Shown here: piece after piece, positions 1 to 64,000 of the stretch
How positions within the stretch are numbered: position 1 is the first letter of the stretch
Layout of the letters: each line of letters starts with the position of its first letter
Virus record (IMG/VR): IMGVR_UViG_3300022407_006288
Span: 1 to 64,000 of that record
Origin: a virus
Strand: one strand, 5' to 3'
DNA: 64,000 bases
Notes under the pieces: model-generated
Databases searched by the model: none
What the model was told of the DNA's origin: nothing
The model's input: only the letters and a program-made list of their open reading frames with translations
Position numbers and translations under genes: made by a program

Positions 1-657
1 TATGCTATGGATTTCCTAGTACCTGCCAATAAACAAGTAGCCGGTGATAGTGACACCTGTATTAATGCAAAAGGTAGACACGTGATCATTATTGGTGGCG
101 GGGATACAGGTTCGGACTGTGTGGGAACTGCTAACAGACAAGGTGCTACACATATCACACAGCTAACACGTTCGTCACAGCCGCCGGAACAAGATGATGT
201 ATTGGTATGGCCGGGTTGGCCCAACAAAATGCGTACCAGTTCATCTCATGAGGAGGGATGTGACCGGCTTTGGTCGGTACTTCCCAAACGCATAGACGGC
301 AAAGATGGTCAAGTAACTGCGCTGACAGCAGTGAGATTAGAATGGGTTAATGGCAAAATGCAGGAAATTCCGGGTAGCAAGTTTGAGATCAAAGCAGATT
401 TGATACTGTTAGCCGCAGGCTTTGTAAGTCCCATGCAACAGCTTGTAGATGCATTTGGCGTCGAACAAGATGCTGACAAAAATGTTAAAGCCAGTACTGA
501 CGGCGGCATCGCTTATCGTACCAATATTGATAAGGTGTTTGTAGCAGGTGACATGCGCCGTGGACAGAGCCTCGTGGTTTGGGCTATACGTGAAGGCAGA
601 CAGGCAGCACGGGCAGTTGATGCTTATCTTATGGGGAAAAGTGTACTGCCGTTATGA
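1..657 (+). CDS. gltD: Glutamate synthase small subunit, C-terminal part (gene begins upstream of window)
   Basis: NADPH-binding GGGDTGSDC and C-terminal AGDMRRGQSLVVWAIREGR motifs; frame is open from base 1, so the Met at 7 is internal. Confidence 0.92.
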   Translation, partial: YAMDFLVPANKQVAGDSDTCINAKGRHVIIIGGGDTGSDCVGTANRQGATHITQLTRSSQPPEQDDVLVWPGWPNKMRTSSSHEEGCDRLWSVLPKRIDGKDGQVTALTAVRLEWVNGKMQEIPGSKFEIKADLILLAAGFVSPMQQLVDAFGVEQDADKNVKASTDGGIAYRTNIDKVFVAGDMRRGQSLVVWAIREGRQAARAVDAYLMGKSVLPL

Positions 658-673
658 TTAAGATAAGTAAGGG

Positions 674-880
674 ATGAACATAATTAAATGGATATGTTTT
701 GGTATTATGCTGTCAGGGGCTTTGGTAACAAGTCTACAGCCGGATACCATCATAGGCGTTGAACTGCTGTTTGTGGGCAACGTGGCTTGGCTGATTACCG
801 CTATCTATAGTAAGTATTGGCCCAGTGCCGCAAACTTTTCTATGCTGGCATCAATATGGTTGCTGGGTGTGATAAAATAG
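674..880 (+). CDS. Small membrane protein, ~3 hydrophobic segments, unknown function
   Basis: 68 aa, strongly hydrophobic, AAGTAAGGG RBS-like sequence upstream, sits between gltD and iscS. Confidence 0.65.
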
Positions 881-888
881 TATATAAT
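860..888 (+). promoter_or_regulatory. Sigma70-type promoter for iscS-glyA-sdhA
   Basis: TTGCTG-17 bp-TATAAT, followed by GAGGAG RBS and ATG at 904. Confidence 0.7.
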
Positions 889-903
889 GTAGAGGAGAAC
901 ATA

Positions 904-2124
904 ATGATAGATTACGCAGAATTTCCAGTTTACTTAGATTATAGCTCAACTACACCCATGGATCCACTGGTGGTGGATGCCATGATTCCCTACATGCGTG
1001 AGCAGTTTGGAAATCCTGCATCGCGTAGTCATGCCTATGGATGGAGTGCTGAAGCTGCCGTGGAGCAGGCTAGACAACATGTGGCCAATTTGGTGTCAGC
1101 AGATCCTAGAGAAATTGTTTGGACAAGTGGTGCTACCGAAAGCATAAATCTTGCTATCAAGGGCGCAGCCAAATTCAGAAAAGGACAAGGTCAACATATC
1201 ATTACAGTAAAAACTGAACACAAGGCCACCCTGGATACTTGTCGGGAACTAGAGCGTGATGGATGGCAAGTGACCTATCTTGATGTACAACCCAATGGCT
1301 TGATTGACATGGCACGGTTAGAGTCGGCTATACGGCCCGATACAGTGTTGATCAGCGTGATCTATGTCAACAACGAAATTGGTGTGATACAGGATATTGA
1401 AAAAATTGGTGAACTGGCCAGATCACGAAATATTGTATTTCATGTGGATGCAGCACAGGCCACCGGCAAGGTAGAAATTGATCTACAACGACTCAAGGTT
1501 GATCTCATGAGTTTTTCAGCACATAAAACCTACGGCCCTAAAGGCATTGGCGCTTTGTATGTATGCCGCAAACCGCGAGTGAGAATTGAAGCACAGATGC
1601 ACGGCGGTGGGCATGAACGCGGCATGCGTTCAGGTACATTGGCCACACATCAAATTGTAGGTATGGGCGAGGCATTTAGGTTGGCCAAGCTGAATTTGCA
1701 GGAAGAGACTGCCCGTATCAGAATATTGCGTGACCGATTGTTAGCAGGCCTAGAAACAATAGAGCAAGTCTTTATCAACGGAGATATGAGTCAACGTGTG
1801 CCACATAACCTTAGTATCAGTTTTAACTATGTTGAGGGCGAAAGCATGATCATGGCCCTAAAACAGCTAGCGGTAAGTTCAGGGTCTGCGTGTACATCGG
1901 CTAGCCTTGAGCCAAGTTATGTGTTGCGAGCACTAGGTCGGAATGACGAATTGGCACACAGCAGTATACGATTTACTCTAGGGCGATATACTACCGAACA
2001 AGAAATAGACTTTGCTATTGAGTTAATTCAACGCAAGATTGCTGGGCTAAGAGAACTTAGTCCGCTTTGGGAAATGTACAAAGATGGTATCGATCTAGAC
2101 ACCATACAGTGGTCCAGCCATTAA
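904..2124 (+). CDS. iscS: Cysteine desulfurase IscS
   Basis: [12 protein letters not shown]-lysine [10 protein letters not shown], catalytic SSGSACTS, IscS-type C-terminus [10 protein letters not shown]; start moved from 817 to 904 on the GAGGAG RBS. Confidence 0.96.
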
Positions 2125-2143
2125 CATACCAGAAAGAATAGCC

Positions 2144-3292
2144 ATGATAGATCCCAGAATTCATACAGTCCTACTCGATGAGGGCAATAGACAGGTAAAT
2201 ACCATTGAATTAATTGCCAGTGAAAATTATACCAGTCAAGCGGTAATGGACTTGTGCGGTAGTATCTTTACCAACAAGTATGCTGAAGGACTTCCGGGTA
2301 AACGTTACTATAACGGATGTGTCAATGTAGACGAAATTGAAAATATTGCTATAGAATATGCTACCAAGTTATTTGGATGTGAGTATGCCAATGTTCAACC
2401 GCATTCAGGTGCCAATGCTAATTTGGCAGTGTTTAAAGCATTCTTAAAACCCGGTGATGTTATTGTGGGTATGGACCTGGCTAGTGGCGGGCATTTAAGT
2501 CACGGTGCTAAAGTTAATGCCAGCGGTGCTTGGTTTGAATCGTACACCTACGGGGTTAATGATCAGGGATTGATTGATTACGAAGCGGTAGCACAGCTAG
2601 TTTTAGACACAAAACCGGCAATGGTAATTGCTGGTGCTAGTTCATATAGTCAAGTGATTGATTGGAAGAGGTTCCGCAAGATTGCTGATTCAGTCAATGC
2701 ATTGCTGCTTGCAGATATAGCCCATTACTCGGGACTAGTTGCGGGAGGCGAATATCCAAGTCCGTTCCCTTATGCTGACATAGTGACTACCACCACACAC
2801 AAGGGACTGAGAGGTCCACGAGGCGGAATCATCATGTGGAACAATCCGGAATACTGCAAGAAAATAAACTCGGCAGTATTTCCTGGAACACAAGGCGGTC
2901 CACTCATGCATATTATTGCGGCTAAAGCACAATGTTTTTATGAAGCGTTGCAGCCCGACTTTAAGTTGTATGCCAAGCGCATCCGTATCAATGCACATGC
3001 CATGGCACAGACATTTTTAGATGCCGGTATTGATGTTGTCAGCGGCGGGACACAATGCCACATGTTTACTTTAGACCTGCGTAAAGAGCAATTGAGTGGT
3101 AGACAGTATGCTGACCTGCTCGAAACACATGGCATCACAGTAAACAAAAATGGTGTACCTGGCGAAACTAGAAGTTTTGTAGAAACGAGTGGTGTACGTA
3201 TTGGTGTTGCAGCCGAAACTACCCGAGGACATGATGAAGCATGGTTCAAAGAATTGGCTAATAGAATGATTGCAATTTTAAGAGATAATTGA
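2144..3292 (+). CDS. glyA: Serine hydroxymethyltransferase (382 aa, short C-terminus)
   Basis: LIASENY, YAEGLPGKRYYNG, NVQPHSG and PLP-lysine TTTTHKGLRGPRGG motifs. Confidence 0.95.
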   Translation: MIDPRIHTVLLDEGNRQVNTIELIASENYTSQAVMDLCGSIFTNKYAEGLPGKRYYNGCVNVDEIENIAIEYATKLFGCEYANVQPHSGANANLAVFKAFLKPGDVIVGMDLASGGHLSHGAKVNASGAWFESYTYGVNDQGLIDYEAVAQLVLDTKPAMVIAGASSYSQVIDWKRFRKIADSVNALLLADIAHYSGLVAGGEYPSPFPYADIVTTTTHKGLRGPRGGIIMWNNPEYCKKINSAVFPGTQGGPLMHIIAAKAQCFYEALQPDFKLYAKRIRINAHAMAQTFLDAGIDVVSGGTQCHMFTLDLRKEQLSGRQYADLLETHGITVNKNGVPGETRSFVETSGVRIGVAAETTRGHDEAWFKELANRMIAILRDN

Positions 3293-3302
3293 GAATTATA
3301 GA

Positions 3303-5090
3303 ATGAACAAAATACAAAGTAAAAAATTTGATGTTGTGATTGTGGGCGCGGGAGGAGCAGGTATGAGGGCCAGTCTGCAATTGGCACGTGTTGGACTGAG
3401 GGTGGCGGTGATTTCCAAAGTGTTTCCAACACGTAGCCATACAGTAGCAGCACAGGGTGGTATTGGCGCGGCACTGGGCAACATGAAAGAAGACAACTGG
3501 CACTATCACTTTTATGATACTGTAAAAGGATCTGACTGGTTAGGCGACCAGGACGCTATTGAATTCATGTGTCGTGAAGCACCCAAGGCAGTATATGACT
3601 TAGATCACATGGGCATGCCTTTTGATAGAAATGAAGACGGCACTATCTATCAGCGTCCTTTTGGTGGGCACACTGCCAACTACGGCAAAGAACCTGTAGA
3701 AAGAGCCTGCGCTGCCGCTGACCGTACTGGTCATGCCATGCTGCATACTTTATATCAAGCCAATCGTGCTGCCGGTACTACATTTTTTGTAGAATGGCTG
3801 GCATTGGATCTAATACGAGATGGTGAAGGTGATGTGTTGGGTGTGACAGCAATGGATATTGAAACAGGTGCTACACAAATTTTTGAAGCCAAGTCCACAT
3901 TGTTGGCTACAGGTGGTGCTGGCCGTATTTATGCTGCATCAACTAATGCTTTTATCAATACCGGCGACGGATTGGGAATGGCTGCTAGGGCCGGTATTCC
4001 TCTCGAAGACATGGAGTTTTGGCAATTCCATCCTACCGGAGTTGCCGGTGCTGGGGTGCTGTTAACGGAAGGTTGCAGAGGAGAAGGTGCTATCTTGGTC
4101 AACGCTCTGGGAGAACGATTCATGGAACGCTATGCACCCGTGTTAAAAGATCTAGCACCTAGAGACTTTATTAGCCGTTGCATGGATCAAGAAATTAAAG
4201 AAGGTCGTGGTTGTGGTCCTAACAAAGATTATATCTTGTTAAAACTGGATCATCTGGGCACTGACACTATTATGAAAAGACTGCCTTCGGTTTATGAAAT
4301 TGGCAAAGACTTTGCCAACGTGGATGTTACAAAAGAATCCATTCCGGTAGTACCCACCATACATTATCAAATGGGCGGTATTCCTACTAACATCAATGGT
4401 CAAGTGGTTATACCTAAAGACGGCAATCCTAATCACGTGGTTAATGGTCTGTATGCAATTGGTGAATGTTCTTGTGTATCAGTACACGGGGCAAATCGTT
4501 TAGGTACCAACTCACTGCTGGACTTGTTAGTGTTTGGCAAAGCAGCAGGCGATCATGTTGTAAATTCCAATCTAAAGAACAAACAGCACAAGCAATTGCC
4601 AGCAGATGCCGGTCAACAATCATTGGATCGTATTAATTGCCTGAACACCAATTCCACAGGCGAGTATGCTCAAACTGTGGCTAATGATATTCGTGATACC
4701 ATGCAAAAACATGCCGCAGTGTTTCGCACACAAGCCAGCATGGACGAAGGTGTAAACAAGATTGCTGAATTAAGACTACGAGTAGCCAATATCGGGCTCA
4801 AAGATAAAAGTATGGAATTTAACTCGGCAAGAGTAGAAGCACTAGAGGTAGCAAACTTGATTGAAGCAGCCGAAGCCACCATGGTCTCCGCGGCTGCTCG
4901 TCGTGAATGTCGAGGTGCTCACACTGTGGCAGACTATGAGAATGTGGAAGGTTGTGCCAATGGTCGAAACGATAAAGAGTGGCACAAGCATACATTGTGG
5001 TACAGAGAAGGTAATAGATTAGACTACAAACCAGTGCAGATGACACCACTAACCGTAGAATCTGTGCCACTTAAAGTACGTACATTTTAA
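3303..5090 (+). CDS. sdhA: Succinate dehydrogenase flavoprotein subunit
   Basis: GAGGAG FAD loop, RSHTVAAQGG covalent-FAD His, QFHPTG, TEGCRGEG, APRD, HYQMGG and HGANRLGTNSL all intact. Confidence 0.96.
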   Translation: MNKIQSKKFDVVIVGAGGAGMRASLQLARVGLRVAVISKVFPTRSHTVAAQGGIGAALGNMKEDNWHYHFYDTVKGSDWLGDQDAIEFMCREAPKAVYDLDHMGMPFDRNEDGTIYQRPFGGHTANYGKEPVERACAAADRTGHAMLHTLYQANRAAGTTFFVEWLALDLIRDGEGDVLGVTAMDIETGATQIFEAKSTLLATGGAGRIYAASTNAFINTGDGLGMAARAGIPLEDMEFWQFHPTGVAGAGVLLTEGCRGEGAILVNALGERFMERYAPVLKDLAPRDFISRCMDQEIKEGRGCGPNKDYILLKLDHLGTDTIMKRLPSVYEIGKDFANVDVTKESIPVVPTIHYQMGGIPTNINGQVVIPKDGNPNHVVNGLYAIGECSCVSVHGANRLGTNSLLDLLVFGKAAGDHVVNSNLKNKQHKQLPADAGQQSLDRINCLNTNSTGEYAQTVANDIRDTMQKHAAVFRTQASMDEGVNKIAELRLRVANIGLKDKSMEFNSARVEALEVANLIEAAEATMVSAAARRECRGAHTVADYENVEGCANGRNDKEWHKHTLWYREGNRLDYKPVQMTPLTVESVPLKVRTF

Positions 5091-5095
5091 TTGTT

Positions 5096-5341
5096 ATGGA
5101 AAGTAAAAAATTTGCGTGGTTGCCGACTAAAGTGACTAGTGGAAAACGTATATGGATGTCCTATTACATACTGCATCGGAACTATGTAGACCCTGCGACC
5201 GGCATGACTCCCTTGTTTAAATTATATTTTGAATGGACTGAAACCCCTCAGGAAAAAACCTGGAGACTGCTAAACGGTAATATGATACAAAATAGAAATG
5301 TTTGGAACAGTCCGATATTAACAAAACAGGATAAAATATGA
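5096..5341 (+). CDS. Hypothetical phage protein
   Basis: 81-aa ORF packed 5 bp after sdhA, FAWLP...W pattern common in small phage ORFs. Confidence 0.6.
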   Translation: MESKKFAWLPTKVTSGKRIWMSYYILHRNYVDPATGMTPLFKLYFEWTETPQEKTWRLLNGNMIQNRNVWNSPILTKQDKI

Positions 5342-5367
5342 GCATCCACGATATATCTGCTATTATA

Positions 5368-5396
5368 TTGACTCATGCTCTATTTGAGTGTATAAT
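5368..5396 (+). promoter_or_regulatory. Sigma70-type promoter with inverted repeat in spacer
   Basis: TTGACT-17 bp-TATAAT with TG extension; ACTCA-N9-TGAGT at 5371-5389. Confidence 0.8.
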
Positions 5397-5402
5397 TAAC
5401 AC

Positions 5403-5927
5403 ATGAATCAAAATGTAATGATAGATATTGAAAGCGACGGGCCTTGTCCTGGTATGCATAGCATGATCTGCTTTGGCGCAGTGATTGTGGAAGCAGGATT
5501 ACAACGCACCTTTTACGCAACATTAAAACCCATTTCAGAAACTTATGTGCCCGAAGCACTTGCCATCAGCGGATTTAGTCGTGAAGACTGCATGAAGTTT
5601 CCAGATCCGCGTGATGCCATGCAAAACTTTGATCTTTGGTTGGCAAAAAATATTCCCGGAAAGAGGCCAATTTTTTGGTCCGATAACAACTCATATGATG
5701 CAGGATTTATGAATTATTATTTTCATATGTATCTGGGTCGTAATCCGTTTGGATGGAGTTCTTCCAATCTAGGATCATTTTATAAAGGTGTTAAACAGGA
5801 TATCTATGCAAAGTTTACTCATTTGCGTGATACCGAGCATACACACCATCCGGTAGATGATGCCAGGGGTAATGCCGAAGCATTGTTAAAAATATTTCAA
5901 ATGATTAAGTCTAGATCCGTATATTAA
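5403..5927 (+). CDS. DEDDh 3'-5' exonuclease (Rv2179c-like exoribonuclease family)
   Basis: ExoI MIDIESDG, ExoII NNSYD and ExoIII HHPVDDA motifs. Confidence 0.82.
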   Translation: MNQNVMIDIESDGPCPGMHSMICFGAVIVEAGLQRTFYATLKPISETYVPEALAISGFSREDCMKFPDPRDAMQNFDLWLAKNIPGKRPIFWSDNNSYDAGFMNYYFHMYLGRNPFGWSSSNLGSFYKGVKQDIYAKFTHLRDTEHTHHPVDDARGNAEALLKIFQMIKSRSVY

Positions 5928-5939
5928 GAGAGCATATGT

Positions 5940-6179
5940 ATGAGTAATAAAAACTATGTAATTGAGTTGGCTAAAAAATCTGGTATTGACAATGATATAT
6001 TTGCGGTATCTAATCGTGCTGTAATTGAATTTTTTAACGCCGTTGTAGAGGAGTGCGCAAAGGTTGCAGAAAGGCAGGCACGAAGTTATACTGGTGAAAG
6101 TAACGAACACGTGGGCTGTCGTGATTCTGCAACAGCAATTCGTACATTTGGTAAACTAATTGACAACTATGAAATCTAA
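5940..6179 (+). CDS. Hypothetical phage protein
   Basis: 79-aa ORF with AAGAGAG RBS, within tightly packed run. Confidence 0.6.
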   Translation: MSNKNYVIELAKKSGIDNDIFAVSNRAVIEFFNAVVEECAKVAERQARSYTGESNEHVGCRDSATAIRTFGKLIDNYEI

Positions 6180-6315
6180 ACAATATTTTCAAAAAAATCA
6201 TTCACATAAAACAAATGAAGAATTACATCAAGAAGTTAAAACTCTTGAAGATGAGAATGAAACGCTTAAAGCATTAATTAGAGATATTCTCAAAATGTTG
6301 GGGGAGAAAATTTAA
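6169..6315 (+). CDS. Small coiled-coil protein (48 aa, not in ORF track)
   Basis: MKSKQYFQKNHSHKTNEELHQEVKTLEDENETLKALIRDILKMLGEKI; fills the gap exactly and its TAA overlaps the next ATG (TAATG). Confidence 0.6.
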   Translation: MKSKQYFQKNHSHKTNEELHQEVKTLEDENETLKALIRDILKMLGEKI

Positions 6316-6734
6316 TGACAATGCATTTGGTGGGGCCATATTTGTCAACTACTTCCACAAAGAAAAGGGTTGAAAAGATCACAAAGGCCAAGCAACAGGA
6401 ACTGGAGCAAGGGTGGCGCGAGCGTAATCAGCGCCTAAAAGAAATGCGTCTTCCCAAGGAGTCTTTTGATCAGTATCTAGAATGGGTATACGGTCGTGGT
6501 AAAAAGACCAAAATCCAACACAAGTATGAAGTTACAAGTTCAGCTATGCCCGATAAAAGTGTCGAACCTGTTTCTAGACCAAATACCTGGACTACCGGAG
6601 CATGTGCTCTTAAGGCTTCTCCAAAATACACAGGCACACAAATTCTAGGAATTGCCACAATGCATAAAAGTAATATGGTGCCTGTTTTTAGTAATCAGGA
6701 AGCCAAGGACATTTCTACAATGAGGCGTGGATGA
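6315..6734 (+). CDS. Conserved hypothetical protein of T4-like phages
   Basis: C-terminal YTG...GIATMHKSNMVPV...ISTMRR motif that I recognise from large myoviruses. Confidence 0.7.
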   Translation: MTMHLVGPYLSTTSTKKRVEKITKAKQQELEQGWRERNQRLKEMRLPKESFDQYLEWVYGRGKKTKIQHKYEVTSSAMPDKSVEPVSRPNTWTTGACALKASPKYTGTQILGIATMHKSNMVPVFSNQEAKDISTMRRG

Positions 6735-6958
6735 GCAAAGATTTTAAAATGTTAAGAGATAGTGATTTTGATCCTTCTATTGCACCAAATGCATGGCACA
6801 ATTTTGAAGCACTAGATCGATGCCATATGATCATAATTCACATTACCGAAGCATTATGCAATCACCCGGCACTCACAGACGAAGAAGCAGAACTTGCGGA
6901 ATCTGCAGTAGACAATCTTATGGAAATATATCAGCGTCTAGGTCAAAGAACACTATAA
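6731..6958 (+). CDS. Hypothetical phage protein
   Basis: 75 aa, ATGA overlap with the upstream gene. Confidence 0.6.
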   Translation: MSKDFKMLRDSDFDPSIAPNAWHNFEALDRCHMIIIHITEALCNHPALTDEEAELAESAVDNLMEIYQRLGQRTL

Positions 6959-6961
6959 CAG

Positions 6962-7852
6962 TTATGTTCTGTCTGATTGAAGTTTATGACCTAAATTGGT
7001 ATCTAGATCTAGTGCACCGTTTTTAACATATAGTGCTCTGTTACTTAATAATTCGACCCATGTTTGATCTGCTGGATCATTTAATTTCCAGAAATCAAAT
7101 ACCATATGACTTTGAACTGGACGTACATACATGGTATGATCGGATGGTATCATCATGATTTGCGCAGTAGTTCGCATTTTCTTTGTTTGATCTGTTGTTC
7201 TAAATGCGTTTAGTTGCGGGTTATCAACATATGTTTTACACAAGTCATCAATAAGATCTTGTGGTGTTCTAGCATGTTTGACCACACGCTCTGCTATTAG
7301 CAACCTAGACTCCGAACTAATTCTGCTGGCACTTTCAGCATCATCATCTCTGGTATACTGATATCCGGCGCCTTTTAGCCAAACACCGTGATTGGTTCGA
7401 GCCACAGTGTGATCTTGCGGTATTAATCCTATTTTGTATTCAAAGTCTTTTTTGGCATAATCAGTCCATGCGCCTTCAATTAGGATCATGGTGTCACGAT
7501 CAAAAACTAAGGTACACCCAGTAAGTTTATTATCAATTAAACTTTTGACAGCAGACTTAAGGCTGGTTTCGGCAAGAGCTTTTCTTATTTTTATGCCGTC
7601 TTTGCTTGGTCTTTTGGCTCTGACGGTAATTTCTTTTTCGTCATCTAGCACCATTAAGCTGGCACTGAGTATGCATATACCGGCAGAGTTTAATCCCTCC
7701 GAATATTGTGTAATATCGTCCCAGAAATATAAAACTTCAGTGTTGTTTTCTATTTTTTTACGGAAACTAATTTCGGGCACATAATTGCGGTCCCGATTTT
7801 TAACAGCCACCCAGCCTATGTCTTTGAAGTATTTGCCAACAACTACACACAT
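6962..7852 (-). CDS. Ntn-hydrolase, NRDE/TANGO2-like
   Basis: Met-Cys start (N-terminal nucleophile), hydrophobic strand then KNRD motif, RTNHG; AAGGA RBS and late promoter upstream. Confidence 0.6.
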   Translation of the reverse strand: MCVVVGKYFKDIGWVAVKNRDRNYVPEISFRKKIENNTEVLYFWDDITQYSEGLNSAGICILSASLMVLDDEKEITVRAKRPSKDGIKIRKALAETSLKSAVKSLIDNKLTGCTLVFDRDTMILIEGAWTDYAKKDFEYKIGLIPQDHTVARTNHGVWLKGAGYQYTRDDDAESASRISSESRLLIAERVVKHARTPQDLIDDLCKTYVDNPQLNAFRTTDQTKKMRTTAQIMMIPSDHTMYVRPVQSHMVFDFWKLNDPADQTWVELLSNRALYVKNGALDLDTNLGHKLQSDRT

Positions 7853-7876
7853 AATTAGTCTCCTTAATTACCTGTG

Positions 7877-7884
7877 TATTTATC
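7877..7884 (-). promoter_or_regulatory. Late promoter GATAAATA
   Basis: TATTTATC on + strand, 25 bp upstream of the 7852 start. Confidence 0.7.
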
Positions 7885-7893
7885 AAAAGTCAG

Positions 7894-8355
7894 TTAGGTA
7901 ACTTGTCTCCAGTTGTTATTTGCAAAAATTGAAACAACAGAACCTACAGTTTTTATATCACCATTTTTTGGAGTACCCGATGGATTAACTACAGGTGTGG
8001 TACCAGTTTCATCACTGGCAACAGTGACCACTTTTTGCCAATTTGGAATTCGACCACCGGAGCTGCTTGATGATGTTCTTACAAGTAAATTGCCAGTAGT
8101 AGCACCTGTTACTTCAAAATACAGTTGACCTTGCAATGCAATAGCATCGCTGGGTATTACAGTGCCTGCAAAATTAGATACCATTTGTATGGTATTTTGA
8201 GCAATAGCTGTTCCGTAATTGACACAGTTTCTTCCGGGTAGCTGCAATCCAATTTTATTATTTGCATCGTAGTAAGTGGTATCAAGAACATTATCGGGAA
8301 CAGATATTGGATTTGTTCCATTTGAACCAGTTGGTTTATATACAGAGTATGCCAT
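7894..8355 (-). CDS. Short virion/baseplate-fibre attachment protein
   Basis: Shares N-terminal domain (LQLPG.N...YG..IAQN..QM..NFAG...P......QGQL.F) with the 8415 and 10469 ORFs. Confidence 0.6.
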   Translation of the reverse strand: MAYSVYKPTGSNGTNPISVPDNVLDTTYYDANNKIGLQLPGRNCVNYGTAIAQNTIQMVSNFAGTVIPSDAIALQGQLYFEVTGATTGNLLVRTSSSSSGGRIPNWQKVVTVASDETGTTPVVNPSGTPKNGDIKTVGSVVSIFANNNWRQVT

Positions 8356-8388
8356 TGTTAAATTCCTTAATTATGTAATGCTTTATTG

Positions 8389-8396
8389 TATTTATC
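8389..8396 (-). promoter_or_regulatory. Late promoter GATAAATA
   Basis: TATTTATC on + strand upstream of the 8355 start. Confidence 0.65.
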
Positions 8397-8414
8397 TCTT
8401 GATAAAAACTATGG

Positions 8415-10442
8415 TTAAGTTTTTATAATATAGCAGAGTGCATAGTATGGTGGGAGGTTTTTATCGGTGCCAGCCACACCGGCGCTAGCAACAGACAGAG
8501 TATGAGTGTGGCCACCCGCGTAATCCGTAGTTGGTCTCGGTGATCTATAATAATATGTTTCGTTGTCACTATCAGAATCACCTGACCCAAATAAGCTGCC
8601 CCCTGGCGTTGTATTTTCTGCAAAATATGCATCGTCGTACCCGTGTTGATGACTTCCTGCGCTATCAGTTGTGGTCGTACCGTGACCGTGACTTACAACA
8701 ACAGCATCTTTACTGCCGCCTGTTGCTCCTACAGCATATGAATTGCCTGCACCAACCACAAACTTGTCTCTTAGGTCCGGTCTTCCGGCGAGTCCATCAC
8801 ACAATGCCCATCCGCCGGGTATAGCATTTGATGCTCCCGACCATAATAAAATAGCACCGGTCGGCACTCCGTTCGCCCACGCAAGCGTACCAGCACCATT
8901 GGTTGCAAGCACTTGTCCGGCTGATCCGTCTGCTGTAGGTAGTGTATATGTTGTTCCTGTTGAAGATGCAGGTGCCTTAATCTGCACATAGCCCGATACA
9001 GTCCCCGATAATTTAACATTACCGCTTACATTAACATTGCCGGCCACATCTAATTTTGAACCAGGTGTGGTTGTTCCAATTCCAACATCACCGTTTGCCA
9101 GCACTCGCATTCTTTCGGTATTACCGGTATGTATTGTTAGCGGCAATGTATTGCCTGTTCCTGTGCTGCCCGATGCTAATCTAGCTTCGGTACTGGTAAC
9201 TATAAGTTGTGCTAAACTTGAATTGGTTGGATCACTATTATTATATGCATTAAAACTGGCCTGAGTTGAACTACCACTGGGCACTGCACCAACTGATGTT
9301 ACGTTATTTGCTGTGGTTGTTTGAAACAATACTCGATTAGAGATTGTGGCACTACTAAAATCACCAAGTATTCTTTGTTGTGTTTTACTAAAACTCAAAG
9401 AGCCTGTGGGCGTTATCCTTAATGCTTCAGTACCACCGGTATCGAATCTAATAATACCTGCTGTGCCAGATCCAGTTGATGTACCACCAGCAAGAATTAA
9501 CGGGCCGCCGTTATTATTTCCGGAACCACCAGTACCTGCACCACCGCTAACCAGTGTCTGTGCCCCGTTGACAGTTCCGGTGCCGGGGGCAAGTGTGATA
9601 TTACCGGCTGCGCCCGAAGAGGCATTGCCGGTTGATAATAGCAGTGTTCCCGAAGTTGTTCCCGGAAGTGCTGCACCAGTTTGAATAATTAATCCGTGGT
9701 TACCAGTTGCGGTTTTGATGGCACCAGACAGACTACCTAAAGTTATTGTTCCGCCGACAAAAGTAAAATTGGGAGCAAATGTTGTGGTACTTGGTGCAAA
9801 CTGAAATGGTATTTGACCAGCTGTTCCGCCTGGTATACCGCCACCACCTGCATTTACTGACGCCCAGTAAGCATTGGTTCCGTCGGTTGTTAAAAATTTA
9901 TAGTCGTTGCCAATTTGATTGGGTGCCAGTGCGTTAAATGCATCATTTGCTGTTGCAGCACCGGTACCACCGTTTGATATATTAAGTGTTGTTCCATTCC
10001 ATGAGTTATTTCCGAAGATTGAAACAGCGCCGCTAACAATTCGCATATCTCCTGTTTTAGGTAATACAGACGGGTTGACTACAGATACTTCGCCTGTTTC
10101 CAGGCTGTTGAGCGATACTATTTTTTTCCAGTTGGCAATACCGCCAGTTGTATTACTGTTGAATTTTACGTAAAGATTACCTGCACTAGCCGAAGTTGCG
10201 TTGTACCAAAGTTGCCCTTGCATTGAAATGGTGTCATTTGGAATAATAGATCCTGCAAAGTTAGATACCATTTGAACAATGTTCTGCGCAAAAGGTAGTC
10301 CATAGTCGACGGAGTTTTTTCCGGGCAATTGTAAACCAAGTTTATTAGTAGCATCATATAGGGCAACGTCAATTACATTATCGGGCACCAGTACAGGATT
10401 TACTCCATTTGCACCAACCGGCTTATATACCTCATACGTCAT
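8415..10442 (-). CDS. Tail fibre protein with C-terminal tail-collar domain
   Basis: G/T/S/A-rich fibre sequence; VPTGAILLWSG...GWALCDG...PDLRDKFVVGAG and NLPPYYALCYIIKT collar motifs. Confidence 0.85.
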   Translation of the reverse strand: MTYEVYKPVGANGVNPVLVPDNVIDVALYDATNKLGLQLPGKNSVDYGLPFAQNIVQMVSNFAGSIIPNDTISMQGQLWYNATSASAGNLYVKFNSNTTGGIANWKKIVSLNSLETGEVSVVNPSVLPKTGDMRIVSGAVSIFGNNSWNGTTLNISNGGTGAATANDAFNALAPNQIGNDYKFLTTDGTNAYWASVNAGGGGIPGGTAGQIPFQFAPSTTTFAPNFTFVGGTITLGSLSGAIKTATGNHGLIIQTGAALPGTTSGTLLLSTGNASSGAAGNITLAPGTGTVNGAQTLVSGGAGTGGSGNNNGGPLILAGGTSTGSGTAGIIRFDTGGTEALRITPTGSLSFSKTQQRILGDFSSATISNRVLFQTTTANNVTSVGAVPSGSSTQASFNAYNNSDPTNSSLAQLIVTSTEARLASGSTGTGNTLPLTIHTGNTERMRVLANGDVGIGTTTPGSKLDVAGNVNVSGNVKLSGTVSGYVQIKAPASSTGTTYTLPTADGSAGQVLATNGAGTLAWANGVPTGAILLWSGASNAIPGGWALCDGLAGRPDLRDKFVVGAGNSYAVGATGGSKDAVVVSHGHGTTTTDSAGSHQHGYDDAYFAENTTPGGSLFGSGDSDSDNETYYYRSPRPTTDYAGGHTHTLSVASAGVAGTDKNLPPYYALCYIIKT

Positions 10443-10468
10443 TTTAATAATTCCTTAGTTTTATTTTG

Positions 10469-12451
10469 TTATGAAATATTTGCTTGTTGTGTAACTAGCC
10501 AAATATTTTTAGTACTGTTATAATTCATTTTATAAAAATCCACAGCATTTGCTGTTAATGTTGAAGTATATGCTACGCCGCCAGGGAATTTAAAATTTGT
10601 ACCCCATGTAATATTTTCTCCGCCAACAATGGACTGAAATACCCATAAATTAATTTCCATGCCGCTTGAAGAATTAACGGGATTGGCAATTTCTCGTGTG
10701 GCGCCTACCAACTGAGTGGCCTGTAGTTCAAAATTATTTGATTGGCTTGCATCTATGGTTATTGTGGCAGCATCTGTTAAATCTTTTATTATTACGCTCT
10801 GGTTATTAGTAAATACGTTAACAGCATCTAAACCTGCGGCCGGAGTCCAGGAACTAGTGGTGCCGTCGGTTGTTAAGAATTTGCCAGCATTACTAAACTG
10901 ATCAGGTAATGGGGACTCCCATGTAGCAGTAATACCGTCGGTTGTTAAAAACAAGCCTTCGTTCCCAAGCTGATCAGGTAATGGGGCTGCCCAGACGACA
11001 AACTCACCATCGGTTGCTAAAAATTTGCCTTCGTTTTCAAATTGATCAGGAAGTAAATTATTAATGGCAACATTTGCACTACTGCCCCCGGTGCCACCGC
11101 CAGTGATTGACAGGACCTGGGAAAGACCGCCGGCATTGCCTGTTGTATCTTGATTCAAGATTGGGAAATCTGCTACTGTAGCAATAGACGGCTGACCAGT
11201 GCCGCCAGTATTGAGCAAAAATCCAGTGAGTAATTCTGATAATGTAATTCCGTTAATGGCAGTTACAGTAGTACTAAACTGGTCAGTATCTCCAGTACCT
11301 ATCACATCGCCAACAAGAGTTGTTGTTCCGTTAGTGGAAGATATAATACGACCTTTGCTATCTACTACAATATTTGCATTTGTGTATGCCCCGGGAGCAA
11401 CTGCTGTATCTGACAGTGTTGTTGTAATAGCACCGGTGCCAGTTCCCGACACATCGCCGGATAGTGTGATAGTCTGGTCCCCAGTGTTTGACCCCGATAA
11501 ATTAGATGCAGACACAGTCCCTGCTACTACCAACTGTGTGGGTATATTGACACTGGCACTTGAATTTATGCTAATAGCAGTAGTTCCGCCGTTATTAATT
11601 AATAAAGTTTGATAATTACCTGCTCCACGAATCTTACCTTCAATTCCGTAATAATCTGTTTGGCTGTTATTAAATATGCTTAAATATGCACTGTTAGCAA
11701 ACGCAGTTGATACCTGTTCTAATTCCAGTGATGTTGTTGATGCATTACCATTGGGCAATATAGAAATTATAGTATCGCTGTTAGTTGTTGCGGTCTGAAG
11801 TGCAGTGCGTGTCATTGAACCACTACCCGACACAGGGCTGCTAAAATCGCCTAAAATGCGCTGATTTGATGCGGTTCCGCTGAATGTTAAGTTACCGATA
11901 GTGGATACACTTTCCGGGGTAATGTTGCCCAGTGTCAGTGAAATTGTGCCTGTTGTTGTAATTGGACTGCCTGTTGAGGTAATTCCATTTGCACCTGTTA
12001 CAACAACTGATGTGACACTACCTGTACCAAGATTGTTACTGTTTGCGCTGGTGATTCTACCAAAAGAGTCAACAGTGAAACTTGCATAATTGTATACGCC
12101 GGGCGTGACAGGACTGGTACCCAATGCAATTTGTTTCCAGTTTGTTATTCCGCCAAATGTTGCGCCGCTATATCTAATAAAAAGATTCCCGTCAGTTTCT
12201 GATGATTTTTGGAACCATAACTGTCCTTGTAATGATGTAGTATCGCCGGGGATAGTTGCACTACAAAAATTTTCTGTCATTTGTAAACATGTTTGTGCAA
12301 TAGGAGCAACATATATGGGAGAGTTATTGCCAATAAGCTGTATACCAATGCCTTTTCCGCCGTTGGCTGCGGTGTCGTTAAACGCCTGATCAACTACACC
12401 ATCGGGTATTGAAACTGTAGTTCCGTCGGATTTATAAATATTGTATGCCAT
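10469..12451 (-). CDS. Tail fibre protein
   Basis: Shared N-terminal attachment domain, VTPGVYNYASFTVDSFGRIT-type repeats, three LPDQ..N.GKFL.TDG...W repeats. Confidence 0.8.
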   Translation of the reverse strand: MAYNIYKSDGTTVSIPDGVVDQAFNDTAANGGKGIGIQLIGNNSPIYVAPIAQTCLQMTENFCSATIPGDTTSLQGQLWFQKSSETDGNLFIRYSGATFGGITNWKQIALGTSPVTPGVYNYASFTVDSFGRITSANSNNLGTGSVTSVVVTGANGITSTGSPITTTGTISLTLGNITPESVSTIGNLTFSGTASNQRILGDFSSPVSGSGSMTRTALQTATTNSDTIISILPNGNASTTSLELEQVSTAFANSAYLSIFNNSQTDYYGIEGKIRGAGNYQTLLINNGGTTAISINSSASVNIPTQLVVAGTVSASNLSGSNTGDQTITLSGDVSGTGTGAITTTLSDTAVAPGAYTNANIVVDSKGRIISSTNGTTTLVGDVIGTGDTDQFSTTVTAINGITLSELLTGFLLNTGGTGQPSIATVADFPILNQDTTGNAGGLSQVLSITGGGTGGSSANVAINNLLPDQFENEGKFLATDGEFVVWAAPLPDQLGNEGLFLTTDGITATWESPLPDQFSNAGKFLTTDGTTSSWTPAAGLDAVNVFTNNQSVIIKDLTDAATITIDASQSNNFELQATQLVGATREIANPVNSSSGMEINLWVFQSIVGGENITWGTNFKFPGGVAYTSTLTANAVDFYKMNYNSTKNIWLVTQQANIS

Positions 12452-12456
12452 AAGGA

Positions 12457-13221
12457 TTACCTTGCCCCCATCTGAATTCTCAGTGTATAAACAATTTCTA
12501 AGGAACGATTGGCTGATTTTTGTACTGGGTGAAAAACAACATGCGTAAGCATTAGTTTAGACTTTGATCCAGGAGTATTTGCATAGTTGGGGCCTTGTGT
12601 AACAAAATTATTAACATCACTAACTGTTGATGTATAATCGCCAACAAATAAATTATTAGACCCAGCAAATAACCCAATTTCGTTAAAAACAAGATTGGCT
12701 GGATCAAACGCTGTTGCAGCCGCACCTGCACTTGTACCTACAAATGTGGAATTATCTATGGCTGTTTGGGTAATATCAGCTCCGGTAATACCGATCGGGG
12801 GCTCAGTATACCCTATAGTTACATCAACAATAATGTCTTCATACATTGTTGCATAATCTTCGGGTGCAGTCTCTGCCGTAGATTTAACATTATAACTTGC
12901 CCTATCGGTTGCATCATTGGATAATTTTTTTACATAAATTGTGTTATATAAGTTAGCATTTGGATTTTTAACCAGGCTTGCTGCGCCCTCGCCTCTTGTG
13001 GCCTTATAGTTAATAATGCCGGTAGGGCCAACATATGCACCGCCGTTGCCAAATGCCATATAGTATAAAAAACTATTTGAATTTCCTATAAGTGCATGTG
13101 CCAATGCAGTTGACATATTTCCGTATAACACATCATTGTGTGTATCCACTAAAATTTCGCCGGTAGTTTTATCAATGATTTTTACAAATCCCTGAATAGA
13201 AGCACGAATTAAATCTTGCAT
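12457..13221 (-). CDS. Virion structural protein (baseplate/fibre-attachment region)
   Basis: FNEIGLF...THVVFHPVQKSANRSLEIVYTLRIQ; position in baseplate operon. Confidence 0.5.
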   Translation of the reverse strand: MQDLIRASIQGFVKIIDKTTGEILVDTHNDVLYGNMSTALAHALIGNSNSFLYYMAFGNGGAYVGPTGIINYKATRGEGAASLVKNPNANLYNTIYVKKLSNDATDRASYNVKSTAETAPEDYATMYEDIIVDVTIGYTEPPIGITGADITQTAIDNSTFVGTSAGAAATAFDPANLVFNEIGLFAGSNNLFVGDYTSTVSDVNNFVTQGPNYANTPGSKSKLMLTHVVFHPVQKSANRSLEIVYTLRIQMGAR

Positions 13222-13222
13222 T

Positions 13223-13372
13223 TTAACCTCTTTTATTTACTAACGTTTCGTTGGTATCTTTATCTTTAATTAAAATATGACACTGTACATCCATCCTTGC
13301 TGTATCGACAAAGACATCGTCTTTTTTAGGTTCAGGAGTTTGTTCAACATTACTAGTTTCTTTATTTATCAT
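13223..13372 (-). CDS. Small protein (49 aa, not in ORF track)
   Basis: MINKETSNVEQTPEPKKDDVFVDTARMDVQCHILIKDKDTNETLVNKRG; resembles the N-terminus of the next gene (VKIIDKTTGEILV); contains a GATAAATA at 13363-13370, so its start is uncertain. Confidence 0.5.
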   Translation of the reverse strand: MINKETSNVEQTPEPKKDDVFVDTARMDVQCHILIKDKDTNETLVNKRG

Positions 13373-13393
13373 GATAATTATATACCTATATTG

Positions 13394-16300
13394 TTATGGA
13401 ATACTTATGCCTTGACTCTCGGTTAGGAACACTGCTTCTGGTGTCTGCGCATACCAAAGCCCGCCTAAGGGCACATCTTCAATGCTGGTGTACTGATTAC
13501 CCCAAATAAACTGCCCCCAGGCATTATATCCAAAGCTGGCACCAAATGCTGATGCACCATCAGCTTTGGCAGGTAGGCGAGATGCATTCCATACTGTGAT
13601 ATTTGCTCCCTCTGGTATGATATTATCTTTTTCAATCCATACAGGATTTTTAACTAGCACTAGAGGATCTTCTAAGCTGGGTATCATAACATTATGTTCT
13701 ACAGCCGATGTTCCTTGCGTTGCGCGACGAATAAGTTTTAATTCCCAGACATTTGTTTGACCAACAACGGGTTCTTTGAGTTTATATTCAATTCTTTCCC
13801 CGCCGATCCAAAAAGCAGCACCGTCTAAGTCATCGGGATCCGGAAAAATATCTGTATCGGCTGTGACAGTAATTACTTCGGTATTATCTGTAATTCCAGC
13901 AGTTGGCCACGGTATATCGCTGACTAAAGTGCCAGAATCAATTTCTGCATTTCTATAAAATTCAGTTCCGTCAAATATATTTGTATGTTCCTTGAAACTA
14001 ATAGTGTTGGCTAATATTTCAACTTCTAATACCGGGTCCCACGTGACATATTCTGATCCGCCTTCGCCAATTAATACATCTGCAATAGGCCCGTCAACTG
14101 ATTCCCATACATCTCCCCACCCCAAATACGGGGTTGGTACGCCAGTTGAAATATTTACAGGTAACTTTGTATCAACATTTATTACTAAGTTAGTGGTAGG
14201 AAACCCCATTGCAATTTCGCTGCGAGGTATATTACCCTGTAAAATAGTTAATTGACCACCATCCCACAATAGTAATGCAACAAGATCTTTAAATGGCGGC
14301 GATTGTGTTGACCCCGGGTCATTGTAAAAGTATATTGTGTATGTGGTATTAGTTAAACTTGTATTATCAACCTCTACATAAAAATCTTCGCCATTACTTA
14401 ATGCTATGCCATTATTTTGTACACTCACAATATTGGCAGGAGATATAAACGTTTGTGGACTATTTAGATACAAGTTGCTATTTGATAATGTAAAGGTAGA
14501 AGGGTATAAATGTGACATACCATTATTTTTAGATGGATTATAGGTTCCTGCTAATGAAATAGTATTTACGGTAGGCCAATCATCGTTGGGATCCGGTATA
14601 AAGTCAGCAACAGTATTATTAACAGATACAAATTGTGGCACTATATCGGCTAGTGATGATGCGTCCCACAAAAATTCATCATAATCTTTATCGTAATCTA
14701 TGTCCCAGCCAACAGTGGGTGTAAGAGTATTTTGCGGCGTGTTGACATATTGACCGGATGAATATTTCCCGCCAAATTGCAATATAAAGTTGGCTTTTAC
14801 AAATTCTTCCACAGTACCGAGCGTGGTATCAAGATGTGTATATACGCTTGTATAATCTCTAATTTGAGTATGATACGGTTTAGAATCTTTGATATAATCA
14901 ATAATATTTGTAATTTGGTCAGGTACATATAACTGATCTTGTGATAATTTTAAATTGGTTTCTTTGATGTAAATATAAGATGACTTAAACAACCAGTTGG
15001 GATTTTTCTGTTCACTTAGAACATAATTTAACATGGAGAAGAACAATTCGTTTTGATCAATGAAATATGTATTAGTCATAATTTCATTTCTAAACGAATT
15101 TAACAGCTCCCTAAGTGTAGTGGATAGATTATATTCATCGGTCGCTGTATAAACTGTACTCATTAGTTCAATTGCGCTATTTTGTAGACCAACAGTTTCC
15201 AACGAGAGTTTAGTTGTGTCAACGGGGTCTTTGATAACAGCATACAATATGTATCTTCCATTACCGCCCGGATTAGTGATGCTTGCATTATTTTTATTTT
15301 CTACAATATCCCCTAATTGTAGTAATCCGGCTAAAAGTGCAATGTCAACTTCCGCTTTAGATGCATATATAACACTGGGAGTTACATTTTCATAACCTTT
15401 TTCGTACCAGTTTGTATACTGCCAATAAATGCCTTCGGAATTTGTCTGGAAGCTACTATTCCAGGCAGGTATAGTGTCTCTAACAGGAATATATTTTAGC
15501 AATGAGTTGGCTGCTTGGACAAATACTTTTCTTGCTGCTTGAAGTTTTACAAACATACTCTGTCGAGGGCGATATAAAATACCATACTTTTCAGCATTAC
15601 TTAATAGTGGATCCGGCACAGGTAAAATTTGGCCATATTCTGGTACTGAAGTCAAAGTAGCCTGATCGTATTTGGAAATGTCCCACCCAAAAATGTCCCA
15701 GGGCAGATTATTAGCAATAACGATGCTGTTAGAAAATTTGTCTGTTACAGGTAATAGCTGAGTATATCCGCATAAACTATCTGTCATTTTGTCCCAATAC
15801 TGCGGTGTTACTACAGATTTTGTATCACCCTCTCTAAAAAATGCCCACTGAGCATGTTTTTGGTCATCTCTTAATGATACCCTATATTGAATTTGTACAT
15901 TATTTCCCTGGTATGCAAGAATTTCTTGTACATTATAAAACATGTAGGAGTTGTTTGTAGTAGTCTGCTGAATTGGGCAGAAAAAGGCAAACCCACGGCT
16001 TCTAGGACTTTGAAGCATGAGAGAAACATCAAGTGCCGCCATGGTTCTATTTTCAATATTTGGCTGATCGGTTGTGTTAAGCACCCAGAAGTAATAATTT
16101 GTTTCTGTTATGTTTGTGAATCTGTTTGATGTTACAAGTTCTACATATGTGGTAATGTCTCGGGGTATCCCGGTACCTGTATACTGTTCAGGTGGAACAG
16201 GACTTTTAACCCATTCGTAAATAGCAATAGCAGATCCTGGAAAAATTTGTCCCCAACGATTTCTTCTATAGACTAAGTTATCGTTTTCAGTTTCGCTACC

Positions 16301-19300
16301 GTCCTGAGCAATTGGTTGTTCATAATAAACATACTTAACTTGAGATAAATCCCACCATAACCTTCCTACTTGCTGTTCTCCAAAAGTTATATTTTCGCTA
16401 AACAATCGTGGATTTGAGGTAACATTATAAGATGCAGGATCTATTAATGTCATATAGGTAATATTTTGTCTTGCAGGACCAGGCAATATTGCTTTAAACG
16501 GGTCGTATATTGGCAACTGAACAAGTTCAGTACCCTTGGTATTAAACACACTTGCACTTTGAAATAATGAATTATTGATCAGTGGCTGCTGTGTTCTAAA
16601 CGCTGTAAATCCAATTCCAGATTCCGGTGTATATGTACATGTGTATACGCCCCACCTTGGTCCTGGATTATCACCACTAATTTCAACTGTGGCAGCATCT
16701 GCCCATATCTTATCAGACACACTAATATATGACGGTGTTTGAAGTGCCGGAATTGTCATAAACCTCATTGTCTTAAACAACATTAATTTTGTAAAATTAT
16801 TAAACTGGGGTATATCGGTGGCAGATATAGGATTACCTGTAAGTGTTATTAAATTATAGTAATTTTTCCCGTCATTGGCAGAATCAGTTTGTACACTATC
16901 AAATGTAAATCCGACAGTGTAGTTTGTATCACCACCAACAGATGTGGGCGGCGAAATTGTCACAGTTGCAGACACATACCCGGAACCGCCGTTGGTTATT
17001 ACAATGCCGGTTACTATGCCGCCGGCAATTGTTGCTACGGCAGTTGCATCAACACCAGTATCGCTGGTAATAGTAACTGTAGGAACAGCACTATAATTTG
17101 CACCAGTCTTTGTTAGTGTTATTGATGTAATTGCTCCGGCAGTAATATCCACTACTGAATCTATTGTTGCCTGCGCTTCAATGACTTGTAGCACAATCAT
17201 GTTACCAAAATCAGTAACATCGCCTGTAGTAGAAAACTGCGGTGTAATTAAATATGAAGAATCTGTTCTTAAAAATAAATCATTATTGGCATCAGCATAC
17301 ACATCAAATGTTTCTGGTGCAATATTAACAAGTTTATAAACGCCCCAGTCTTCCGTAAATGTTTTTGCGACCCATATAGTTTCCAATTCGACAGGATTAA
17401 AACTGTCTGTGCCCCATGTTACAGCAGTTTGATTAACATCAAATCTACTATAGGTTACATCATTAAAATTTACATAACCGGCATTGGGTGTAGAATACTC
17501 AGTTCTATTTGTAACGGGAAATTCAAGTGAGTAACTTGGATTTGTAGGGCGCACTTTCCATACATCTATTTCGTCAATACTGATATCGATAATATTATCA
17601 AGGGTGGTGTCAACAATAATTTCGCCTTGCCATACACTATATAACCTATCAAGGTTATTTTGTTCGTTACCGGAATCAATTACAACTACCGGTGCGTAAG
17701 AATATCCATACCCCGGTTCAATAATATCAATACGAGCAATCCGCTTTTCTGAATCCAATACTGCGTATGCAGTGGCTTGTCGAATTGGGTGTTTTAGTGC
17801 AGGATTATCGGAACTAATATCCGGTGCGTCAATAACAATCTTTGGCACACGAGTATATGTATTTTGAGAATTTAAAATATTAATTTCTCTTACAAACCCG
17901 ATAGTTGATGGTACAAAGTTTAGTCTTGTAACAATAACTTCGCCTGTATTTTGTTCTGGTTTTATAGTAAATTCAGTGGATACTTGTTCAACAGTATTTC
18001 CAAATTCACCTAATTTTAATGCCCATTCTTCATATACATCAACAATTTCATCATTGCCTGTACCACGAATCTGTGAAGACTTAAATAATTTTTCAAGGGC
18101 TTGTTTTGTGCCTTTTTGTCTAATAGCACCCTGGTAAAATAGATACTGTACATCGTTAGATACTTGCAAATTGTCAAGATAACTTTTACTTTCATACCCA
18201 ATCAGGTGCCTGCCGAGATCTTCAAGGCTTGGATTATCAATAACATAATTAGAATCATAGTAATACCTCATATCGCTAACAATGGTATCAAAGTTAGGCA
18301 CAAGTTGATCAGCAATAACTAGATATCCAGGTGCTTCCATTTTACCGTACCAACTGTTGCTTCTAAATCCGTTGAATCTTAGGCGCTGCTGTCTTGCTCG
18401 TAATAGAGGAGAATACACAACATCATTAAAACTAGTTGTATTATCGAATATAAGAATATGTTCGGTCTCGGAGGCATTAACTTGTAGGAAATAAATCCCC
18501 CCAACAGATAAGTTTGCTGGCGAGACTGTAATTAATGGACCATCTCTATTAACCGTGGTATCAACTGGTGCAATAGCAACACCGTATTTGTCCAAAATAC
18601 TATATATTCCATTTGTTAATGTTTCAACATCATCGGGATATCCTCGCTTGACAATTAATGTTGCTGAGTTTGCAAGCGGGCTTAATTGTATAGATGCATC
18701 AACTGCCCAGGATGTGTTTAACCAAAATAGAAACTGCTTTGCAGAAGCTAACCAGTCATTAATTTGATTTGTATCTTCGTTTACATCTTGGAACTGCCAT
18801 CCCTGAGTTTCAAGCCATGCGCCCCATCCGATTAAAAAGTCAAATACCTGTTGCGGTGTATCAAATATAGTTCCGTAGGCATAACTTGTAATGGTAGTAT
18901 CTGAAATAGGTCTGTATGTTACAGAAACACCGCCCGATATAGGAAGGGATCTTAATTTCTGCCATGCTTTTGAAATAAACCCCTGTACAGTCTGGGTAGA
19001 TAAACTTCGATAATACACGCCGTTATATCTAACAATATCGCCGGTTTTGTATGTGGCTCCCGACGTAAAATACTGAAATTCTTCAGGGGTGCCGCCAACA
19101 GAAATATCAATTAATTGATTATTTGTTCTGTTCAGTGTTTTAAATGATGCATTTAATAAATCGTATCCGTAAATAGCAAATGTGCCATCCCCGAGGCCTC
19201 TAATAATAACTCCACTATAGGAATATGTATCAACAGCAGGACTTTTGTGCAGAAGTACATTAAAATTATTTGATGGAATAATTAAGGTATTTGTTGTTGT

Positions 19301-22300
19301 ACCGGGTGATATAGATTCAATATATGTATTGGTGGTATCTTTATTTGTAAATCCGGCAAATTTATTTGCAAGATTTACGTCAAGGGTCCTGATTTTTTGC
19401 CCAAATGTTGTTGCAACATCTTTACCAAGAAAAAGTATTCTATCGCTGACCCATGATTGATAGCCTAGGCGTATTTGTACAACACTATCGACTATTTCTG
19501 CATGAACAATTTGATCTTTATTTTTTGGGCGCATCCATAGATACAAAGGATCAGTACTCTTAAATTTATCATTTTGTACATATTGCCAATCTGTATCGGA
19601 CATTACGGGACTTTTTATATCTGGTATAATCAATTGTCCGGGCAACAGTGTTGTGCCTAATGTATCCCATAATAGTTCCCCAAATGGGCCCGGGCGCATC
19701 AAGTATAGGAATTCTTGAGTACTATATGCATAAGCAGATGTTGACATCCATGCTTGCTCAACTGGCGCTCCATCTCCATATACCCACTCTGCATCAAATC
19801 CTTTAAATGGTGCATCATTGCTTGCAATACTGATATTAAATATTGCTGGTACAGAAATAATCATTCCTGCTGAGTCAACAGGAATAATTGACGATAATCC
19901 GGGCCTTGCCCACATGGGCTGTGATTGAACTTGTAAGGTATTTGGATCATAAATTGCCGAAGGGCCCTGTCTTATAATACCAGCTTCAAGATCAGCCCAC
20001 ATGTTATGTAAGCCTTGGCTTGTTGATGTCCATACTGATTGTCCGACAAGAGTCACGGGTGCGCCGTATTCTTCTATCCACCAAGACGGTTGCTGGCTGA
20101 GCCCTAGCATTTCCCACGGTCTAGTATTTGGATAATATGTATCGTAGAAGTATTGAAAGATGCCTTTCCAGTTACCGGGTAAATTTAAGGTCTGATCGTA
20201 TCCAAGATTATCCCATCCAAAAATATCCCAGTGGCCAATGCCATTTAATGCATCTCGATAATTATATAATTTCCATTTTTCAGTTACGGGAGTTATTTTA
20301 CTTGCCGATACCCAGTCGTTGGCTCTGTAATTTGCTTTATTTTTAGCAGACCATTTATTTAAATAAGATTCAGTAATAGCTAGATACTCCTGTCGGGAAT
20401 ATCGAGTTTGTCTAAAGTATCCTGATTTTACAGATTCAACACGCAACGGAACATAGTATTCATCTCGAAATTTAGTTACTATACCATTATAAATTCTTCT
20501 TTCAATCTCGAGCAATAGCTGATCTCTATAATCGTTATAGGCAATAGTTTTTGATCCATCGTGCCCAATAATAATATCTGTTGGAATTGCGTATGATGTA
20601 TCAAGTTCAATACGAGGAATATATGTAGAATATGTACCAAGCTTTGATGGAGTTGACGGTATATATGTTGACAATGGATCTTTGTATAGATAAAATGCTA
20701 ATGTTTTACCACTATACTGGTTAGATAATTTTACCTCAATAATATCGCGGGAGTCAATAACGCTGTAATCTTTGCCTACAAGAAGCATATTAGGCAAGTC
20801 TAAGTCTGATATATCATACACATACATTACATTCTTTAAATCATCTAAATCAATGTAATCTTCAAGTGTAACCAATCCGCTAGATGGGACGGTTACTACC
20901 TGTGAGAATGTAGGAACACCACTTGCGGCCATGTAAGAGTATGCAAAAGAATTAGAAAATTCTTTTGATATGTTTAATACTTTTAAAATTTGCCCAACCC
21001 ATATACTAATATCAATAGTACCATCTTGATAGCGCCTAGGATTAAATTCTTGATTGATCAACTGTAATGCAACAGTCAAATATTTATTTTTAAATTTTGT
21101 ATATTCGTCCTGACTAAATCGTATACTGGCAATAAAATCTAAGTCATCGGACGACGATACCAACATTGATTTTAATGCCGGTGCAAGATTTTGAAGGATA
21201 TATAATCCGACAGATCCATTCTTTCTAGAATCTCTGTAATTATTATTGCCACCAAACGCAACCCCGCTAAATCCAATTTGATTTGAAATAATAGATGAAA
21301 ATTGTTGAATTAAATTACTTGCGCTAATATCAGTAACTTCAAGTTGCGTAGGATTTGCCTCAAGCTGCTGCGGGATCTGAAAATAGCCAGATGCTGTCGG
21401 ATCTAATAAATCTTGAGTATATGTTTGAATTTCAACTACTGGTGGTACAAGTTGTGTGGTCAACAATAGTTGAGTTAAATAAGCGTAAAGATTGACATAG
21501 ATATTGTTTTTTATTTCTATAAGGGTATATCCAAGCGGGTTGGTTGCTGAATCATACGGATTAATTTGTGCGCTGTTTACTAAAACAATAATATCGGGCG
21601 ACTGTATAGCAGTCGCAGGATAACCATAAGGAGTAACACTTAGTTCAAATTGATATTCAGTACCATAGCCCACAACATACTGATTGATAACTCGTTGTTT
21701 ACTTAAATTGATACAATTACTTGGGGGCGCAGGTGTGATATCTGCGCAAGGGCACGGATCGTATAAATTCCAACCATTTTTTAATGTGGAGGATGTTCTT
21801 GTTTTATAATAATAGTATCCCTCAATTGGTAAGCGTATTTGTATTGTATTATTACTACCAGTATATGTATATCTGTCGGTAATTAAGTTATTTTGAAAAA
21901 CAATATCGGAAGACAATCCTAGCGAGGTATAAACAATAGGAAATCCCAATACAGGATCAACTGTTGCACCGGGCGAGGTATTGGGTTTATATGAGAAAAT
22001 TTTGTTGCCGCCTGTAAAGCTACTATCGGGATATTCTTCTAATGCAATGCCCTTATAATCGTAAAGTTCAAATAGCGGTGGCTGATTTACACGATCTTTA
22101 TCGTTATATGCTCTATTCCAGGTGCCCAAATCTAAGATATTGTCTAGATCAATAGTATAATACCACGATTGCCCTCTTTTCGAACCCCCGCGGTAAGGAG
22201 CATCCTTGTTGATAAAAACAATATCTCCGTCGTCAACTGTCTGTGATGGAAGATAAGATGTCTTTGGATAAAATAACACAGACCCGTTAGGCATAACATT

Positions 22301-23545
22301 GGTAACAAAAATGTATCGATTTATGCGTTCGTTCTCACCTTCGTCCCACGCATGTAACGGCTCTAGTGTACTCCAGCTAGGATCGGGTGGGTCTGGTTTA
22401 TCCCAATTAAAAAAGTTAGAAATACAGGGAGTTGTATCGTTAAAAAAGCAAACCAGGTCGCCATTAACAAGATTTATACCATGTGTGCTATTAATTTCTG
22501 ATAATTGCTCGCCCTGAACAGATGATAATAAAAACGGATTGCCAATTTGGTTGTCTACAAATCCATACTGAATATCTGATTTAAATTGAGATCCGGATTT
22601 ATAAAGTGGTATATTGGCATCAAATTGTATAATGGGTCTTACCCCACTTGTGGCATTTGCGGGAAATGCTGACTTGGTTACACCAATAGATTTATTAATG
22701 GTTTCTAGATGAAACCATTTATTTGTTCTAGACCATGCATTTCTGTCTATACAGCCTCGCTCAATAGTTATATAATCACCCGAATTAGGTACTGCCTGTG
22801 TATCCCATGTATTTGCATCCCAGTAATAATTTTGAATAAGTCTTCCGTTTGATAGTGTTGTAGCCCCGTCCCACGGTAAATTTTCATATATTGTGCCCGG
22901 TGTGAAGTCCGGAAACTGCGGAACAAGTGCAATACCAACACAGCCGCCCATATTTTCAACTGTATGCGGTGAAGAATAAGCAGGATCAGCAGACAGCGTA
23001 ATTCTCATACCTGTTGATAGTGTTAGATTTGGCGGTGTAGCAGTTGATGGTGTTGTGTAAGTTGATTTACCAATAATGTCTACAGCCGTTATAGGAGGCT
23101 GATTTTCACCGGCTGTTATAATTATTTCGGGAAGCCCTTGCTCAACCCAATAATAATTTTGATAGTTAATAAACATGTCATAATCAATTGGCGGTCCAAA
23201 GCTGTAATATTCTGATTCAAACAGTCTATCTTGATTTAGAGTATTGCCACCATAATAATCAATTTTCTCTAATAAATCACTGTAAAAGAAGATATTACTT
23301 TTTGTAGTGTCTGCATCCCTTGCAAATGCAGTGGCTTCTAATTGCCACCATGTTCTATCTTTAGACGGCTCGGGCAGATAAAAATCAGTAATGGGATTAT
23401 AACTGCCTGGATTTCTGCGACCAATATAACCAGCAAGTAGGTCGCTATCTTTCTTTGAAAATACCTGATCAAAGGTAGCATCAAAGAATTTCTTCTCTGT
23501 TGTGGTTTGAAAAACTGCTGGTAATCGAGTTATGTATTGAGTCAT
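13394..23545 (-). CDS. Very large virion structural protein, probably baseplate wedge (gp7-like position)
   Basis: 3383-aa uninterrupted ORF directly downstream of gp6-like gene; WD..WD motifs and GSGY-type beta repeats. Confidence 0.6.
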   Translation of the reverse strand: MTQYITRLPAVFQTTTEKKFFDATFDQVFSKKDSDLLAGYIGRRNPGSYNPITDFYLPEPSKDRTWWQLEATAFARDADTTKSNIFFYSDLLEKIDYYGGNTLNQDRLFESEYYSFGPPIDYDMFINYQNYYWVEQGLPEIIITAGENQPPITAVDIIGKSTYTTPSTATPPNLTLSTGMRITLSADPAYSSPHTVENMGGCVGIALVPQFPDFTPGTIYENLPWDGATTLSNGRLIQNYYWDANTWDTQAVPNSGDYITIERGCIDRNAWSRTNKWFHLETINKSIGVTKSAFPANATSGVRPIIQFDANIPLYKSGSQFKSDIQYGFVDNQIGNPFLLSSVQGEQLSEINSTHGINLVNGDLVCFFNDTTPCISNFFNWDKPDPPDPSWSTLEPLHAWDEGENERINRYIFVTNVMPNGSVLFYPKTSYLPSQTVDDGDIVFINKDAPYRGGSKRGQSWYYTIDLDNILDLGTWNRAYNDKDRVNQPPLFELYDYKGIALEEYPDSSFTGGNKIFSYKPNTSPGATVDPVLGFPIVYTSLGLSSDIVFQNNLITDRYTYTGSNNTIQIRLPIEGYYYYKTRTSSTLKNGWNLYDPCPCADITPAPPSNCINLSKQRVINQYVVGYGTEYQFELSVTPYGYPATAIQSPDIIVLVNSAQINPYDSATNPLGYTLIEIKNNIYVNLYAYLTQLLLTTQLVPPVVEIQTYTQDLLDPTASGYFQIPQQLEANPTQLEVTDISASNLIQQFSSIISNQIGFSGVAFGGNNNYRDSRKNGSVGLYILQNLAPALKSMLVSSSDDLDFIASIRFSQDEYTKFKNKYLTVALQLINQEFNPRRYQDGTIDISIWVGQILKVLNISKEFSNSFAYSYMAASGVPTFSQVVTVPSSGLVTLEDYIDLDDLKNVMYVYDISDLDLPNMLLVGKDYSVIDSRDIIEVKLSNQYSGKTLAFYLYKDPLSTYIPSTPSKLGTYSTYIPRIELDTSYAIPTDIIIGHDGSKTIAYNDYRDQLLLEIERRIYNGIVTKFRDEYYVPLRVESVKSGYFRQTRYSRQEYLAITESYLNKWSAKNKANYRANDWVSASKITPVTEKWKLYNYRDALNGIGHWDIFGWDNLGYDQTLNLPGNWKGIFQYFYDTYYPNTRPWEMLGLSQQPSWWIEEYGAPVTLVGQSVWTSTSQGLHNMWADLEAGIIRQGPSAIYDPNTLQVQSQPMWARPGLSSIIPVDSAGMIISVPAIFNISIASNDAPFKGFDAEWVYGDGAPVEQAWMSTSAYAYSTQEFLYLMRPGPFGELLWDTLGTTLLPGQLIIPDIKSPVMSDTDWQYVQNDKFKSTDPLYLWMRPKNKDQIVHAEIVDSVVQIRLGYQSWVSDRILFLGKDVATTFGQKIRTLDVNLANKFAGFTNKDTTNTYIESISPGTTTNTLIIPSNNFNVLLHKSPAVDTYSYSGVIIRGLGDGTFAIYGYDLLNASFKTLNRTNNQLIDISVGGTPEEFQYFTSGATYKTGDIVRYNGVYYRSLSTQTVQGFISKAWQKLRSLPISGGVSVTYRPISDTTITSYAYGTIFDTPQQVFDFLIGWGAWLETQGWQFQDVNEDTNQINDWLASAKQFLFWLNTSWAVDASIQLSPLANSATLIVKRGYPDDVETLTNGIYSILDKYGVAIAPVDTTVNRDGPLITVSPANLSVGGIYFLQVNASETEHILIFDNTTSFNDVVYSPLLRARQQRLRFNGFRSNSWYGKMEAPGYLVIADQLVPNFDTIVSDMRYYYDSNYVIDNPSLEDLGRHLIGYESKSYLDNLQVSNDVQYLFYQGAIRQKGTKQALEKLFKSSQIRGTGNDEIVDVYEEWALKLGEFGNTVEQVSTEFTIKPEQNTGEVIVTRLNFVPSTIGFVREINILNSQNTYTRVPKIVIDAPDISSDNPALKHPIRQATAYAVLDSEKRIARIDIIEPGYGYSYAPVVVIDSGNEQNNLDRLYSVWQGEIIVDTTLDNIIDISIDEIDVWKVRPTNPSYSLEFPVTNRTEYSTPNAGYVNFNDVTYSRFDVNQTAVTWGTDSFNPVELETIWVAKTFTEDWGVYKLVNIAPETFDVYADANNDLFLRTDSSYLITPQFSTTGDVTDFGNMIVLQVIEAQATIDSVVDITAGAITSITLTKTGANYSAVPTVTITSDTGVDATAVATIAGGIVTGIVITNGGSGYVSATVTISPPTSVGGDTNYTVGFTFDSVQTDSANDGKNYYNLITLTGNPISATDIPQFNNFTKLMLFKTMRFMTIPALQTPSYISVSDKIWADAATVEISGDNPGPRWGVYTCTYTPESGIGFTAFRTQQPLINNSLFQSASVFNTKGTELVQLPIYDPFKAILPGPARQNITYMTLIDPASYNVTSNPRLFSENITFGEQQVGRLWWDLSQVKYVYYEQPIAQDGSETENDNLVYRRNRWGQIFPGSAIAIYEWVKSPVPPEQYTGTGIPRDITTYVELVTSNRFTNITETNYYFWVLNTTDQPNIENRTMAALDVSLMLQSPRSRGFAFFCPIQQTTTNNSYMFYNVQEILAYQGNNVQIQYRVSLRDDQKHAQWAFFREGDTKSVVTPQYWDKMTDSLCGYTQLLPVTDKFSNSIVIANNLPWDIFGWDISKYDQATLTSVPEYGQILPVPDPLLSNAEKYGILYRPRQSMFVKLQAARKVFVQAANSLLKYIPVRDTIPAWNSSFQTNSEGIYWQYTNWYEKGYENVTPSVIYASKAEVDIALLAGLLQLGDIVENKNNASITNPGGNGRYILYAVIKDPVDTTKLSLETVGLQNSAIELMSTVYTATDEYNLSTTLRELLNSFRNEIMTNTYFIDQNELFFSMLNYVLSEQKNPNWLFKSSYIYIKETNLKLSQDQLYVPDQITNIIDYIKDSKPYHTQIRDYTSVYTHLDTTLGTVEEFVKANFILQFGGKYSSGQYVNTPQNTLTPTVGWDIDYDKDYDEFLWDASSLADIVPQFVSVNNTVADFIPDPNDDWPTVNTISLAGTYNPSKNNGMSHLYPSTFTLSNSNLYLNSPQTFISPANIVSVQNNGIALSNGEDFYVEVDNTSLTNTTYTIYFYNDPGSTQSPPFKDLVALLLWDGGQLTILQGNIPRSEIAMGFPTTNLVINVDTKLPVNISTGVPTPYLGWGDVWESVDGPIADVLIGEGGSEYVTWDPVLEVEILANTISFKEHTNIFDGTEFYRNAEIDSGTLVSDIPWPTAGITDNTEVITVTADTDIFPDPDDLDGAAFWIGGERIEYKLKEPVVGQTNVWELKLIRRATQGTSAVEHNVMIPSLEDPLVLVKNPVWIEKDNIIPEGANITVWNASRLPAKADGASAFGASFGYNAWGQFIWGNQYTSIEDVPLGGLWYAQTPEAVFLTESQGISIP

Positions 23546-23569
23546 TTATACGTCCGGTATAGGTAAGTG

Positions 23570-26500
23570 TTACACACGAAGATTTTGTTCTGTTAAATTG
23601 GCCACTATTTGTACATTATTTACTGTGGCAGTTGACATAAACAGCTCACTTGGGCTCGATATAATTTCAAACAAATTGCCAAATTGCGAGTTTGCATTAT
23701 TGGGAACAATAACTACTGTACTAATTATCAAAGATAATTGCTGGTGTATAAAAGAGGCCAGCTCTGTATAAAAGAATGTTTCTCCAAAATCCCAGTTTCT
23801 GATATCAAAATATGCATCAATTGACTGAACAACTTTTGTTTTTACTTCGTTATCGCTGATATTTGTTGACGGCGATTTAACAACTTTAAATGTTGCTTGC
23901 AATTCAGTTGCTGCTTGTGTCCCAAATAATAATTTAAACGATCCAGAATTCCATACCATATCATCACTTAACATTTTGTACTGATTTAAATCCTGGAATT
24001 GAATTCTAAGTTCTTCTGTAGTTGGAGGCGTTGGTTGTGTTATTAATGTACCATTACTATTTTTCCAGATTAACATGTCTCTATAATAGCTCTCAGTAAT
24101 AACAATCATGTCAATAATATTGGTTGCTGACGGGTCAACTCGTTGATCAATGGGGGCATAGTGACTCCACTTGAAATATAAGGGCAATCTCTGATCAATT
24201 GGAACTGATGTATTTTGTGTAAATGTTTTTCCATTCTTGTCAAAATATGCTGTATTGACAGATGCTAATGTAATATTTCCTGTAGGATAATATGTTGTAT
24301 TCAGTGTCGTGCTTGATGACAAAGTATAATATACTCCAAATCCTGGCGCATTTGTGGATATTAAAAACACTTTATTATAAAAATACTTTGTTAGAATATC
24401 GCTTTTGCTATCTAAATTATCTGTATCATTATTGGTAGCTGATGTCATCCAGGGAAATACGCCGATATTATTAAAAAATGCTGAAAGCTGATTTGATATG
24501 TTTATGGTTGCCGGCGTAACAGAATCAAATAATATTTGACTTGTATTATTAATAAAAATTAAATCTGCAGTATCCATATATACATACTTAAATCCGCCAA
24601 CTGTGACCGATAATGGATTAAGTATATCGTCTTGATTTGTTAATTCCATGTTGGCAATGTACGGAGAACTATAAAGTTGAGTAGGATTCTGTGGATCTAC
24701 AGGAAAGTAAACATAAATACTATCTGTAGTATCCTGCAATGTTATATCCCAGTTACATATCCATGGTCGAGAATTTTGATATCCTGTAATTTCATTTGTA
24801 TAAAGTTCGAATACAGCTCTGTCCGAAGGAGACACAATTTCGTTGAATCCCTTGGGATTATCCGGAATACCGTCGTTATTGGTATCAATTAAAGATACAG
24901 CAATTTTTGAAGTATCAACATATCCGTCGTCTTGTGTATATACGCCTGTAAGATTAAATACAACTCCGTTAGACAAATACGACTGGCTAGGGTCTACAAT
25001 TATTGGATCATTATTATTAATTGAGCTATTTGTATTAATAAACGGCATAATTTCAATACTGTCTTGCAATGCTAATCCGGATGCGCTATCTATAACTACC
25101 TGATTTGGCTCCCAATAAAACCTAACGTCTCTGTATGACTCAAATATAAATGCTCGGCCGCGGGCTGTTAGACTATATGTTGTAGAGCCTACTTGATTAT
25201 TGCTAGAAATAGCAACATACAGCATGCCGCTGTTGGGGTAAGATTCCCAGCTAGATGATAATAATTCCTGATTATATCCTATAACTGTTGGTGGTGGATA
25301 TTTAAATGGCTGTGCTGCTTGATTTGATATGCCTGGTGTAGATGTAGTAGATGTACCCCAGGAATCTGCTAGCACATCATAATACATGTAAAAAGAAATG
25401 CCATTATCAACTGCCCCTAAAATTTTAAGAATTTCTGCTCTTGTTAAAACATTTCTAAATATGGGATATACCTTAACTGCTTGTATTGTGTTATTTTCTT
25501 CAAGGCTCAGCTCCACCGGCCCAATATTTGCAAAAGGATTTACAGAATTTAGAGACGGTAGTCCGTTTGATATTACAGTGTTGACTGAGGCAGTACTTGT
25601 TGGTCTGTATGTAACACCATTATCTGAAAATTCTAAAACAGCACCCGATCGTATAAAGCTCCATGCCTGATATACAGTACCGTCTGTGTTGACGGCGGTA
25701 TTTGCTATATTTATGGGCTCATTTTCTAAAGAAACTGCCGCTGCAGTTGATGCTTGGCTGCTGGTAAAATACCCGGTATCATTTTTAAATTTTGTTGGAC
25801 TTGTTTTCCAGTATAAGCTTGCCGATGGATCGGTCCCTGTGGGCACTAAATCTAATAATGATCGTCCTGTATTTGGGGGGTTTACTCGAATAGTAGCTTC
25901 AAATTGAGGAATATAGGCATCATAAAAGAACGCAGATACTTTATTATCTCTAAGCATTTCTTGAATAGTATTAATGAGAATATTTTCTACTGTGGTACTA
26001 TTTGTTGTGGTACTATTTGAGGAATCTTTAATGACTTCAGTAAGTATATTTTGATTATCTCTATAAAGTGTGCCGTCCTCGCCGAATATAATTAAATCTT
26101 TATGGAAACCTGTGGGATCATTTAAGTCAATGTAACGGCTTTGCCCACTAAATGTACGATTAATTGCCTGTAACTTTGAAATTTGATTTCCGTAAATTAA
26201 CGGAAGCACATTGTAATCACTTCCGTTAACCATGCGAGACTGTGTTGAAAATACCTCTGGGGCACGCAATTTGATCTGCTCATCAGTTTCTGTAGCAGCA
26301 GCATTACCAATAGTCTGCTCAAGATTAAAAATAATACGAAGAGTATATTGCTGCTGATCAAATCCAATATATGGGATATTGATTTGCAGTCCTTGCGCGT
26401 CAGCCGGGCGAATTACCAATGCTTGATTGGCGCTCACACGTACCCATGTTCTAAATAGGCCGGTTGGAATATTACCAAAATTACCATCAGCAAAGCGCAA

Positions 26501-27523
26501 AGTAACAGTATCATTGGCGCCAGAAATAACATCAAATATATTCCTCTCTCCAAGCTGTATGCTGTTATATATAATATTTTCGCCGGCCAGTGCGGGTACT
26601 CTTAGCCATTTGCTTATTACAGCACCCGACTGATCTGTTTCTTGCACATATACATCGGTCTGATTAATATTTTGTATATCAACGGGAAATAATCTGTTAG
26701 GTACAGGAAATTCAAAATTGCTATCAATGTTTATTAAATTACCCTGTTTAAAATATAAAAAGAATCCTGTGTTTGCCGAAGATACACCTAAACTATCATT
26801 TCTGTAAATAAAATTAAATGCATTGGCAGGATCGGGGTCTCTTTCAAAAATTGTTTCATTGGGTATAAAATTCGGATTACAAATGTCAATTGGGTAAACC
26901 TGCCCGTTAATTGTTATAGAAATACCGTAAGTTACATTTAGTTGCAAAATATTATTTAACTGATATAAATCAGTCGGTATCGAACCAATAACTCCGCTTT
27001 TTGTAGGACGCCCAAAAGGATTCAATGTACTAAATGCAGCATTACATATTTGTGTAAACTGATCAAACCAATCGGGATTATTGGGGTCATTCCAGAACAC
27101 AGTAGTATCATTGATGTTTATGCCGTTTGCATCAGTCAATGGCTGATCGGTCTGGACTGCTGCAATTTTAAATAAACCACTTGCCGGGATATTACGCCTC
27201 GGCACATAATTGACCATTTGTGCAAGACGGATAATGCTTTCTCTGCGTGTAGCAGTATCAATAAAATTTTCTCTACTGTTTAGGTCTGTTCTAAAAGCAA
27301 GACTTGTACCAAAGTATGCAAGTAATTCAATAATTGCAATAAATTCAGAACTTTCAATATAATCGTTAAAATCTTCAGGATAATATGCTTGTATATAATT
27401 TATTAATGCCTGCTTGAGTGTATCAAAATCGTAGGCTGTATAATCAATAAATGCGTATGCTTTAAATACCTTACGGTAATCTTCTGCCGAAAATAAATTT
27501 GATTGTCTAATTGCTCCGCTCAT
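23570..27523 (-). CDS. gp6: Baseplate wedge subunit, T4 gp6-like
   Basis: DFDTLKQALINYI...DFNDYIESSE..A.IELLAY...ENFIDTATRRESI.RLA..VNY.PRR. Confidence 0.85.
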   Translation of the reverse strand: MSGAIRQSNLFSAEDYRKVFKAYAFIDYTAYDFDTLKQALINYIQAYYPEDFNDYIESSEFIAIIELLAYFGTSLAFRTDLNSRENFIDTATRRESIIRLAQMVNYVPRRNIPASGLFKIAAVQTDQPLTDANGININDTTVFWNDPNNPDWFDQFTQICNAAFSTLNPFGRPTKSGVIGSIPTDLYQLNNILQLNVTYGISITINGQVYPIDICNPNFIPNETIFERDPDPANAFNFIYRNDSLGVSSANTGFFLYFKQGNLINIDSNFEFPVPNRLFPVDIQNINQTDVYVQETDQSGAVISKWLRVPALAGENIIYNSIQLGERNIFDVISGANDTVTLRFADGNFGNIPTGLFRTWVRVSANQALVIRPADAQGLQINIPYIGFDQQQYTLRIIFNLEQTIGNAAATETDEQIKLRAPEVFSTQSRMVNGSDYNVLPLIYGNQISKLQAINRTFSGQSRYIDLNDPTGFHKDLIIFGEDGTLYRDNQNILTEVIKDSSNSTTTNSTTVENILINTIQEMLRDNKVSAFFYDAYIPQFEATIRVNPPNTGRSLLDLVPTGTDPSASLYWKTSPTKFKNDTGYFTSSQASTAAAVSLENEPINIANTAVNTDGTVYQAWSFIRSGAVLEFSDNGVTYRPTSTASVNTVISNGLPSLNSVNPFANIGPVELSLEENNTIQAVKVYPIFRNVLTRAEILKILGAVDNGISFYMYYDVLADSWGTSTTSTPGISNQAAQPFKYPPPTVIGYNQELLSSSWESYPNSGMLYVAISSNNQVGSTTYSLTARGRAFIFESYRDVRFYWEPNQVVIDSASGLALQDSIEIMPFINTNSSINNNDPIIVDPSQSYLSNGVVFNLTGVYTQDDGYVDTSKIAVSLIDTNNDGIPDNPKGFNEIVSPSDRAVFELYTNEITGYQNSRPWICNWDITLQDTTDSIYVYFPVDPQNPTQLYSSPYIANMELTNQDDILNPLSVTVGGFKYVYMDTADLIFINNTSQILFDSVTPATINISNQLSAFFNNIGVFPWMTSATNNDTDNLDSKSDILTKYFYNKVFLISTNAPGFGVYYTLSSSTTLNTTYYPTGNITLASVNTAYFDKNGKTFTQNTSVPIDQRLPLYFKWSHYAPIDQRVDPSATNIIDMIVITESYYRDMLIWKNSNGTLITQPTPPTTEELRIQFQDLNQYKMLSDDMVWNSGSFKLLFGTQAATELQATFKVVKSPSTNISDNEVKTKVVQSIDAYFDIRNWDFGETFFYTELASFIHQQLSLIISTVVIVPNNANSQFGNLFEIISSPSELFMSTATVNNVQIVANLTEQNLRV

Positions 27524-27571
27524 GTTAATTTCTCGCTATTTAAATGATTATAAATCTGCTGGTAACACATT

Positions 27572-27991
27572 TTAAAAAGTTTCTTTATCTTTAAGAGAAA
27601 ATGTCACATACATGCTATCTGTTATTGATTCTGGCCTAAACAATAAAACCATAACAATTGTTAACGCCTGATCTTCTTGAAACACATCAATTGATACTAA
27701 TGATACCCTAGGTTCCTCTTCGATAACTCTTATAGCATCCTCAATAATCATATCCTTGGTATATTGATCAAAAGGATCAAATAAGTAATTAAAAATATTT
27801 GATCCAAACGACGGGAGCATGACTCGCGAACCCATTGGTGTAGCAAAATGATTATTGATATCTCTTTTTATAAGTTCGATATTAGTCAACGAATACGGTG
27901 GATTAGGTTGGCCTACTGTGTTAAAACCAACAAAATAGGGTGTTCTTGTAACACGTTGTTGTTGTACGAGCCCAGATTGATTAGACGCCAT
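27572..27991 (-). CDS. gp25: Baseplate wedge subunit, gp25-like
   Basis: DINNHFATPMGSRVMLPSFGS.I...LFDP...EPRV motif. Confidence 0.88.
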   Translation of the reverse strand: MASNQSGLVQQQRVTRTPYFVGFNTVGQPNPPYSLTNIELIKRDINNHFATPMGSRVMLPSFGSNIFNYLFDPFDQYTKDMIIEDAIRVIEEEPRVSLVSIDVFQEDQALTIVMVLLFRPESITDSMYVTFSLKDKETF

Positions 27992-28007
27992 ATAATTCCC
28001 TTTTTGT

Positions 28008-28015
28008 TATTTATC
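28008..28015 (-). promoter_or_regulatory. Late promoter GATAAATA
   Basis: TATTTATC upstream of gp25-like start. Confidence 0.7.
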
Positions 28016-28037
28016 AAGAGAATTAAGTGCTACTATA

Positions 28038-28835
28038 TTATCCGTATCTGCGTAGCCCGGGGCTATAATTATTACGGTACATGGTTAGTACTTTACTGGG
28101 GCTTGTTATTGGTCGCCCCCCAGCCTTATTAAAACTCAAGTGATACCACACAAGCCCGGTTTTGTCACTGTGCTCATATATAAACTGATCGTAGGGTATA
28201 TTATCTTTGACCCACATGGCATTATCCCAGTATTTTGCATATGTCCACCCGTAAAATTGTATATCCATGGCCTGGCCGGTAATATGCTGACTTATGCCAT
28301 TTGGGGTTGATGTTTTATTTCTAAGTGCAGAATTAATATTAAATGATCCAAATTTAGCACGTAAAGGTTCGGCTATATTTACTGCTAAATTTTGTAAATT
28401 ACAAAATCTTTCTTGCTTTGTGTATGAAAAGTAATCAATAAGCTGGTTTGGGAATACAGCATTAATAGTAAATTGGCGTAATTTAAAATTTGGACTTAGT
28501 TGAATATCATAATTTACGCCATCCCATATATCGCACGACACTGGTTGCCCATTACCGCCCCTACTGGGTGTATCAACAGTTTGTTGTGCGGGTTCCGGAA
28601 TGGGTGGCGGCAAAGCAGTTTGTACAGGCGGGGTTCCGGCAGGTGTACTGGGTAATTGTACACCGCTCGAACCTTTTGTATTATTACCATTTGCTATATT
28701 TTCGGTATGTTCATCTAGTGTTGGATCGCCCTGATCTCCACTTACAGTTGATAGCAATACCTGCGCATTTTGAAAGGTACTAGTTGACAGTGTTACCCCG
28801 CCCACAGTGATAGTTGGTGCTGCACATCCGCTCAT
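28038..28835 (-). CDS. Zinc peptidase M15 family (peptidoglycan peptidase)
   Basis: LSPNFKL..F, INSALR, SQHITGQAMD (H-x6-D) and WYHLSF metal ligands; Pro-rich N-terminal linker. Confidence 0.85.
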   Translation of the reverse strand: MSGCAAPTITVGGVTLSTSTFQNAQVLLSTVSGDQGDPTLDEHTENIANGNNTKGSSGVQLPSTPAGTPPVQTALPPPIPEPAQQTVDTPSRGGNGQPVSCDIWDGVNYDIQLSPNFKLRQFTINAVFPNQLIDYFSYTKQERFCNLQNLAVNIAEPLRAKFGSFNINSALRNKTSTPNGISQHITGQAMDIQFYGWTYAKYWDNAMWVKDNIPYDQFIYEHSDKTGLVWYHLSFNKAGGRPITSPSKVLTMYRNNYSPGLRRYG

Positions 28836-28857
28836 AGATTATTTCCTTTTAATAAGT

Positions 28858-31371
28858 TTATGCTGAGAATTTTTTATCACACCCAGTTGTGTCAATATTT
28901 CTTGTAATCATTGTTATAATATTTGGTCCACGTTTTCCCACCTGGGTAAACCATAAAGAATTTTTTAGTGCAACACCGGCAGCATCATAATTTCCAGCTT
29001 TCATGGCTGCTATAAAGTTTTTAAATTTTGACAGTCGATTTTCTCCCATGTTGTAGCATAAATCGGCACATGCACGTTTTCTAATATCAGTCAAGTCTCC
29101 CCAAGTATCTGTACCTATTAGTCGTTGTGCACCGGCAATTGATATGGGTGCATCTGACTGAAACCATGCTGAAACTTGGCTTTCCGAAATAGGAGTGGGT
29201 ATGGGAAATAAAGAAACTTCGTTTGCTCTTAATAAATGCCCAATTCCGCCTGTGGGTAAATTTACACTATCCAGATAAGAAACATACTTAACGCCTTCGT
29301 GTATTTTTAACTGGCACTCATATGCCGCCATGTTAAAGTCTTTGGCCACAGCACTGGCAGACGGTGGGTCACCAGCAACCATTGTGTTATTTGCGCCTGG
29401 ATCCGTGTTTGTTGCAGGTGATACTTTTGCTTCGTTGCCTGCGCCGCCGGAGCCTTGATATGTTTGTGATCCCTCAGTTTGTGCGGGAGCATACCCGGTT
29501 ACAGATGTTAACTTAAATTTTTCATGTTCCGGACACGGCTCATATGTGGGCAATCTAGATACTGTTGTGCTTACAGCTTCCGAATTTCTTTTAAATTTTG
29601 AATTGGGGTCGATCCATGTTGCAAGGACATTGATCTTGCTATTGAGTGGTTTTATTTCTGCCGGCGGTGATGTAACGGCAGACTGAGCGGGTTCAGACGG
29701 AGCAGGATCGGCAAGTGTGGCTGAGTTAGGTGGGACTGGAGAAGCGGGTGATTGACGTGGTTGGCCAGTTGCGTACAATGTACCGCCAACCTTTGTGTCT
29801 CCACCAATGCCCACTGTGCCCGAAAATAATGTGTCTGAAGTAACACCGAATGCACTAGCAGATAATAATGTACTATCGGTTGACTTTAGTTCTATTGTTT
29901 TGTCTGATGTTAATAAAGTACTGTCAACTGATGTTAGTTGAATTTTTCCTCCGGCAGACAAAAGTGTATCTGCGCCAGATGCTGCTTGAATTTTATCAAA
30001 CGCTTTTAAGTTCAAACTTGCACTTGTGCAAACAATAACATCCTCTAAGCCCACAACGGAAATTTGCCCCTGTGAGCCAACTCTAATATTACCCTTGGCT
30101 GCTATATCAACTGCTGCACTGGTTGTTAATTTAATACCTTGTTTTGCATTATAATCCTGTCCACCATTTACTGTTGTTAGTACAAGTGCATTACCAATTT
30201 TAATATTCATGTTATTGTCAGTAACAGTTAAATATGCTGTATTTTTAGTTGTACTTTGCCAGTTGTTAAGAGCTTGCATGACAATATTACCACCCTGCCC
30301 TTTGCCTTCGCCTTTGTATTTCCAAACAGGTATTGTTTTTTTCTGTGGAACATTGGTAACATCGTAGGTGAACGTGGTAGTTTCTTCGGTCGTATCTTTA
30401 GCAGCTTTCATGAATATATTTTGACCAGCTTCAATATTAATATTTCTATCTGCGCGAATATTAACGTCTCTTTGTGCACGCATGGATATATCTGTTGCAC
30501 CAAAAATATCAATATTACCGTGCTGGTCCATTTGTACCCATGCGGTACCATCTCTATTAATTAAATAAACAAATCCGTTGGTTTCATCTAATTTAATTTG
30601 TGCCCCTGTTTTTGTAGTAAGCTGTACATATTCTGTTCCATCGCCATCATCCATGATAAATGATGACCCCCCTTTTCTGCGTATCCTTGACGGAGTTGCA
30701 GTTGAATCAATAACCGGCCCGGGGGTGATAATACCAAATACATTACTGGGTGCCTCTCTTCTTGCACTTGATGTTGTGACTCCCCGAGACTTATCAGTTA
30801 TCAGTCCCTGGTTTCCTAGTCCTTCAAACTTTGTTTTTTCGTATGGTTTAAATGCTCGATCAGGCTGTGTTATTTTTGAATCCTGCTTGTTATATTCGGC
30901 AACAGGTATATCTTTTCCCGGATACTGATGACTGCTGATACTGGATGCCATGCCCGGAATCATGTTGTTCATATACTGCCCGTATAAACAGCCAATCCAA
31001 ATTCCGCGATGTGCCTCGCCGTTAATAAACATTACAAGAACTTGGTTATTAATGTCCGGTGGTACCATCCACATACCGTATGATGTTTGTGTGCCATCAA
31101 AAGATTCTAGATTTGCTTTACTATTAGTCTCTACATTTGTTGCACCGGCAAAAGGAGAACAATAACTGGCAGTAATCCAACCATCGGGGTTTTCGGGTGC
31201 AGACCCAAACTCTGATATCCAGACTTTTATTCTGCCATTTCTTTGAATGTCACTTGTATCTTTAACAAACCCCATAAAGACACCAAATAGTGCCGTCATT
31301 CTGCCGCCGGGCTGAAATAAATCGTTTTTTGTGGGTGACGTGGTTCTGGTATGTGTATCTAAGTAGGCCAT
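28858..31371 (-). CDS. gp5: Baseplate hub/central spike with C-terminal T4-type lysozyme (gp5-like)
   Basis: N-terminal OB-fold (GRIKVWI..., YGMWMVPPDINNQVLVMF), beta-helix repeats, LKIHEG....YLDSVNLPTGGIGH lysozyme triad. Confidence 0.85.
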   Translation of the reverse strand: MAYLDTHTRTTSPTKNDLFQPGGRMTALFGVFMGFVKDTSDIQRNGRIKVWISEFGSAPENPDGWITASYCSPFAGATNVETNSKANLESFDGTQTSYGMWMVPPDINNQVLVMFINGEAHRGIWIGCLYGQYMNNMIPGMASSISSHQYPGKDIPVAEYNKQDSKITQPDRAFKPYEKTKFEGLGNQGLITDKSRGVTTSSARREAPSNVFGIITPGPVIDSTATPSRIRRKGGSSFIMDDGDGTEYVQLTTKTGAQIKLDETNGFVYLINRDGTAWVQMDQHGNIDIFGATDISMRAQRDVNIRADRNINIEAGQNIFMKAAKDTTEETTTFTYDVTNVPQKKTIPVWKYKGEGKGQGGNIVMQALNNWQSTTKNTAYLTVTDNNMNIKIGNALVLTTVNGGQDYNAKQGIKLTTSAAVDIAAKGNIRVGSQGQISVVGLEDVIVCTSASLNLKAFDKIQAASGADTLLSAGGKIQLTSVDSTLLTSDKTIELKSTDSTLLSASAFGVTSDTLFSGTVGIGGDTKVGGTLYATGQPRQSPASPVPPNSATLADPAPSEPAQSAVTSPPAEIKPLNSKINVLATWIDPNSKFKRNSEAVSTTVSRLPTYEPCPEHEKFKLTSVTGYAPAQTEGSQTYQGSGGAGNEAKVSPATNTDPGANNTMVAGDPPSASAVAKDFNMAAYECQLKIHEGVKYVSYLDSVNLPTGGIGHLLRANEVSLFPIPTPISESQVSAWFQSDAPISIAGAQRLIGTDTWGDLTDIRKRACADLCYNMGENRLSKFKNFIAAMKAGNYDAAGVALKNSLWFTQVGKRGPNIITMITRNIDTTGCDKKFSA

Positions 31372-33986
31372 TAAGATTGTTCCTTTGATACAACAACTTG
31401 ATTTGCGGCCTGCAATGCCGTGGGGTTAGAAATAGTCGGTATGTTTGACGATGCAAGCCCTGTTATTTGTGTTGGTAAATTTGCCCCTCGTAATCCTTGT
31501 AAGCTGGCCGATGCCAGCCTGTCTGTTTTAATTGCTGTAGCTGGAGGAGTCACGGCTGGTGGTACTGCTGCTAGATCTGCAGTTTTTTGTGCGTCATTTT
31601 CTATATCTTTTAAAAAGTTATCTAAATTAATAACAGGATCAAGTATGCAATTTAATTCTTGTTCAAAAACTCCACGATCAGTAAACTTACTCACAACACT
31701 AATTACCTTATATACCCCGCTAAACATAGTAACTTCTGTGAACGGATCAGTTTCGTCTTCGGTTAGATTATAAATTCTAGGAGTTCTAAATCTTATAACA
31801 ATAAAATTATCTGTACCGTACATATTTACTGAGCGGGGTGTATCTTTGTGTGAATTTTTAATTTTATTAATGGCAGCAGCATCTGTTCCCAAATTACTCA
31901 AATACGGAAAAATTTTGAGTTCTGAATTAACCGGTGTAGGGAACAACCAAAATGGGTCTCCCTTAATTGTAAATTTTAAAGATACTAAACTTGCATCAAG
32001 TGATGAATATAGTGCTGTAGCAAATACACTAGCAACTCTTGATCTTCCTGCATTACTGTTTCCTTCAATACCGCCAGCTGTTGTAGCCTCTTGCATACTT
32101 TCTCTATACGGTATCGGTCTTAGTTTGCCTTTTCTTAATGATTGAGCGGTTTTATCGGCTTCCTGTGCTGTTGGCGAAGCTGTTTTAACATCTGAAATAA
32201 ACATTAACTGAATATTATCTCCATTAGCATTAGATCCGCTAATAGGTGCAGCAAGTGATTTTGCTTCTATTCTTTTTGTATCTAATGTGCTGCCGGCACT
32301 ACTAATGCCTCCAGCTGCTATTATTCTTTGTGTTTGAGCTTGTCTATCGGGTGCCTCTGCATATTTAAGAATATTTGTATACCTGGCTTCTAGTGTTGGA
32401 TTTATATTAGACTCGGCCAATGCCTTTTTAAATTCGTTAATTTTTTTAGTAAGATCTTCCGATTTTTGTGCGCTATTAATAAACTGTAATGTTTCTCTAA
32501 GTTGTTGGGTTATATTTTTTTCAGTCTCTGCATTTTTTTGTGCAGTAACGCCTTGGTCTGAAATAGCCGAATCGTAGTAAATACCGCCAAATCTTGATAG
32601 TGCAGCAGCAAATGAAAAATTCATGTTTAAGTCTAGATTATAAATTTGATCGTTTAAGCCTGTAAAAATATAATTATACTTTTTTTTCATAATTTTATTT
32701 TTAGCATACTCAAGAAACCGTCTTTTTTCTGCAGCTAGCGTCTCGGGAGTTTGCCCGGTTTGTGAAGGGTCCACATCGGTCATACCTAAATCATACTCTA
32801 CAATATAAATTGTTATTGCTACAGCGTTATCTTGTCTTAACATATCAAACGCAATTGGTTTGGTTTCTGTAACAACACGCCACAATTTTTTCATTTGATT
32901 TGTTTCTTTATTTGACGGATTTGGTTGTCCCGCCGGAGTTTCAGAATTCTGCATTTTCTTTTGGAAATAATCCATGTTTTGACATAATGCGTCTACAATT
33001 TTGTCAATGCTAGTACCGGTATTAAAGGTTGCAGTTTTCTTTTTAAAGTCAACAAAGTCACCACTACGTGATGAATTTTTTGCCAAATCAGCAGGTGTTA
33101 GTAATTCCTTGCTAAAAGCAGGATCTACAACAATTCGATATGTATCGGGTATGCTATAGTTGTCAATTAGTTTTTCAAATTGATCTGCATTAATTTTATT
33201 TTCTAAATCTTTCATTGCACTCTCAAAGTCAGTAAGCTTTTCAAGTACCACATTATGCTGAATACTAAAATAAGAATTTGATTGTGCAAGCTCACTATAC
33301 ATAATTGCGTCAAACTGATATCTTGTGCCTATATGAGTGACATTTGCTTTTGAATTTGTAAGTTTAATAGGCCATACCCACTTTAATGCTGCTAACTCGC
33401 CTGGCGCGCCACCCTCTACAGATTGACCCGTACTAGAGTCTCTGCCTCTAAACTCTAACTGTAAAAATGTAGGCATGACTAGCCAATTACCAATTCCGAG
33501 TGAGACTGCCTGATAATATAGTTGGTCTAATAATCCGGCACCGGACGGTTCTATAATTTCAAATTTTACCAGAGTCTGCGTACCAGTGCCTGTTTCAACC
33601 GACGGTACAGCAATCCCGTGAATTTCAACATTAACTATTGTAAGATCAGATACTCCGCTTTCTGCAATAATTGTCTGGTTGGATAAATCAAGTATATTTC
33701 CGCTACTAGCATCTTCCAGCGATGTTATAAAAAGCTTCCAATGATAAGTATATGTGTCATAATTATCTAGAACATTAGGTTGAAATTGCAATAAGACTTT
33801 TTCTTCTGGTGCTGTTTCTTTATGTACATGTTTTTTATTATTATCTACAACAGTATAAGATGTTTTTACATATGCTCTGTTTTCGTTATATGTTTTTACA
33901 ACTGCTTTTCCGATAGTTGTATTTGCAACAGAATCTACTACCGAATTATAGGTTTCGGTGATACCAGACATAAAATCTTTAGACAT
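31371..33986 (-). CDS. Baseplate hub-associated structural protein (gp27-like by position)
   Basis: 871 aa between gp53-like and gp5-like genes; C-terminal TIKGDPFWL...FSGVYKVISVVSKF. Confidence 0.45.
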   Translation of the reverse strand: MSKDFMSGITETYNSVVDSVANTTIGKAVVKTYNENRAYVKTSYTVVDNNKKHVHKETAPEEKVLLQFQPNVLDNYDTYTYHWKLFITSLEDASSGNILDLSNQTIIAESGVSDLTIVNVEIHGIAVPSVETGTGTQTLVKFEIIEPSGAGLLDQLYYQAVSLGIGNWLVMPTFLQLEFRGRDSSTGQSVEGGAPGELAALKWVWPIKLTNSKANVTHIGTRYQFDAIMYSELAQSNSYFSIQHNVVLEKLTDFESAMKDLENKINADQFEKLIDNYSIPDTYRIVVDPAFSKELLTPADLAKNSSRSGDFVDFKKKTATFNTGTSIDKIVDALCQNMDYFQKKMQNSETPAGQPNPSNKETNQMKKLWRVVTETKPIAFDMLRQDNAVAITIYIVEYDLGMTDVDPSQTGQTPETLAAEKRRFLEYAKNKIMKKKYNYIFTGLNDQIYNLDLNMNFSFAAALSRFGGIYYDSAISDQGVTAQKNAETEKNITQQLRETLQFINSAQKSEDLTKKINEFKKALAESNINPTLEARYTNILKYAEAPDRQAQTQRIIAAGGISSAGSTLDTKRIEAKSLAAPISGSNANGDNIQLMFISDVKTASPTAQEADKTAQSLRKGKLRPIPYRESMQEATTAGGIEGNSNAGRSRVASVFATALYSSLDASLVSLKFTIKGDPFWLFPTPVNSELKIFPYLSNLGTDAAAINKIKNSHKDTPRSVNMYGTDNFIVIRFRTPRIYNLTEDETDPFTEVTMFSGVYKVISVVSKFTDRGVFEQELNCILDPVINLDNFLKDIENDAQKTADLAAVPPAVTPPATAIKTDRLASASLQGLRGANLPTQITGLASSNIPTISNPTALQAANQVVVSKEQS

Positions 33987-33987
33987 A

Positions 33988-34275
33988 TTATTGCTTCAAT
34001 ATATTATTAGGAACATAAATTTCTAACCCTGCAACAAAATCGTTAATAGGGTCTATAATTAAATCAGGGTTTCTTACGCAAAATACCCACCATAGTCTCG
34101 GAGTACCGTATTCCTGCTGACTTAATAAATCTGGTCTTTGATTAAATTCAGGAGGAATAATAATAATTTTATCGTAGTCATTTTTTGGAACTATCCGAGG
34201 TACCCATAAATCAAGATACCAGTTTTTAATTGGCGTCAGAGAATAAGGACTTGTATCTTTTGTATTTTGTGCCAT
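33988..34275 (-). CDS. Baseplate wedge protein, gp53-like (LysM-like)
   Basis: RPDLLS...YGTPRLWWVF..RN....DPI.DF..G..IYVP. Confidence 0.7.
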   Translation of the reverse strand: MAQNTKDTSPYSLTPIKNWYLDLWVPRIVPKNDYDKIIIIPPEFNQRPDLLSQQEYGTPRLWWVFCVRNPDLIIDPINDFVAGLEIYVPNNILKQ

Positions 34276-34982
34276 TATATGTATCCCCCACCTAACAGCT
34301 TACCCTGGCGGAATAAATCAAGATTAAAATTATTTCTAAGTGTAATTGGCACATACTGTACATCTAACTCAACTATAGCTGTTATATGTGTAGGCACATA
34401 CGTAAATCCGCTAGGGGATGGGACCGGGGAGCCAGTTACATTATTATTAAATGTAGAAAATGTAGTATTAATTGGTACATAATCAATATCTGCCGGGTAT
34501 GTGTAGTCAAACGACTTTACTATGACAGGTGTATTGTTAAATTGATAATCACCTAAATAATTAAACAATAATACCGGCGGTGGTGTACCGGCTTTGTCAT
34601 AAGGATTCAAACCAAAGTAAGATTTGGTAACTGATCTAAAAAACCAAATTATTGCCAGTAAATATAGTGCTTCTTGTGTGGTTTGTGCAGTAAATTCGGC
34701 TGTAATAGTTATTGGCTTAGGGTACGATCTAATATATGCATTATATCCATAGTTTGAATGTATAAACCCAGACGATTCATACTCGACTGTATTTCCTGTT
34801 GCCACAGACGGTGTATAAGGGAAAAGAACACCCCTAGTAGCCCACAAAGGATGTAAAATATTACTAGGTTCATTCGGCCCTAAGACATCGTTTGTGGCAT
34901 ATGAAACATTATTAATTATTGTAGTTCCAGATAACAACTTTTTAGGTTGTAATCTAGCTCTAAAATCGGCCGGTGAACCCAT
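34275..34982 (-). CDS. Baseplate tail-tube cap/initiator (gp48/gp54-like)
   Basis: FPYTP, HSNY, GTPPPV..F..LG..QFNN.PV motifs; position. Confidence 0.55.
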   Translation of the reverse strand: MGSPADFRARLQPKKLLSGTTIINNVSYATNDVLGPNEPSNILHPLWATRGVLFPYTPSVATGNTVEYESSGFIHSNYGYNAYIRSYPKPITITAEFTAQTTQEALYLLAIIWFFRSVTKSYFGLNPYDKAGTPPPVLLFNYLGDYQFNNTPVIVKSFDYTYPADIDYVPINTTFSTFNNNVTGSPVPSPSGFTYVPTHITAIVELDVQYVPITLRNNFNLDLFRQGKLLGGGYI

Positions 34983-35001
34983 TGTACTCTCCTATTTTGC
35001 T

Positions 35002-35009
35002 TATTTATC
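35002..35009 (-). promoter_or_regulatory. Late promoter GATAAATA heading the baseplate operon
   Basis: TATTTATC, then AGGAG RBS before 34982. Confidence 0.75.
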
Positions 35010-35043
35010 ACTCTTATAAATTGGTGTTTTTATAGCGAAACGG

Positions 35044-35072
35044 TTGACTTGCCGGTGTCATTTTGTTAAAAT
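35044..35072 (+). promoter_or_regulatory. Sigma70-type promoter for gp55-gp47-gp46
   Basis: TTGACT-17 bp-TAAAAT with TG extension. Confidence 0.75.
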
Positions 35073-35097
35073 AAGAAAAATTTGCTGAAGGGAAATT

Positions 35098-36009
35098 ATG
35101 AATATAATTATAGAAAATGAAGATGGTATTATGGCTCCAGTAACTATTTCAACCGAGCCGGTTAAAAAAATTAATTACTTAAATAATAAAGATATGTTGA
35201 AGGAAATTCACAGAAGTAAAAATTCTTTTTCCGAATATATAGATCCAAAATACAGTGATTACGATGTTATTGTTGAAGATATTCAAGAAATATTTTTACC
35301 AGAAACACAAGAAAAGGGTAAAATTACTCGTGCAGCAAGAATAGGTGTAACTGCATATGATGCTGCAATAGCAAGTTCGCTAATGTTGCCAAAATCAGAA
35401 AAACCAAAACTATCCGAGTTTAAAGTAAAGCCCGATACAATTTTGGTTGACGACTTGGTATTTAGGGTGCTTACATTTGATCATATCCCTTTATCTCCGG
35501 GCCGTAAAAAGAACCCAAAGAGCGAAGGCGACAAGTATGTTAAGTTAAATTTTTATCCATTTAAGCACTTTATTATTGAAAATGGTGTGGCCAAAGAGGT
35601 AGGAAGATCGCACTCAAAAAAAGGCAAATTTAATATAGAGGTTGGCTCTATTACAAACAAGCTTGCTAAAATGTTTATTCTCATGGTAAACAAATATGCA
35701 CAACGCGGTAACTGGCGAGGATATACTTATCTCGACGAAATGAAAGGGCAAGCATTGCTACAACTTGCGCAGATGGGCCTGCAGTTTGACGAATACAAGT
35801 CTGATAATCCGTTCTCCTATTATACGGCAAGTGTATCAAACAGTTTTACTCGTGTACTTAACTTAGAAAAGAAGAGTCAGGATCTCAGAGATGATTTGCT
35901 AATTGATAGCGGTGCAAGTCCAAGTTTTTCAAGACAACTTGCTGTTGAAGACGAAATCCGTAGGTTAAGAGAAGATGCACAGGAAACTGCCAAAGATGAC
36001 CACGAATAA
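35098..36009 (+). CDS. gp55: Late-transcription sigma factor, T4 gp55-like
   Basis: NWRGYTYLDEM...A......QFDEYKSDNPFSYYT...NSF.R.L; T4-like gene order gp55-gp47-gp46. Confidence 0.8.
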   Translation: MNIIIENEDGIMAPVTISTEPVKKINYLNNKDMLKEIHRSKNSFSEYIDPKYSDYDVIVEDIQEIFLPETQEKGKITRAARIGVTAYDAAIASSLMLPKSEKPKLSEFKVKPDTILVDDLVFRVLTFDHIPLSPGRKKNPKSEGDKYVKLNFYPFKHFIIENGVAKEVGRSHSKKGKFNIEVGSITNKLAKMFILMVNKYAQRGNWRGYTYLDEMKGQALLQLAQMGLQFDEYKSDNPFSYYTASVSNSFTRVLNLEKKSQDLRDDLLIDSGASPSFSRQLAVEDEIRRLREDAQETAKDDHE

Positions 36010-37018
36010 TCAATTATTTCATCGCACTGTGGTTTTCTCTGATATCCACTTTGGTCTTCGACATAACTCAGCTGAACACAATCAAGATTGCCTGGATTTC
36101 ATAGATTGGCTAATTAGTGAAGCAAAGACAAGGGGTGCTGAAACCTGTCTAATGTTGGGCGACTGGCATCATCATAGATCCAATATCAATATTTTAACTT
36201 TAGATTATACAATGCAGGCATTGAGAAAACTTAATGCTGCATTTGATAAAACCTATATCATGGTAGGAAATCACGATCTTTTTTACAGAGAAAAACGTGA
36301 TATTCACTCCATGATTGTGGGTAGCGAATTTAATAATATTGTGTTGATTGATAAGCCGGTGATTGAAGGTAATGTTGCATTAATCCCTTGGCTGGTTGAA
36401 GAGGAGTGGATGCAAGTGTCAAAGATGCAGTCAAAGTATACCTTTGGTCACTTGGAGCTGCCAGGCTTTAAAATGAACGCCATGGTTGAAATGCCTGATC
36501 ACGGCACGCTAAATTCTTCGCATTTTAAGAATCAAGAATTGGTATTTTCGGGCCACTTTCATAAAAGACAAACAAAGGGCAGAATTAGTTACATTGGCAA
36601 TCCGTTTGGTCACAATTATTCAGATGTTTGGGATTTTGAACGTGGTGCCATGTACATGGAGTGGGATAAAGAGCCCGAGTTCTTGGATTATACAACCGGT
36701 CCTAGATTTATTAGTATTAATCTTTCAGCCCTATTAGAAAATCCTGATATTTATTTAAAGCCCAAAACCTATCTGCAAGTTATACTTGACATTGACATCA
36801 CATATGAGGAAGCTGCATTTTTAAGAGAAACTTTTCTGACACAATACAATGTAAGAGAATTTAAACTTATTAAAAATCAAGAAGAAGAAATAACAAAGTC
36901 TTATACAGCAGATAGCAAATTTAAGACAGTAGATCAAATTGTTATTGAAGAGCTAACAAATATTGATAGCGATTCTTTTAATACAAGTAAACTTGTAGAA
37001 ATTTATAATGGACTATAA
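35996..37018 (+). CDS. gp47: Recombination endonuclease subunit (gp47, SbcD/Mre11-like)
   Basis: SDIHFG, LGDWHH, GNHD, GHLE and SGHFH phosphoesterase motifs; start placed at MTTN. Confidence 0.92.
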   Translation: MTTNNQLFHRTVVFSDIHFGLRHNSAEHNQDCLDFIDWLISEAKTRGAETCLMLGDWHHHRSNINILTLDYTMQALRKLNAAFDKTYIMVGNHDLFYREKRDIHSMIVGSEFNNIVLIDKPVIEGNVALIPWLVEEEWMQVSKMQSKYTFGHLELPGFKMNAMVEMPDHGTLNSSHFKNQELVFSGHFHKRQTKGRISYIGNPFGHNYSDVWDFERGAMYMEWDKEPEFLDYTTGPRFISINLSALLENPDIYLKPKTYLQVILDIDITYEEAAFLRETFLTQYNVREFKLIKNQEEEITKSYTADSKFKTVDQIVIEELTNIDSDSFNTSKLVEIYNGL

Positions 37019-37023
37019 CATAC

Positions 37024-38826
37024 ATGTTAAAAATTAAATCATTAACTTTAAAGAATTTTTTATCTGTTGGCAATGTTACCCAATCAATCAGTTTTACCCA
37101 GCAGGATCTTGTGCTTGTACTGGGTGAAAATATTGACCTAGGCGGAAATGATAATAGAAATGGCGTGGGTAAATCGGCGATAGTAAATGCATTATCGTAT
37201 GCGTTGTATGGCGAGGCGTTAACAAAGATTCGTAAGGATAATTTGATTAATGCTACTAATGCTAAAAATATGTTTGTAACTCTTACATTTGAGATTAACG
37301 GCATAAATTATAAAGTTGAGCGCGGTCGCAAACCAGGTATCTTTAGATTTACTAAAGGCGATACCAATAGCGATATTAAAATTAATAGTGAACAAGATGA
37401 TAAAACCGACGAGGATGAATCACAGGGCGAAAGTCGTCTTACACAAATAGAAATTGAGCGCACTATTGGAATTTCCCATGACATGTTCAAGCACATACTT
37501 GCATTAAACACATATGTAGAACCTTTCTTGTCACTAAGAACAAGTGATCAACGTATTATTATTGAACAATTGCTAGGTATCACAAAACTATCTGAAAAGG
37601 CCGATAAGCTCAAGGAAGATAATAAACTAACAAAAGATGATATTAAAGAAGAGGAATTTCGAATATCGGCTGCAACTGAAGCAAATCGTCGAATTGAGCA
37701 GAATATATCCGGCCTTGAGATTAAGTCATCGGCATGGGATAAAGCAAAAGATATTAAGGTAACAAAACTTAGATCTTCAATTGAGAAAATGTTAAATGTA
37801 GAGATTGATGAAGAAATTACGCTCCACAAGTCTAAGAAAGAAGCACACGATCTTAATACAGAATACAAAGCTCTTGCAAAAGAACTAACAGGATTAGAAA
37901 AAGATGTAACAGATTGCGAAAAAATTATTGCAAAGTTAAAAAAGGTTGTATCTAATTCCACCGAGCAGGTTTGCCCGACATGTAGTCAGGCTATGGATCA
38001 GGCTACACATAAAAATGTGCATGATGATTACATTTTGCAATACAACGAAGCACAACTTAAACTTGACTATAAGACTGCTAAAAGAGACGAAGTCAAGTCG
38101 CTTGCTGCATCGGTGCTGTCCTTAATACCCACATTACCTAATACATTCTATGATACCATAGACGAGGCATATGCTCATAAAACCACACTGGATACACTGG
38201 GTAACAGTTTGTCTGCCGAGATTAATTCCGAAAACCCATTTATAGATCAAATTGATACCCTTAGAAAAGATGGTTTACAAGAAGTTGATTTTTCTAATCT
38301 TAACGAATTAGTAAAACTAAAAGATCATCAGGAGTTCTTACTCAAGTTACTGACAAGTAAAGATAGTTTTATACGCAAGAAAATTATTGATCAAAACTTG
38401 TCATTCTTAAATCATCGCTTATCTTACTATATTGAAAATATTGGATTACCTCACAACGTAAAATTTAAGTCAGACCTTGAAGTTGAAATTAGCATGTATG
38501 GTAAAGAGTTTGACTTTGATAATTTAAGTCGAGGCGAACGAACCAGACTTATACTATCACTATCTTGGGCATTTAGGGATGTTTTTGAAAATATGAATAA
38601 CAAGATTAATCTATTATTTATTGATGAATTAGTAGACAACGGGATTGATACAGCAGGCACCGAGTCTGTACTACGAATACTGAAAAATATGAGTCGCACC
38701 AATGGGAAAAATATCTTTTTAATTTCCCATCGGGATGAATTTATTGGCAGGGTAACAAACGTGCTTAAGGTTATAAAAGAAGGCGGTTTTACGTCAATAG
38801 AAAAGATGACAACTTCTGAAGTTTGA
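37024..38826 (+). CDS. gp46: Recombination ATPase subunit (gp46, SbcC/Rad50-like)
   Basis: Walker A NGVGKS, CPTC zinc hook, LSRGE signature, LLFIDE Walker B, ISH. Confidence 0.93.
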   Translation: MLKIKSLTLKNFLSVGNVTQSISFTQQDLVLVLGENIDLGGNDNRNGVGKSAIVNALSYALYGEALTKIRKDNLINATNAKNMFVTLTFEINGINYKVERGRKPGIFRFTKGDTNSDIKINSEQDDKTDEDESQGESRLTQIEIERTIGISHDMFKHILALNTYVEPFLSLRTSDQRIIIEQLLGITKLSEKADKLKEDNKLTKDDIKEEEFRISAATEANRRIEQNISGLEIKSSAWDKAKDIKVTKLRSSIEKMLNVEIDEEITLHKSKKEAHDLNTEYKALAKELTGLEKDVTDCEKIIAKLKKVVSNSTEQVCPTCSQAMDQATHKNVHDDYILQYNEAQLKLDYKTAKRDEVKSLAASVLSLIPTLPNTFYDTIDEAYAHKTTLDTLGNSLSAEINSENPFIDQIDTLRKDGLQEVDFSNLNELVKLKDHQEFLLKLLTSKDSFIRKKIIDQNLSFLNHRLSYYIENIGLPHNVKFKSDLEVEISMYGKEFDFDNLSRGERTRLILSLSWAFRDVFENMNNKINLLFIDELVDNGIDTAGTESVLRILKNMSRTNGKNIFLISHRDEFIGRVTNVLKVIKEGGFTSIEKMTTSEV

Positions 38827-38852
38827 CAGTCTACATTATTCTATTATACACT
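38823..38852 (+). promoter_or_regulatory. Possible sigma70 promoter for the 38875 ORF
   Basis: TTGACA-18 bp-TACACT overlapping the gp46 stop. Confidence 0.45.
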
Positions 38853-38874
38853 AAATGTAGTTTTAAAGGTATCT

Positions 38875-40071
38875 ATGACTAATGATGAAAAAATAAAACA
38901 ATTTAAAAATATATTTACAAAATTAGCAAGTATTGAACTTGATGCATACACTTTATATTTAAATTCCGGTGAAAATAGGGAATATTTGCCGTTAAACCCG
39001 TATACTGGTCCCAAATCATCTAAGGAATTAGAGGATGCAGGGTGGACTAAATTTTGTATTCGTAAAACAACTAAATTTTATCACCCGGCATTAGACGTGA
39101 CAAATAATCGGGATGCTACTCTCTTTTATAAAGCTGCGCTCTTTGATAAATTTGACCCGGACAACAAGATAGGCAAAAAATGGACAGATCTAGTTTACGT
39201 TTCCGATAAATGGAGTGAAAAACGCGGTATGGAAAATACCGTCTTTGAACCTATATCTCAACTCGAAGTTCACTTTGAATATGTTAGTACGCAAGGTGTT
39301 TATCGAATAAGACACAACGGAAGTAAAGTGGGGTTTGATCTTTTTTCATTATATAATTATGAGGCTAAGGCGATCAATTTAGCCAATAATAAAGAATATT
39401 TAAAACTTATGCAATACGGGCCCAATCATAAAGATAAATTGCTGATATGTCATTTATCAGGGCAAAGTATGTCGCTTATTGAATTAACAAATTTCGAAAC
39501 AGGTTTCAAAGCTGCGCAATCTTCGCATCAGCTACATCATGCACGGTATGATAAAACAGGAAGTATATATAAAATTGTAGAACCAAGTCAGTTAATGGGG
39601 ATGAAAAATTTTAAAAATTTTACCCATGAGGAACACATGGAACTGTTAGGCTGTATTATCTTAAGTGGTGATTCTCATGATGCAATACATAACTCAAATA
39701 AACAAGACGGCATTGATAACTGGTTTAAACGGCTCGAACTAAAAGAGTGCTACTCTTTACCTTATCACTGGGTATCAAGAGAAAACTATAACAATACGCT
39801 CACGTATCTTTCAGAAAATACAGATTATTTTAATAGAGACTTAGCATTATCCTATGATGATTTTATGAAAAAACATAGTGTTTCTACAACAATTACAAAT
39901 TCAGTGTTGGCTGAACTGACTGAGTCGAGTATTGCTGAACCAACGACTGATTTTGTTCTTTTGTCCAAAAGTCATCCCAGTTTACAAATACCCACCCTTT
40001 ATAATTTAGAGATCGATCAACAACAAACTTTAGATTTTGAGGATAAACAACCCACTTATCTTTACGGCTAA
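38875..40071 (+). CDS. Hypothetical protein, possible HNH-type nuclease
   Basis: ICHLSG...LHHARY...CIILSGDSHDAIH resembles a beta-beta-alpha-metal motif; 3' end overlaps resolvase antisense. Confidence 0.45.
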   Translation: MTNDEKIKQFKNIFTKLASIELDAYTLYLNSGENREYLPLNPYTGPKSSKELEDAGWTKFCIRKTTKFYHPALDVTNNRDATLFYKAALFDKFDPDNKIGKKWTDLVYVSDKWSEKRGMENTVFEPISQLEVHFEYVSTQGVYRIRHNGSKVGFDLFSLYNYEAKAINLANNKEYLKLMQYGPNHKDKLLICHLSGQSMSLIELTNFETGFKAAQSSHQLHHARYDKTGSIYKIVEPSQLMGMKNFKNFTHEEHMELLGCIILSGDSHDAIHNSNKQDGIDNWFKRLELKECYSLPYHWVSRENYNNTLTYLSENTDYFNRDLALSYDDFMKKHSVSTTITNSVLAELTESSIAEPTTDFVLLSKSHPSLQIPTLYNLEIDQQQTLDFEDKQPTYLYG

Positions 40072-40417
40072 TTTTAATTAAAATTAAATTTAAATCGCCC
40101 TCATCCTCAACTTCGTGCTGCTGTTGTATCCACGAATCGAGGATCTTTACATCTGTGTACCATAACTGGTGAAACGGGAAGTCTTTGTAACTTTTGCACT
40201 CCACATTAAAATGTGTCCATGCATCTGGAGGATGTATGTCCCCTTTCTTACTTTGTAATTGTGACTGATCTAATGTGGCTTTTCTAAAATTATTTTTGCC
40301 GCCCACAAATGCACCGCTACTGGGTACTCTCAGAAATGATAAATTATAGGTTGATGATAAAAATTTAGCCACCTCTAGTTCCCAACTGTTTCCCTTAGCC
40401 TTTGATTTACTTGGCAT
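39893..40417 (-). CDS. Holliday junction resolvase (PD-(D/E)XK, Hjc-like)
   Basis: KGNSWELEVA...RVPSSGA...GDI...NVECK. Confidence 0.8.
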   Translation of the reverse strand: MPSKSKAKGNSWELEVAKFLSSTYNLSFLRVPSSGAFVGGKNNFRKATLDQSQLQSKKGDIHPPDAWTHFNVECKSYKDFPFHQLWYTDVKILDSWIQQQHEVEDEGDLNLILIKISRKDKWVVYPQNLKFVVDRSLNYKGWVFVNWDDFWTKEQNQSLVQQYSTQSVQPTLNL

Positions 40418-40437
40418 ATTAAATCCCCTGTTAATGT

Positions 40438-40459
40438 TACTTATCTATTTTTATAAATA
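40438..40459. promoter_or_regulatory. Back-to-back late promoters
   Basis: GATAAGTA on - strand (40438-40445) towards resolvase; TATAAATA on + strand (40452-40459) towards endolysin. Confidence 0.65.
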
Positions 40460-40480
40460 GTTATAACAAGGACGAACACA

Positions 40481-41068
40481 ATGACCTATACACCCGCATT
40501 TGAAAAAGCAGTTGATCATACCATGTTATACGAAGTGGGCGGGTTTTGGAATGTGGCCCATCCGGCTGTAAAAATGGGGCTTATTGATAGCAAAGAAAAT
40601 CGTAGAGCTGTTGGTTATACCAATGATCCAGTTGATGTTGGCGGTGAAACAAAATTCGGTATTGCTAAACGTGCTAATCCCACTGTTGACATAGCTAAAC
40701 TAACATGGGAAGGTGCATTGGCAATATATTACAGTCACTATTGGTTAAAAGGTAAATGTGATAGATTACCTGCTAATATAGCCGTACTGCATTTTGACGG
40801 ATGTGTAAATTTTGGAGTTGGACAAGCAGCTAAATTCTTACAGCGGTCGGTTTCGGTACAAGTTGATGGTGCTATTGGTGAGATTACAATTGATGCTGCT
40901 AGAATGTTAAATCAGATTACCGTATGCAATACAATTTGTGATCAAAGGGACAACTACTACAAGCAAATTGTATTCAATAAGCCCGCTCAAGTAAGATTTT
41001 TAAACGGATGGCTTCGCCGAAACGCCGAAATGAGAGCTTTTAGCACAAATCCCGCTAATAAATTTTAA
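40481..41068 (+). CDS. Endolysin, glycoside hydrolase family 108 with peptidoglycan-binding domain
   Basis: EVGG...DPVDVGGETKFGI, VDGAIG.IT, C-terminal RFLNGWLRR. Confidence 0.88.
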   Translation: MTYTPAFEKAVDHTMLYEVGGFWNVAHPAVKMGLIDSKENRRAVGYTNDPVDVGGETKFGIAKRANPTVDIAKLTWEGALAIYYSHYWLKGKCDRLPANIAVLHFDGCVNFGVGQAAKFLQRSVSVQVDGAIGEITIDAARMLNQITVCNTICDQRDNYYKQIVFNKPAQVRFLNGWLRRNAEMRAFSTNPANKF

Positions 41069-41071
41069 CGT

Positions 41072-41224
41072 ATCAAGAATATTGTTGGTATAGAGTCAGT
41101 GAAGATAAAATAGTACAACAAGTAAAATTGTTCATCAAACCTACAGCATCAAAATATTCTAATCACATCTAATATACCAGCATAATTCTTAAATCAAAAT
41201 TCTATCAAATCAAAACACATCAGA
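41072..41224. repeat. AT-rich tract of dispersed ATCAAA repeats
   Basis: ATCAAA at 41134, 41148, 41193, 41204, 41209; ATCAAG/ATCACA/ATCAGA variants at 41072, 41162, 41219. Confidence 0.6.
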
Positions 41225-41254
41225 ATTTAGTACAATTAAAAGTTAAGTATTTAC

Positions 41255-41640
41255 ATGTAGGGTTGACAAGCCCGGTTAGTATTTTGTTGGCGTGTCGTTC
41301 GGAATGGAGCGCAACAGCCAGGTCCTTTGAACATGCAAGGGCAAGACTATAAAAAAGCGGCCTATGTCGCGAGTAAGATAGTCGAGTTTAAGTTTGCGGT
41401 GGGTATGTGAAAACAGGGTATGGCCCGCCGGTTGCGTAATTATTTTCTGAAGAATAATTACATATGCAATGAGTCTGTATGAAGTCACAACTTCTTGGGC
41501 CCCTTCCGAAACGCTATCAAATGCGTGTAGTTGACATAATCAATCCAACACTACAAAAAATATTTCGGTTCAGAATCTGGCGAAACTGTCATGGTTTTTC
41601 CATATCTAGGTTTTAGATACCCTTGATCTGACTCCTCCGT
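41255..41640 (+). ncRNA. Candidate large structured non-coding RNA
   Basis: GC-richer, lacks a credible ORF, about ten adjacent stems including a UGU-GAAA-ACA tetraloop and G-U pairs favouring the + strand; TAAGTA late-like promoter at 41244-41249. Confidence 0.5.
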
Positions 41641-41669
41641 CATGTATTCCTTAAAATATAAAATAAGTG

Positions 41670-41724
41670 TTTTAAAGAATGTTTTAAACAATATTCTTTA
41701 AAATATTTTTAATTGCGAAGCAAT
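41670..41724. repeat. Inverted repeat plus GCGAAGC mini-hairpin (origin-like)
   Basis: TTTTAAAGAAT/ATTCTTTAAAA perfect 11-bp arms (41670-41703); ATTGC-GAA-GCAAT (41712-41724). Confidence 0.6.
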
Positions 41725-41752
41725 CAGTACGAAAGATATTACGAAGCGAAGT

Positions 41753-42328
41753 TTACGTAGCGAGTAATTCTTGATGTACTTGGTCTGCAAGACCATTAAT
41801 GATAAGATTAGGCTTTTTGTAAATACGCCTAACAAGTTTAAGTATATCTTGATTGTTCTCGTTGATAATGCCGAGATATGGCCGTAAAAATGCGCCGTAT
41901 ATTTCGTCGGAAATCATCTTTGTAGTAAGTACACCAGTAAATTTCTGGAAGTATAATGACACAAAAGCACTAAGGCGCAGTTCTATGTCGCCGTGTAAAG
42001 TAGATAAATTTGCCCTTGTAACAGGATCAATGTATCTTATTAGTTTAATCTCACCTTTTACAATATACAATTCGGTGATTATAAAATTACTATTGGGTTT
42101 TTGAATGTAAATATATCCAGTATTGCTTATTACCGGAACATTAGATTTAAGAGATATATTTGCTTCTTCATCGGGCAATGAGTCAGTCTTAAATGGACTC
42201 CATTTAATATTTTGTGCATCAAGTAATCTTGACAAATCATACACCCAGCGATGCTTGGGATATCGCTCCCAACATTCGAGATCGTCGCCGGGAATGTTAA
42301 ATTCCTGTGTTTCTAGTTTTTTATTCAC
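41753..42328 (-). CDS. Hypothetical phage protein
   Basis: 191 aa, GTG start with AAGGA RBS. Confidence 0.7.
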   Translation of the reverse strand: MNKKLETQEFNIPGDDLECWERYPKHRWVYDLSRLLDAQNIKWSPFKTDSLPDEEANISLKSNVPVISNTGYIYIQKPNSNFIITELYIVKGEIKLIRYIDPVTRANLSTLHGDIELRLSAFVSLYFQKFTGVLTTKMISDEIYGAFLRPYLGIINENNQDILKLVRRIYKKPNLIINGLADQVHQELLAT

Positions 42329-42340
42329 GATAATATTCCT

Positions 42341-42577
42341 TTACATGTATTCCTTGCCGCCGGCTGGGCTTTGTTCTTTGCGTCTTTTATTAATGACCTT
42401 AATTGATAATTCTCGATCCTCAAAACTCATTGCCCAAGCCGAATCTAATTCAATGCCACCGCCCATAAAGTAACATATATCTAGTATTTGTTCTTTTAAT
42501 GCTCTTGACTCATTGGTGTAAGATTCAATCAGGTCGCTTAATTTCTCTGGTGGGAGTGTAATTAAGGACCTTATGAA
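42341..42577 (-). CDS. -1 frame extension of the gp26-like protein (tail-assembly-chaperone T-segment-like); not in ORF track
   Basis: Frame open 42595-42341 without a 5' start codon; reads FIRSLITLPPEKLSDLIESYTNESRALKEQILDICYFMGGGIELDSAWAMSFEDRELSIKVINKRRKEQSPAGGKEYM. Confidence 0.7.
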   Translation of the reverse strand, partial: FIRSLITLPPEKLSDLIESYTNESRALKEQILDICYFMGGGIELDSAWAMSFEDRELSIKVINKRRKEQSPAGGKEYM

Positions 42578-43413
42578 AAATTTACAGGATTGAAGTCAAT
42601 TTCGTTTTCCCATTCGTTGCTACATTTTTCACATGTTGCCATAAACACTCGTTTAATGCCAATTTGATTGATTTCTTTAATTAAGTCGGAAATTTTATCA
42701 ACACTTTTTTTATCAATATTTTGTAAAAATTCTTTAATGTCATCTTTGTTATCTACGTTTATGTCATTGCCTTCATCTACAACTTTAACAATTGAACTAC
42801 ACATGAGAACATAGGTAATTTTTGACATTTCACTAAATGCACTTGCAAATAATTTCATTCTGGCTTCGTCGGTGATTGTTTCGCTTTCGACTGCTCTTCT
42901 AAGCTTGTTTTGTTCAAACTGAGCGCGTAACCCACTTAACAATTCTGGGAATCCGTAAGGTTTAACAAAAATACTAATACCGGATTCTAAATTTACAACG
43001 TATTCCTCATCTAGATAGCTCATGTTATCAAGCGCATATTGAAGATCGAGCTTAAATAAATTTGGATGGCTACATTTATTACATGTAATCTCAGTTTCTA
43101 ATGCATCGTTGTATGTTGCATATCTGATGGCTGTAATAATTGCATCAACATCGTTGGTTAACAAAACCCTGGGATCGCTGACTGCAGGTGCACAACTTTT
43201 AATTATTTCAACAATGGCTTCTCCGTTCAGCAAAGCATCTGGATTCTTAAGAATAAGTTCGTCTTTTCCAGTCATAGCCATGATTCCAATTTCACCAGAA
43301 TCAGTGAAATTTATAGCACCCGGCGCATAGTACGATGTTCCTCCTGGCAATTTTATATAAAGCTTGAATTGTCTAAAATATTGCTTTAGGGGATTTACAC
43401 GAGTTTGTTCCAT
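42571..43413 (-). CDS. Baseplate hub/tail assembly chaperone, T4 gp26/gp51 family
   Basis: YIKLPGG, MTGKDELILKNPDALLNG, two CxxC pairs; start moved to MEQ (AAGGA RBS) because the MINK start at 43473 is the late promoter itself. Confidence 0.75.
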   Translation of the reverse strand: MEQTRVNPLKQYFRQFKLYIKLPGGTSYYAPGAINFTDSGEIGIMAMTGKDELILKNPDALLNGEAIVEIIKSCAPAVSDPRVLLTNDVDAIITAIRYATYNDALETEITCNKCSHPNLFKLDLQYALDNMSYLDEEYVVNLESGISIFVKPYGFPELLSGLRAQFEQNKLRRAVESETITDEARMKLFASAFSEMSKITYVLMCSSIVKVVDEGNDINVDNKDDIKEFLQNIDKKSVDKISDLIKEINQIGIKRVFMATCEKCSNEWENEIDFNPVNFS

Positions 43414-43435
43414 GAATTTTTCCTTGAAAATATTT

Positions 43436-43471
43436 GATAAATAATATGAAATATGTTTGCTCTTATTTATC
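43436..43471. promoter_or_regulatory. Face-to-face late promoters
   Basis: GATAAATA + at 43436-43443 (to tape measure); GATAAATA - at 43464-43471 (to gp26-like gene). Confidence 0.7.
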
Positions 43472-43494
43472 ACGGGACTTAACTGAATAATACT

Positions 43495-46029
43495 ATGGCT
43501 GATAATTCTGTTTTTATATCTGGTATTGCCGATGGTGCTCTTGAAAATGAGCTGTCTAAACTACCGGGATGGGCTACCGAGTCAACAGCAAAGAATATTC
43601 AAGGCATACTTGCAAAAACATACGCACTTCAGGCTAAATCATTTGCTGAATTGATTAAGAAAAATGCCACAGGCGGCGGATTATCGCCTGAAGAAATGGC
43701 AGATTTTAACAAACAGATCAAGGATGCAAATAAAGGTCTTAAAAAACAACAAGATAGTGAAGCAACGTGGAGGAAAAAGACTGAAGCCGAACACGGTAAA
43801 GAAGATGCTAGAAGAAAAAAGGATGCCGATTACTTTGATAAAAAGGCAGTCAAAGAACTTGCTATACTTTATCTGCAAACCGAAATTCTTGAAGCTTACA
43901 AACAAAATTTTGCTGTATTCACAAGTCTTAACGAATCAGGTATTAATCTTGTTGATGGGTTTGATAGTGTTCGCGACGGGTTTGACGGAGTAGCCCAATT
44001 ATCGGCACTAACCGGAGTTAGATATACCGAATTAGCAGCATCAATGGAAAAATATAATACAGCAATTAATGCATTTGGTGCAGGTAAATTTGCTAAAACA
44101 GTAGGACAGTCATCGGCATCCTTGGCACAGTTTGGATTTTCTAGTAAAGAAGCAGCAGATTTATTAGGGGCGTACCTTGATTCACAGTCAAATTTTACTA
44201 ATATACAAAACAAAACTCAGTCAGAAACAACACAAGATTTAGAAAAATTTGGTGAAAGAATAATGAAACTTTCAATAGTAACGGGTCAATCTAGGACTGC
44301 TATTTTAGCAAACTTAAAATCGGTTACTGACAGTACTGAAGCTAACATATTGCAAGGACAAGCCGGTGCTGCTGCTGCCGGATCAACACTAGAATTTGTT
44401 TCGTCCTTGAAAAATCAGCAGTTTGGTAGGCAGTTGCTTAAAATGATGACTGATCAGATCAAACCACTAAACCAGACATTCCAGAGCTTTCAAAAGATTG
44501 GGCAGGGTGGTTTTGCTCAAAAGATGACAGCATTTACTGAAAGCATAAAAGGATTAGATCCAACAGAACAGGCACAAGCACTAAAGTCGTTTGAAGAAGC
44601 CAATCGTGCCGAAATTGAACACAATAAACAACAAGCAAACCTATATAGTCAAATACCAGAACTTGCAGGTGAAGCAAATGCAGCATTAGAGACATATAAA
44701 GGGCTACAGCAGTCTGCCAATGCAGTGACTCGATTAAGCGCCGAGGAATTAGAAAAATTAAAGAAGACAAATAAGTCAAGAGCAGATTTTAATACACAAT
44801 ACGAAAAACTTATGTCAACCTTTCAGCGTATATTTTCTCTTAGCACGCCGGTACTAGATGCACTTACCTTAGGACTAACAGGATTAAATTGGGTAATTGA
44901 TAAAACCATAGCATTGTTTAAGTTTTTTGATGATACTATTCTTATGCCCTTTATTGGATCGTTTGGCGATACCGGAAAATATATAGCTGAGATAGGCTCA
45001 CTTAATTGGGCAGGGCTTGCATTTGGTGCCGCAGCGTTAATTAATACTATGCCTAAACTTTTATCATTTACTAAAGGCCTTTTAGGTCTTCTTGGAAGTG
45101 CCGCCGGCGGCGGTGGAGGCGGCGGCGGTGCAGGAAAAGGAAAAGCCGGAAGTGCCGCCGGCGGCGCCGCCGGCGGACTTTTAAGTGGTGTAGGCAAAGG
45201 ACTTGGCGGCATTTTAGAGGGCATTGCCAAAGGCTTATCTGCTCTCGGATCACCTAAGGTATTACTCGGAGTAGTTGCACTAGCAGGTATTGCCGGAGCA
45301 TTATGGGTTACAGGCAAAGCAGTTCAACAATTTGTAGGACTAGACTGGAAAACCCTGGCCCAGGCAGGTGTTGCACTTGTAGGTCTTGGTGTAGCCGGTG
45401 CTGCTGCTGGTTTAGCAGCACCATTAATTGCGCTAGGCGCCGGTGCCCTAGGATTAATGGGCGGGGCACTATGGATTATTGGCCAAGCAATACAGGCAAC
45501 AGGTACTGGTCTGCAAATGTTTGCTACTTCACTTGATACATTAAGCAAGTTAAATGGGGATAATCTTGGCAATGTTGCAAAAGGTCTAGGCGAACTAGGG
45601 GTGTCAATAGTAGCATTTTCCGCATCAAGTTTGTTTTCATCGACTGGTATAGAATCACTCACAACAATTGTAGGACTAATAAACAGTTTAGATTTAGCAA
45701 AAGCAACAGCATTTGCCAGTATAGGTAATGCTAAATCGGTGTCGTTACCTTCACCGTCCACAACCGCAACTTCTCCTTCTACACCCAAATCGTCTACGTT
45801 AAACAGCCCATCGCAGGTATCGTCTTCGCCCGAATCCAATGGTACACAATCAACCACAAAAGAAACAGCAAGTGCCTCTCCGGGCGGGACAGAAAAACCA
45901 GCTACGCCCGGAGATGTATCTACTGCAATAGGATATCAAAGCTCTCTATTAGAGCAACTACTCCAGGCCACAAATAGTGTTTTATCTGTAAATAAAGACA
46001 TCTTAAAATATGCAAAGGTTAACGCATAG
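43495..46029 (+). CDS. Tail tape measure protein
   Basis: 844 aa, helical A/G/L-rich, hydrophobic mid-C region, S/T/P-rich tail; adjacent to chaperone gene. Confidence 0.7.
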   Translation: MADNSVFISGIADGALENELSKLPGWATESTAKNIQGILAKTYALQAKSFAELIKKNATGGGLSPEEMADFNKQIKDANKGLKKQQDSEATWRKKTEAEHGKEDARRKKDADYFDKKAVKELAILYLQTEILEAYKQNFAVFTSLNESGINLVDGFDSVRDGFDGVAQLSALTGVRYTELAASMEKYNTAINAFGAGKFAKTVGQSSASLAQFGFSSKEAADLLGAYLDSQSNFTNIQNKTQSETTQDLEKFGERIMKLSIVTGQSRTAILANLKSVTDSTEANILQGQAGAAAAGSTLEFVSSLKNQQFGRQLLKMMTDQIKPLNQTFQSFQKIGQGGFAQKMTAFTESIKGLDPTEQAQALKSFEEANRAEIEHNKQQANLYSQIPELAGEANAALETYKGLQQSANAVTRLSAEELEKLKKTNKSRADFNTQYEKLMSTFQRIFSLSTPVLDALTLGLTGLNWVIDKTIALFKFFDDTILMPFIGSFGDTGKYIAEIGSLNWAGLAFGAAALINTMPKLLSFTKGLLGLLGSAAGGGGGGGGAGKGKAGSAAGGAAGGLLSGVGKGLGGILEGIAKGLSALGSPKVLLGVVALAGIAGALWVTGKAVQQFVGLDWKTLAQAGVALVGLGVAGAAAGLAAPLIALGAGALGLMGGALWIIGQAIQATGTGLQMFATSLDTLSKLNGDNLGNVAKGLGELGVSIVAFSASSLFSSTGIESLTTIVGLINSLDLAKATAFASIGNAKSVSLPSPSTTATSPSTPKSSTLNSPSQVSSSPESNGTQSTTKETASASPGGTEKPATPGDVSTAIGYQSSLLEQLLQATNSVLSVNKDILKYAKVNA

Positions 46030-46070
46030 TTGGTGTGATATTAATAAAATATTGCCGATATGCTTTTATA

Positions 46071-46078
46071 GATAAATA
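46071..46078 (+). promoter_or_regulatory. Late promoter GATAAATA
   Basis: Upstream of portal, GAGGGG RBS follows. Confidence 0.7.
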
Positions 46079-46108
46079 GCAGATAATAAATAATACGAGG
46101 GGCATATT

Positions 46109-47833
46109 TTGACGTGGAAAAAATTCTTTAAGCCGGTAAATTCCGTGTTACCTGCTGCACAAAGGTCGATAGACAGCACATCTGCGTATGCATCGACTGC
46201 AAAATACAGCAACTGGCTTCCCGAAGTATATTCTGGGCCACCTGATCGACTACAGCGATACAGTGTCTATGATCAAATGAATTTTGATCATGAAATTTGT
46301 GCAGCACTGGATACATTAGCTGACTTTGCCACAGAGCCGGATGCAGTTACAAAACTACCTCTAGTCATTCAGTATAATGATGAGCCAACCCCGTCTGAAG
46401 TACAGATTTTAGAAAAATCCCTAGGACAGTGGTGTAGACTTAATAAACTACCGCGTCGCTTGTGGAGAATGTTTAGATCAACACTGGTGTATGGCGATCA
46501 ATTCTTTATACGTGATCCCGAAACATTTAAGCTTTATTGGGTTGATCCTGCTAAAGTTGAAAAAGTTATTGTAAACGAAAGTGATGGCAAAAAAATTGAA
46601 AGCTATTTCATTAAGGATATTGACCTTAATATGAAAAGTTTAGTTGCTACAAATCAACTTAACAAACTTTCAAACGAAGCATTTGGATCTAATAGCATTG
46701 TATTCTCCCCACCTATGCAAGGTAATATGAACTATGTATCAGGCGGCTACGGTGGTGCTGGTACAGCAAACTATCAAGACGGCGGCGCAACAGCAGTTGA
46801 TGCCGAACATATTATACAATTATCGCTAACAGACGGCATGAATGCTGCTTGGCCATTCGGACTCAGCATACTAGAGCAAATTTACAAGGTTTATAAGCAA
46901 AAAGAGCTGTTAGAAGACGCAATTTTAATCTATCGCGTACACCGTGCCCCAGAACGTCGTGTGTTCTTTATTGACGTTGGCACCATGCCGCCAAATAAAG
47001 CACAACAGTATTTAGAGCGGGTTCGCTATGAAGTGCAGCAAAAACGTATACCAAGCCGCACAGGTGGTGGTGCTAACGTAGTTGATAGCACATACAATCC
47101 AATGAGTATTCTTGAGGATTATTTTTTTGCTGTGACAAGCGAAGGACGAGGATCTAAAGTTGACGTATTGCCCGGTGGAGAAAACTTAGGCGACATTGAC
47201 GACTTGCGCTATTTTAATAATAAAATGTTGCGTGCGTTAGGTGTACCCAGCTCGTACTTGCCGTCCGGGCCCGAAGACGGGTCTACATCAGTATCCGACG
47301 GCCGTGTTGGCACAGCATTTATACAAGAGTTTAGATTTGCTAAAGTTGTGACAAGATATCAACAACAAACTATTGAACCAATTGATTTAGAATTTAAATT
47401 ATTCTTAAAACATCGCGGTGTAACAATTGATAATAGTCTATTTGACTTGTCATATACACCGGCACAGTCTTTCTCGGAATACAGGCAACTTGAATTAGAT
47501 TCTGCTAAAATTAATACATTCACAGCATTAACTGATATTTCTTTTGTGTCTAAAAGATTTATTTTAAAGAGATATTTAGGGTGGACTGAAGCAGAACTTG
47601 CAGAAAATGAGCGTATGTGGAAAGAAGAACGCAGCCGCTTGTCTAAGTCGTTCCCAGCAGAACAGGGTGGCGGATCCTCATCAACTGGATTATCTGATAT
47701 AGGTATTACAAGTTCGGGCATTGACAACATGGCACCCGAAGGCGGAGGAGAGATTGACGAATTTGAACCATCTGGAGAAGAAGGAGCACCAGAGGTCACA
47801 GATACCGAAGTTGATAGCTTTGGGGAGGAATAA
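46109..47833 (+). CDS. gp20: Portal protein, gp20-like (TTG start)
   Basis: LLEDAILIYRVHRAPERRVFFIDVGTMP, EDYFF....GRGSKVDVLPGGENLG.IDDL.YF. Confidence 0.95.
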   Translation: MTWKKFFKPVNSVLPAAQRSIDSTSAYASTAKYSNWLPEVYSGPPDRLQRYSVYDQMNFDHEICAALDTLADFATEPDAVTKLPLVIQYNDEPTPSEVQILEKSLGQWCRLNKLPRRLWRMFRSTLVYGDQFFIRDPETFKLYWVDPAKVEKVIVNESDGKKIESYFIKDIDLNMKSLVATNQLNKLSNEAFGSNSIVFSPPMQGNMNYVSGGYGGAGTANYQDGGATAVDAEHIIQLSLTDGMNAAWPFGLSILEQIYKVYKQKELLEDAILIYRVHRAPERRVFFIDVGTMPPNKAQQYLERVRYEVQQKRIPSRTGGGANVVDSTYNPMSILEDYFFAVTSEGRGSKVDVLPGGENLGDIDDLRYFNNKMLRALGVPSSYLPSGPEDGSTSVSDGRVGTAFIQEFRFAKVVTRYQQQTIEPIDLEFKLFLKHRGVTIDNSLFDLSYTPAQSFSEYRQLELDSAKINTFTALTDISFVSKRFILKRYLGWTEAELAENERMWKEERSRLSKSFPAEQGGGSSSTGLSDIGITSSGIDNMAPEGGGEIDEFEPSGEEGAPEVTDTEVDSFGEE

Positions 47834-48271
47834 ATGAAAATACGAGACATTATATTAAATGAAATATTTGATAGCAATGTCTCGGGTAATCTAGTAAGAG
47901 CAACCTCGGACTTGTTTACTACAGAGGCAACTATAGGCGACCGCAAAATTGTATTTAATGCGGCCGAATCCGACGGAAATAAATGGGAAATTGAGTTTTT
48001 TGAAAAACATCGAGGAAGCATGTCTTACGGAAAAACCGGCTCGGGAAGTGAGATACAAGTATTTTCATTTATTATTGAATCTATAAACGAATTAATTTCT
48101 AGATATCACCCGGATGAAATAACATTTAGTTCACATAAAGCAGACGGTAATAGAACAGATTTGTACAAAAAAATAGTAAGTAAAATTAAGATTCGCGGGT
48201 ATCACCTTTCAGACATAGTGGCTGGGCAACATGCTGATATATTTCGTATTGTCCGGGATGATAACAACTAA
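47834..48271 (+). CDS. Hypothetical protein, possible internal head protein
   Basis: 145 aa; MKIRDIILNE N-terminus; TGSG...VF...I.F...R..LY pattern. Confidence 0.65.
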   Translation: MKIRDIILNEIFDSNVSGNLVRATSDLFTTEATIGDRKIVFNAAESDGNKWEIEFFEKHRGSMSYGKTGSGSEIQVFSFIIESINELISRYHPDEITFSSHKADGNRTDLYKKIVSKIKIRGYHLSDIVAGQHADIFRIVRDDNN

Positions 48272-48289
48272 TACATTTAAAATATAATT

Positions 48290-48297
48290 GATAAATA
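48290..48297 (+). promoter_or_regulatory. Late promoter GATAAATA
   Basis: Upstream of 48320 ORF. Confidence 0.65.
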
Positions 48298-48319
48298 TAC
48301 TATATTACAGAGGGTGTAT

Positions 48320-48535
48320 ATGCGTGCTGTGGAAATGCTAACTGAATTTTATGATCCTGCCGATGATACATTGGGTCAGGCAAAAATGGATGACACTCGG
48401 CGCCCGAGATTAACTCTGCATCATTTACAGAAGCTACGAAAATCCAGGGATGCCGAAAAGTACGAAAAAGTTCAGCATTTAGAATTTTTACCAGATATGT
48501 ATGATACCGCTGCTCAGAATGAAGGCGGTTTATAA
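48320..48535 (+). CDS. Small conserved head-region protein
   Basis: DDTRRPRLTL.HL.KLRK motif; ATG at 48320 with GAGGG RBS. Confidence 0.7.
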   Translation: MRAVEMLTEFYDPADDTLGQAKMDDTRRPRLTLHHLQKLRKSRDAEKYEKVQHLEFLPDMYDTAAQNEGGL

Positions 48536-48574
48536 AGTGGTATTTTATATTGTATGGTATGTAGCTAAATAAAG

Positions 48575-48609
48575 CTATACAACTATACAACTATACAACT
48601 ATACAACTA
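48575..48609. repeat. Tandem octamer (CTATACAA)x4
   Basis: Four exact copies 48575-48606 plus partial CTA. Confidence 0.9.
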
Positions 48610-48730
48610 AATCACTAAAATAGCCTCTTTTATGGCCATTTACGGCACAAAATCTCTCTATTATGTTAAATACCTAGAATACCATTTAAATGGAATTTTT
48701 GAAATTTAAATAATAAAGGAGAGATTAGGC

Positions 48731-49744
48731 ATGTCACAACAAAAAAAGCTTGAAAAAGTGTTAGATCTTCTATTAAGTGAAGATTCCGACCAAGCAGCCG
48801 AACTTCTCCACCAAGTCATTGTAGAAAAAGCTCGTGTCATATATGAAAGCATTGTTGAAGAAGAAGACAGTGCCGAAGATGATGCAGCGGACGATGTTGT
48901 TGGTGGTGAACCAAATAAAGACTTTACAGACGCTATTTCATCAGATCAAGAAGAAATTGATGCCGATGAACATAATGACGGCAAAGCTAGCGGCGACTTT
49001 GATGATCTTGAAAGCGAAGAGCACGAAGAATATGAAGACTTCAAGTCACAAATTGAAGAACTTCGCGCAAAATTTAGCGAAATAACAGGTGAGTTATTAG
49101 ATACAGTCGATAGTACGGAAGATGAACTTGACGATAACGAATCAGAAGAAGACGAAGAAGAAGGGTACGATGACGAAGCGGATGACGAATTAGATTCCGA
49201 TTTTGATGAAATCGAATCAGATTACGTAGCAGAAGACAGTCATTGTCACGAATGCGATTGCAATCCTTGCGAATGCCCCGAAGAAGAGCATCCAATGTTT
49301 GAAAAGAAGAAATCAGCTAAACTTAAGGTAGCCCCACAAGCAAAGAACATGCCTAAGGGTAAAAAAGTTGCAGAAGAAACTCAATTCTTAAAGAAGACAG
49401 CTGATACTGGACAACGCGGCACAGCCAAGTTTGTTGGTACAGGCAAAGATTCACAGCTTGGTGCCGAACAGGACAGGTCAGTATTTTCAACAGCCCCATC
49501 AAAGCCAAGCTACGGTGGAACACCTGACAATTTACTAGGTAGCAAATCTACCGGCGGCGAGTATGGCAAATTTACAGCAGACAAAGGTAAAGATGACACT
49601 TTATCAGACAACGTAGATGTTAAACCAAAACATTCTAGCATTAAAGCCGATAGTACTGCCAAATACACTGGCGGTAAAGTAGCAGGTGAAGGATTTAATA
49701 AATCTCCTCTAACAAGAGCACCAAGCAAGCCAGGCTCACGGTAA
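48731..49744 (+). CDS. Acidic prohead core/scaffold-type protein
   Basis: Highly D/E-rich, between portal and protease; A.ELLHQ.IVEKAR.IYE N-terminus. Confidence 0.6.
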   Translation: MSQQKKLEKVLDLLLSEDSDQAAELLHQVIVEKARVIYESIVEEEDSAEDDAADDVVGGEPNKDFTDAISSDQEEIDADEHNDGKASGDFDDLESEEHEEYEDFKSQIEELRAKFSEITGELLDTVDSTEDELDDNESEEDEEEGYDDEADDELDSDFDEIESDYVAEDSHCHECDCNPCECPEEEHPMFEKKKSAKLKVAPQAKNMPKGKKVAEETQFLKKTADTGQRGTAKFVGTGKDSQLGAEQDRSVFSTAPSKPSYGGTPDNLLGSKSTGGEYGKFTADKGKDDTLSDNVDVKPKHSSIKADSTAKYTGGKVAGEGFNKSPLTRAPSKPGSR

Positions 49745-49767
49745 GAATAATAGGACTAATTTAAGCC

Positions 49768-50403
49768 ATGGCAAATAAACTTTACGAATATCTATCCTTT
49801 GACAAGGCTCATGTAGAGCTTTTAGAAGAAGACGATAAAAAGTCCGGAACTAAAATGCTTTGCATGAAAGGCATTTTTATTCAGGGCGATGTAAGAAATC
49901 AAAATCAGCGTGTATATCCTGCACGCGAGATTGCTCGGGCAGTTAATTCTATTACAGAAAAACTAAGTGGCGGTCAGTCAGTTATGGGAGAGCTCGACCA
50001 TCCGGAAGAGCTTTCTATTAACCTAGATCGTGTCAGTCACCTTATCACAGATATGTGGATAGAAGGTGCAGATGGATACGGAAAGTTAAAGATTGTTTCA
50101 ACTCCGATGGGCAACATTGTAAAAACATTGTTACAGTCGGGTGCAAAGTTGGGCGTCTCTTCCCGTGGTTCCGGTAATGTAAATGACGACGGTAATGTTT
50201 CAGACTTTGAAATTATTACTGTTGACATTGTTGCACAACCAAGTGCTCCAAATGCATTTCCGAGAACTATTTACGAAAGTCTTTATAACATGAAGGGTGG
50301 TTCACGAGTTATTACTACCGCTAAGGAAGCATTAACAGAGGCCGCTGCACAGAAACAGCTTGTTAAAGATCTTCACAGGTTTATTCAAGAGTTAAAAATT
50401 TAG
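49768..50403 (+). CDS. gp21: Prohead protease, gp21-like
   Basis: GIFIQGDVRNQNQRVYP, GELDHP, LGVSSRGSG, DIVAQPSAPNA. Confidence 0.95.
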   Translation: MANKLYEYLSFDKAHVELLEEDDKKSGTKMLCMKGIFIQGDVRNQNQRVYPAREIARAVNSITEKLSGGQSVMGELDHPEELSINLDRVSHLITDMWIEGADGYGKLKIVSTPMGNIVKTLLQSGAKLGVSSRGSGNVNDDGNVSDFEIITVDIVAQPSAPNAFPRTIYESLYNMKGGSRVITTAKEALTEAAAQKQLVKDLHRFIQELKI

Positions 50404-50414
50404 GAGAACTCAAG

Positions 50415-51533
50415 ATGGCAAAAAAAATTGATGAGATCTTGAGTGAAAGCGTAGGATTGTCCGAAGAAACCAGAAGCCAAATCGCAGGCTTATGGGAGGC
50501 AAAAATTTCCGAAGCTCGTGATGAAGTTGCTGCAACACTCCGTGAGGAATTTGCACGTAAGTTTGAACACGACAAGGGAGTTCTTGTTGAATCAATGGAC
50601 CGTTTTTTAACAGACAAAATCCGCGTCGAACTCGAAGAATTCGCAGATGACAAGAGAAAACTTGTCACAGAACGTATTGCTTACAAGAGCAAAATTGTTC
50701 AACACACAGGGATGTTAAACAAATTTATCACAGAAACTGTAGCAAAGGAAATGCGAGAGTTTTACTCTGAAAAGAAGACAATGAAAGAAAATTTCAAGAA
50801 ACTTGAAAATTTCCTACTAAAGCAACTTGCCGAAGAAATTCGTGAGTTCCGTTTAGATAAGAAGTCTTTGGTAGAGCAAAAAGTCAAGATGGTTACCGAA
50901 GGTAAGCAAAAGCTACAGGAAACAAAAGTACAATTTATCAAGCGCGCCGCTACTATTATTGAGTCTAACATTGAAAAGACTCTACAAACAGAAATCAATC
51001 AATTCAGGGATGATATTCGTATTGCCCGAGAAAATGACTTCGGTCGTAAGATTTTTGAAAGTGTCGCTGCTGAATTTATGACTTCGCACTTAAACGAAGG
51101 AACCGAACTTAAGAAGCTGCAAAAAGTATTAGAATCAAAAGACATGCAAATTAAACAAATTAACCAATCAGTTAAGAAGAATAAGAGCATTATGGAGAAT
51201 CTTGATACAAAATTAAAAGCCACTCAAGATCTTGTCGAAAGACAAAAAGTTATGAACGAATTATTAGCTCCTTTATCGAAAGATAAAAAGGCAGTAATGA
51301 AAGAGTTACTTGAATCAGTACACACAAAAAGCTTGCAAACTACATACAATAAGTATCTACCAAGCGTTTTAAATGAAGCTATCGAACGTAAACCTGCAGC
51401 TACCAAGCCACAGTTAAACGAAGCAACATTGTCTGCTAGTACAGGTAACAGAGCGAGGGTCGCTCAAAATGGAGATGCTGAAGACTCTTCGGATCTACAG
51501 AAGATTTTGTCCTTAGCCGGAATTAGAAAGTAA
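50415..51533 (+). CDS. gp22: Prohead scaffold protein, gp22-like
   Basis: Long coiled coil between protease and capsid; FGRKIFE motif. Confidence 0.8.
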   Translation: MAKKIDEILSESVGLSEETRSQIAGLWEAKISEARDEVAATLREEFARKFEHDKGVLVESMDRFLTDKIRVELEEFADDKRKLVTERIAYKSKIVQHTGMLNKFITETVAKEMREFYSEKKTMKENFKKLENFLLKQLAEEIREFRLDKKSLVEQKVKMVTEGKQKLQETKVQFIKRAATIIESNIEKTLQTEINQFRDDIRIARENDFGRKIFESVAAEFMTSHLNEGTELKKLQKVLESKDMQIKQINQSVKKNKSIMENLDTKLKATQDLVERQKVMNELLAPLSKDKKAVMKELLESVHTKSLQTTYNKYLPSVLNEAIERKPAATKPQLNEATLSASTGNRARVAQNGDAEDSSDLQKILSLAGIRK

Positions 51534-51549
51534 TTTAGGAGAAATTATA

Positions 51550-52722
51550 ATGGCAACAAAGCTATTTGAATCAAACTGGGGCGCAACAAAAGAAGCCCTT
51601 TTAGAAGGCCTTTCGGGAACCCGCCGTCAATCCATGGACGTAGTGTTTGAGAACACTCGTAGATACTTGGCTGAATCGGCTACCGCTGGTGCCACACAAG
51701 CTGGTAATATTGCAGTACTTAACAAGGTAATGCTACCGCTTATCCGTCGTGTAATGCCAACCGTTATTGCGAACGAAATCATGGGCGTTCAGCCTATGAC
51801 CGGTCCAGTCGGTCAAATTCATACTCTACGTGTTCGTTATGCTAATACTGCTGCTGGTGTTACAGCTGGTACAGAAGCACTTGGTCCATTCGAAATTGCT
51901 AAGGCATATTCGGGTAACGAAGTTGCTGCTGATCCTGCTGCTGCTTCTACAGCACGCTTAGAAGGCGTACCTGGTAACAAGTTAAGTATCCAGATTTTGA
52001 AAGAAACCGTCGAAGCTAAGACACGTAAATTGTCAGCTCGTTGGACTTTTGAAGCTGCACAAGATGCTAATGCTATCCATGGTATCGACATCGAAGCAGA
52101 AATCATGCAAGCTCTTGCACAAGAAATCACAGTTGAAATCGACCAGGAAATGCTATTCAAGTTGGGTAGCCTAGTCCCTGTTGCTCCAACTACATTCAAC
52201 CAAGCTGCTGTATCTGGTACAGCTACATATGTTGGTGACGAAATGGCTGCTCTAGCAGTTATGATTAACCAACAAGCTAACCTTATTGCTGCACGTACAC
52301 GTCGTGGTGCTGCTAACTGGGCAGTTGTTTCGCCAACAGCGTTAACAATTCTTCAGACTGCAACAACATCATCATTTGCACGTACAACAGAAGGTACATT
52401 CGAAGCACCTACAAACACAAAGTTTGTTGGTACATTGAACAGCACAATGCGTGTTTATGTTAATCAATATGCAGGCGACGGCGAAGCAGTTCTAATAGGC
52501 TACAAAGGCCCAACAGAAACTGACGCAGCAGCTTACTATTGCCCATACATTCCGTTGATGAGCGTTGGTCCAGTTATGGATCCACAAACATTCGAACCAG
52601 TCGTTTCATTCATGACACGTTACGGATATTTGGAACTAACTAACACAGCTAACAGCTTCGGTAACGCAGCTGACTACGTGTCTAAGGTTGGAATAGATTC
52701 GGCCACATTGAAGTTCTTTTAA
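51550..52722 (+). CDS. gp23: Major capsid protein, gp23-like
   Basis: LIRRVMPTVIANEIMGVQPMTGPVGQIHTLR, TRKLSARWTFEAAQD, YCPYIPLM, MTRYG. Confidence 0.97.
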   Translation: MATKLFESNWGATKEALLEGLSGTRRQSMDVVFENTRRYLAESATAGATQAGNIAVLNKVMLPLIRRVMPTVIANEIMGVQPMTGPVGQIHTLRVRYANTAAGVTAGTEALGPFEIAKAYSGNEVAADPAAASTARLEGVPGNKLSIQILKETVEAKTRKLSARWTFEAAQDANAIHGIDIEAEIMQALAQEITVEIDQEMLFKLGSLVPVAPTTFNQAAVSGTATYVGDEMAALAVMINQQANLIAARTRRGAANWAVVSPTALTILQTATTSSFARTTEGTFEAPTNTKFVGTLNSTMRVYVNQYAGDGEAVLIGYKGPTETDAAAYYCPYIPLMSVGPVMDPQTFEPVVSFMTRYGYLELTNTANSFGNAADYVSKVGIDSATLKFF

Positions 52723-52746
52723 TTCTAAAACTAGAATTAGTAAAAC

Positions 52747-52772
52747 AAAAACGCCCTCTGGGGCGTTTTTTT
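52747..52772 (+). terminator. Intrinsic (bidirectional) terminator after capsid gene
   Basis: AAAAACGCCC-TCTG-GGGCGTTTTTTT. Confidence 0.9.
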
Positions 52773-52781
52773 ATTGACTTT

Positions 52782-52789
52782 GATAAATA
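52782..52789 (+). promoter_or_regulatory. Late promoter GATAAATA
   Basis: Upstream of 52815 ORF, GAGG RBS. Confidence 0.7.
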
Positions 52790-52814
52790 ATATATTATTT
52801 GATGAGGTAAAATC

Positions 52815-53552
52815 ATGTCAGAACCAAACATGAAAAAAATTGACCCTAAAGACATATTATCAAACCCTGATACATATATAACAGACCCGGGTACTTTAAC
52901 TGTAAATTTAGAAACATTTGTGGTATCAGTACACAACGGATATACTCCGGGCGGATTACCCATTGGCGGCGGCACTGTAGTAACACCTGGCGGAACCAGT
53001 GGTGCAGTTCAAATGAATTGGCAAGGCTCTTTTACTGATCAGGGTGGAACTCCAGCTGATACATATTCGACATTAAAGTTTAACGGCGATGGAATACCAA
53101 CTCTCAACGGTACTTTAGCATATCAGCAAAGAGTAAATAATTCTCCCTATTTGCAAATTTTAACACCAAGAGTAGAAAGTGAAGATTTTGGGATACTTGC
53201 CGGGCCCGGCATTGTTGTAATAGGTTACGACGATACCTATAATACTCCTCGTAGTGCATATCTTTCTGTACAGAACAAATCTGATGCAACACAACAGTGG
53301 GATTTTGGTATTATGGGTAACGGGGATAATAGTTTTAGTGTAAGAAATAGAACTACAGATACTGTAGCACTATCCATTGATAATACAAGCGGTAACATAT
53401 CTGGTGGTAATTTAGTTACCTGGACTGCTGTGCCCAGTACCAACATATCATCGGGGACTCCGGGACAGGCAGCATATGATTCTAGTGGAAATTTATATAT
53501 ATGCGTGGCTATAGACACATGGTCAAAGATCGCCGGCACAACTAGCTGGTAA
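52815..53552 (+). CDS. Hypothetical virion-type beta-rich protein
   Basis: 245 aa; C-terminal GTPGQAAYDSSG.LYICVA..TW motif typical of fibre/decoration proteins. Confidence 0.6.
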   Translation: MSEPNMKKIDPKDILSNPDTYITDPGTLTVNLETFVVSVHNGYTPGGLPIGGGTVVTPGGTSGAVQMNWQGSFTDQGGTPADTYSTLKFNGDGIPTLNGTLAYQQRVNNSPYLQILTPRVESEDFGILAGPGIVVIGYDDTYNTPRSAYLSVQNKSDATQQWDFGIMGNGDNSFSVRNRTTDTVALSIDNTSGNISGGNLVTWTAVPSTNISSGTPGQAAYDSSGNLYICVAIDTWSKIAGTTSW

Positions 53553-53582
53553 GTTAAACATTTAGTAAAGGAAATTTTTAAA

Positions 53583-54554
53583 ATGAAAAAGATAAATTTT
53601 TTAAAGAGGGCTACATTAATAACATTTGGTGCAGTATGTTTACTTGGTAATGCTATTGGTCAAAGCAGTCAAACACCAATTAATATTACCGCAACTACCG
53701 TACAATCATCTCCAGCACAGTTTGGTGGTACCACTGCTACTGTATTAAATAATACATTTACTTTTGAAACACAAAATACACAAAATTTTCAATTTTGTAA
53801 TAGTTCAGACAACTGCACGTTGCCCACAGCAGCATCCGGTCCAAGTGCATATACTGTTTCTAATACACGATGGGGAACATTCAAACTAAATAATCCTAAT
53901 TTTAGTGCAAATTCTTCTACCTGTGCCCCAAAAATTTCATTTAACAGTAATGATTATTGTTTGTTAGAATTCCACTTTCATGGTCCATCAGAGCACTGGG
54001 TTAATAACTCGGCTACAGATTTAGAAGTACACTTTGTTTATGTTAAGTTGAGTGACTTAACACAACCGCGTGGATTATGTAATGCCGACAGTCTTTTAGT
54101 ATTGGGTCAAAGAATGGTCGGTAACGGCTCCACACCAAATGCATCGTGGACCAGTGTGTTCAACGCAATACCTTCAGTTAATAGCACCGGAACATCAACA
54201 GGCGCCACTGTTAGCTTCAATATTAAAAACATGATGGGCATTGCCAATTTTAATACAGCACCATCCTATAGATATAGCGGCGGATTAACTGCACCAATTG
54301 GTAGCGGTACTTTAGGAACTGGCAGTACCTGTATTGCACCTACCGATCCCAATAACGGTAATCCATGGTGGGGTAATCCACAGCGTCAGCTAACTGTTGG
54401 TCAATATCCTCAGATAGTTTCCTGGGTGCTATTCAAGCAGCCAATAACACTATCTACAGCACAAGTACAACAATTTAAGTCTGCGTTTCCCGATGGAAAT
54501 GCTCGCGCAGTTCAGCCAGCAGGAACCACAATTTATTATGCTAATCCAAACTAA
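53583..54554 (+). CDS. Secreted alpha-carbonic anhydrase-like protein
   Basis: Signal peptide; QTPINI; EFHFHGPSEH...LEVHFV (three Zn His, plus the Glu106/Glu117 equivalents); YSGGLTAP; VSWVLFKQPITLS..QV..F; GNARAVQP. Confidence 0.85.
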   Translation: MKKINFLKRATLITFGAVCLLGNAIGQSSQTPINITATTVQSSPAQFGGTTATVLNNTFTFETQNTQNFQFCNSSDNCTLPTAASGPSAYTVSNTRWGTFKLNNPNFSANSSTCAPKISFNSNDYCLLEFHFHGPSEHWVNNSATDLEVHFVYVKLSDLTQPRGLCNADSLLVLGQRMVGNGSTPNASWTSVFNAIPSVNSTGTSTGATVSFNIKNMMGIANFNTAPSYRYSGGLTAPIGSGTLGTGSTCIAPTDPNNGNPWWGNPQRQLTVGQYPQIVSWVLFKQPITLSTAQVQQFKSAFPDGNARAVQPAGTTIYYANPN

Positions 54555-54568
54555 TAAATTATATTAGC

Positions 54569-54592
54569 AAAAACGCCCCGCGGGGCGTTTTT
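54569..54592 (+). terminator. Intrinsic bidirectional terminator
   Basis: Perfect 24-bp palindrome AAAAACGCCCCGCGGGGCGTTTTT. Confidence 0.9.
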
Positions 54593-54617
54593 CTTTGGCT
54601 ATATTTTTTCATATTAT

Positions 54618-54625
54618 GATAAATA
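54618..54625 (+). promoter_or_regulatory. Late promoter GATAAATA
   Basis: Upstream of 54640 ORF. Confidence 0.65.
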
Positions 54626-54639
54626 TGTAAAACATTGGA

Positions 54640-55953
54640 ATGTATCTTATGACACAAAAAATTATTGTTCAAGATGGTAATGTTGTTTATACAACTCCCG
54701 GCCTACCAGCAGCAGAAAGTATAAATTTTACTATAGAAGGTCAGTTAAATGTCACCGGGGCCATCAGTGTAAACGGTTCTACTGGTACTGCAGGTCAAGT
54801 TTTAACGTCACAAGGCACCAATCTCCCGGCATATTGGGCTGTAGCCAGCGGCGGTGGTGGCGGAACCGTAACACTGCCCAATACACAAGTTGCATTCGGA
54901 TCAACATCAGATACAGTAACATCAAGTGCTAATCTTGTATACAATTCTTCAAGTAACATTCTGAGCGTAGGTACTACAACCAGCGGGCTTATATCAAGCA
55001 CACCCGGGGGTTCAATAACTATTGCATCTGATACAGCTATATCATTAGATGCAAACGGTATCGAAGTAGTTACAATTAATTCTGATGGTTCACTTGATAT
55101 ATATGGGCCGATTAACGTAAGCAGCTCCAGCGGTACTGCAGGACAAGTTTTAACGTCACAAGGTGCCGGGCTTCCAGCAGTATGGGGTGTAGGTGGAGGC
55201 GGGACCACTACCCTAGCAAATACACAGGTTGCATTTGGATCTACTGCAAATACCATAACGTCAAGTAACAATTTCATATATGATAATTCAACTGATACAT
55301 TAATTGTAGGAGATTTTGGCACATTTGATGGGACCATATCTGCCAACGGATTTTTAAGACTTGAATCTACTTCGTCAATATATCTAAACATTGGTGGTAC
55401 TGATGCAGTTACTATAGACTCTGCAAATACAATAGTTATAGGATCATCAAGTAATAGTGGTGTAGTCTCGGCTAGCAATGGCCAGTCTTTATACCTAGAA
55501 AGCGACGGCGGTAATAATGTTATTGTATTGGGTGCTGCAGGGGATTTATCTGTTAACGGAAGTGTAGGAACAGCCGGACAGGTACTAACATCACAAGGTG
55601 TAGATGCATCACCAACATGGGAATCGCCCACTATACCTCAAAATCTACAAGCGGCTGATTATACATTGGTACTTAGCGATAGCGGCAAACATATTTTTCA
55701 CCCCGGCACAGATGGCCCGTCTCGCACATATACAATTCCGTCAAATGCAAGTGTAGCATTTCCTATTGGCACAGTAGTCACATTTGTAAATCAAAACGGA
55801 GCAGGATCAATACTTATTGCAATCACTTCAGATGTTATGAGATTGGCTGGCGTAGGATCTACCGGTACACGCACACTGGATGCTAACGGCGTAGGTACAG
55901 CATTAAAGATTACTGCAACTGAATGGATTATTAGCGGCACAGGGCTAACATAA
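54640..55953 (+). CDS. Fibre/decoration-type virion protein with internal repeats
   Basis: GTAGQVLTSQG x3, LPNTQVAFGS x2, C-terminal DYTLVLSDSGKHI...TEWIISGTGLT domain. Confidence 0.7.
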   Translation: MYLMTQKIIVQDGNVVYTTPGLPAAESINFTIEGQLNVTGAISVNGSTGTAGQVLTSQGTNLPAYWAVASGGGGGTVTLPNTQVAFGSTSDTVTSSANLVYNSSSNILSVGTTTSGLISSTPGGSITIASDTAISLDANGIEVVTINSDGSLDIYGPINVSSSSGTAGQVLTSQGAGLPAVWGVGGGGTTTLANTQVAFGSTANTITSSNNFIYDNSTDTLIVGDFGTFDGTISANGFLRLESTSSIYLNIGGTDAVTIDSANTIVIGSSSNSGVVSASNGQSLYLESDGGNNVIVLGAAGDLSVNGSVGTAGQVLTSQGVDASPTWESPTIPQNLQAADYTLVLSDSGKHIFHPGTDGPSRTYTIPSNASVAFPIGTVVTFVNQNGAGSILIAITSDVMRLAGVGSTGTRTLDANGVGTALKITATEWIISGTGLT

Positions 55954-55956
55954 TTT

Positions 55957-56400
55957 TCATCTATGCTGTGATAATATCATTTTTATACGATCTTCTGCTT
56001 TTTTGTTACAAAAACTTATCTTAGCACCCTGATGCATGGGCCTAGGCCATTGTCCCAGATCAATCCAACAATATCCACAACTTTCGTTGTTTAATACGGG
56101 TATAAATTCGTCTTCTACGATACATACAAAACTATAATATTTGAAATGTTTATCCTTACTTTGATAAACATCAAAAGGATATATTTTTTCAATATCAGGA
56201 ACCGAATCCATTTCTTCTCTTAATTCTCGAAGTAATGCTTCCTTGGGTTGTTCACCATCCTCTATCATGCCACCCCATAAAGACCACTGCTGTGCATGTG
56301 TCTTATGGGGTGCACGAAGATTTAATAATATCCTGCTTGTTTTAACAGATACAAAGATTGTACCAACAGCAGTTTTATTTGCCAACATGAGATCGTTCAT
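55957..56400 (-). CDS. NUDIX hydrolase
   Basis: GGMIEDGEQPKEALLRELREEM NUDIX box. Confidence 0.9.
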   Translation of the reverse strand: MNDLMLANKTAVGTIFVSVKTSRILLNLRAPHKTHAQQWSLWGGMIEDGEQPKEALLRELREEMDSVPDIEKIYPFDVYQSKDKHFKYYSFVCIVEDEFIPVLNNESCGYCWIDLGQWPRPMHQGAKISFCNKKAEDRIKMILSQHR

Positions 56401-56446
56401 AAAAGCTATTTATAACAAAATTTTAAATTAGCAAATTATAAATTAT

Positions 56447-57891
56447 TTACTCATATTGATTTACCGTGGTACCGTTGGGTGCTGATATAATATTGTCAAT
56501 GCGCCAATATCCTGGATTAAATATTCCGTAGTAGGTATATGCCCATTCTTGTGTGGTAGAATCAAACATGTATTGACTGGAATTTGTATTATTAACAACA
56601 TAATTTTTACCACTTGAGCTTCGAGAATCAAACGACACTATCCAATCTATGCCATTAAATTCTATAATATCATTTGGGTATGCAATTAACATTTGACCCC
56701 ATGGACTATTTGGCACATTTGGCGGAATTGCAGGTTCTTCACCACCGCTTGAGTTTGATGTAAGCAAGTATCTTTGCCCGGGTGCCGCAACAGGCAATCC
56801 GTTACCCGGCGTTACTTCTGTTGGATCAATAATCTCAGCTATAGGCAGCAGTGTGTTGGCAGGTAGTGTATCAACATCTGGTGTAAAAAATAGCACACTT
56901 TGATCTTGCTGATCTTGAGCAATACCCCCAATAATATCTGAAGTATCAACCTCTAAATTGGGATCAAGTTTTAGTCTAATTTTTGTAATATTGGGTGTGA
57001 TTTGCCCATATTTTTGTATTAAACTTTGCCAACTCAATAAAGGATCAGCTTGACCATACTCGTTTAAGAGTGTGATTGTATCAACCTCACCTGTCTTAGA
57101 TACCGAAATTCTATAATTGCCCTCTGTAGTAACAATTTGTATAGGTATGCTACCAAACGACGAAAAAGGATCATATGTACCATCAATTTGTCCTTTAATA
57201 TTCTGTATATCAGCATCAAACACTTGAGTAACAATTTCTGCAATAAGCCCGCTTCTTTTGAGCTTTGCAGGCGGGTTAATCCACCCCTGTATTTTAAACT
57301 TAAAACTCATTATATCTCTATCGTCATTAGCACCTTGAGGTATATTTTTACTTGACCAAACAACATCTTCGAGCCACACTTCAAAAATACTTGTCCAATC
57401 TAGCAAATTGCTATTTTGTTGAAGTTGTATAGAAGGATTAAAAATGGTACAAATTTGCTCCATAATTTGTAATTTAGTTGTTACATTGGTGGTCCACACA
57501 TCAAGCCTAAAAAAGAAATCATAAGGCACAGGCATGTACCTTTCAACATCCTGTCTTACACCGGGCCCAGAACCGTATGTTTGTGTAGCTGCATCAAACT
57601 GTCTTTCTATAGTAGACACTTTACCAACATACTGCGTGGCCTGCCGTCTATCCGGAACCATCTTGATATTTTCAATCCAAGCACTAAACATCGGTGCTGG
57701 CAGCATGGTATTTTCACTTGCACCTTTAATAAGTTGTGCAACCATCCAGGATGGGTCTCCGTAAAGTATGGGCACTTGCTGAATAGTATAAAGTCCGTTG
57801 GCATCTGGGCCTATGCGAATCTTAATATCTGAAAAAATCCGCATGAATTGTAAGAGATATCGTCTTACTTGACTATCGTAAAAAAATCCAT
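56447..57891 (-). CDS. gp15: Tail sheath stabiliser/terminator, gp15-like; N-terminus out of frame at a T7 run
   Basis: FYDSQVRRYLLQFMRIFS.I.I...VPI.YG, PVPYD...LD.WT, EQI...FNP; the RBS-bearing ATG at 57891 is one base out of frame with the 57844 ORF. Confidence 0.75.
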
Positions 57892-57927
57892 TCCTCTCCC
57901 CCTTATTATTCTTTCTTTAACAAGATG

Positions 57928-59181
57928 TTAGTTGCCCTTTTTTGCAGCTCTGTCATCTGCAATTTTACTTCTAGCAGCTTCGGCTTTAGTAGTTTTCTTT
58001 TTTCTTTCCGAGTAAAGATCCACTTTTTGTTTTACTACTTGACTTACTGCTTGTTTTTCCGGAACAACGGTACCATCAGGTAAAATAGTATCGTTAATAT
58101 TGTCAATAAATTGGTCGAGGACACGATTGTAGGCCGTCCAATTCTTTAACACATTTACCTCTATAAGTTTAAATGTCGGCCCTTGTTTTTGGAATAGTCT
58201 TTCCGGATAATAATCTATTCGTAAATAATATTGCCCATCTGTCATTCCTGGCGGGAAACTAACGCCAGCACCAACAAGCGGTCCGCTTGGTTCTAAGTTA
58301 TCTGCATTATCTGTTGATAGGTTAGGCGGAGCACCGTCCCCACTAAAATAATTACTCCCAATTATGGGGTATCCTGTATTCGGATCAAGGTATATGTATA
58401 AGTTTGCACTTTCAAAAAACTTAGGATCAAAAAATGCATTACATTCTGCTTCAGCAACTATTGCATCAGACAAGCCAATAATTTGGCAAAATAGATTTAG
58501 TGTATTAGTAATATTGGGGTTAGCTCCTGTTCCTGGATTACCGTTGGCATCTGCGGTATCGGTGAATCCCTCTGGCATAACACCAATACCCTGTCCAACA
58601 CCGCCTGCTGTTTGTCCTGTCGCCGCTTGATCAAGTATTTGATTATATTCTTGTGATGCTTGAAGCATTTTGGCTCTGACTAACCAAATATGCGGAAACC
58701 ATTTTTGCCCATATCCGGCTGCTGCATAAAGCGCATCTTGAACAACATAATAACGATTGATACCTACAGCATTATCAAAGATTGGCACATCCCTCATATT
58801 TGGAAATTCTAAAACATCACCTGCAATAAGTTTTCTGCCCAAGCAGTCTACCATGTCGTTGTAATGAAACTGAATACGTATAACATCCGAACTTAGAAAA
58901 ATACCAAACTGCGACAAATCGTAGTTTACGTCCTGTGGAGTATAGTGTCCCTTTAGTTCAATTACATTTGGATTATATTTTCTATTATTGTTAGTTAAGA
59001 ATAGCACATCTTGAATAGTTGTTAATGAAGTATCTGTACTACCAGCAGCATCAGTGGTTGGCCCTTCATACATGTGTACCAAAATGCCGTCGCCTGCAAT
59101 AAAAAAGTTTTCACCTATTGAGCGATCGATGAAGTTGTAATCTGCGCCCTTAACGGGATTCCACAAACTAATTTTAGGCAT
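57928..59181 (-). CDS. Neck/head-closure protein (gp14-like)
   Basis: MPKISLW...DYNFID, IQDVLFL.N.NRKY, YDLSQFGIFL, W.PHIW.VRAK; upstream of gp15. Confidence 0.65.
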   Translation of the reverse strand: MPKISLWNPVKGADYNFIDRSIGENFFIAGDGILVHMYEGPTTDAAGSTDTSLTTIQDVLFLTNNNRKYNPNVIELKGHYTPQDVNYDLSQFGIFLSSDVIRIQFHYNDMVDCLGRKLIAGDVLEFPNMRDVPIFDNAVGINRYYVVQDALYAAAGYGQKWFPHIWLVRAKMLQASQEYNQILDQAATGQTAGGVGQGIGVMPEGFTDTADANGNPGTGANPNITNTLNLFCQIIGLSDAIVAEAECNAFFDPKFFESANLYIYLDPNTGYPIIGSNYFSGDGAPPNLSTDNADNLEPSGPLVGAGVSFPPGMTDGQYYLRIDYYPERLFQKQGPTFKLIEVNVLKNWTAYNRVLDQFIDNINDTILPDGTVVPEKQAVSQVVKQKVDLYSERKKKTTKAEAARSKIADDRAAKKGN

Positions 59182-59227
59182 TTTTAGATCTCCAACACTG
59201 TGAAAAATTATTTAATTTTGTTTTTAC

Positions 59228-59308
59228 TATTTATCAATAAAATTTAATTTTAAACAATGTATATCGTAAAATCTAAAAAGTTATATAGTTGCATTTAATA
59301 GATAAATA
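59228..59308. promoter_or_regulatory. Divergent late promoters
   Basis: GATAAATA - at 59228-59235 (neck operon) and + at 59301-59308 (fibre operon). Confidence 0.7.
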
Positions 59309-59325
59309 CAAATGAAATTTTATAA

Positions 59326-59363
59326 CTAGTAAGTACTACCTTACTAGACAGGTCCGCAACCTG
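59326..59363 (+). promoter_or_regulatory. Two-hairpin 5' leader of the fibre gene
   Basis: CTAGTAAG-TACTAC-CTTACTAG and CAGGT-CCGCA-ACCTG just upstream of the AAAGGG RBS. Confidence 0.55.
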
Positions 59364-59378
59364 AATAAAGGGAAAAAA

Positions 59379-61463
59379 ATGTCAGTAACAATAAATGCCA
59401 AAGGCACAAGCACGCCGTATTTCAAGATCGGCAAAGGCGGTACTACTCTTTTTCAAGGGAGTATTGATCCTAGAACATTATATGAGCCGGTTGACGGCGA
59501 TATGTGGATTAATAATGATACGAATTCACTTAGCATCAAAAGTGCCAATAACTGGATTGCTCCCGTATTAGGCGTCACAAATCCTTTAATATTTCCAGCC
59601 AGTTCAGGCGATAGTGGACAAGTTTTGTCCACAGACGGGCAAGGTAATCTAACCTGGATATCATCATCGGGAAGCGGAACAGTAACATCCGCATCAGTAG
59701 TTTCTGCTAATGGCTTTGCTGGTACTGTTGCCAATTCAACAACTACTCCCGCAATTACTATTTCAACATCTGTAACAGGGCTAGTTAAAGGTAATGGTAC
59801 TGCTATATCTGCTGCCTTGGCAGGAACAGATTATTCAACAGGTACTGCATCATTAGATACTGGTATATTAAAAACAACCACCAGTACTGGAAATTTAACC
59901 ATTGCAGTAGCAAGTGATTTCCCCACATTAAACCAAAATACAACCGGTACTGCCAATAACGTTACAGGTATTGTATCAACGGATCATGGTGGCACTGGAC
60001 TAACATCATTTGTTGCTAACAGAATATTTTATGCAGGAGATGCAAATACAGTTTCTCAAAGTGCTGGACTTACATATAATGGTGCAAATACACTAGTCAT
60101 TGGATCATCGGGCAATGCTACAGTCTTTGCTGGCGCCGGAGAAGCATTACGTCTGGGCAGCAACAGTGGTAATAACATTATTGTATTAGGTGCTGCGGGA
60201 GATTTATCCTTTGCCAGTAGTGTAGGCACAGCCGGACAGGTATTGACATCACAGGGTGCAAATACATCACCTACTTGGACAACAATAACAAGTGGAGTAT
60301 CAAGTTTTAGTGGTAACAGCACTGGACTAACACCAAATACTGCAACAACCGGGGCTATTGTACTTGATGGCACACTAAACATATCACACGGTGGAACTGG
60401 TGCTATCACTGCCAACGAAGCATTTAATAATCTTGTACCATCACAAGTTACAAACAACGGAAAATACTTGACAACTGATGGCGCTAACACATCTTGGTCA
60501 ACTGTTACCGCCGGTACACTGACTGGTACAACACTAAATGCAACTGTAGTTAATTCATCACTTACCAGTGTTGGCACTGTCACCGCCGGTACCTGGTCGG
60601 GGCTGTTTGGTGCAGTGAGTGGTGCCAACCTAACCAATATAACAGCAGCCAATTTAAGCGGCACAATTCCAAGTGCTACATTAGGTAATAGTACACTTTA
60701 CATTGGTACAACAGCAGTTACCCTAAATAGAGCAAGTGCCAATCAAGGCCTAACTGGTATTACCAGTGTTGCCATGCCTGGTGCAACAAGTGGTACAATC
60801 ACATTAACACCGGCAGCAACTGCGGGTACTACTGCTATTACAATTCCTGCGACAGCGGGTACATTGGTTACAACGGGTGATACAGGCACGGTTACAAACG
60901 CAATGTTGGCCGGGTCTATTGCCAATGCCAATTTGGCAAACAGTTCTGTAACAGTCAATGGAACAGCAATTTCACTTGGCTCAAGCGGCACAGTAACTGC
61001 CGCAGCAGGTACATTAACTGGTGCTACCCTAGCTTCCGGAGTAACAGCATCTAGCTTGACCAGTATTGGAACATTATCAAGTCTTACTGTAAGTGGTACA
61101 ACATCATTGACCGGCGCAACTACGTTTGTTGGAAGTGCTGCAACTACACCAGCTGCAGTCGCTTTTAGTGCTACAGCAATGACGATTCCATGCGCAAGTT
61201 CAAACGTATTCACAACAACATTTACTGCCAACGTCACTGTTGCACCGGCATTCTCAAACTTAAAAGACGGACAAACTATCAACTGGTTTATTACACAAGA
61301 TGCTACAGGTTCAAGAACAATGACATGGCCATCCAGCTTCAAGTGGCCGGGAGGTTCAGCAGGTGTATTAAGTACCGCAGCCAACTCAGTTGATTTACTA
61401 GTTGCTACATATAGATCGGCAACTGGGTTTTGGTATGCAACACTATCAAAGGGATTTGCATAA
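59379..61463 (+). CDS. Long tail fibre protein
   Basis: T/G/S/A-rich, shares modules with the 8415, 10469 and 54640 ORFs; C-terminal TWPSSFKWPGG...ANSVDLL domain. Confidence 0.82.
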   Translation: MSVTINAKGTSTPYFKIGKGGTTLFQGSIDPRTLYEPVDGDMWINNDTNSLSIKSANNWIAPVLGVTNPLIFPASSGDSGQVLSTDGQGNLTWISSSGSGTVTSASVVSANGFAGTVANSTTTPAITISTSVTGLVKGNGTAISAALAGTDYSTGTASLDTGILKTTTSTGNLTIAVASDFPTLNQNTTGTANNVTGIVSTDHGGTGLTSFVANRIFYAGDANTVSQSAGLTYNGANTLVIGSSGNATVFAGAGEALRLGSNSGNNIIVLGAAGDLSFASSVGTAGQVLTSQGANTSPTWTTITSGVSSFSGNSTGLTPNTATTGAIVLDGTLNISHGGTGAITANEAFNNLVPSQVTNNGKYLTTDGANTSWSTVTAGTLTGTTLNATVVNSSLTSVGTVTAGTWSGLFGAVSGANLTNITAANLSGTIPSATLGNSTLYIGTTAVTLNRASANQGLTGITSVAMPGATSGTITLTPAATAGTTAITIPATAGTLVTTGDTGTVTNAMLAGSIANANLANSSVTVNGTAISLGSSGTVTAAAGTLTGATLASGVTASSLTSIGTLSSLTVSGTTSLTGATTFVGSAATTPAAVAFSATAMTIPCASSNVFTTTFTANVTVAPAFSNLKDGQTINWFITQDATGSRTMTWPSSFKWPGGSAGVLSTAANSVDLLVATYRSATGFWYATLSKGFA

Positions 61464-62470
61464 TGTCTTTTGCTGCAAGAAATGCACCTTTCCCTGCTGT
61501 GGCTCCTACTAGATCCACTGTTACTTATGTGGTCAGCGCAAATGCTGACAGACAGGTCATTACACTAGGCTCAACTGCTCCTACCACCGGTACATATGTA
61601 GCAGGGCTATCTAACGTAACTGTAACAATCAATAGCAGTGTATATGTTTATTCAACAGTACGAACTACTCCGGCACTAACTATTGCAGGGGGTTCTGCTG
61701 GTGACACGATGGTTATCAACAATAATGGTTACATCCTTGGATGCGGCGGCGGTGGCGGCGGCGCCAATGACGGGTCTATATCTAGTGGTAGTAATGGTGG
61801 CAACGGGCTGTCAATAACTGCTACAGTTACAGGAGCCATTACACTTAACAACAATTCGGGCGCGTATATTGCCGGCGGCGGCGGCGGTGGCGGCGGCGCT
61901 TCTGGTTCTACTACATCCCCAACAGTTGGAGGCGGCGGCGGCGGCGGCGGCGCCGGCGGCGGTACTGGCGGTCCAGCTTCTGCTACATTTAGTACAGGCT
62001 TTACTGCTGTTTCGGGCGGCAGCGCCGGCGGATTAGGGGCGGTTGGTGGTACTGGCGGGTTTGCTGGAGATCCTAACGGTAACACTGCTAGAAATATCTA
62101 TGGCGGAGGCGGCGGCGGCAGGCGGCCTACTAACGCAACAGGTGGTGCAACTGCTCCCACTAGATCAACCGGCGGTGTAGGTGGTGGCGCAGGTGGAGGA
62201 GGCTCGTCGGGTCTGTATAATACTACTGCATCTAATATTTTTGCTGGTGGTGGCGGCGGTTTTGGTGCAGCTGGCGCACAAGGTGGTACTACAGGAACAA
62301 CAGCACCCGGTAGCGCCACAGGCGGGTCAAACAACAGCAATGCCACTGCTTCTACAGGAACCTTATCAGCACAAACCAGTGGTGGTACAGGCGGGTATTC
62401 AATTACCAAAGGCGGAAAAACTGTTAGTGTCGGCGGTGCAGGAACAATTTGGGGGAGTCAGTTAGCATGA
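61463..62470 (+). CDS. Glycine-rich receptor-binding adhesin, T-even gp38-like
   Basis: INNNGYILGCGGGGGG...LNNNSGAYIAGGGGGGG and further poly-Gly motifs separated by variable segments; directly after fibre (TAATG overlap). Confidence 0.7.
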   Translation: MSFAARNAPFPAVAPTRSTVTYVVSANADRQVITLGSTAPTTGTYVAGLSNVTVTINSSVYVYSTVRTTPALTIAGGSAGDTMVINNNGYILGCGGGGGGANDGSISSGSNGGNGLSITATVTGAITLNNNSGAYIAGGGGGGGGASGSTTSPTVGGGGGGGGAGGGTGGPASATFSTGFTAVSGGSAGGLGAVGGTGGFAGDPNGNTARNIYGGGGGGRRPTNATGGATAPTRSTGGVGGGAGGGGSSGLYNTTASNIFAGGGGGFGAAGAQGGTTGTTAPGSATGGSNNSNATASTGTLSAQTSGGTGGYSITKGGKTVSVGGAGTIWGSQLA

Positions 62471-63093
62471 ATGTTACAAGAGAGCTTTTAGTGCATTTGG
62501 GGGCGTGTCAAGAAGCCATGGATTGGTTTGACACGCAGAGTATTCACGGACTATCTCGCCTTGCATTTATACGTGCCTTAAAAGACCGGGACTGCCCGTC
62601 TTATTATGCAGACTGGGCAGCATCCAAGGAAGGCCTATTTTCAGCAGCAGCAGTAGAGTTTGCAGGAACAGGTGTGCGTCTCAATATATGGCGAGTGCAA
62701 GGAGAAGGTATTGACGGTACTGTTGAATACACAGACTTGGCTATAATTAAGTCATTGATTGATGCACAAGTAGAACCAAAAATTACTGCGGAAGCAGACC
62801 ATTTTCATGTTTATGCTCAATACCTACATAATGGCGGTTATATCTCAATACCGTGTGATCTTGATTCTGATATAGCCCCCGAAGCCATACACTATGTTTC
62901 ATCTAATATGTTCACAGGTGTTTATGAGCAGTTTGATAATTTCCCGGACGCAAAACATCGCTGCTTGGAGATCAAACAGCAGCGACGTGATCAATACGCT
63001 TCTACATATCATGTGTTGCAAAAGATTGAAGAAACAGGCAGCAGTGAAGGCGAGATTGGTGAACTACTGGTTTACACAGGCGTAACCCTTTGA
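62467..63093 (+). CDS. Hypothetical protein after adhesin (possible fibre assembly factor)
   Basis: ATGA overlap; L..LGAC.E..DWF N-terminal motif. Confidence 0.6.
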   Translation: MNVTRELLVHLGACQEAMDWFDTQSIHGLSRLAFIRALKDRDCPSYYADWAASKEGLFSAAAVEFAGTGVRLNIWRVQGEGIDGTVEYTDLAIIKSLIDAQVEPKITAEADHFHVYAQYLHNGGYISIPCDLDSDIAPEAIHYVSSNMFTGVYEQFDNFPDAKHRCLEIKQQRRDQYASTYHVLQKIEETGSSEGEIGELLVYTGVTL

Positions 63094-63099
63094 GATCTT

Positions 63100-63107
63100 G
63101 ATAAATA
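63100..63107 (+). promoter_or_regulatory. Late promoter GATAAATA
   Basis: Upstream of 63172 ORF. Confidence 0.55.
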
Positions 63108-63171
63108 GGTTGATCAAACGTGTTGCTGCTATTTTTATAATGTGTTTCTAAATAAATTTATAAGGAATACT

Positions 63172-63504
63172 ATGCTTTATTTAACAATATACACTGACTT
63201 AATGCCTGATCGGTTTAGCGGATATACAATAGGTCCTTTTATTCTTATTAGGCCTAAATATCGCCACGATCAAGGCTTACTTGAACACGAAAAGATACAT
63301 GTTAGGCAATTTTGGCGCAGTTTTGGTTTATTTGGTGTTGCATACTATCTATCTAAAAAGAAAAGATTTGAGTACGAAGTAGAAGCATATCGTGAACAAC
63401 TCAAGTATTCATCCGGACTAGAACAAAAGTTTGCTCGATTTCTAACCAACAACTACAACTTAGATATTACAGAATATGAAGCCTTGCAGGAATTGATAAG
63501 ATAA
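63172..63504 (+). CDS. Small HExxH metallopeptidase-like protein
   Basis: TIGPFILI...LLEHEKIHVRQ...FEYEVEAY; start at 63172 by AAGGA RBS. Confidence 0.7.
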   Translation: MLYLTIYTDLMPDRFSGYTIGPFILIRPKYRHDQGLLEHEKIHVRQFWRSFGLFGVAYYLSKKKRFEYEVEAYREQLKYSSGLEQKFARFLTNNYNLDITEYEALQELIR

Positions 63505-63631
63505 CAACTTATTATTACCTATCTTTACTATTATTGCAATTAATAATGGTAAATACTTGTACAGTAAGCAATATATTGGGCCTTAAGAAGATAACTTAAC
63601 TGACTTGGCAGATCACTATCACTTGTTACAC

Positions 63632-63667
63632 TTACTGCACAATTAAATTGTGACTATTTTGCAGTAA
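63632..63667. repeat. Intergenic nested inverted repeat
   Basis: TTACTGC...GCAGTAA enclosing CACAATT-A-AATTGTG. Confidence 0.55.
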
Positions 63668-63765
63668 TCACAATATCTAGTTCGATATAAATTCGTGTTC
63701 TGTAATGGAGATCGGTTTTATTGATTGATATTTTTAAATATATAACTAATTTTAAATAAAATTCA

Positions 63766-64000
63766 ATGGAATTAATAGGCTGGATTGGAAGTGCATTGCT
63801 TGCTTTGTGCGGTGTGCCATTAGCATGGCAAACTATCAAACAAAAACATGCTCGCTATATGTCAAATACATTTTTGGCCATGTGGTTAATTGGCGAAATA
63901 TTGACCTTTGCCTATATTTTACCTAAAAGGGATTACCCTTTACTGCTAAATTACAGTCTAAACATTGTGTGTCTTATGATTGTGGTTAGGTATAAATTTA
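63766..64000 (+). CDS. PQ-loop/SemiSWEET-like small membrane protein (3' end beyond window)
   Basis: MELIGWIGSALLALCGVPLAWQTIK...S..FL.MW..GE......PLL.NY..N three-helix pattern; no stop before 64000. Confidence 0.7.
   Translation, partial: MELIGWIGSALLALCGVPLAWQTIKQKHARYMSNTFLAMWLIGEILTFAYILPKRDYPLLLNYSLNIVCLMIVVRYKF

What the first reader, a model, noticed from the sequence alone, without database searches (positions are those of the whole stretch)
53583..54554. Phage-encoded secreted alpha-carbonic anhydrase in a late operon
Seen: Sec-type signal peptide, then QTPINI, FHFH+SEH+EVH (all three Zn ligands), the gatekeeper Thr in GGLTAP, and a ~30-aa insert before VSWVLF. Established: alpha-CAs are periplasmic CO2/HCO3- interconverters in Proteobacteria, and vaccinia D8 uses a CA fold for cell attachment. 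Inference: it either modulates periplasmic pH or bicarbonate late in infection (affecting PMF, lysis timing or carboxylation), or it is a repurposed surface-binding protein. An alpha-class CA in a tailed phage is unusual to my knowledge.
Basis: partly seen in the sequence, partly recalled or inferred. Interest (0 to 1): 0.75.

Follow-up and report, generated by a model that had tools for sequence, protein, structure and literature searches.

The report
Exported alpha-carbonic anhydrase of giant phage
An uncultured giant lake phage carries, on a small inserted late-gene cassette, an exported zinc carbonic anhydrase of the alpha class with an intact catalytic centre but a rebuilt entrance; related phages keep the same enzyme inside their cell-bursting (lysis) gene block, and its purpose is untested.

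Summary
ORF 53583-54554 (+, 323 aa) is an alpha-carbonic anhydrase by Pfam (PF00194, E 4.5e-20), by PDB sequence matches and by predicted fold. It has a Sec-type signal peptide, all three Zn histidines, the Thr199/Glu106 pair and the CO2 pocket.

It belongs to a clade of about 60 protein clusters seen only in uncultured giant T4-core phages and under purifying selection (dN/dS 0.05-0.2). No member was found in GenBank phages, PHROGs, BFVD or 185,579 bacterial and archaeal genomes. The nearest cellular relatives are His64-less alpha-CAs of Terracidiphilus MAGs and, further off, Roseateles.

The clade lacks the His64 proton shuttle (NNGH becomes TRWG). It has a 38-residue conserved insert at the active-site rim, six cysteines and only 6-8% charged residues, like the phage's fibre proteins.

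In this phage, orf245 and CA form a 1.8-kb cassette with its own late-type promoter and terminator. Five complete close relatives lack both genes. In 11 of 17 related loci the CA lies beside holin, endolysin and spanin genes.

Most likely it is an active enzyme exported to the periplasm late in infection. Its physiological role is open: envelope pH/CO2 around lysis, bicarbonate supply, or action outside the cell. This scan noted the same family earlier in another genome (e1-5407838).

The parts
52747..52770 (+). Intrinsic terminator hairpin after the major capsid gene, followed by a T-run; left border of the inserted cassette
   Evidence: Sequence. RNA fold -13.7 kcal/mol, z -3.6. It is one of only two copies of AAACGCCCnnnnGGGCGTTT in the window, with 0 expected by chance.
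52781..52789 (+). TGATAAATA, a late-promoter-like motif heading the orf245-CA unit
   Evidence: The motif occurs 11 times in the window against 1.8 expected, and 0 of 100 shuffles reach 11. It lies mostly 15-52 nt before the start of the next ORF, including those of a virion structural protein and of fibre-like genes. The same GATAAATA follows the capsid-gene terminator in relatives.
52815..53552 (+). orf245, a fibre-like protein without a signal peptide, co-transcribed upstream of the CA
   Evidence: No Pfam hit. The C-terminus hits a PHROG tail protein weakly. Atlas neighbours are phage fibre modules such as Mtd_N and PTL_trimer, which are leads only. Its homologue is adjacent to the CA in 6 loci. 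The domain is a module of open frames of 648-1307 aa in G209-G211.
53568..53572 (+). Shine-Dalgarno-like AAGGA, 10 nt before the CA start codon
   Evidence: Sequence. The same AAGGA(A) lies before the CA start in most related loci.
53583..54554 (+). Alpha-carbonic anhydrase gene (323 aa precursor, about 297 aa mature)
53583..53660 (+). Sec (signal peptidase I type) signal peptide, residues 1-26, with predicted cleavage A-I-G|Q27
   Evidence: It has a positive n-region, a hydrophobic core and an A-x-A|Q site. The same design occurs in all 55 full-length family members. Export is inferred from these features; no SignalP tool was available.
53865..53876 (+). T95-R96-W97-G98, which replaces the N-N-G-H segment that carries the His64 proton shuttle in canonical alpha-CAs
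   Evidence: Alignment with Rhodoferax alpha-CAs. The profile alignment to PDB places GHTI as an insertion relative to the family. Each mature protein has only 4 His in total.
53973..54032 (+). Zinc site: H131, H133, E137, E148 and H150, corresponding to His94, His96, Glu106, Glu117 and His119. E129 stands in place of Gln92.
   Evidence: H131, H133, E137 and H150 are invariant in every alignment made; E148 is invariant within the phage family and nearly so beyond it.
54285..54296 (+). L235-T236-A237-P238, corresponding to Leu198, gatekeeper Thr199, Thr200 changed to Ala, and Pro201
54297..54410 (+). 38-residue family-specific insert at the active-site rim (residues 239-276), with conserved C250 and the motif PWWGNPQxQL
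   Evidence: A shorter form with GNPxxQL is present in the bacterial sister group. Model confidence here is only 59-76.
54571..54593 (+). Intrinsic terminator after the CA gene, nearly identical to the one at 52747-52770; right border of the cassette
   Evidence: Sequence. RNA fold -17.2 kcal/mol, z -3.0. Repeat shown. Homology with relatives that lack the cassette resumes at 54581.

Best explanation
The gene encodes a catalytically competent zinc alpha-carbonic anhydrase.

Proposed course of events:
1. The gene is transcribed late, from a TGATAAATA-type promoter, together with the fibre-like orf245.
2. The Sec pathway exports the protein into the periplasm of a Gram-negative host, probably a freshwater Comamonadaceae/Burkholderiales bacterium. 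The leader is cut before Gln27.
3. The six cysteines form disulfides in the periplasm.
4. The enzyme speeds CO2 + H2O <-> HCO3- + H+ at the cell envelope during the last phase of infection.

Shown:
- Family, fold and conservation of every residue needed for Zn binding, CO2 binding and the Thr199/Glu106 gate.
- Signal-peptide design across the whole family, and purifying selection.
- Cassette structure, accessory status, and position inside lysis cassettes in relatives.

Inferred:
- Actual activity. It is probably slower than His64-bearing enzymes unless buffer takes the proton.
- Export, timing and host.

Most likely role, at about 0.35 of the total: fast CO2/HCO3-/H+ equilibration at the periplasmic face stabilises envelope pH and proton-motive force in a heavily respiring infected cell, and so helps set when the PMF-sensitive holin fires. 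This would explain why most relatives co-transcribe the enzyme with holin, endolysin and spanins.

Next most likely role, at about 0.2: trapping or supplying bicarbonate for biosynthesis, as the periplasmic alpha-CA Caa does in Cupriavidus necator.
For: Enzyme identity:
- Pfam PF00194, 72.8 bits; PDB alpha-CAs by sequence and by fold.
- H131, H133, H150, E137, L235, T236, V152, V173, V279, W281 and R308 are invariant in every alignment made, and E148 is invariant within the phage family, down to 43-48% identity there and about 30% with bacterial relatives.
- dN/dS is 0.05-0.20 in 27 pairs.

Export:
- An M-K-K, hydrophobic core, A-x-A|Q leader occurs in all 55 full-length members although its sequence drifts; 51 of them have six Cys, two of these (the query among them) with a seventh in the leader, and two divergent members have 4 and 5.
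- Bacterial alpha-CAs are periplasmic, for example Caa (PMC3904209).

Timing and unit:
- The promoter motif is enriched 11 against 1.8 expected and precedes structural genes.
- Terminators lie on both sides of the unit.

Link to lysis:
- In 11 of 17 IMG/VR loci (8 of 14 after collapsing near-identical pairs) the CA lies within two genes of a holin (PF11351, above cut-off).
- It also lies near an endolysin (phrog_181, E 4e-77), an i-spanin-like protein, an o-spanin-like lipoprotein and DUF4337.
- In those loci the gaps to its neighbours are only 20-40 nt.

Gram-negative Burkholderiales host:
- The phage SdhA is 78-81% identical to Comamonadaceae SdhA.
- Relatives carry spanins and lipoproteins.
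Against: - No activity, zinc or localisation data exist.
- His64 is missing, Gln92 is Glu and Thr200 is Ala, so kinetics or even substrate may differ.
- The insert at the active-site rim is modelled with low confidence.
- The nearly uncharged, fibre-like composition (6-8% D+E+K+R against 18-21% in bacterial relatives) is not expected for a transient periplasmic enzyme.
- In this window the gene lies among capsid and fibre genes, not lysis genes, and no holin or endolysin homologue is in the 130-kb record.
- Five complete close relatives do without any alpha-CA or beta-CA, so the function is dispensable.
- CA-bearing phages encode no bicarbonate-using carboxylase, PurE or SulP transporter.
- The lysis-block position may reflect one ancestral insertion rather than repeated selection.
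Confidence: 0.6

Rival explanations
1. The enzyme acts outside the cell. On this reading, export serves mainly to fold a disulfide-bonded enzyme in the periplasm. The enzyme is then set free at lysis and works in the water or on the new virions. It might dock on fibres that carry the orf245 module. There it would change CO2/HCO3-/pH chemistry at the particle or at the next host's surface.
For: - Mature family members have 5.5-8% charged and 43-47% S/T/N/Q/G residues. This matches the phage's fibre proteins and is far from bacterial relatives.
- The CA ranks 9th lowest of 135 ORFs in charged residues, and the rest of that tail is fibre-like proteins.
- It is adjacent to fibre-like orf245 in 6 loci, including a distant one at 44% identity with the gene order reversed.
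- In this window the pair moved as one cassette into a lineage that lacks both genes.
- The orf245 module is present in 5 of 5 CA-bearing records and 0 of 5 CA-free complete relatives.
- Six conserved Cys.
- Lead only: earlier scan notes describe LCIB-type CAs on virion adaptor modules in other freshwater phages.
Against: - I know of no precedent for a Sec-exported protein joining a tailed-phage virion after lysis.
- The co-occurrence with orf245 is confounded by phylogeny (at most two independent events), and orf245 is a common fibre module.
- In most relatives the CA is not next to orf245 but next to the holin and endolysin.
- The composition argument is indirect.
Confidence: 0.2
2. The protein is a zinc hydrolase on the CA scaffold whose main substrate is not CO2. 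Candidates are an ester or another small electrophile in the cell envelope. The rebuilt entrance would give it this new specificity, in support of the neighbouring lysis enzymes.
For: - Family-wide changes line the active-site mouth: NNGH becomes TRWG, Gln92 becomes Glu, Thr200 becomes Ala, and there is a 38-residue insert with a WW motif.
- Alpha-CAs have known esterase side activity (my knowledge).
- The gene lies in lysis cassettes.
Against: - The hydrophobic CO2 pocket (V152, V173, L235, V279, W281) and the Thr199/Glu106 gate are fully kept.
- The same entrance changes occur in chromosomal genes of Terracidiphilus and Roseateles, which have no lysis context.
- No candidate substrate is indicated.
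Confidence: 0.07
3. The protein is a non-catalytic binding protein on a CA fold, like poxvirus D8/OPG105. It would be used for attachment or for blocking superinfection.
For: - By Foldseek the nearest viral structures in BFVD are poxvirus OPG105 and giant-virus CA-fold proteins.
- The surface composition is fibre-like.
Against: - The zinc ligands and all catalytic residues are invariant under strong purifying selection.
- There is no C-terminal membrane anchor.
- Identity to the pox proteins is only 13-16%.
Confidence: 0.03

Closest known systems
Periplasmic bacterial alpha-carbonic anhydrases (Sulfurihydrogenibium azorense SazCA 4x5s, Neisseria gonorrhoeae 1kop, Thermovibrio 4c3t; physiologically Caa of Cupriavidus necator, PMC3904209)
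   Same: Same Pfam family and fold. Shared features are a Sec leader, the Zn triad, the Glu106/Thr199 gate, the CO2 pocket and the C-terminal N-x-R-x-x-Q-P motif.
   Different: - Only about 25-28% identity.
- No His64 shuttle.
- Gln92 is Glu and Thr200 is Ala.
- The N-terminal roughly 25 residues with Cys23 are missing.
- Three inserts: residues 65-95, 155-166 and 239-276.
- Six Cys.
- 6-8% charged residues instead of about 20%.
- It is phage-borne and expressed late.
Uncharacterised His64-less alpha-CA subfamily of bacteria (Terracidiphilus MAG proteins P0083 and P0085; more distantly Roseateles L219 and L222)
   Same: - The leader is followed directly by Q-S-P-I-N-I.
- (R/E)-W-(G/A)-T-L-K stands in place of N-N-G-H-T-I-Q.
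- E-F-H-F-H and S-L-T-A-P are shared.
- An insert with C...GNPxxQL lies before P-E-V-V-S-W.
- The phage clade groups with the Terracidiphilus-type proteins in one clade with SH-aLRT 100 and is itself monophyletic at 100.
   Different: - 28-34% identity.
- The bacterial proteins have ordinary charge content (18-20%) and 4 Cys.
- Their inserts are shorter.
- At least P0085 is chromosomal, on a 2.5-Mb contig.
Poxvirus D8 / OPG105 and giant-virus CA-fold proteins
   Same: A viral protein with the alpha-CA fold. These are the best viral structural matches.
   Different: Those proteins are from eukaryotic viruses. D8 is a non-catalytic, membrane-anchored adhesin (my knowledge). Here the catalytic site is intact and there is no anchor.
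Phage morons and the mobile promoter/stem-loop cassettes of T4-type phages (recalled from the literature, not checked here)
   Same: A unit of promoter, genes and terminator is inserted between conserved genes. It is bounded by a duplicated regulatory element and is absent from close relatives.
   Different: It carries a late-type promoter, not an early one, and holds two genes, one of which is an exported enzyme.
LCIB/theta-type carbonic anhydrases noted by this scan in other freshwater T4-like phages (AI notes)
   Same: Large freshwater phages carry a late-expressed CA next to capsid, portal or fibre genes.
   Different: That is an unrelated CA class with no signal peptide, joined to virion adaptor modules. 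No LCIB-type or beta-CA was found in the 11 records searched here, although the LCIB search had no positive control.

Membership tests
Alpha-carbonic anhydrase (Pfam PF00194) | Profile match above the curated threshold | tested here: met
   72.8 bits against a cut-off of 27, E 4.5e-20. Own-genome search.
Alpha-carbonic anhydrase (Pfam PF00194) | Alpha-CA fold (central twisted beta-sheet) | tested here: met
   AF2 model with pLDDT 75.8. Foldseek against PDB gives E about 1e-13, probability 1.0 and TM 0.60-0.76 on the target for 379 chains.
Alpha-carbonic anhydrase (Pfam PF00194) | Three zinc-ligand histidines (His94, His96, His119) | tested here: met
   H131, H133 and H150 are invariant in all alignments. 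Metal binding itself was not tested.
Alpha-carbonic anhydrase (Pfam PF00194) | Thr199/Glu106 gatekeeper pair and second-shell Glu117 | tested here: met
   T236 and E137 are invariant in every alignment made; E148 is invariant in the phage family and nearly so beyond it. Second-shell Gln92 is Glu129.
Alpha-carbonic anhydrase (Pfam PF00194) | Hydrophobic CO2 pocket (Val121, Val143, Leu198, Val207, Trp209) | tested here: met
   V152, V173, L235, V279 and W281 are invariant.
Alpha-carbonic anhydrase (Pfam PF00194) | His64 proton shuttle. This is typical of fast isozymes and is not required for membership. | tested here: not met
   N-N-G-H is replaced by T-R-W-G. The profile alignment puts GHTI outside the family model. 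Only 4 His per protein.
Alpha-carbonic anhydrase (Pfam PF00194) | Acetazolamide-sensitive CO2 hydration activity | not testable with these tools
   Needs recombinant protein and a stopped-flow assay.
Bacterial periplasmic alpha-CAs | N-terminal Sec signal peptide | tested here: met
   An n-region, h-region and A-x-A|Q design occurs in 55 of 55 full-length members. No SignalP tool and no experiment.
Bacterial periplasmic alpha-CAs | Conserved Cys23-Cys203 disulfide | tested here: inconclusive
   The N-terminal segment with Cys23 is absent. C250 may correspond to Cys203. Six other conserved Cys suggest different disulfides.
Non-catalytic CA-fold proteins (poxvirus D8/OPG105, CA-related proteins) | Loss of one or more zinc histidines; for D8, a C-terminal membrane anchor | tested here: not met
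   All three His are kept and there is no C-terminal hydrophobic segment.
Moron-type accessory cassette | Own promoter and terminator, inserted between conserved genes, absent from close relatives | tested here: met
   Promoter motif and flanking terminators. None of the 80 loci with 80-98% identical capsid protein has it in the DNA held downstream of the capsid gene. It is absent from 5 complete genomes, with a positive control. Homology with relatives resumes at the second terminator.
Phage lysis cassette component | Conserved placement and co-transcription with holin, endolysin and spanins | tested here: inconclusive
   Met in 11 of 17 related loci. Not met in this window, where no lysis gene lies in the 130-kb record. 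A role in lysis is untested.

The most novel reading that the evidence does not exclude
The enzyme is exported only so that it can fold with disulfides, and its selected function lies outside the cell. It would be released at lysis and would work free or docked on virion fibres that carry the orf245 module. Together with the LCIB-type enzymes that this scan noted in other lake phages, this would mean that large freshwater phages have repeatedly recruited carbonic anhydrase activity to the particle or its surroundings. It would also be a first case of a tailed-phage component matured in the host periplasm.
Probability: 0.2. Interest if true: 0.8.

Novelty: new variant of a known kind. Interest (0 to 1): 0.58.

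Why it matters
Carbonic anhydrases reported from phages so far are beta-class; one 2026 preprint states that the beta class was the only one found in viral OTUs and database phages. I found no paper in the searchable library that describes an alpha-class phage enzyme.

Here a whole phage-only branch of the alpha class appears. It is under selection, and it is exported into the compartment where holins, endolysins and spanins act. In most relatives it is wired into the same operons as those lysis genes.

If CO2/bicarbonate/proton chemistry at the envelope helps set lysis timing or burst, that would be a new layer of lysis control. It would also be a new route by which abundant lake phages touch inorganic-carbon chemistry.

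The enzyme itself is unusual: it has no His64, it is almost uncharged, and it probably has three disulfides. That makes it an interesting natural variant for enzymology and CO2-capture work. The bacterial sister subfamily, seen in Terracidiphilus and Roseateles, is uncharacterised as well.

Tried and rejected
- Complex prediction of the mature CA with orf245 gave no answer: score 0.00, below the mark, controls not run. It says nothing either way.
- T4's TATAAATA late promoter is not enriched: 3 copies against 9.9 expected. The phage's own motif is TGATAAATA.
- The sigma-70 promoter scan and the generic terminator scan were no better than shuffles.
- Recent capture from the host is rejected. 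87 of 201 genomes of the host-like family have a canonical alpha-CA, but it is only 25% identical to the phage enzyme and carries NNGH. No family member was found in 185,579 species genomes, where all 37 hits were canonical enzymes.
- A Bacteroidota host, suggested by the invariant Gln at +1 of the mature protein, is set aside because the SdhA is 78-81% identical to Comamonadaceae SdhA.
- A co-ordinated inorganic-carbon pathway is not supported. There is no CPSase/biotin-carboxylase-type ATP-grasp domain, no PurE, no SulP transporter and no beta-CA in CA-bearing or CA-free relatives.
- The LCIB search found nothing but had no positive control.
- No tRNA genes in the window.
- The careful tree search did not finish in time. 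The tree cited is the quick IQ-TREE search with SH-aLRT support only.
Full report
**What is there**

The ORF at 53583-54554 (+) encodes 323 residues.
- It matches Pfam PF00194 (eukaryotic-type, that is alpha-class, carbonic anhydrase) at 72.8 bits, with a cut-off of 27.
- It matches solved bacterial alpha-CAs by sequence (4x5s, 3q31, 4c3t). A family profile reaches E 2e-25.
- An AlphaFold2 model built on 24 relatives (pLDDT 75.8, pTM 0.79) is matched by hundreds of alpha-CA chains at Foldseek probability 1.0.

Mapped to human CA II numbering through the alignments:
- H131, H133 and H150 are the zinc ligands His94, His96 and His119.
- E137 is Glu106, E148 is Glu117, and L235-T236 are Leu198-Thr199.
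- V152, V173, V279 and W281 are the CO2 pocket.
- N306-x-R308-x-x-Q311-P312 is the C-terminal motif.

The zinc, gate and pocket residues are invariant in the alignments made here, except that E148 varies in canonical bacterial enzymes.

**What differs from textbook alpha-CAs**

- The segment N-N-G-H-T-I-Q, which carries the His64 proton shuttle, is replaced by an invariant T-R-W-G-T-(F/Y)-K. The profile alignment independently places the GHTI of the solved enzymes as an insertion relative to the family.
- Most members have only four histidines, three of them zinc ligands. There is therefore no alternative histidine shuttle.
- Gln92 is Glu129 and Thr200 is Ala237.
- The first roughly 25 residues of the canonical domain, with Cys23, are absent. 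The mature protein starts four residues before Q-T-P-I-N-I.
- There are three inserts: 65-95 (two Cys, poorly modelled), 155-166, and 239-276 at the active-site rim with C250 and the conserved PWWGNPQxQL.
- Nearly all mature proteins have six conserved cysteines; two divergent members have fewer.

**Export**

The N-terminus is M-K-K, then a hydrophobic core, then A-I-G|Q27. All 55 full-length family members have this design with an A-x-A|Q site, although the sequence itself drifts. That is the behaviour of a real signal peptide. There is no twin-arginine motif and no lipobox. Export is still an inference, because no prediction tool or experiment was available.

**A phage-only clade under selection**

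- The large protein search found 61 clusters at 43-75% identity, all from metagenomes, followed by a drop to 28%.
- IMG/VR holds 17 loci, several on contigs of 335-347 kb.
- tblastn against 50,697 GenBank phage records found nothing. PHROGs has no family for it. In BFVD the only CA folds are poxvirus and giant-virus proteins.
- A pattern scan of one genome from each of 185,579 prokaryotic species returned only canonical NNGH-type enzymes at 22-30% identity over long matches.
- Pairwise dN/dS among phage copies is 0.05-0.20.

An exhaustive profile search showed a wider subfamily at about 30% identity that shares the leader-Q-S-P-I-N-I start, the (R/E)-W-(G/A)-T-L-K replacement, E-F-H-F-H, S-L-T-A-P and a shorter GNPxxQL insert. 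Two of these proteins are annotated from Terracidiphilus MAGs, one on a 2.5-Mb contig. Roseateles chromosomes carry more distant versions. In a quick maximum-likelihood tree the phage proteins are monophyletic (SH-aLRT 100) inside a clade with the Terracidiphilus-type proteins (100). Canonical enzymes, including those of Rhodoferax, lie elsewhere. The careful search did not finish.

**Host**

The phage has a T4-type core: gp21-like protease, gp23-like capsid protein and gp15-like protein. The record is 130,872 bases and is estimated to be 33% complete.

Its SdhA gene is 78-81% identical to that of freshwater Comamonadaceae and other Burkholderiales. In that bacterial family 87 of 201 genomes have a canonical alpha-CA. 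It is only 25% identical to the phage enzyme, so the phage gene is not a recent host capture.

**The local unit**

- The capsid gene ends at 52722 and is followed by a terminator hairpin (52747-52770).
- TGATAAATA follows at 52781, then orf245 (52815-53552).
- A 30-nt spacer with AAGGA precedes the CA gene.
- A second, nearly identical terminator lies at 54571-54593.
- TGATAAATA occurs again at 54617, followed by a fibre-like gene with three G-T-A-G-Q-V-L-T-S-Q-G repeats.

The two hairpins are the only copies of their sequence in the window. TGATAAATA occurs 11 times against 1.8 expected and lies mostly 15-52 nt before gene starts, including structural genes. T4's own TATAAATA is not enriched.

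In relatives, the capsid gene is likewise followed by a hairpin, GATAAATA and a variable late gene, often the homologue of the repeat fibre gene.

None of the 80 IMG/VR loci whose capsid protein is 80-98% identical has orf245 or the CA in the DNA held downstream of the capsid gene, which is up to 3 kb. Five complete genomes of this group (347-385 kb, four of them with terminal repeats) have neither gene anywhere. The same search finds the CA in all five positive controls. Homology with these relatives resumes inside the second terminator.

The pair is therefore a 1.8-kb accessory insertion of moron type, probably moved by recombination at the terminator/promoter module.

**The context in other phages**

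The CA-bearing genomes of 335-347 kb have capsid proteins only 70-71% identical to this one. In 11 of 17 loci (8 of 14 after collapsing near-identical pairs) the CA lies within two genes of a holin (PF11351, above threshold) and close to:
- an endolysin (phrog_181, E 4e-77);
- an i-spanin-like membrane/coiled-coil protein;
- an o-spanin-like lipoprotein with a classical lipobox;
- a DUF4337 membrane protein.

All are on one strand, and a DnaJ-ClpB pair follows.

Several arrangements occur: holin-CA, CA-holin, endolysin-CA-DUF4337-holin, and holin-orf245-CA. Gaps are 20-40 nt with no promoter motif. In those phages the enzyme is therefore made together with the lysis proteins.

In three loci, including this window, the CA lies by the capsid gene. 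In four it lies elsewhere. No lysis-gene homologue lies in the 130-kb record of this phage, which covers only a third of the genome.

**An unexplained property**

Mature family members contain 5.5-8% charged residues and 43-47% Ser/Thr/Asn/Gln/Gly. The bacterial sister group, Roseateles and a canonical enzyme have 18-21% charged residues.

Among 135 ORFs of the record (median 22.7%) the CA is 9th lowest, and its companions in that tail are fibre-like proteins. This looks like adaptation to the same conditions as the exposed virion fibres.

orf245 has fibre-like neighbours in the protein atlas. Its domain is a module of open frames of 648-1307 aa in CA-bearing genomes. It is present in 5 of 5 CA-bearing and 0 of 5 CA-free records, but that contrast amounts to at most two independent events.

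**Interpretation**

The safest reading is an active, Sec-exported periplasmic alpha-CA made late in infection (confidence about 0.6). Without His64 it should depend on buffer for proton removal and may be slower.

For the role I favour fast CO2/HCO3-/H+ equilibration at the envelope of a heavily respiring infected cell. This would stabilise periplasmic pH and proton-motive force and thereby influence when the holin fires. That is an inference from the operon context and from the known PMF sensitivity of holins (my knowledge).

Bicarbonate supply, as shown for the periplasmic Caa of Cupriavidus necator (PMC3904209), is the next option. It gains no support from the phage gene content, which has no carboxylases, PurE, SulP or beta-CA.

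The composition and the orf245 link keep open an extracellular or virion-associated function (about 0.2). A changed substrate (about 0.07) and a non-catalytic binder (about 0.03) are less likely.

**Literature and earlier notes**

A 2026 preprint on freshwater sponge viromes reports nine viral CAs and states that the beta class was exclusive among viral OTUs and database phages. Another preprint mentions a CA in a temperate Nitrosospira phage without giving its class. Four further full-text searches found no description of an alpha-class phage enzyme.

This scan had already noted the same family in another giant lake phage (e1-5407838), and LCIB-type enzymes in many other freshwater phages. 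These are unchecked AI notes and are used only as leads.

**Limits**

- No expression, localisation or activity data exist.
- The complex prediction gave no answer.
- The insert regions of the model are of low confidence.
- Host assignment rests on one host-like gene.

Noticed in passing
window 52781, 54617, 59228(-), 43435, 63099 and others; record G000: TGATAAATA is enriched (11 in the window against 1.8 expected; 22 in the 130-kb record). It lies mostly 15-52 nt upstream of gene starts, including structural genes. It looks like this phage group's late promoter, whereas T4's TATAAATA is under-represented (3 against 9.9 expected).
   Followed up: partly
window 52723-55956; loci L139-L218: The slot between the capsid gene and the NUDIX/gp15-like genes is hypervariable among 80 close relatives. 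The usual first gene is a homologue of the repeat fibre gene (start M-x-Q-K-I-x-V-Q-D-G). Each occupant has its own hairpin and GATAAATA module.
   Followed up: partly
window 54640-55953 (+): A 437-aa protein with 7.8% charged residues carries three copies of G-T-A-G-Q-V-L-T-S-Q-G at regular spacing and has no Pfam or PHROG hit. It is probably a fibre or decoration protein.
   Followed up: no
L009/L010 3481-8738; L011/L012 3943-12104; L017 1348-10424: Related 335-347 kb phages have a lysis block followed directly by a DnaJ-ClpB chaperone pair. The block contains a GH19-type endolysin, an i-spanin-like protein, an o-spanin lipoprotein, extra lipoproteins and secreted Cys-rich proteins, DUF4337 and a GTA-type 3TM holin.
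   Followed up: partly
L220, L223, L229 (Nitrosospira) and L224 (Crocosphaera), match at about 3800-4700: These alpha-CA-like proteins lack His64 (I-N-N-G-S-P). They end in a PEP-CTERM-like sorting signal (V-P-E-P-x-T-Y-A-M-L-L-A-G-L...R-R-R), which suggests cell-surface-anchored carbonic anhydrases.
   Followed up: no
proteins P0083 and P0085 (Terracidiphilus MAGs); L219 and L222 (Roseateles): An apparently uncharacterised bacterial alpha-CA subfamily has no His64 ((R/E)-W-(G/A)-T-L-K instead), has E-F-H-F-H and S-L-T-A-P, and has a GNPxxQL insert. It is the nearest cellular kin of the phage clade.
   Followed up: partly
record G000: 59379-62470, 64617-68354, 86031-88199, 126994-129760: A set of fibre-like ORFs has only 4-10% charged residues and 40-60% S/T/N/Q/G, against a genome median of 22.7% charged. 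This is a distinct compositional class that also contains the CA.
   Followed up: partly
all CA family members, first residue after the predicted cleavage site: Gln at position +1 of the mature protein occurs in every full-length member. It would cyclise to pyroglutamate. This pattern is known as a rule for Bacteroidota secreted proteins (my knowledge), yet the host signal here points to Burkholderiales.
   Followed up: no
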